From: a virus
Lineage: Duplodnaviria; Heunggongvirae; Uroviricota; Caudoviricetes
Virus record (IMG/VR): IMGVR_UViG_3300010998_001290
Reading direction: 5' to 3' (one strand)
DNA length: 22,273 nucleotides
Positions within the stretch are counted from its first letter, which is position 1. Every line of letters starts with the position of its first letter. The notes below the pieces were generated by a model. The model was not told the origin of the DNA, searched no databases, and saw only the letters and a list, made by a program, of their open reading frames with translations. Position numbers and translations under genes: made by a program. Positions 1 to 22,273 of the stretch are shown piece after piece.

Positions 1-31
1 AGAAGGGAAGTCTTAGAATAGGAGAGATGAA

Positions 32-271
32 ATGTTCAAAAACAAAAGACTTGCATCACTTGCAATAATCGCATTATTTACAGTAATGCTTGGGGTTGGA
101 ATACAGGTGAGCGACATACTATTATATATATTACCTGTTCTTCCGGCATATATTATCGGAATGGCGTTCGGTATGTTATTTATGGGTGTTACAGCCAATT
201 TACTTAATGCTATATTCCCGGAGATATTTGAAATAGATACGCCGAACAATGAGGATTTTGAAAGTTTTTGA
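32..271 (+). CDS. small membrane protein, hypothetical
   Basis: 79 aa ORF, RBS ggag upstream, two to three hydrophobic segments and an acidic tail. Confidence 0.7.
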   Translation: MFKNKRLASLAIIALFTVMLGVGIQVSDILLYILPVLPAYIIGMAFGMLFMGVTANLLNAIFPEIFEIDTPNNEDFESF

Positions 272-277
272 AAATAA

Positions 278-330
278 TCTGTGTACGAGAGACAATAGTT
301 TGTAAATTTCCTTCCGAAAAGTCATACTAA
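278..330 (+). promoter_or_regulatory. conserved element promoter motif upstream of cas12f
   Basis: atctgtgtac-N6-caatag...tcatacta, also at ~5101, ~10555 and ~14079; catact is a -10-like hexamer. Confidence 0.7.
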
Positions 331-416
331 TAGCGTAAATACTTTGACGGGCGATTGAGCAGGTCAAAGAAAAATAAACTGTGTTAAGCCGAAAGGCGGA
401 AAGGAAGGTTATTTAT

Positions 417-1865
417 ATGGAAAAGAGAAAGTTCACGAAGGCAACAAGGATACAGATCGTCTATGATGATCCGATGTTCATGAAAAAGGACGAAGACGGA
501 GTCCAGTCTCATGTTGAATATCGTGACCTGTGTAAGCTGCTTCATCAGCTTCAGCGTGAAAACAGGACGATATCCAATTTCACTATACGCTATGAGCATA
601 TGTATAAGGATATCGAGATGAACTTCAACGACAAACTTGGGCACTTTCCTTCGAAGGAAGAGAAGGAAGAACTCCTCGGCGGCTATACATCTATGTCCGG
701 CAAGATTTACAGCATTCTGACGAAGAAGGGCTTTATATCGAACAAGTCTAATATGTCCGGCGCTATCAGGCTTGCTGAAAAGCACTATAAGAATCATCTC
801 AAGCACATCCTCAGGGGTGACGAGTCGCTTCCTTCGTACAAGAACAATATGCCTATCGACATAGTAAGTCAGAACATTGTCATTACCCACGAAGAAGTAG
901 ATAATGCCGAGGATGGCAAGAGATATACCAACCGCTACTTTACAATCTCGCTTTTTAGCAAGAAGGAAAGCGATGATGCCGGTTATAACAAGACAGCGAT
1001 AAGATTCAAGTGTGTAGTCAAGGGTAAGAATGCCGGCTCCAGAAGTGTGCTTTCCATTATAGACCGCTGCGAGTCTATGGAATACAAGCTCTGTGGAAGC
1101 AAGATCCAGTACGATGAACAGAAGAAGAAGTGGTATCTCCTTCTTACATATCAGCACGAAAAGGAAGTTGAGCTTCCCGAAGACGTAAGTGAAGACAATG
1201 TAATAGGCGTTCACATCGGCGTTCATAACGCAATCGAGGCGGTTTACGGTCACAGACCGAGAGGCTTTGCTATCGAAGGCGGCGAAACAGAAAAATACGA
1301 GGAGATTATGGCGCTCAGACGCAGAGGAATCGGTCTTCTCACAAAGAAAGGTTCTCTCCTCTGCGGACCGTCAAGAATAGGTCACGGCTATAAAAAGAAG
1401 ATGCAGCCCCTCGCTAAGTTAGGGCATCGCTCTTCTAACTTCCGTGATACAGTCAATAAACGCTATGCGGCAGCTATCGTCAAGGAAGCTCTCAGAGCCG
1501 GAGCAGGCACTATGAACCTCGAAGACCTTAAGGATCTTGCAAAAGAGGAACTTCTGTACGAGTCCAAGCTCCACAACTGGTCTTACTACGATCTTACAAA
1601 CAAGATTGAAAGCAAGGCAACTGAAGCAGGAATGGTCGTTCATCGTATCGACTTCCATAAGCTTCATAGATATTGTCCTGACTGCAACGCTCTCAGCGTC
1701 AAGAAGGATTATATAAGGGACGAAGATGATAAGATCGTTGGGTTTACTTATCAGTGTACCGAATGCGGACAGATCATTGATATGGATACCACAGCGGCTG
1801 AACAGCTCAAAAGAAAGGATATCTCTGATATTCTTGACGGATTTGCAACGGAGGAAAGCGAATGA
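417..1865 (+). CDS. cas12f: Cas12f1/TnpB-family RNA-guided protein, RuvC-I Asp replaced by His (putative dCas12f)
   Basis: Motifs ILRGDESLPSYK, KKWYLLLTY, GVHIGV (canonical GIDLGV), IEGGE, RIGHG, NFRDTVNKRY, NLEDL, NWSYYDL..KI..KA.EAG and CxxC...CxxC match AsCas12f1 as recalled. RBS aaggaaggt precedes ATG 417; the ORF is open from GTG 381. Confidence 0.92.
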   Translation: MEKRKFTKATRIQIVYDDPMFMKKDEDGVQSHVEYRDLCKLLHQLQRENRTISNFTIRYEHMYKDIEMNFNDKLGHFPSKEEKEELLGGYTSMSGKIYSILTKKGFISNKSNMSGAIRLAEKHYKNHLKHILRGDESLPSYKNNMPIDIVSQNIVITHEEVDNAEDGKRYTNRYFTISLFSKKESDDAGYNKTAIRFKCVVKGKNAGSRSVLSIIDRCESMEYKLCGSKIQYDEQKKKWYLLLTYQHEKEVELPEDVSEDNVIGVHIGVHNAIEAVYGHRPRGFAIEGGETEKYEEIMALRRRGIGLLTKKGSLLCGPSRIGHGYKKKMQPLAKLGHRSSNFRDTVNKRYAAAIVKEALRAGAGTMNLEDLKDLAKEELLYESKLHNWSYYDLTNKIESKATEAGMVVHRIDFHKLHRYCPDCNALSVKKDYIRDEDDKIVGFTYQCTECGQIIDMDTTAAEQLKRKDISDILDGFATEESE

Positions 1866-2572
1866 TAATGCATACATTTTTACTGAGCGTAACTGCTATA
1901 GGTTTTGCAATAGGACTATTTGTAATGTGGCTAATTCATGACATTGATGCAATGAAGACAGGGGCTATTATTCTCAGCGTTCTCGGCGGAGTTTTATCCG
2001 CTGTTGCAGAAGTATTCCGGCTCATATCAAATCCTGCTTATGATGACGCAATAGAGCAGTTAGGAGAAGATGATATAGTCATACTCTATATAGTCACCAA
2101 AATCATAATAGCCACAGCAATTGTTCTTCCGATAGTAATACTGATAATAGATAAGATACAGATGAACATTGCTTCGAAAGAAGTTGCGGCTATTTTGGGA
2201 GCCTCGGCGATCTCTTCTTCAGCTCCATCAAGCACTGCATCCGCCGGCACAGGAGCAGCCACAGCTCCGTGTCATTCGAGCTCAATCGGAACTTCAAGTT
2301 CTACCGGAGCTGTTGTAACAGCTGCACGCAAGAAAGCCAAAGCAAGCAAGCCCGCAGTTAAGGGGTTTACGTGCGATTTGGATCGAGATGTTATCCAAAC
2401 GATAGACGTGAACGACAAATACCAGCTGCTGATGCTTGAGGGCGGAGAATACACGGTAAAAGACAAGAAAAGCGGAAAAATAAGCAAAAAGTTCAGTGAT
2501 GCGAATGATGCTATGGCTTTTCTTGACGACATTGCCGAAGTGAAATTTATAGTAACGCCTGCTATGGCTTAA
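1862..2572 (+). CDS. membrane protein with Ser/Thr/Ala-rich linker and small C-terminal domain
   Basis: 236 aa, about 3 N-terminal hydrophobic helices, overlaps the cas12f stop (ATGA). Confidence 0.8.
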   Translation: MIMHTFLLSVTAIGFAIGLFVMWLIHDIDAMKTGAIILSVLGGVLSAVAEVFRLISNPAYDDAIEQLGEDDIVILYIVTKIIIATAIVLPIVILIIDKIQMNIASKEVAAILGASAISSSAPSSTASAGTGAATAPCHSSSIGTSSSTGAVVTAARKKAKASKPAVKGFTCDLDRDVIQTIDVNDKYQLLMLEGGEYTVKDKKSGKISKKFSDANDAMAFLDDIAEVKFIVTPAMA

Positions 2573-2594
2573 TAAGCGAAAGGAGAAGCATCAA

Positions 2595-2894
2595 ATGATG
2601 ATAGAAGGATGGGTTTTCGCGTTGATTATAACACTTATAACTATCATTGCCGCAATTGTATGTCTTGTGTTAAGTAATACAAGAGGGGTTGTAGGAGCAA
2701 AATTCTGTGGTGTATCATTGATAGGAATAAGCGTTGTCCTTGCTGTAATAACATGTCTTCGGCTCTCTGATGAACAGATATCTAATGATATAACTGTTTC
2801 ACAGTCAGAATCGGCTCAGGCATCTGCTTCTGTAATTGAGATAATTGATGAACAGACAGTTATAGTAAACGGCGAAAAATACACAAAAATGTGA
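2595..2894 (+). CDS. two-TM membrane protein with DExTxIVNGxxY C-terminal motif
   Basis: RBS aggag; same C-terminal motif as 15566-15886 and 15902-16204. Confidence 0.8.
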   Translation: MMIEGWVFALIITLITIIAAIVCLVLSNTRGVVGAKFCGVSLIGISVVLAVITCLRLSDEQISNDITVSQSESAQASASVIEIIDEQTVIVNGEKYTKM

Positions 2895-2903
2895 GAGCAA
2901 AAT

Positions 2904-3033
2904 CGGGGCAGCTCGATGTCCTTGGGACGATGAAGTACCTATCAAGCATAGGCAACTCTCGTTAAGGTTAATCCCTGTACAGTAATCCACAGGGCGCTTG
3001 TGATAGTGCGAGACGCGAAGGTAGCAGAAAAAC
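2904..3033 (+). ncRNA. putative Cas12f single-guide RNA copy 1 (scaffold 2904-3013, guide cgcgaaggtagcagaaaaac)
   Basis: Dispersed repeat with covarying stems, ends agtgcgaga, resembles AsCas12f1 tracrRNA/repeat. Confidence 0.8.
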
Positions 3034-3059
3034 AAAAATACGATAAAATCCAAAGTTAG

Positions 3060-3539
3060 GTGAAAAACAATATGCAAACCAAGAGAATAGTAGATGTCTG
3101 CTGCGGGAGCAGGATGTTCTACTTCAATAAAAACAATCCCGACGTGATGTTCTGTGATAACAGGGACTTCGAGGATACCTTATGTGACGGAAGAAAGCTT
3201 GAAGTCCATCCTGATCTGATAGCAGACTTCACCAATCTTCCATTTGAGGACGAAAGCTACTATATGGTAGTGTTTGACCCTCCTCATATGCTTAAGGGCG
3301 GTAAAAACTCTTGGCTTGCGAAGAAATACGGCAAGCTCCCGCCCGACTGGAAGCCTCTTATCAAGAAGGGGTTCGATGAATGTATGAGGGTACTTAAGCC
3401 TAACGGAACACTTATCTTCAAATGGGCTGAAGTCGATATTCCTGTGTCGGAGATAATCAAAACAATAGGTGTCGAGCCGATATTCGGACATAGGGTCGGC
3501 AGGTTAAATCAGACGCACTGGATGTGCTTTATGAAGTAA
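3060..3539 (+). CDS. phage SAM-dependent (N6A/N4C-type) DNA methyltransferase-like protein
   Basis: Motif I-like IVDVCCGSRMF and motif IV-like VVFDPPH. Confidence 0.8.
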   Translation: MKNNMQTKRIVDVCCGSRMFYFNKNNPDVMFCDNRDFEDTLCDGRKLEVHPDLIADFTNLPFEDESYYMVVFDPPHMLKGGKNSWLAKKYGKLPPDWKPLIKKGFDECMRVLKPNGTLIFKWAEVDIPVSEIIKTIGVEPIFGHRVGRLNQTHWMCFMK

Positions 3540-3546
3540 GAAATAT

Positions 3547-3675
3547 CGGGCTGGCTCGGCAGCCTTGGGACGATGAAGTGCTTATCAAGCATAAGTAACT
3601 CTCGTTAAGGTTAATTCTGCCATAGCATTCCGGCAGACACTATAGAAGTGCGAGATGGATCAATGAACAGCTGGC
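3547..3675 (+). ncRNA. putative sgRNA copy 2 (scaffold 3547-3655, guide tggatcaatgaacagctggc)
   Basis: Same scaffold with compensatory stem changes (tctgcc/ggcaga). Confidence 0.8.
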
Positions 3676-3699
3676 AACACAAAGAAAGGAGTTATCATT

Positions 3700-3942
3700 A
3701 TGGCTTTTGAGAACAAAAAGGATACTAAGTACGGAGTTCATTATTCGCGATGGATAGCATCATGGTTAAACAGCGGAGGAAAAACAGGAATTTTGTTTAG
3801 AGCTTGGCTCGAAGACATGGGGCTTGCCTCAGAGGAGATAACAGATATTGTTAGCCTTGCTACAACAGGAAAATGTGAATTCGAAAAATCCGCAAAAAAG
3901 TTTATAGACAGCAACGTAAACACAGAACGTACCTCTCGGTAA
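3700..3942 (+). CDS. hypothetical phage protein
   Basis: 80 aa, strong RBS aaaggag. Confidence 0.75.
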   Translation: MAFENKKDTKYGVHYSRWIASWLNSGGKTGILFRAWLEDMGLASEEITDIVSLATTGKCEFEKSAKKFIDSNVNTERTSR

Positions 3943-3962
3943 TTCTTTTACTAAGAATAATT

Positions 3963-4159
3963 CGGGCAGGCTCCGGCTATAGGCAGAGCCTGATGTCAGC
4001 TTCGCGACAGCCTTGTAGTGGACGAAAGTCAGGCATCAAGCTTTGCTTGTATCCGAGAAGCACCTATCCAAGTATAGGCAACTCTCATTAAGGTTAATTC
4101 ACACATATTATTCCGTGTGACGCTCATTAAAGTGCGAGATGCAACAAATCAGAGAAAAA
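3963..4159 (+). ncRNA. putative sgRNA copy 3, long form (scaffold 3963-4139, guide tgcaacaaatcagagaaaaa)
   Basis: Conserved 3' core plus two 5' insert modules. Confidence 0.8.
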
Positions 4160-4190
4160 CAGAAAGGAGCGCCGAAAGGCGAATAAAGAA

Positions 4191-4679
4191 ATGAAAGTTA
4201 AAAAGATAAGCAATTATGACCTTTATATGCTTAAGAGAGCAGACATAAGAGACGACTGCGAGGAGTTAAAATCTCTTGAAATCGTTCCTATGGCAATCAT
4301 CGACAAGAATGCAGAGACCCCGGACGCTGCGTACATCTTCTATCTGTGTACAAAGACCGTCGGGAATCAGCAGGGTGTACATAAAGGAACGGCGGTAGTA
4401 ACATCCTCAAAGGAAGGCGAATGCGATATCGTGTTCAACGATTTTGCCTCTGATGTGGACGTCAAAGATGTGTATAAAACGCTTGATAAGGTCACAGAGG
4501 CGGTGATTACCCGTGGATATCATCTTGTAAGATTTGCCCACGAGGGGAACAAGAAATATATCAACGCATATAAGAAGGTCGGCTACAAGAAAAGCGACAC
4601 CGACGGTGTTGTCGAACTCAGAAGCGCCGAGGAAGTATCTGTAAACGCTGCTCTTGCGGGAGTTCTCGAAACACTGTAA
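4191..4679 (+). CDS. hypothetical protein, possibly GNAT-like fold
   Basis: NKKYINAYKKVGYK resembles the GNAT C-terminal motif; weak support. Confidence 0.6.
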   Translation: MKVKKISNYDLYMLKRADIRDDCEELKSLEIVPMAIIDKNAETPDAAYIFYLCTKTVGNQQGVHKGTAVVTSSKEGECDIVFNDFASDVDVKDVYKTLDKVTEAVITRGYHLVRFAHEGNKKYINAYKKVGYKKSDTDGVVELRSAEEVSVNAALAGVLETL

Positions 4680-4684
4680 TAGTC

Positions 4685-5122
4685 ATGCGGCGCAAAAAGA
4701 ACTCATCAATAAACGATCTGTTGTTTGCACACAATGTTCAGCTTAAGTGCTACCCCGATAGTATTCCAAAATCGAGGTACTATCGGGAAGAAGCTGCTGA
4801 ACTTCTTGGAAAGAATGTTTGCCTTACAGGATTATTCACATTGATACACAAGGAGAACGTGGATGGCGTCAACGTCAATAAGATACTTATAGAGGATGCC
4901 GTTATAAAAAGCAGGTCTCAATCTGTAGGTATAGACCATATATGGGTGACAGTCGAGCAAGGTTTTATGCAAAGAAACAGGATAAGGCAGAACAGGAATA
5001 TCAGTTGTTCCGGATACCTTTATGAATACATAAGCAAAGGAAAACGGAATATAGGCTTTAAGCTTTGTACAGTAAAGGAAATTTCCAAAGGCGAGAAAAA
5101 ATCTGTGTACAAGGAACAATAG
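4685..5122 (+). CDS. hypothetical protein
   Basis: 145 aa ORF immediately after the preceding gene. Confidence 0.65.
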   Translation: MRRKKNSSINDLLFAHNVQLKCYPDSIPKSRYYREEAAELLGKNVCLTGLFTLIHKENVDGVNVNKILIEDAVIKSRSQSVGIDHIWVTVEQGFMQRNRIRQNRNISCSGYLYEYISKGKRNIGFKLCTVKEISKGEKKSVYKEQ

Positions 5123-5153
5123 TTTTCGATTTTCCGTCTCAGCAATCATACTA
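5101..5153 (+). promoter_or_regulatory. conserved promoter motif upstream of sgRNA copy 4 and tmRNA
   Basis: atctgtgtacaaggaacaatag...tcatacta. Confidence 0.7.
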
Positions 5154-5187
5154 TTTATATATCGACTACGACAGGTCGAAGAATATA

Positions 5188-5350
5188 CGGGCTGGCTCCG
5201 GCTACAGGCAGAGCCTGATGTCAGCTTCGCGACAGCCTTGGGACGATGAAGTGGTATCTATAGCGGTACTAACTCTCGTCAAGGTCAATTCCTGCATAGT
5301 ATTCCACAGGACACTTGTAATAGTGCGAGATCGAGAGGGTTCCGCTTACA
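5188..5350 (+). ncRNA. putative sgRNA copy 4 (scaffold 5188-5330, guide tcgagagggttccgcttaca)
   Basis: Conserved scaffold; 22 nt separate the scaffold end from the tmRNA 5' end. Confidence 0.8.
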
Positions 5351-5352
5351 AT

Positions 5353-5709
5353 GGGGACGTAAAGGTTTCGACGGGGGTTTTGAAGGTCATTAAGCGCATA
5401 GAGTTCGTCTAAACTCTTTAATAATGGACACCTTAAAATTAAACGCAGACATTTATCACAACGATCTTGCGGTAGCTGCCTAATAGTGCGGCTCGTCCGG
5501 CTTAAGAGTGCTGCGGCTTAAGCTTGGGCGTGATACAGCAGCCAACGGCTTCGGAGAGGGTCTTGTATCTGAAACTCGTACACAAAAGACACCCGATAAA
5601 GGATCCTGTCATTCGGAGACTTTTGAGTGGTATAAAGGAATGACTATATGCGTAGAAAGATGATTGGATAAGTTTTCGGACACGGGTTCAATTCCCGTCG
5701 TCTCCACCA
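5353..5709 (+). ncRNA. ssrA: tmRNA; tag reading frame ADIYHNDLAVAA (5445-5483)
   Basis: 5' ggggacgtaaaggtttcgac; 3' T-arm gggttcaattccc and gtctccacca; acceptor with G3:U70; tag ends in AA then stop. Confidence 0.95.
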
Positions 5710-5711
5710 TA

Positions 5712-5816
5712 TCGGACGTATCGCAACGGCAACGAGAGCGCGAAAAGCTGTCCAAACAAATAAGCGGCAGCAAAGTAGGCTTGCGGTGGCAGGTTCGAGT
5801 CCTGTCCGTCCGACCA
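5712..5816 (+). ncRNA. tRNA-like RNA with ~37-nt insert replacing the anticodon loop
   Basis: Acceptor tcggacg/cgtccga, T-arm gcagg-ttcgagt-cctgt, CCA end, no 7-nt anticodon loop. Confidence 0.6.
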
Positions 5817-6088
5817 GCAGCTTAATGCTGTGACATTAAACTCATAGGAAGGGGATAGTCCAATGGGTTGCGTAAGTAAAATGAATATATAATATCTTTT
5901 TACTGCGGCTAAGGTCGTCTGCCTGATGCTGAGGCATCGCGTAAAGCAGACAGAGAGCCCCGGCGAGCTCCGGGGTATTTTGGGGCAATGCATGACAAGT
6001 CCATTCGCGTACGATGCGCACACTTGTATATAACGTATCGATTGAAAAACATGCACTTCTTTACGGGTAGAGCGATCTGCCCGTATAT

Positions 6089-6162
6089 GCGGTTGTGATT
6101 TAATGGTAGAATGTCAGCCTTCCAAGCTGAATGTGTGGGTTCAATTCCCATCAATCGCTCCA
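6089..6162 (+). tRNA. tRNA-Gly(UCC)
   Basis: Cloverleaf, tcagc-cttccaa-gctga, CCA end. Confidence 0.93.
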
Positions 6163-6205
6163 AATATCAATTCGAGTAAAACGCTGTCAAGGAGAAGAAT
6201 GATTT

Positions 6206-6406
6206 ATGGTTAACGAAAATAATGCATCAAGGCATCCAAAAGTAAAATTCTTCATGGAGAAGGATTTGGGGAAACTTGAAGCCAAAATAAATGATTTTCT
6301 TTCTGATGAAAAAGTTATTTTATACGATATAAAACACACTTCTTGTTATTATGACGGATATTCTTATACTGAAGCAATGGTAGTCTACAGTACTTATGAT
6401 ACATAA
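6206..6406 (+). CDS. small protein, Cse60/DUF2758-like
   Basis: KVKFF...LEAKINDFL...YDIK...AMVVY pattern; RBS aaggag. Confidence 0.6.
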   Translation: MVNENNASRHPKVKFFMEKDLGKLEAKINDFLSDEKVILYDIKHTSCYYDGYSYTEAMVVYSTYDT

Positions 6407-6434
6407 GATATTTGATTGACTTGTGCTGATATAT

Positions 6435-6510
6435 CTGTCCATAGCTCAGTTGGTAGAGCACCGGGCTTTTAATCCGGGTGTCGAGGGTTCGAGCCCCTCC
6501 GGACAGACCA
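6435..6510 (+). tRNA. tRNA-Lys(UUU)
   Basis: ccggg-cttttaa-tccgg, canonical D and T arms, CCA end. Confidence 0.95.
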
Positions 6511-6559
6511 ATTGCAATAATACGCAAAATAATATTTAAAAAGCAGAAAGGAAAAAGAT

Positions 6560-6808
6560 ATGCCTAACACGAAAACAAAGGTAAGGGCTTTCTGGGTAAA
6601 GGGTGAAAACTGGATGTCTACAATAAGTTTCAAAATAAACAGTTTTTTGTCCGAGGAATACACAGATAAGATCGGCGGCAAAACGCATCATTTCGGCGCT
6701 AAGCCTGAGCTGGTTGATATCAAATGGGCGATGTGTGAAAGAAACGGGGATATAGAGTATTCAGCACTTGTTATTTTTACTGTAGAGGATAAGAACGCAA
6801 GCGCGTAA
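6560..6808 (+). CDS. small protein, Cse60/DUF2758-like paralog
   Basis: KVRAF...KINSFL...VDIK...YSALVIF pattern; RBS aagga. Confidence 0.55.
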   Translation: MPNTKTKVRAFWVKGENWMSTISFKINSFLSEEYTDKIGGKTHHFGAKPELVDIKWAMCERNGDIEYSALVIFTVEDKNASA

Positions 6809-6836
6809 GCGGTACACAGGACGTAAATATTGAAAT

Positions 6837-7113
6837 ATAAAGGAAAGTCGGCTTAGAAGCAGCCATCTTTTAAAGAGTAAATCGTGGACACGGGTCATCG
6901 TTAAGACAGAGGAAACCTGTACGCGTATGCCCACACTGTAATCAGGTGCATCGCACATCACGGGGCAAGAGCATGCCTGTTATCGGGATAGATTACAGCG
7001 TACCAAAGCGGTTGCGACACGCAAGGCAACAAGATAGTACCGATATGTATATGCTTGTTGCTTGGTATAGTCTATATCGGCATGGATTTTTTGGCGTAAC
7101 AGCACACCTTTAT
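6837..7113 (+). ncRNA. RNA mimic of the 23S rRNA GTPase-associated centre (H42-H44) with a 215-nt structured insert
   Basis: ggcttagaagcagccatc-ttttaaagagt (6850-6878) and gcgtaacagcacac (7094-7107), closed by ataaagg/cctttat. Confidence 0.75.
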
Positions 7114-7395
7114 TCCCATAAAATATCGTTATCAAAGAGGAGCTAATATCATGAGCTTTGGCGGAACAGACTTATTTTGAAAACGTATGGCCGCAGAATG
7201 GACGATGCGGCATAAAAATATCAACCATCCTTTATGAGTAGGGGAGCTGAAATCGACTCCGGCTGCATAGAGTGAATCCAATAGCCCATAGCACTATCGG
7301 ACTATGCGTGATCGCCACACCTATCCGTTTGGGTAGTTAAGGGCTAAAAAGTGCTTGAAACGCTTGGTTGGCAGCTCGGAAAGACGGGCGTATAT

Positions 7396-7480
7396 GCAGG
7401 TGTGGCGGAATAGGCAGACGCAGTGGTCTCAAACACCACGGTGGAGACACATATGGGTTCGAGTCCCATCATCTGTACCA
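7396..7480 (+). tRNA. tRNA-Leu(CAA)
   Basis: gtggt-ctcaaac-accac, long variable arm, CCA end. Confidence 0.92.
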
Positions 7481-7484
7481 TTAA

Positions 7485-7613
7485 CGGGGCAACTCGATGT
7501 CCTTGGGGCGATGAAGTGACATCTATACGCTGTTAACTCTCGCCAAGGTTAATTTCACCATAGTATTCCGGTGAACACTATGATAGTGCGAGAATTGTTA
7601 ATGCCTCTTTGAA
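7485..7613 (+). ncRNA. putative sgRNA copy 5 (scaffold 7485-7593, guide attgttaatgcctctttgaa)
   Basis: Conserved scaffold with compensatory ggcga/tcgcc and ttcacc/ggtgaa; lies between two tRNA-Leu genes. Confidence 0.8.
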
Positions 7614-7628
7614 ACATGTATATTATTA

Positions 7629-7714
7629 GCAGGCGTGGCGTAACTGGCAGTCGCTCCGGACTTAAAATCCGGTGATCTTAGATCGTGAGGGTTCAAATCC
7701 CTTCGCCTGTACCA
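7629..7714 (+). tRNA. tRNA-Leu(UAA)
   Basis: ccgga-cttaaaa-tccgg, long variable arm, CCA end. Confidence 0.92.
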
Positions 7715-7770
7715 ATCAGCCTTATGAGGGGCTGTGTAAAGCAAACGTAAAAATAAAGGAGGCTTTTTTA

Positions 7771-8181
7771 ATGAAAGCAAAGAAGTTTTTAATGACCATT
7801 ATAGCTGCGGCTATGATAACATCAGCAATGTCGGTATCCGCTTTCGCGTTAGACGAGGGTGTAACCAATTCGTCTTTTGATTTTACTGACTTCGAGGAAG
7901 AAACATCTTCCGTTTCAAACGAAGAGGGCGAGAATACTTCGGCTGATGAGGGTACAAGCGATTCAGATAATTCCGATGCGATTTCAAACGGCGAAAAGAC
8001 CGAGGGAGACATTGAGAAGACAGAGGAAACCGCTGATGAAGCTGCGGAAGGCACTATTTATGACGGCGTAAAGGAAAAGGCATCTCCTGATACCGGTATT
8101 GCTGATGCAGGCATGGTAATGGCAGGCGTGGCTATTCTTGCCGGCGGAGCTTGCATCATAGCTACCAAAAAGCAGAAGTAA
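7771..8181 (+). CDS. sortase-anchored surface protein (signal peptide, acidic stalk, SPDTG-TM-basic tail)
   Basis: RBS aaggagg before ATG 7771; MKAKKFL...SAFA signal peptide; SPDTG, hydrophobic segment, KKQK. Confidence 0.85.
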   Translation: MKAKKFLMTIIAAAMITSAMSVSAFALDEGVTNSSFDFTDFEEETSSVSNEEGENTSADEGTSDSDNSDAISNGEKTEGDIEKTEETADEAAEGTIYDGVKEKASPDTGIADAGMVMAGVAILAGGACIIATKKQK

Positions 8182-8228
8182 CCGAAATGCGGTGAAACAT
8201 AAGCCCGATACATATATATCGGGCGTAT

Positions 8229-8305
8229 CGGGGTATAGCTCAGCATGGTAGAGCGCCTGCTTTGGGAGCAGGAAGTCGCGGGTCCGAATCCTGTTGCCCC
8301 GACCA
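8229..8305 (+). tRNA. tRNA-Pro(UGG)
   Basis: cctgc-tttggga-gcagg, CCA end; T-loop variant tccgaat. Confidence 0.92.
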
Positions 8306-8353
8306 GTTGCTATGGCAACTCAAAATCATTATATTATGGCTAAATGCCGGTAC

Positions 8354-8428
8354 TGCGGATTGGAGAAACGGTATCTCATCAGGTTCATATCCTGAAGACA
8401 GGGTGTTCGACTCACTCATCCGCACCCA
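8354..8428 (+). tRNA. tRNA-Met(CAU) (or Ile2), fMet-like D arm
   Basis: tcagg-ttcatat-cctga, acceptor tgcggat/atccgca, CCA end. Confidence 0.8.
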
Positions 8429-8647
8429 ACCGACCTAAAGCAAATCTTGAAGTCGGTGTTGTTGTTATGTTTGACATATTGTTTTCTGGTGAAAAACCAG
8501 AAACGAACTATCTGAATAAGCGAGAGAGCATAGCTATTCAGATATGGCGAGCAATCGCCTCTCCTTTATGATGCTTGGTAGGATGCCAAAATGGGCATTC
8601 ACGATATAAGTTGTGGTTTTATGAGTTGCTTATATCTTTTTATATAT

Positions 8648-8736
8648 GCAGGTGTACCCAAGTGGTTGAAGGGTTCGGTCTTGAAAACCGATAGGGTGTA
8701 ACAGCCGCGAGAGTTCGAATCTCCCCACCTGCGCCA
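8648..8736 (+). tRNA. tRNA-Ser(UGA)
   Basis: tcggt-cttgaaa-accga, long variable arm, G73-CCA. Confidence 0.93.
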
Positions 8737-8891
8737 GTGCATTGTTCGGAACGCTGATACCCGAACATAAAAACTCATGGCTAAGGTCTTGTTCTTTCAG
8801 CAAGGGGCAAGAATAGCACAGGATAAAACTTCGGCGGAGTTTGAGTGTGACGACAAGAGCGCATTCTTTGCTTAGCGTCACCTGTGCATTT

Positions 8892-8929
8892 GGGAGCGTA
8901 TGTAGGTTTAACTCCTACCGCTCCCACCA
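8892..8929 (+). ncRNA. tRNA minihelix (acceptor stem, T-arm and ACCA only)
   Basis: gggagcg-tat-gtagg-tttaact-cctac-cgctccc-acca. Confidence 0.55.
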
Positions 8930-8936
8930 ATATTAT

Positions 8937-9010
8937 GACGCTGTAGCCAAGCGGTAAGGCAGGAGACTGCAACTCTCCGAGCTTCGGTTCAAATCCGAAC
9001 AGTGTCTCCA
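8937..9010 (+). tRNA. tRNA-Cys(GCA)
   Basis: ggaga-ctgcaac-tctcc, U73-CCA. Confidence 0.93.
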
Positions 9011-9062
9011 AATAGCAAATCAGAGTAGAGTTGGATATAAACAGCATCGCTCTGATGTATCT

Positions 9063-9190
9063 GCCGGTGTAGGCTAACGGTAAACCGGTAAAGTACAGGC
9101 ATATTGTTTTGAAAGCATGCAGGGAATTATATTCCCGACTACATATGCTTGTACACTACCAAGCTGGTTCGACTCCAGAAACCGGCACCA
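9063..9190 (+). ncRNA. tRNA-like RNA with long extended anticodon arm
   Basis: Acceptor gccggt/accggc, T-arm ctgg-ttcgact-ccag, ACCA; internal 11-bp stem gtacaggcata/tatgcttgtac. Confidence 0.65.
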
Positions 9191-9224
9191 ATCAGCCCAA
9201 AAGGGCTAAACTAACGATAAATAT

Positions 9225-9435
9225 GGGGCGTGGGTGTAAAGATCGGTTAGGCAAATAAGTCTTACGTATAATACGCCAGTCACTGAAAGCCATATTGAGC
9301 GAGAGTGATTTGGCATTACATACGGAAAGCAGCTGAAGTCACTGAGAGCAGTAGCGAGCGAGGGTGACTCGGTCGTGGATATGCATACTGTTTCGCTAAC
9401 AGAGGTTGTGAGTTCGAGGCTCATACGCTCCACCA
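9225..9435 (+). ncRNA. tRNA-Ala/tmRNA-like RNA (G3:U70, A73) with ~145-nt insert in the anticodon arm
   Basis: Acceptor ggggcgt/acgctcc-acca, stem gttag/ctaac, T-arm gtgag-ttcgagg-ctcat. Confidence 0.7.
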
Positions 9436-9466
9436 AACAATAAGCCTCCGTTTAAGAGACTTATAC

Positions 9467-9542
9467 AGGAGTATAGTATAACGTGTCAGTATGATGGTCT
9501 CCAAAACCATTGGTGCAGGTTCGATTCCTGTTGCTCCTGCCA
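9467..9542 (+). tRNA. tRNA-Trp(CCA)
   Basis: atggt-ctccaaa-accat, G73-CCA. Confidence 0.93.
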
Positions 9543-9567
9543 AAAAAAAAGAAAAGAGGTGAGAGGC

Positions 9568-9822
9568 GTGCTCAATGCAAAGAAATTCAGAGAAATGGCT
9601 GATATGTTCTGGGAAAATAACAATGATAAGATCGCTGATATACTCAACGAAGTTCAGGAAGCGGCAAAGAATGGCTGTTATTCGGTAATAGTGGCGAGAG
9701 ACAGAGTGCTCAACGAAAGAGTTGTTGAGCGTCTTAAGAGATTAGGACTCACGGTGGAGTGCCTGTCATCAGAAGGCGTGGTGCATAAATATCGCATCTC
9801 TTTCTTGACCACGGAAGAGTAA
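9568..9822 (+). CDS. hypothetical phage protein
   Basis: RBS gaggtg before GTG 9568 (ORF open from 9559). Confidence 0.7.
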   Translation: MLNAKKFREMADMFWENNNDKIADILNEVQEAAKNGCYSVIVARDRVLNERVVERLKRLGLTVECLSSEGVVHKYRISFLTTEE

Positions 9823-9926
9823 ATCGCAGGATAAAAGCGGCAAAATAAAATTGCAAGGCTCCCCTTATGGCGAACATACAGCGAGGAGCCTTTAATAATA
9901 GGATGTTACCGGAAAGGATGTTTGTT

Positions 9927-10553
9927 ATGAATAGTAAGGATACCACTGAACCGATCATTACAAGGGAAGAAATTGCCGCTCTTAACGATGACGGCAAGCT
10001 CAGACAGCGTTTTAAGAACAAGAAAGTGAACGCCAAAAAAGAAAAACTCAGGTGCGAATTGTCGTATAAAGAATATTGTTATCTTCTGAAGGTATCGGGA
10101 TACAAGTCATCGGAGCTTGGCTTCAAAGGCGAAAACCATAAAAACGTAGTTCTTGCGAGATATGAGGATAAAGGGAACTATACCTTTGAAAATTGCAGGT
10201 TTATAACACAGGAGGAAAATAATGATGAAAAACTCGATCATATGCCAGTAAATCGTCATCCGAAGATAGCTTTTTGTAAAGACTGCGGCGTAAAGATATG
10301 GAATCCATACATATATTGCACAAGATGTGCAAGGGTTCATTCAAAGAAAGTAGAGGAGTATCATTTCAGTACGAGAAAGTGTGAGCATCCAGCCAAAGAT
10401 GAGCTCCTTAAGCTCATTCAAGAGCACAGCTTTGTCTCGCTCGGTAAGATGTTTGGCGTGTCCGATAATGCCGTAAGGAAATGGTGTAAGGAATATGGAT
10501 TGCCTTTCAAGAAGAAAGACATACTTGCGCTTAAGATGAAATCCGCAGCATAA
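9927..10553 (+). CDS. His-Me finger (HNH-like) homing endonuclease with Zn ribbon and C-terminal HTH
   Basis: LARYEDKGNYTFENCRFITQEEN; CKDC...CTRC; SFVSLGKMFGVSDNAVRKW; RBS aaagga before ATG 9927. Confidence 0.7.
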   Translation: MNSKDTTEPIITREEIAALNDDGKLRQRFKNKKVNAKKEKLRCELSYKEYCYLLKVSGYKSSELGFKGENHKNVVLARYEDKGNYTFENCRFITQEENNDEKLDHMPVNRHPKIAFCKDCGVKIWNPYIYCTRCARVHSKKVEEYHFSTRKCEHPAKDELLKLIQEHSFVSLGKMFGVSDNAVRKWCKEYGLPFKKKDILALKMKSAA

Positions 10554-10554
10554 T

Positions 10555-10605
10555 GTGTGTACGAAAAACAATAGTTTACGAAATGCCGTCTTCTTTATCA
10601 TACTA
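10555..10605 (+). promoter_or_regulatory. conserved promoter motif upstream of the c-di-GMP genes
   Basis: gtgtgtacgaaaaacaatag...tcatacta. Confidence 0.7.
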
Positions 10606-10726
10606 ATATATGATAAGAGCGGCATTTTATAATTTGCCGGTGGAATGTAGTACATCTTAAGACAAAAGATGCGAGAAGAAAGGAAATGTCCTTAAGGGTA
10701 ATGCCAAACAGGATAAAAGGTGGAAC

Positions 10727-12343
10727 ATGGACACAAAATCAGAGGGAGTAGTAATTCAATCGGAGATCGTTATGCAGTATGTTAAATCATGTGCCAAGAA
10801 CAACATTGCCAAAATATATACGGTCGGAGATAACGACTCTGAAACCGTGTTGTTTGATATTGGAATAAGCGATGTCAATAAGCACAGCATATCATTTCCT
10901 ATAAAGGATGACAACGGCAGATGCGTTATGGCTCATATTGAATTTCTGAGTTGTGCCAATCCAAATGAAGTTGACTTAGATAATTGTAAGTATATTGTGG
11001 CTATGCTCTATATTGCCAAAAGCCTTTCAGATTGCAGGGAAGAATGCCAAAAGGCAAAGCTTACTGACGCTCAGACGGGTATTCCGAATGTAATTGCCAT
11101 AAGCAGGAAATACAACAAAATTCGCAAGAAGATGAAGGCACAGAATTTGGTCGTACTGTTCATAAACATTCAGAACTTCAAATATATCAACGAAACCAAT
11201 GGAGCCAAGCACGGAGATGATGTCTTAAGAGCATATGCAAATGCTTTGACCGGGATTGTAGATGAGGAAGAGTGCGTGTGTCATATGGGCGGAGACAGCT
11301 TTGGAATGTTCATCAAAATAGAACATAAGCATGATGTTCTCAGCAAGCTTAAGTGTATCTTCATAGGGCATCTGAGGAAAAATTCTGAAAAGACATTTGA
11401 GATATCTTCGTGGATAGGTCTGTCTGAATGCGATAAAAACACAAGCAAGACGTTTATAGAGCGGCTTGACGAGGCATCAACCGCTTGCTTTATGGGAAAG
11501 GGCAGGCTTAAGAAGAATGTGGTGACATATTCCAATGAGCTCCGAAGAAAGATGGATGAAAACAGAGAGATCATCGCTATGTTCCGTCCTGCTATACTCA
11601 ACCATGAATTTACTCCTTTCTTTCAGGCAAAGGTAGACATGGAAACGGGGGATCTTGTAGGATTTGAGTCTCTTTGCCGTTGGATACATAACGGTAGATT
11701 TATCTATCTGGATCAGTTCATTCCGCTTTTGGACAAAGAAGAACTTATTCCTGATTTGGATATGACCATTTTTGATGAAACCTGCCGAGCTATCAGCAGA
11801 TGGAAGGAAATGGGGCTTAATCCTCCAAGAATATCATCGAACTTCTCAAGAAAGAACCTCTTTGTGCCTTCCGTAGAGAAAAAGATATACGAAACTATCA
11901 AGAAGAACAACATCGATGTCAATGACGTTGAGATAGAGATCACAGAAAGCGTCAAGGAAAGTGAGACAAACCGTCTTATAGATTTTGTACATCAGCTTAA
12001 GAATTACGGAATCCACATCTCTATAGACGACTTTGGCACCGGCTATTCCTCTCTGCTTCTCATACACAACATAGATGCTGATGTTATCAAGATCGATAAG
12101 TCGTTCATCGAGGAGCTTCCTGAAGACAGAAAGTCTATCGTTCTTATTGAGAGTATCATAAGCATCGCCAAAAACCTCAATATGACACTTATCGCAGAGG
12201 GAGTTGAGACGGCAGAGCAGGGGAAAAAACTCATTGAGCTTGGGTGCTCTACAGCTCAAGGGTACTATTATAGTAAGCCTATGGATTTTGAAGCAGCTAC
12301 TGAGGTTATAAGAAATCCAACTTTTAAGGCAATCAAGCACTGA
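10727..12343 (+). CDS. GGDEF-EAL protein (degenerate GGDSF, intact EAL-type PDE residues)
   Basis: MGGDSF; GFESLCRW, EITES, DDFGTGYSS, IKIDKS, EGVET, QGYYYS. Confidence 0.92.
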   Translation: MDTKSEGVVIQSEIVMQYVKSCAKNNIAKIYTVGDNDSETVLFDIGISDVNKHSISFPIKDDNGRCVMAHIEFLSCANPNEVDLDNCKYIVAMLYIAKSLSDCREECQKAKLTDAQTGIPNVIAISRKYNKIRKKMKAQNLVVLFINIQNFKYINETNGAKHGDDVLRAYANALTGIVDEEECVCHMGGDSFGMFIKIEHKHDVLSKLKCIFIGHLRKNSEKTFEISSWIGLSECDKNTSKTFIERLDEASTACFMGKGRLKKNVVTYSNELRRKMDENREIIAMFRPAILNHEFTPFFQAKVDMETGDLVGFESLCRWIHNGRFIYLDQFIPLLDKEELIPDLDMTIFDETCRAISRWKEMGLNPPRISSNFSRKNLFVPSVEKKIYETIKKNNIDVNDVEIEITESVKESETNRLIDFVHQLKNYGIHISIDDFGTGYSSLLLIHNIDADVIKIDKSFIEELPEDRKSIVLIESIISIAKNLNMTLIAEGVETAEQGKKLIELGCSTAQGYYYSKPMDFEAATEVIRNPTFKAIKH

Positions 12344-12385
12344 TTTTCGCAGCAATCGAAGATCTATACAAGCAAAGGAAAAAAT

Positions 12386-14071
12386 ATGGATAAATCGGTA
12401 AAGAAAAAGAAGAAATATGTGCCCTACGCCATATATATTCTCTTATTGCTTTTAGCTACACTCATTTTCTTGTCAGCTAATATACTTGTGCCATATAGCA
12501 TAAGCAAAGATTATGAAGATTTCAGCGGAGGCTGGGTGGACGAATCCGGGAACGAGGTCAATCTTGATAAAATAACACAAGATGTAGTGGTAAGAAAAGA
12601 TATATCTCCGGAATATCGCGAAACATCGGTGTTTATGAGGGCAAAGAATATAAATATTGATGTTTACCTTGATGACAAATTGTATAAATCCTACGGAAAA
12701 GATATGCTAAAAAACGTATTTTATAAAACTCCGGGAACTTATTTTGTCACAGTGCCACTATCAGACTCGAATACTATAAGGATCGAGATTGAATGTCCAT
12801 ATATAAACGACAGCAGTTGTAATATCAAGGAGTTATACATCGGAGATGAAGAAAGCATTCTTAAAAACCAGATTGCTAAGCTGATGCCGGGATTTTGTGT
12901 ATGTATTTTAATAATAATGCTCGGATTTATTTTCTGTACAGCAGCCGTAGCGATGCGCAAATATGGAGAAAACGCTATGAGCTTATTGGCTCTCGGACTG
13001 TTTAACTGCACCTTCGGGGTGTGGTCAGGACTTGAAATGAAACTTTTACAACTGGTTGTTGACAATCCTGCTCCTATACATCTCGGTGTACATTTATCGC
13101 TTATGCTTACAGTAATACCGATTTTCATTTTCTTCAGACAGAGGGGGGAGACCAAGGACAAAATCGGGCTGTATGCTATAATAACGATTACATCGTTAAT
13201 GTTTACATTTAACGTCCTTTCACATTTCCTATACTTTATGGATATGCATGAAACTATAGTCTTTTCACATGTGACTCTTGGTGCCGGAAGTGCGTTTACG
13301 TTAAAATATGCATTTGATATCTTAAGAAAATCGAAATTTAAGGAGCCTACATTTTGGGGACTGACTATCATCGGAATTTGTGCGGTAATTGATGTTGTAT
13401 TATACTACAATCAGATTACATATGACAGTTCTGCGTTTATCAAAATAGGTGTACTTGTATATATGATAGCTCTTGGGATTGATATTATCAGCGATTATGC
13501 CAAAATATATTCATCAAGCCTCAAGGCTAAAATGCTCGAACAGATAGCTTATGAGGACCTTCTTACGGGGTTCTATAATCACAATATGTTTATAAGCGAT
13601 ATGAAACTTATGAATAAAGAGCCAGAGAAGAACAGGGGAAAGAGTATCCTTATATTCGACATGAATTGTCTGAAATACATAAACGACACGTTCGGTCACA
13701 GCGTAGGCGATGCTGCTCTTAAGGAGTCTGCGGAATATATAAAGGAATGCTTTGGAGATATAGGAAAGTGCTACAGGACCGGCGGTGATGAATTCGCGAT
13801 CATATCCGACAATTGCACACCAAGAGCGGTAGTAAACAAGGCGTATAGCAAGCTGTGTGAGAAAACAACTGAACGCAATAGGGAGATGCCCGAAGACAAG
13901 CCGTATCCTCTCTATATAGCGTTCGGGTATGAAATAATCAAAGCGAATGCACAGGATACACTTAAGCAGGCGGATGCTAATATGTATAAGAACAAGCAGA
14001 GGATAAAAGCCGAACTTGCCGCTCAAAATCCTGAATTGATCAGGCAGAAAACAGAAAGCACCGGCTCATAA
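12386..14071 (+). CDS. membrane-bound diguanylate cyclase (extracytoplasmic domain, ~7 TM, GGDEF)
   Basis: DLLTGFYN, DMNCLKYINDTFGHSVGD, YRTGGDEF. Confidence 0.92.
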   Translation: MDKSVKKKKKYVPYAIYILLLLLATLIFLSANILVPYSISKDYEDFSGGWVDESGNEVNLDKITQDVVVRKDISPEYRETSVFMRAKNINIDVYLDDKLYKSYGKDMLKNVFYKTPGTYFVTVPLSDSNTIRIEIECPYINDSSCNIKELYIGDEESILKNQIAKLMPGFCVCILIIMLGFIFCTAAVAMRKYGENAMSLLALGLFNCTFGVWSGLEMKLLQLVVDNPAPIHLGVHLSLMLTVIPIFIFFRQRGETKDKIGLYAIITITSLMFTFNVLSHFLYFMDMHETIVFSHVTLGAGSAFTLKYAFDILRKSKFKEPTFWGLTIIGICAVIDVVLYYNQITYDSSAFIKIGVLVYMIALGIDIISDYAKIYSSSLKAKMLEQIAYEDLLTGFYNHNMFISDMKLMNKEPEKNRGKSILIFDMNCLKYINDTFGHSVGDAALKESAEYIKECFGDIGKCYRTGGDEFAIISDNCTPRAVVNKAYSKLCEKTTERNREMPEDKPYPLYIAFGYEIIKANAQDTLKQADANMYKNKQRIKAELAAQNPELIRQKTESTGS

Positions 14072-14078
14072 CAAAATA

Positions 14079-14131
14079 ATCTATGTACAAGCGGCAATAG
14101 ATTGTAATTTTTCTCGCAAAAAGTCATACTA
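14079..14131 (+). promoter_or_regulatory. conserved promoter motif upstream of sgRNA copy 6
   Basis: atctatgtacaagcggcaatag...gtcatacta, about 18 nt before the scaffold. Confidence 0.7.
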
Positions 14132-14148
14132 ATAACAAATAAATAATT

Positions 14149-14278
14149 CGGGGCAGCTCGATGCCCTTGGGACAATGAAGTGGCATCTATAAGGGTGCTA
14201 ACTCTCGTTAAGGTTAATTCATGCATAGTATTCCGCAGGACACTTATGAAGTGCGAGAGATGGTGCAGTCTGACGATA
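14149..14278 (+). ncRNA. putative sgRNA copy 6 (scaffold 14149-14258, guide gatggtgcagtctgacgata)
   Basis: Conserved scaffold directly downstream of the promoter motif. Confidence 0.8.
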
Positions 14279-14321
14279 GCATATTCGAATAGAAAAACAA
14301 TGAAAGGGTGCGACATGTTCT

Positions 14322-15137
14322 ATGATTGGAGAAAAGCTCAAAGAGCTGCGTAAAAGAAACGGATTTACACAGGGTACGGTTGCAGCGGAACTCAATATGT
14401 CGAAAAACACGATTTCAAATTGGGAAACCGGAGTCAGTAGACCAAACATAAATCAGATAGCTAAATTGGCTCAGATATTCGATTGTACAACGGATTACCT
14501 GCTTGAAGGAAGTGGCGCTCAAAAAAGCATAAGATGTAACCCGAACTGTGAGTGTTTGATAGGTGACAACGAATGTGTCTGTACATATCCTTATACACAG
14601 ACGAAGGTAGGTGAGTTGTGTCAATTTCCTGAGAAAAGAAAGCTACACATTCCTCAGAATACGGTTGACCGCAAAGCCACAACTAAAATGCTCTCAAAGC
14701 TTACCGAACAGCATATAGACCCTAAAAAGGATCCTCGTGTCTATTGGGCAAGGGAAGTTACCTTTGATTATGCGACCGCCGACCCTATCCGTGTCGATTA
14801 TATGAAATTCGAGCCGATAAACAACACTGTCGGAGGCATCGAAAAGGGTGATTTCTACTGTTATGAGATAAAATCATCGGTTGATGACTTCAATTCTCCT
14901 AACGGGCACAATTTCATAGGAGATTTCAATTACTATGTAATGAAGGAAGATACCTTTGAGAAAATCAAGGATATGATACCATACAGGGTAGGGGTATATG
15001 TTCCGGACAAGGAAGGAAGACTTAAGATAAAAAGAAAGGCTATAAGAAAAGACAGAAAGCGTCCTGTTTCCGAAATGCTGCTGATGATGTTTAGATCGGC
15101 AAATCGTGACAGATATAAGGCGAGAGAAGGAGACTGA
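14322..15137 (+). CDS. XRE-family HTH fused to PD-(D/E)xK (MmcB-like) nuclease-like domain
   Basis: IGEKLKELRKRNGFTQ...TISNWETG; REVT..RVDYM...YEIKSS.DDF. Confidence 0.8.
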   Translation: MIGEKLKELRKRNGFTQGTVAAELNMSKNTISNWETGVSRPNINQIAKLAQIFDCTTDYLLEGSGAQKSIRCNPNCECLIGDNECVCTYPYTQTKVGELCQFPEKRKLHIPQNTVDRKATTKMLSKLTEQHIDPKKDPRVYWAREVTFDYATADPIRVDYMKFEPINNTVGGIEKGDFYCYEIKSSVDDFNSPNGHNFIGDFNYYVMKEDTFEKIKDMIPYRVGVYVPDKEGRLKIKRKAIRKDRKRPVSEMLLMMFRSANRDRYKAREGD

Positions 15138-15139
15138 CT

Positions 15140-15388
15140 ATGAATAGGGACGTAATGCTGAAGATTTCAGAAGTCAAAAAGAGGGCTTGCGATGCTATGG
15201 AGAGTTGTATGGCTAATATTACAGTCGGCGATGCCAAGAACGCTATACACAGCAGAGGACAAGCCTCGGTGTGGGAAGAAATCCTCTGCGGAGCATACGG
15301 GGAAGACCTCTTGGATAATGAACACTATGAGACCATGTGTAACATTTATCGAGACTGGCTGAATAAGATAACCATAAGCGGCACATAA
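15140..15388 (+). CDS. hypothetical protein (paralog of 16635-17129 N-terminus)
   Basis: MNRDV...AMESCMANITVG...RGQASVWEEIL. Confidence 0.8.
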   Translation: MNRDVMLKISEVKKRACDAMESCMANITVGDAKNAIHSRGQASVWEEILCGAYGEDLLDNEHYETMCNIYRDWLNKITISGT

Positions 15389-15405
15389 GGGAAGGAGGAA
15401 TAGAA

Positions 15406-15555
15406 GTGGAATTGGATGACAAGAAGAACCTCAAGCTGATAAAGCAGGCTCTTAAGGATTACGAGGACGGCGCACTCGTTGAAGCAAGAGACGCGCTGGC
15501 AGAGGTCGTACACGCTATCGACAATCTTATTACTGCCGATATGATAGCAGAGTGA
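15406..15555 (+). CDS. 49-aa hypothetical phage protein (absent from the ORF track)
   Basis: RBS aggagg, GTG start, MELDDKKNLKLIKQALKDYEDGALVEARDALAEVVHAIDNLITADMIAE. Confidence 0.7.
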   Translation: MELDDKKNLKLIKQALKDYEDGALVEARDALAEVVHAIDNLITADMIAE

Positions 15556-15565
15556 GGAGAGAATT

Positions 15566-15886
15566 ATGGCAAGCTGGGTCATATTCTTAATACTTGCAAT
15601 AATATGCTTTGCCGGTGCCATTATCATATGTGTAAAGCAGCAGTATAGCTTAAATCACAGAGATCCATTGAAGCTCTTGGGACTTATATGCTGGGCTGTT
15701 GGAAGTGTATTCTTTGTCATTAGCGGATTACAGTTCAACGAGCAATATGATATACCGAATAGCATCAAATATGTAGGAAAAACATACTACTTGCAAACGG
15801 AACCGCCGCAAGAGGCGCTTCCGGTAACTATAGTAGATGAAAACACGATCATTGTTAACGGTGAAACATACGTTATCAAACGATAA
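15566..15886 (+). CDS. two-TM membrane protein, DExTxIVNGxxY family
   Basis: Two hydrophobic helices; IVDENTIIVNGETY. Confidence 0.8.
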   Translation: MASWVIFLILAIICFAGAIIICVKQQYSLNHRDPLKLLGLICWAVGSVFFVISGLQFNEQYDIPNSIKYVGKTYYLQTEPPQEALPVTIVDENTIIVNGETYVIKR

Positions 15887-15901
15887 GAAAGGAGTTTCAA
15901 A

Positions 15902-22273: not shown

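Follow-up and report, generated by a model that had tools for sequence, protein, structure and literature searches.

Nuclease-deficient effectors of type V are already established and include Cas12k, Cas12m, TldR and dCas12f-sigmaE. Nucleases with an RNase H fold use two-metal catalysis, for which the first RuvC carboxylate is indispensable, and Cas12f acts as an asymmetric homodimer on one guide RNA. Cas12k is a nuclease-deficient type V effector in transposons, Cas12c binds and silences DNA without cutting, and both Cas12c and Cas12m keep their RuvC site for crRNA processing. Cas12m (type V-M) is a plasmid-borne effector that silences by DNA binding without cutting (PMC11656645), and CRISPR mini-arrays as well as single repeat units have been described in viruses (PMC11656645). 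TldR proteins are TnpB-like nuclease-dead repressors (bioRxiv 10.1101/2023.11.30.569447). In Bacteroidota, dCas12f-sigmaE mediates RNA-guided transcription (Hoffmann et al., Nature 2026, PMC13472631; PDB 9N9C); its dual RNAs are collapsed into chimeric single guides, and another dead cluster located beside arrays is mentioned in the same paper. The natural nuclease-dead Cas12f proteins characterised so far are encoded on Bacteroidota chromosomes and recruit sigma factors.

The stretch of viral DNA analysed here (22,273 nucleotides, referred to as the window) carries a gene, dcas12f, whose product we consider likely to be a naturally cleavage-deficient, RNA-guided DNA binder of the AsCas12f type. 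The lineage to which it belongs is set apart by a full-length, AsCas12f-like protein with an Asp-to-His exchange, by its location on phage-like or conjugative elements of Clostridia and by a tracrRNA that is joined to its own mini-array or guide. Large published surveys may already include this clade, uncommented. The gene and the positions that matter for the RuvC site are as follows.

417-1865, + strand: dcas12f gene, encoding a 482-aa Cas12f, AsCas12f-like and type V-F1-like, with a His-Glu-Asp RuvC site
1212-1214, + strand: CAC codon of His266 at the RuvC-I Asp position (AsCas12f D225), placed by alignment; CAT in the 96% identical orthologue L001 and in most clade members
1521-1523, + strand: GAA codon of Glu369, the retained RuvC-II Glu (NLEDL), invariant across the clade
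1662-1673, + strand: LHRY replacing TSQR immediately before the first zinc-ribbon Cys, from the alignment to relatives
1785-1787, + strand: GAT codon of Asp457, the retained RuvC-III Asp, within a decayed NADYNA motif (DMDTTAA vs NADYNAA)

The open reading frame begins with ATG 417, just downstream of AAGGAAGG, a good ribosome-binding site, and shows no interruption. Its product scored 31.2 bits with Pfam PF07282 (Cas12f1-like TNB domain, cut-off 26.3) and 101.4 bits, marginally over the cut-off of 100, with NCBIfam NF040570 (guided_TnpB, RNA-guided TnpB family). In a phmmer search against the PDB residues 16-471 aligned to AsCas12f (8dzj, 8j12, 7wju) with E-values of 7e-57 to 2e-56, followed by OsCas12f and SpCas12f1, while Un1Cas12f and the sigma-associated dCas12f matched much more weakly. 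An AlphaFold model calculated with 60 homologues reached a mean pLDDT of 88.6 and a pTM of 0.76, and a fold search with this model returned 8j12, 8dzj and 7wju as the top PDB neighbours (best 8j12_A, TM-score by target 0.80). The alignment to AsCas12f has no large gaps in the REC/WED region, and the four zinc-ribbon cysteines (C420, C423, C447, C450) are invariant. Both the TnpB-like architecture (WED/REC, RuvC, zinc-ribbon TNB) and the length, which lies in the range of about 400-550 aa, are those of a Cas12f.

The catalytic triad, in place of the intact Asp-Glu-Asp of Cas12f, reads His266-Glu369-Asp457. In the HMMER alignment the query motif GVHIGV stands opposite GIDLGV of 8j12 and opposite GIALGV of the ternary-complex entries 8dzj and 7wju. 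The surroundings of the site have changed as well: TSQ is near-universal among Asp-bearing relatives and missing in every member of the His clade, and NADYNA, near-invariant in the former, has decayed to unrelated residues throughout the latter. At the RuvC-III Asp position two clade members (L002/P0003 and P0026) have an aligned Asn. Glu369 and Asp370 are invariant within the clade; nevertheless, activity cannot be read from the presence of the RuvC-II Glu, which most lineages that died independently have kept as well. A counterpart of As R383, which we take to be the catalytic Arg in the zinc-ribbon insert of AsCas12f, was sought in the corresponding insert of dCas12f and could not be placed with confidence, because that insert is longer. 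From the residues of the site we infer that dCas12f has lost DNA cleavage, and the His-Glu-Asp site could still bind metal.

An earlier note on this DNA had reported an uninterrupted frame with REC/WED, zinc-finger and dimer-related regions that look intact, GVHIGV (CAC at 1212-1214) in place of GIDLGV, retention of the RuvC-II Glu and the RuvC-III Asp, and loss of TSQ and of the neighbouring Asn. These observations are borne out: the frame reads through all 482 aa, a gap-poor AsCas12f alignment, four invariant Cys and a confident fold speak for an intact protein, the PDB alignment confirms the exchange in RuvC-I, and GAA 1521-1523, GAT 1785-1787, LHRY for TSQR and DMDTTAA for NADYNAA account for the remainder. 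The statement in the same note that D225 of AsCas12f1 is essential for cleavage fits the Ala found at this position in 8dzj and 7wju.

The exchange is not confined to the window protein, nor is it an error. An orthologue (P0002) at locus L001, an 87.6-kb contig from another sample, is 96% identical and encodes the His by CAT. The two genes differ at 87 synonymous and 20 non-synonymous positions (dS 0.38, dN 0.0175), and the resulting dN/dS of 0.046 indicates strong purifying selection. More distant relatives were found on the short metagenome contigs L002 and L003 and at six loci in GTDB MAGs (L017, L018, L019, L020, L021, L024), the latter labelled Oscillospiraceae, Ruminococcus, Clostridia and, in one case, a 'Prevotella' bin; all of them read GVHI. 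His266 is invariant in 12 of 12 clade members at 33-38% identity, is encoded by the synonymous codons CAC and CAT, and is one of 66 invariant sites among the 482. In a maximum-likelihood tree of 128 homologues the window protein and its L001 orthologue form a long branch inside a clade of 18 rows (SH-aLRT 97), none of which has the RuvC-I Asp (15 His, one Tyr, one Gln, one Phe). Altogether this Asp is absent from 31 of the 128 rows, and elsewhere in the tree it was lost independently in a Phe/Ile/Thr clade and in Asn, Val, Lys/Gln and Tyr lineages. Searches of IMG/VR, INPHARED and PLSDB did not find the His clade above 30% identity. Three of the MAG loci (L017, L020, L024) are situated on conjugative or mobilisable elements, beside genes for relaxase, ParA, ParB and SSB. 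The His clade is most likely an old lineage on mobile elements of gut and rumen Clostridia.

Besides dcas12f, the window encodes a tmRNA, nine tRNAs, GGDEF/EAL proteins, a methyltransferase, a NADAR protein, two HTH proteins and a Tn916-type excisionase and integrase. A Pfam scan of its 20 ORFs revealed neither the adaptation genes cas1, cas2 or cas4, which many V-F loci have and others lack, nor a sigma-factor gene. The DNA was found in a gut metagenome, and near-identical or related pieces are present in sheep- and bovine-gut runs. An ORF of 236 aa (1862-2572), which overlaps the dcas12f stop codon, is absent from one related strain (X2, joint 1892 to 2559); in another the sequence between scaffold copy 4 and the tmRNA gene is replaced while both flanks are kept.

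Between the genes of the window a structured element of ~110-180 nt occurs in seven copies, all on the + strand. They are listed here together with a promoter-like box.

271-332, + strand: promoter-like box ending in CATACTAATA, upstream of dcas12f; repeat family D5, 4 copies
2903-3013, + strand: scaffold copy 1 (121.7 bits with covariance model R1); candidate guide from 3014
3546-3655, + strand: scaffold copy 2; candidate guide from 3656
3962-4139, + strand: scaffold copy 3, with an extra 5′ hairpin and an insertion; candidate guide from 4140
5095-5156 and 14073-14134, + strand: the same 62-nt box (family D5) before guide copies 4 and 6
5187-5330, + strand: scaffold copy 4; its 22-nt candidate guide (5331-5352) abuts the tmRNA gene (5353-5709)
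7484-7593, + strand: scaffold copy 5, between the tRNA-Leu genes 7396-7480 and 7629-7714
14148-14258, + strand: scaffold copy 6, directly behind the promoter-like box and upstream of an HTH gene (14322-15137)
17945-18091, + strand: scaffold copy 7; 26-nt candidate guide (18092-18117), then an intrinsic terminator (18118-18139) plus a T run

Compensatory changes among the seven copies were seen at 11 of the 27 predicted scaffold pairs. Similarity ends right after GTGCGAGA, a 3′ handle which matches the repeat end CTGCGAG(A), and a distinct sequence follows behind each copy. In a joint alignment (A5) with the active Ruminococcus loci L030 and L023 and the His-clade loci L017, L019 and L020 (tracrRNA plus first repeat), the window element corresponds to a tracrRNA together with the last bases of the repeat, the anti-repeat:repeat segment being deleted. 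Thus, the elements can be regarded as natural single-guide RNAs. TRF found no CRISPR array in the window, and Rfam at its gathering thresholds recognised the tmRNA and the tRNAs there but not the scaffold.

Related scaffolds accompany other members of the family. The covariance model R1, built from the seven copies, gave weak matches next to homologous genes, immediately behind the L038 gene, which looks active, and flanking the His-clade L021 gene on either side, and a motif scan located the conserved hairpin five times in L019. Mini CRISPR arrays with 1-5 spacers and a period of 64-67 nt stand behind a scaffold of ~176 nt at L017, L019, L020 and L024, and this arrangement recurs at several sites around the gene. 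In the active Ruminococcus loci L030 and L023 the same scaffold has cas12f on one side and, on the other, an ordinary array with CTGCGAG(A) at the end of its repeats. The mini-arrays turn over, since L017 and L018 encode near-identical proteins and have different spacers. L021 shows the collapsed form like the window, and its closest relative L019 keeps arrays. The tracrRNA and repeat-spacer units expected for a Cas12f are therefore present in modified form, as seven scaffolds in the window and as mini-arrays in the relatives. Among the neighbouring genes of eight loci none codes for a protein that is common to the whole clade; only the scaffold RNA accompanies the Cas12f throughout. A search with the scaffold pattern retrieved a single further copy, from JGI metagenomes (L053), and no match from IMG/VR. 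Most likely dCas12f loads the guide RNAs of its own element.

Several features bear on how the guides could be produced. The box ending in CATACTAATA has the appearance of a promoter and may act as one; on L053, an independent metagenome contig, box, scaffold, guide and HTH gene follow each other in the same order, with a different guide. Copies 1, 2 and 3 follow stop codons, and their variable parts reach the ribosome-binding site of the gene that follows, an arrangement which fits processing from polycistronic transcripts and equally fits cis-acting leader elements. Guides are freed by tRNA-processing enzymes in engineered tRNA-gRNA arrays. Here, tRNA-Leu genes flank copy 5, and 22 nt separate the end of copy 4 from the tmRNA gene, so that the host RNase P and RNase Z could release these guides as well. 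Contigs from a metatranscriptome run (X20) cover 403-834, 1838-2319 and other parts of the window, which is no evidence of transcription because this RNA library may contain DNA.

Targets were sought with the candidate guides and with the spacers of the relatives. Compared with the window and L001, allowing up to 4 mismatches in 18 nt, the guides had no target above chance. The spacers of L017 and L019 gave only repeat, tracrRNA, palindrome or short chance matches in their own and four related MAGs, and neither the arrays nor the guide region had a target among INPHARED phages and PLSDB plasmids. Exact 20-mers of g6, g2, g7 and g5 had 0 matches in IMG/VR. In GTDB genomes the 20-mer of g4 matched once, in a Chloroflexota MAG, and that of g7 twice, in Bacteroidales genomes where the match ends at the 20th base and no common flank exists; these matches were taken as chance. 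Guides of the sigma-associated dCas12f have 14-16 nt (PMC13472631), and exact 20-mer searches would miss targets if the guides of the window are as short.

The reading that we favour, a cleavage-deficient RNA-guided DNA binder, would involve the following steps. In an old mobile-element lineage of Clostridia the RuvC-I Asp would have been replaced by a His that was then conserved, and the catalytic surroundings decayed. dCas12f would load the single guides of its own element, tracrRNA-crRNA fusions scattered among genes, tRNAs and the tmRNA, and would bind complementary DNA without cutting. Bound dCas12f may then block transcription or replication of its targets, which might be host genes or rival mobile elements. 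An intact fold, cognate guides and a selected, clade-wide His together argue for an exapted protein and not a decaying one. The earlier note, which had suggested an exapted RNA-guided DNA binder, be it a repressor, an activator or a roadblock, rather than a decaying nuclease, is supported as regards exaptation: 12 clade members carry the same invariant His, written with two codons, the dN/dS between the two orthologues is 0.046, guide RNAs are present, and further lineages were mutated separately (F/I/T, N, V, K/Q, Y). An Asp in all close homologues, which that note had regarded as refuting because it would point to a private mutation or a sequencing error, was not seen.

A more specific version of this reading is offered tentatively. 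A very large rumen phage-like element might perform a multiplexed natural CRISPR interference, with one dead Cas12f and many stand-alone single-guide genes, the guides being freed by phage promoters, intrinsic terminators and host tRNA-processing enzymes, so that a set of genes of the host or of rival elements would be silenced; the His may be a remnant of an RNA-handling pocket.

The His itself leads to the alternative that survives best, although we regard it as unlikely: the His-Glu-Asp pocket may have been re-tooled, either for maturation of guide RNAs from long transcripts or mini-arrays or for nicking or cleavage with another metal. Cas12c and Cas12m mature pre-crRNA with their RuvC sites. 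The His is strictly invariant at 33-38% identity, whereas other dead lineages vary at this position (F, I, T, N, V), and Glu369 and Asp370 do not vary either. Moreover, two of the seven scaffolds lie behind a promoter-like box, while the other five lack one and would need excision from longer transcripts, and the multi-spacer arrays of the relatives require processing. However, the aligned Asn at the RuvC-III Asp position in L002/P0003 and P0026 and the decay of TSQ and NADYNA speak against this alternative, the Glu is also kept by most independently dead lineages, and two guides have tRNA or tmRNA genes next to them, so that the host RNase P and RNase Z could trim them. Nevertheless, a His266 that never varies is unexplained by simple loss of function and hints at a retained role of the pocket; it probably still does something, be it structural, in the binding of ions or phosphate, or in RNA handling.

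Quite improbable, in our estimation, is an anti-CRISPR decoy, in which the dead protein, the scaffolds or both would soak up type V-F crRNA, tracrRNA or subunits of the host and thereby shield the element. A RuvC-dead Cas9 of a phage provides a precedent (PMC11656645). Ruminococcus and Oscillospiraceae genomes do contain active Cas12f systems whose tracrRNA motifs are closely similar and whose repeats share the 3′ end (L023, L030, L038), and the dimeric state of Cas12f on one guide RNA likewise speaks for this reading. Mixed dimers are unlikely, though, because dCas12f shares only ~30% identity with those host proteins. A pure decoy would also need neither the distinct 3′ sequence that each scaffold carries, and that differs between strains, nor the changing spacers in the arrays of the relatives on conjugative elements.

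The chance is small that dCas12f activates transcription by recruiting RNA polymerase or a sigma factor in an RNA-guided manner, as dCas12f-sigmaE does (PMC13472631). Such a role would suit the gene upstream of the His-clade cas12f at L019, whose product combines Sigma70 region 4 with an RNAP alpha-CTD domain, and the guide unit directly upstream of an HTH gene in the window and on L053; an HTH association has been reported for dCas12f-sigmaE loci (PMC13472631). Against it, the Pfam scan of the 20 window ORFs yielded no sigma factor, the clade has no conserved protein neighbour, and dCas12f lacks the C-terminal truncation of the sigma-associated dCas12f. Finally, decay into a pseudogene, a sequencing error or a private change in an otherwise active nuclease, for which nothing speaks besides the substitution itself, is refuted for practical purposes by the uninterrupted ORF, the dN/dS of 0.046, the clade-wide His with its CAC and CAT codons and the confident model.

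The binder that we favour would matter in several respects. In the His lineage cleavage was presumably lost by another route than in dCas12f-sigmaE, through a conserved Asp-to-His exchange in an AsCas12f-type protein. Two stages of guide evolution coexist in it, tracrRNA plus mini-arrays in the relatives and collapsed single guides in the window and L021. If DNA is bound as predicted, dCas12f would, at 482 aa, offer a compact CRISPRi protein optimised by nature, together with a natural short sgRNA of ~110 nt, and a phage would be controlling many targets through one protein. Furthermore, the invariant His poses the question of what the RuvC pocket does after the loss of catalysis.

Of the systems described so far, AsCas12f1 of Acidibacillus sulfuroxidans (V-F1; 8J12, 7WJU, 8DZJ) is the nearest, followed by OsCas12f and SpCas12f1. 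The window protein shares with it the full-length domain order, the zinc ribbon, the RuvC-II Glu and a tracrRNA-type scaffold with a 3′ guide. Unlike AsCas12f1 it has a His in RuvC-I and decayed TSQ and NADYNA motifs, and it is ~60 residues longer owing to insertions, including a longer zinc-ribbon loop. Furthermore, the window carries no CRISPR array or adaptation genes, and its guide RNAs are natural tracrRNA-crRNA fusions, encoded by at least seven separate, dispersed genes.

With dCas12f-sigmaE the window has in common a natural nuclease-deficient, RuvC-inactivated Cas12f, chimeric single guide RNAs that carry the guide at their 3′ end, and multiple guide genes per locus. Nevertheless it represents a separate Cas12f lineage, as 9n9c was matched with an E-value of 3e-9 by sequence and ranked 14th by fold. 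Inactivation occurred by a point substitution here and by a C-terminal truncation in dCas12f-sigmaE (PMC13472631). The latter has an operonic ECF sigma factor (rpoE) with a C-terminal extension, whereas the scanned window ORFs contain no sigma-factor domain, and a Sigma70_r4/alpha-CTD neighbour is seen only at L019. The window and its relatives are located on phage-like or conjugative elements of Clostridia and not on Bacteroidota chromosomes.

Cas12m and Cas12c resemble the system in their preference for mobile elements and in silencing by binding, which is likely here; they belong to other Cas12 subfamilies, however, and Cas12m ranked 32nd by fold. An assignment to Cas12k or a type V-K CAST was rejected, as the Pfam scan of the window showed no domains of the Tn7-like genes tnsB, tnsC or tniQ, which accompany the dead Cas12 there, and Cas12k ranked 36th or lower by fold. 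TldR, likewise RuvC-inactivated, RNA-guided, often phage-borne and equipped with a single guide RNA, is derived directly from the TnpB of IS200/IS605 or IS607 transposons and has one guide of the omega-RNA type beside its gene, at the 3′ end, whereas the window combines a CRISPR-type Cas12f with many dispersed guides. A TldR was rejected because the nearest structures and sequences are CRISPR-associated Cas12f and the scores for IS200_TnpB (22 vs 425 bits) and IS607_TnpB (13.5 vs 350 bits) are far too low. Like the mini-arrays of viruses, finally, the window and the arrays of L017, L019, L020 and L024 place a few guides on a mobile element without an adaptation module. In contrast to those mini-arrays, the window element brings its own effector and, with each unit, its own tracrRNA, and its repeat is cut down to the 3′ handle.

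The stop codon of dcas12f, the Cas12f gene with His at the RuvC-I Asp position, overlaps (ATGA) an ORF that is listed here together with the other features of the window:
1862-2572, 236-aa ORF
5353-5709, tmRNA gene with the tag ADIYHNDLAVAA
6089-9542, nine tRNAs (Gly, Lys, Leu x2, Pro, Met, Ser, Cys, Trp)
10727-12343, cyclic-di-GMP gene, GGDEF+EAL protein of 538 aa
12386-14071, cyclic-di-GMP gene, GGDEF protein of 561 aa
14322-15137 and 17158-17937, HTH genes
14838-15121 and 16334-16617, direct repeat pair
15170-15285 and 16665-16780, direct repeat pair
16196-16333 and 17420-17557, direct repeat pair
20721-20954 and 20999-22273, Tn916-type excisionase and tyrosine integrase

The product of the overlapping ORF has hydrophobic N-terminal segments and a linker rich in Ser/Thr/Ala, and a Pfam search returned no match for it. 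The ORF is kept in L001, the locus with the 96%-identical dcas12f orthologue, and lost from one related strain, in which 1892 is joined to 2559. Because of this deletion the product is no obligatory partner of dcas12f.

Since the excisionase and integrase genes lie at the right end of the window, the element is probably an integrative one. Among the tmRNA and tRNA genes lie two guide-RNA scaffolds. The two cyclic-di-GMP genes are neighbours and an unusual load for a phage-like element; their presence suggests that host signalling is manipulated by the element. The three direct repeat pairs are long and diverged (72-86% identity), and indicate duplication of the gene module around the HTH genes. 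In related strains 14837 is joined to 16334, and therefore one module copy fewer is present there.

Among relatives of dcas12f that share the RuvC-I His, a short perfect palindrome, a different one in each of three loci, immediately precedes each tracrRNA unit and is also present elsewhere on each element:
L017 9670-9690, 11650-11670 and 12610-12630, palindrome TTCGCCAATGGCGAA
L019 3795-3816 and many more, palindrome
L020 8630-8650 and others, palindrome
Possibly these palindromes are operators or terminators bounding the guide cassettes. Upstream of the L019 cas12f, 78-815 encodes a protein combining Sigma70 region 4 with an RNA polymerase alpha C-terminal domain, an odd fusion, which might link the Cas12f system to transcription. 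L017 and L018 (about 9690-10010; one Oscillospiraceae MAG, one bin labelled Prevotella) have virtually identical cas12f genes and tracrRNAs and differ in their spacers. Either two hosts share one conjugative element or one of the bins is wrong; the spacer turnover is real in both cases.

Single RuvC-I losses occur dispersed across the Cas12f tree (Asn, Val, Lys/Gln, Tyr). A second Cas12f clade predicted to be dead, independent of the His clade, comprises L026, L027, L032, L034 and L037, all from GTDB Clostridia MAGs, and the homologue P0050. Its members carry Phe/Ile/Thr at RuvC-I and Phe/His/Tyr at RuvC-III, and in the tree this clade sits inside active Ruminococcus-type proteins (SH-aLRT 100).

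Follow-up and report, generated by a model that had tools for sequence, protein, structure and literature searches.

In a stretch of viral DNA of 22,273 nucleotides (IMG/VR record IMGVR_UViG_3300010998_001290; hereafter the window), we identified a predicted non-coding RNA of 277 nt at positions 6837–7113 of the plus strand that is a stand-alone copy of the GTPase-associated center (GAC), corresponding to positions 1049–1110 of Escherichia coli 23S rRNA. The copy is interrupted by 215 nt between positions 1090 and 1091 (insert 6879–7093). The window stems from a ruminant-gut mobile element or phage, and its RNA belongs to a large, apparently undescribed phage RNA family. In the ribosome, the GAC of 23S rRNA binds uL11 and meets the translation GTPases, and the phage RNA probably mimics this site away from the ribosome.

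The register proposed in the earlier note, with window positions 6850–6878 equivalent to 23S 1062–1090 and 7094–7107 to 1091–1104, was confirmed. Likewise, the equivalents of A1067 and A1095 are both present, the pairs 1058:1080 and 1090:1101 are compensated as claimed (A:U and U:A in the window), and the new closing helix consists of seven Watson–Crick pairs that continue H42 in register. Once the insert is taken out, 43 of 62 bases are identical to E. coli 1049–1110; the 3′ half of the GAC part (7094–7106) reads GCGUAACAGCACA. A blastn comparison of the whole window with the E. coli rrnH operon gave a single rRNA match (6847–6876 with 23S 1059–1088, 93% over 30 nt), the remaining weak matches being tRNA-like, in agreement with the claim that no other rRNA sequence flanks the element. 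The window has a C at position 1061, which is free to vary across the family, and this position is not conserved in genuine GACs either (PMC6239185). Folded by itself, the window element has an unremarkable minimum free energy (z = −1.5); the structure summarized in Table 1 rests on comparison rather than on energy.

Table 1. Predicted features of the split GAC-like RNA in the window (23S positions in E. coli numbering; helices of the insert carry the suffix i)
Feature	Window positions	Strand	Remarks
Closing helix, 5′ strand (H42 equivalent, 23S 1049–1055)	6837–6843	+	pairs with 7107–7113
GAC 5′ half (1056–1090)	6844–6878	+	93% identity to E. coli 23S 1059–1088
H43 hairpin	6845–6869	+	loop 6854–6860, A1067 equivalent at 6855
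Junction (1082–1086)	6870–6874	+	
Lower H44 strand	6875–6878	+	
P1i base helix	6879–6886 (aaatcgtg) / 7081–7089 (catggattt, one G bulged)	+	pairing in 99 members
P2i (ggg-t-cat / atgccc)	6892–6898 / 6927–6932	+	covaries in L158, L026, L157
Conserved hairpin CAG-AGGAAAC-CUG inside P2i	6907–6919	+	CAGAGGAAWCCUG common to all four sequences
P3i arm (ctgtaatc / gattacag), interior variable	6936–6943 / 6991–6998	+	different complementary strands, position shared by all four
P4i (ttgcg-aca-cgcaa)	7012–7016 / 7020–7024	+	5-bp hairpin, position shared by all four
P5i (ggcaacaag / cttgttgct)	7025–7033 / 7054–7062	+	covaries in all four long sequences and in the 131-nt L007/L010 type
UUGG after P5i	7062–7065	+	invariant
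Pseudoknot, P5i loop (ccgatatg) / 3′ tail (tatatcgg)	7040–7047 / 7073–7080	+	
Linker UUUG, single-stranded, from insert to G1091	7090–7093	+	TTTG 85, TTTA 14 in 99 members
GAC 3′ half (1091–1103)	7094–7106	+	upper H44 hairpin, A1095 equivalent at 7098, and lower H44 3′ strand
Closing helix, 3′ strand (1104–1110)	7107–7113	+	pairs with 6837–6843

The same split architecture recurs in at least 142 distinct members, as found by combining two search patterns. A pattern for the 5′ half, built to exclude true rRNA, matched 36 IMG/VR contigs, and a pattern for the linker and 3′ half matched more than 120, which is a lower bound. With this many distinct members sharing the architecture and its covarying pairs, a chance match is excluded. 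Among the GenBank phages, blastn picked out Pseudomonas phage UNO-G1W1 and Aeromonas phage 4_4572, whose tRNA clusters contain an unannotated element of the same split architecture; further cultured carriers are pf16, GAP32, CBB, RSP15, XacN1 and Vibrio phage 2.275.O. Screening of 185,579 species genomes with the 5′ pattern gave matches on 8 MAG contigs only. The 3′ pattern was present exactly once in 19 of 20 member-bearing phage records, in which a reversed control pattern gave no match. Paenibacillus phage Pd_22F (L167) was rejected as a member, as the end of its record holds genuine contiguous 23S rRNA (MZ092003.1, about 83.4–84.6 kb), likely host DNA that was assembled in or packaged. In Xanthomonas phage XacN1 (L169), the member follows immediately on a gene annotated as 2′-5′ RNA ligase.

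The earlier note had suggested a search against Rfam. No Rfam 15 family was found in window positions 6500–7400 even at E ≤ 10, so that neither LSU rRNA, GOLLD, ROOL nor ribosomal protein leader models match the element, and at the gathering score the loci of 13 relatives contained only tRNAs and tmRNA. A part of a regular 23S rRNA gene (RF02541) was thus rejected: there is no LSU match, and the GAC is not embedded in contiguous 23S sequence. We also found no description of a GAC-mimic RNA family in Rfam 15 or in a full-text literature search.

Pair statistics were obtained from 99 unique members, in which the 3′ half is partly fixed by the search pattern there. Covariation, likewise proposed as a check, was strong at 1058:1080, at 1082:1086, in the closing helix and in the four-base-pair helix at the insert base. 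Position 1058:1080 was canonical in 100% of members compared with 43% after shuffling (TA 42, GC 30, AT 19, CG 4, GU/UG 4), and similar exchanges were seen at 1082:1086 (TA 63, CG 24, AT 9), 1057:1081 (AT 91, CG 8) and 1054:1105 (GC 73, AT 24, TA 2). The seven outer pairs of the closing helix were canonical in 70–92% versus 38–57% in shuffled controls, with all four pair types represented, and over positions 1047–1055:1104–1112 as a whole the share was 70–100% versus about 40%, with covariation being free. At the same time, the non-canonical pairs of rRNA type, R1056·A1103, U1060·U1078 and G1093·A1098, were retained, U1060, A1088, G1071 and C1072 were essentially invariant, and U1090:A1101 occurred in 96 of 99 members. 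Judged by this covariation, the secondary structure of the GAC ends is maintained by selection.

Position 1067 is an A in 88 of the 99 members. For A1095, the 36 members detected by the 5′ pattern alone are informative: every 3′ half found among them contains GCGUA(A/G)N-AGC, and A1095 is thus conserved independently of the search pattern. Across the family, the fold is preserved and so is the exposed 1067/1095 cleft, which serves ligands and not folding. An altered H43 loop (e.g., gggauuaauggcgucc) or an extra hairpin within H43 was seen among L039, L042, L044–L046, L077 and L056, so that not every member of the family copies the 1067 loop.

The break lies between U1090 and G1091 in every member, with insert lengths of 27–369 nt. 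In the 99 members, the first four pairs of the insert-base helix are canonical in 100, 100, 93 and 78%, compared with 66, 60, 46 and 40% after shuffling, and a UUU(G/A) linker invariably precedes G1091. As the strand 1099–1102 opposite the break is continuous, H44 could stay stacked while the insert leaves it sideways. In the window, the 215-nt domain exits H44 between U1090 and G1091 via the four-base-pair helix and returns via the linker.

The inserts fall into several unrelated classes. A CACCC..GGUAAGG type (class A) accounts for 31 of 142 listed members; others are marked by ..CCCUUAGAG or GURAUGUG, the class of the window has about 10 members, and many other classes exist. An origin of the inserts from rRNA was rejected, as a blastn-short comparison of E. 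coli rrnH with 99 of them yielded scattered chance matches of 9–15 nt only. In the 313–314-nt inserts of L080, L087 and L106, we found a hairpin GUACGRGAGGA that resembles the sarcin–ricin loop (SRL), with covarying flanking stems; it reads GUACGAGAGGA or GUACGGGAGGA and is present in just these 3 of 142 listed members, the window not being among them. The conserved CAG-AGGAAAC-CUG hairpin of the window insert is only superficially SRL-like and was rejected as an SRL copy.

The window insert was compared with three divergent relatives of its class, L026, L157 and L158, obtained from scans of IMG/VR and a metagenome collection. Five helices and a pseudoknot occur in the same order in all four sequences, and each helix differs in sequence in every relative compared. 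Three of the four stems proposed in the earlier note held up. The aaatc/gattt stem was found to be longer, comprising 8 bp and a single bulged G, and ctgtaatc/gattacag was retained as P3i. The pairing ccgatat/atatcgg also stood, not as a simple stem but as a pseudoknot of a hairpin loop with the 3′ tail. The gttgc/gcaac stem was dropped because it clashes with P5i, the relatives favoring ttgcg/cgcaa (7012–7016/7020–7024, P4i) together with ggcaacaag/cttgttgct (7025–7033/7054–7062, P5i). P4i also showed a compensatory change, 7013 T>C with 7023 A>G, in RNA contigs of runs X15 and X16. The pseudoknot complement comprises 6–8 bp of differing sequence and starts 11–12 nt downstream of the first base of UUGG in the window, L158, L026 and L157; taken as single sequences, these complements are matched by 4–38 of 500 shuffles. 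The 131-nt L007/L010 type retains P5i, UUGG and the pseudoknot.

Insertion into a helix that its removal would restore, with a U ending the 5′ part and mostly a G ending the insert as at group I splice sites, might suggest that the 215 nt represent an intron, or an intervening sequence that is cut out, and that the mature product is a mini-GAC of about 62 nt, spliced or in two pieces. We regard this as very improbable. No Intron_gpI or other Rfam family matched even at E ≤ 10, a group I core would not fit into inserts of 27–100 nt, the last insert base is an A in 14 of 99 members, and no P1/IGS pairing was seen. A group I intron (RF00028) was accordingly rejected, with no covariance-model core in 6500–7400 at E ≤ 10 or in the 13 relatives' loci at gathering score. 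Moreover, RNA contigs from four metatranscriptome runs of three ruminant-gut studies span 6850–7111 without interruption or joint (about 95% identity), and one additional RNA contig represents a relative whose insert measures about 59 nt. Among these contigs of relatives, there was also no back-joint that would point to a circular form. These contigs are assemblies of close relatives for which DNA carry-over is possible, and they do not define ends, strand or abundance. The relatives from which they come are about 95% identical to the window and have different flanks, and the contig ends at 6850 and 7105–7111 probably reflect k-mers common to rRNA and other family members. The unspliced form with its insert is present in RNA libraries. 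In an RNA contig (X15 record 3), positions 7191–7232 are covered at higher depth.

Around the element, nine tRNA genes and one tmRNA gene lie on the plus strand between 5353 and 9542, with tRNA-Lys ending 327 nt 5′ and tRNA-Leu starting 283 nt 3′ of it. This arrangement is a family trait. In all 69 relatives with a tRNA in the examined locus, the nearest tRNA shared the strand of the element, and within 3 kb of members we counted 404 tRNAs on the same strand versus none on the opposite one. Most members lie between tRNA genes, 45 of them at most 100 nt from a tRNA. The earlier note had spoken of a phage tRNA operon: the tRNA/tmRNA array is real, whereas its phage nature does not follow from the window's own genes. 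These encode a TnpB-like protein, two GGDEF/EAL proteins, HTH regulators, a NADAR protein and a Tn916-type integrase; no virion gene is present within the 22-kb window, and the association with phages thus rests on the relatives. Matching DNA occurs in ruminant-gut metagenomes. The view of a selected, stand-alone structured RNA was borne out by the covariation, the single copy per phage, the strand agreement with tRNAs (69 of 69) and the RNA contigs that retain the insert.

Several other features of this neighborhood deserve mention. The tmRNA gene (5353–5709; Rfam 156.7 bits; tag ADIYHNDLAVAA) heads the tRNA array on the mobile element. A repeat of about 75–130 nt occurs five times with 72–83% identity (2896–3016, 3539–3641, 4069–4142, 5185–5333 and 7477–7579), one copy ending just before the tmRNA gene and one lying between two tRNA-Leu genes; it is conceivable that these repeats represent guide or omega-RNA-like scaffolds that are set free together with the tRNAs. 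A TnpB/Cas12f-like ORF is located at 381–1865 (Pfam Cas12f1-like_TNB; PHROG transposase). Positions 9166–9197 resemble the T-arm and acceptor end of the neighboring tRNAs (repeat family D4); neither ARAGORN nor Rfam called a tRNA there, and it may be an unusual or degenerate one. Proteins of c-di-GMP turnover are encoded adjacently (GGDEF+EAL, 10727–12343; GGDEF, 12386–14071), and a gene for a NADAR-domain protein, of a family that processes ADP-ribose, lies a few kb from the GAC-mimic RNA (18420–19061), a single co-location.

An 82-codon ORF ends 29 nt 5′ of the element, and a strong Shine–Dalgarno sequence (aagaggag) with a 9-codon ORF follows directly (7136–7181). Such flanks would suit a cis-regulatory element, a leader or 3′ UTR acting via a ribosomal protein. 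We consider this, or else a dead fragment of captured rRNA, the most improbable of all readings. Across 150 loci no conserved ORF adjoins the element, its usual place is between tRNA genes, and no ribosomal protein leader model matches. A decaying rRNA relic is excluded by the covariation together with the new closing helix. In the same vein, tblastn of 25 window ORFs against 155 loci revealed no conserved protein neighbor adjoining the element, no ribosomal protein gene is present in the window, and a promoter and terminator scan gave nothing above chance.

The isolated GAC fragment of about 60 nt folds autonomously and binds uL11 and thiostrepton (PMC6239185). As the GAC fold is copied nearly exactly in the phage RNA, we infer that the approximately 277-nt RNA could act in trans, binding host uL11 as an off-ribosome decoy of the ribosome's factor-binding site, a proposal drawn from sequence comparison for which we see about even chances. 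The RNA would be transcribed together with the tRNAs, and its ends would fold as the 58-nt GAC fragment does, which by itself binds uL11 in vitro. Host uL11 might then be bound, and the resulting ribonucleoprotein would compete off the ribosome with ribosomes for whatever recognizes the GAC site, for which a translational GTPase, the stringent factor RelA, a host toxin or a GAC-aimed antibiotic are candidates. As an outcome, the phage may tune translation or stress signaling, or shield ribosomes. Genes for uL11, GTP_EFTU or RelA_SpoT proteins were found in 0 of 20 member-bearing phage records each, and a partner of these kinds would thus be the host's; RtcB was encoded in 3 of the 20. The variable insert would be an accessory module, and the SRL-like hairpin of a few relatives would supply the other half of the factor-binding site. 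These hairpins in L080, L087 and L106 point to an imitation of the whole factor-binding site and thereby favor the off-ribosome, uL11-binding decoy. The changed H43 loop of the L039 type and the changed A1095 of L158 speak against a strict mimic of the uL11 or factor site, and a sponge for uL11 would affect free or exchangeable protein only.

More tentatively, we may speculate that these phages bear a free-standing mimic of the factor-docking site, with the GAC always and the SRL sometimes present, that together with host uL11 captures or activates a translational GTPase or stringent factor off the ribosome. If true, this would be an RNA-level phage control of host translation or (p)ppGpp signaling, with its target tuned by the variable inserts.

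The inserts could also be the working part themselves. The GAC would then bring uL11, and perhaps the uL10–bL12 stalk or a GTPase, to the insert, which would engage a second ligand or build up an assembly. Several insert classes (class A, the class of the window and the SRL-like class) are conserved and elaborately folded, which is unexpected for a mere spacer and thus counts in favor of such a scaffold. On the other hand, inserts as short as 27–45 nt exist, and the common function of the family therefore cannot require a large insert; nor was a class-specific protein neighbor found. We thus deem the scaffold function rather unlikely.

Unlikely as well, and somewhat more so, is a protective role in which the RNA absorbs a host toxin, a competitor's effector or a thiopeptide acting on H43/H44. 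For phage tRNAs, a role in countering tRNA-directed nucleases has been suggested, and the location in tRNA arrays would fit a parallel strategy. The A1067/A1095 cleft, the site of thiopeptides and factors, is conserved though dispensable for the fold. ADP-ribosylating effectors that act on H44 of the GAC exist (Tre23, Photorhabdus), and the NADAR-domain gene in the window might be seen in this context, although the link is one co-location. We know of no GAC-aimed defense system acting against phages, however, and a stoichiometric decoy would face tens of thousands of competing ribosomes.

The decoy that binds host uL11 would, if true, be the first virus-encoded stand-alone copy of a functional rRNA domain. 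To our knowledge, phages take over translation by way of tRNAs, tmRNA and a few ribosomal proteins, and an RNA-based route would join these means. Structural work would, in that case, gain a natural GAC scaffold that evolution has already tuned. Members of this large family occur in cultured phages that infect Pseudomonas, Cronobacter, Pectobacterium, Ralstonia, Xanthomonas, Aeromonas and Vibrio, which makes the family directly testable. To this the window contributes a member on an element from the ruminant gut, a fold with good support for one class of inserts and evidence from RNA libraries that the insert is retained.

Among known systems, the bacterial 23S GAC itself (E. coli 1051–1108) is the closest, with the same secondary structure in exact register, nearly identical A1067 and A1095 loops, shared non-canonical pairs, the same bases of the tertiary fold (U1060, A1088, G1071 and C1072) and a free position 1061 in both. 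In contrast, the phage RNA lies outside an rRNA gene, among tRNA genes, and has its own closing helix of arbitrary sequence; it has U1090:A1101 where E. coli has A:U, and its H44 is broken at 1090/1091 by a helix, a module of 27–369 nt and the UUUR linker. Leaders of ribosomal protein genes (L10_leader, RF00557; L1, S15 and L20) likewise mimic ribosomal protein sites of rRNA off the ribosome. They are cis-acting, partial mimics and cellular, whereas the phage RNA is a nearly exact domain copy with no ribosomal protein gene adjoining. Group I introns of 23S rRNA are also structured insertions in a conserved rRNA helix with a U before and usually a G at the end, but the phage insert has no group I core, can be as short as 27 nt, ends with an A in 14% of cases and is retained. 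GOLLD (RF01998) and ROOL share the setting, being ornately folded phage RNAs next to tRNAs with unknown function, yet neither matches the phage RNA in sequence or model, and neither copies an rRNA domain. The principle of an abundant small RNA that resembles a nucleic-acid site and draws off the protein binding there is known from 6S RNA, a mimic of the open promoter, and EBER1 of Epstein–Barr virus binds the ribosomal protein eL22. In fold, host and target, both are unrelated to the phage RNA, and neither is homologous to it. The phage RNA would apply the same principle to the factor-binding site of the ribosome.
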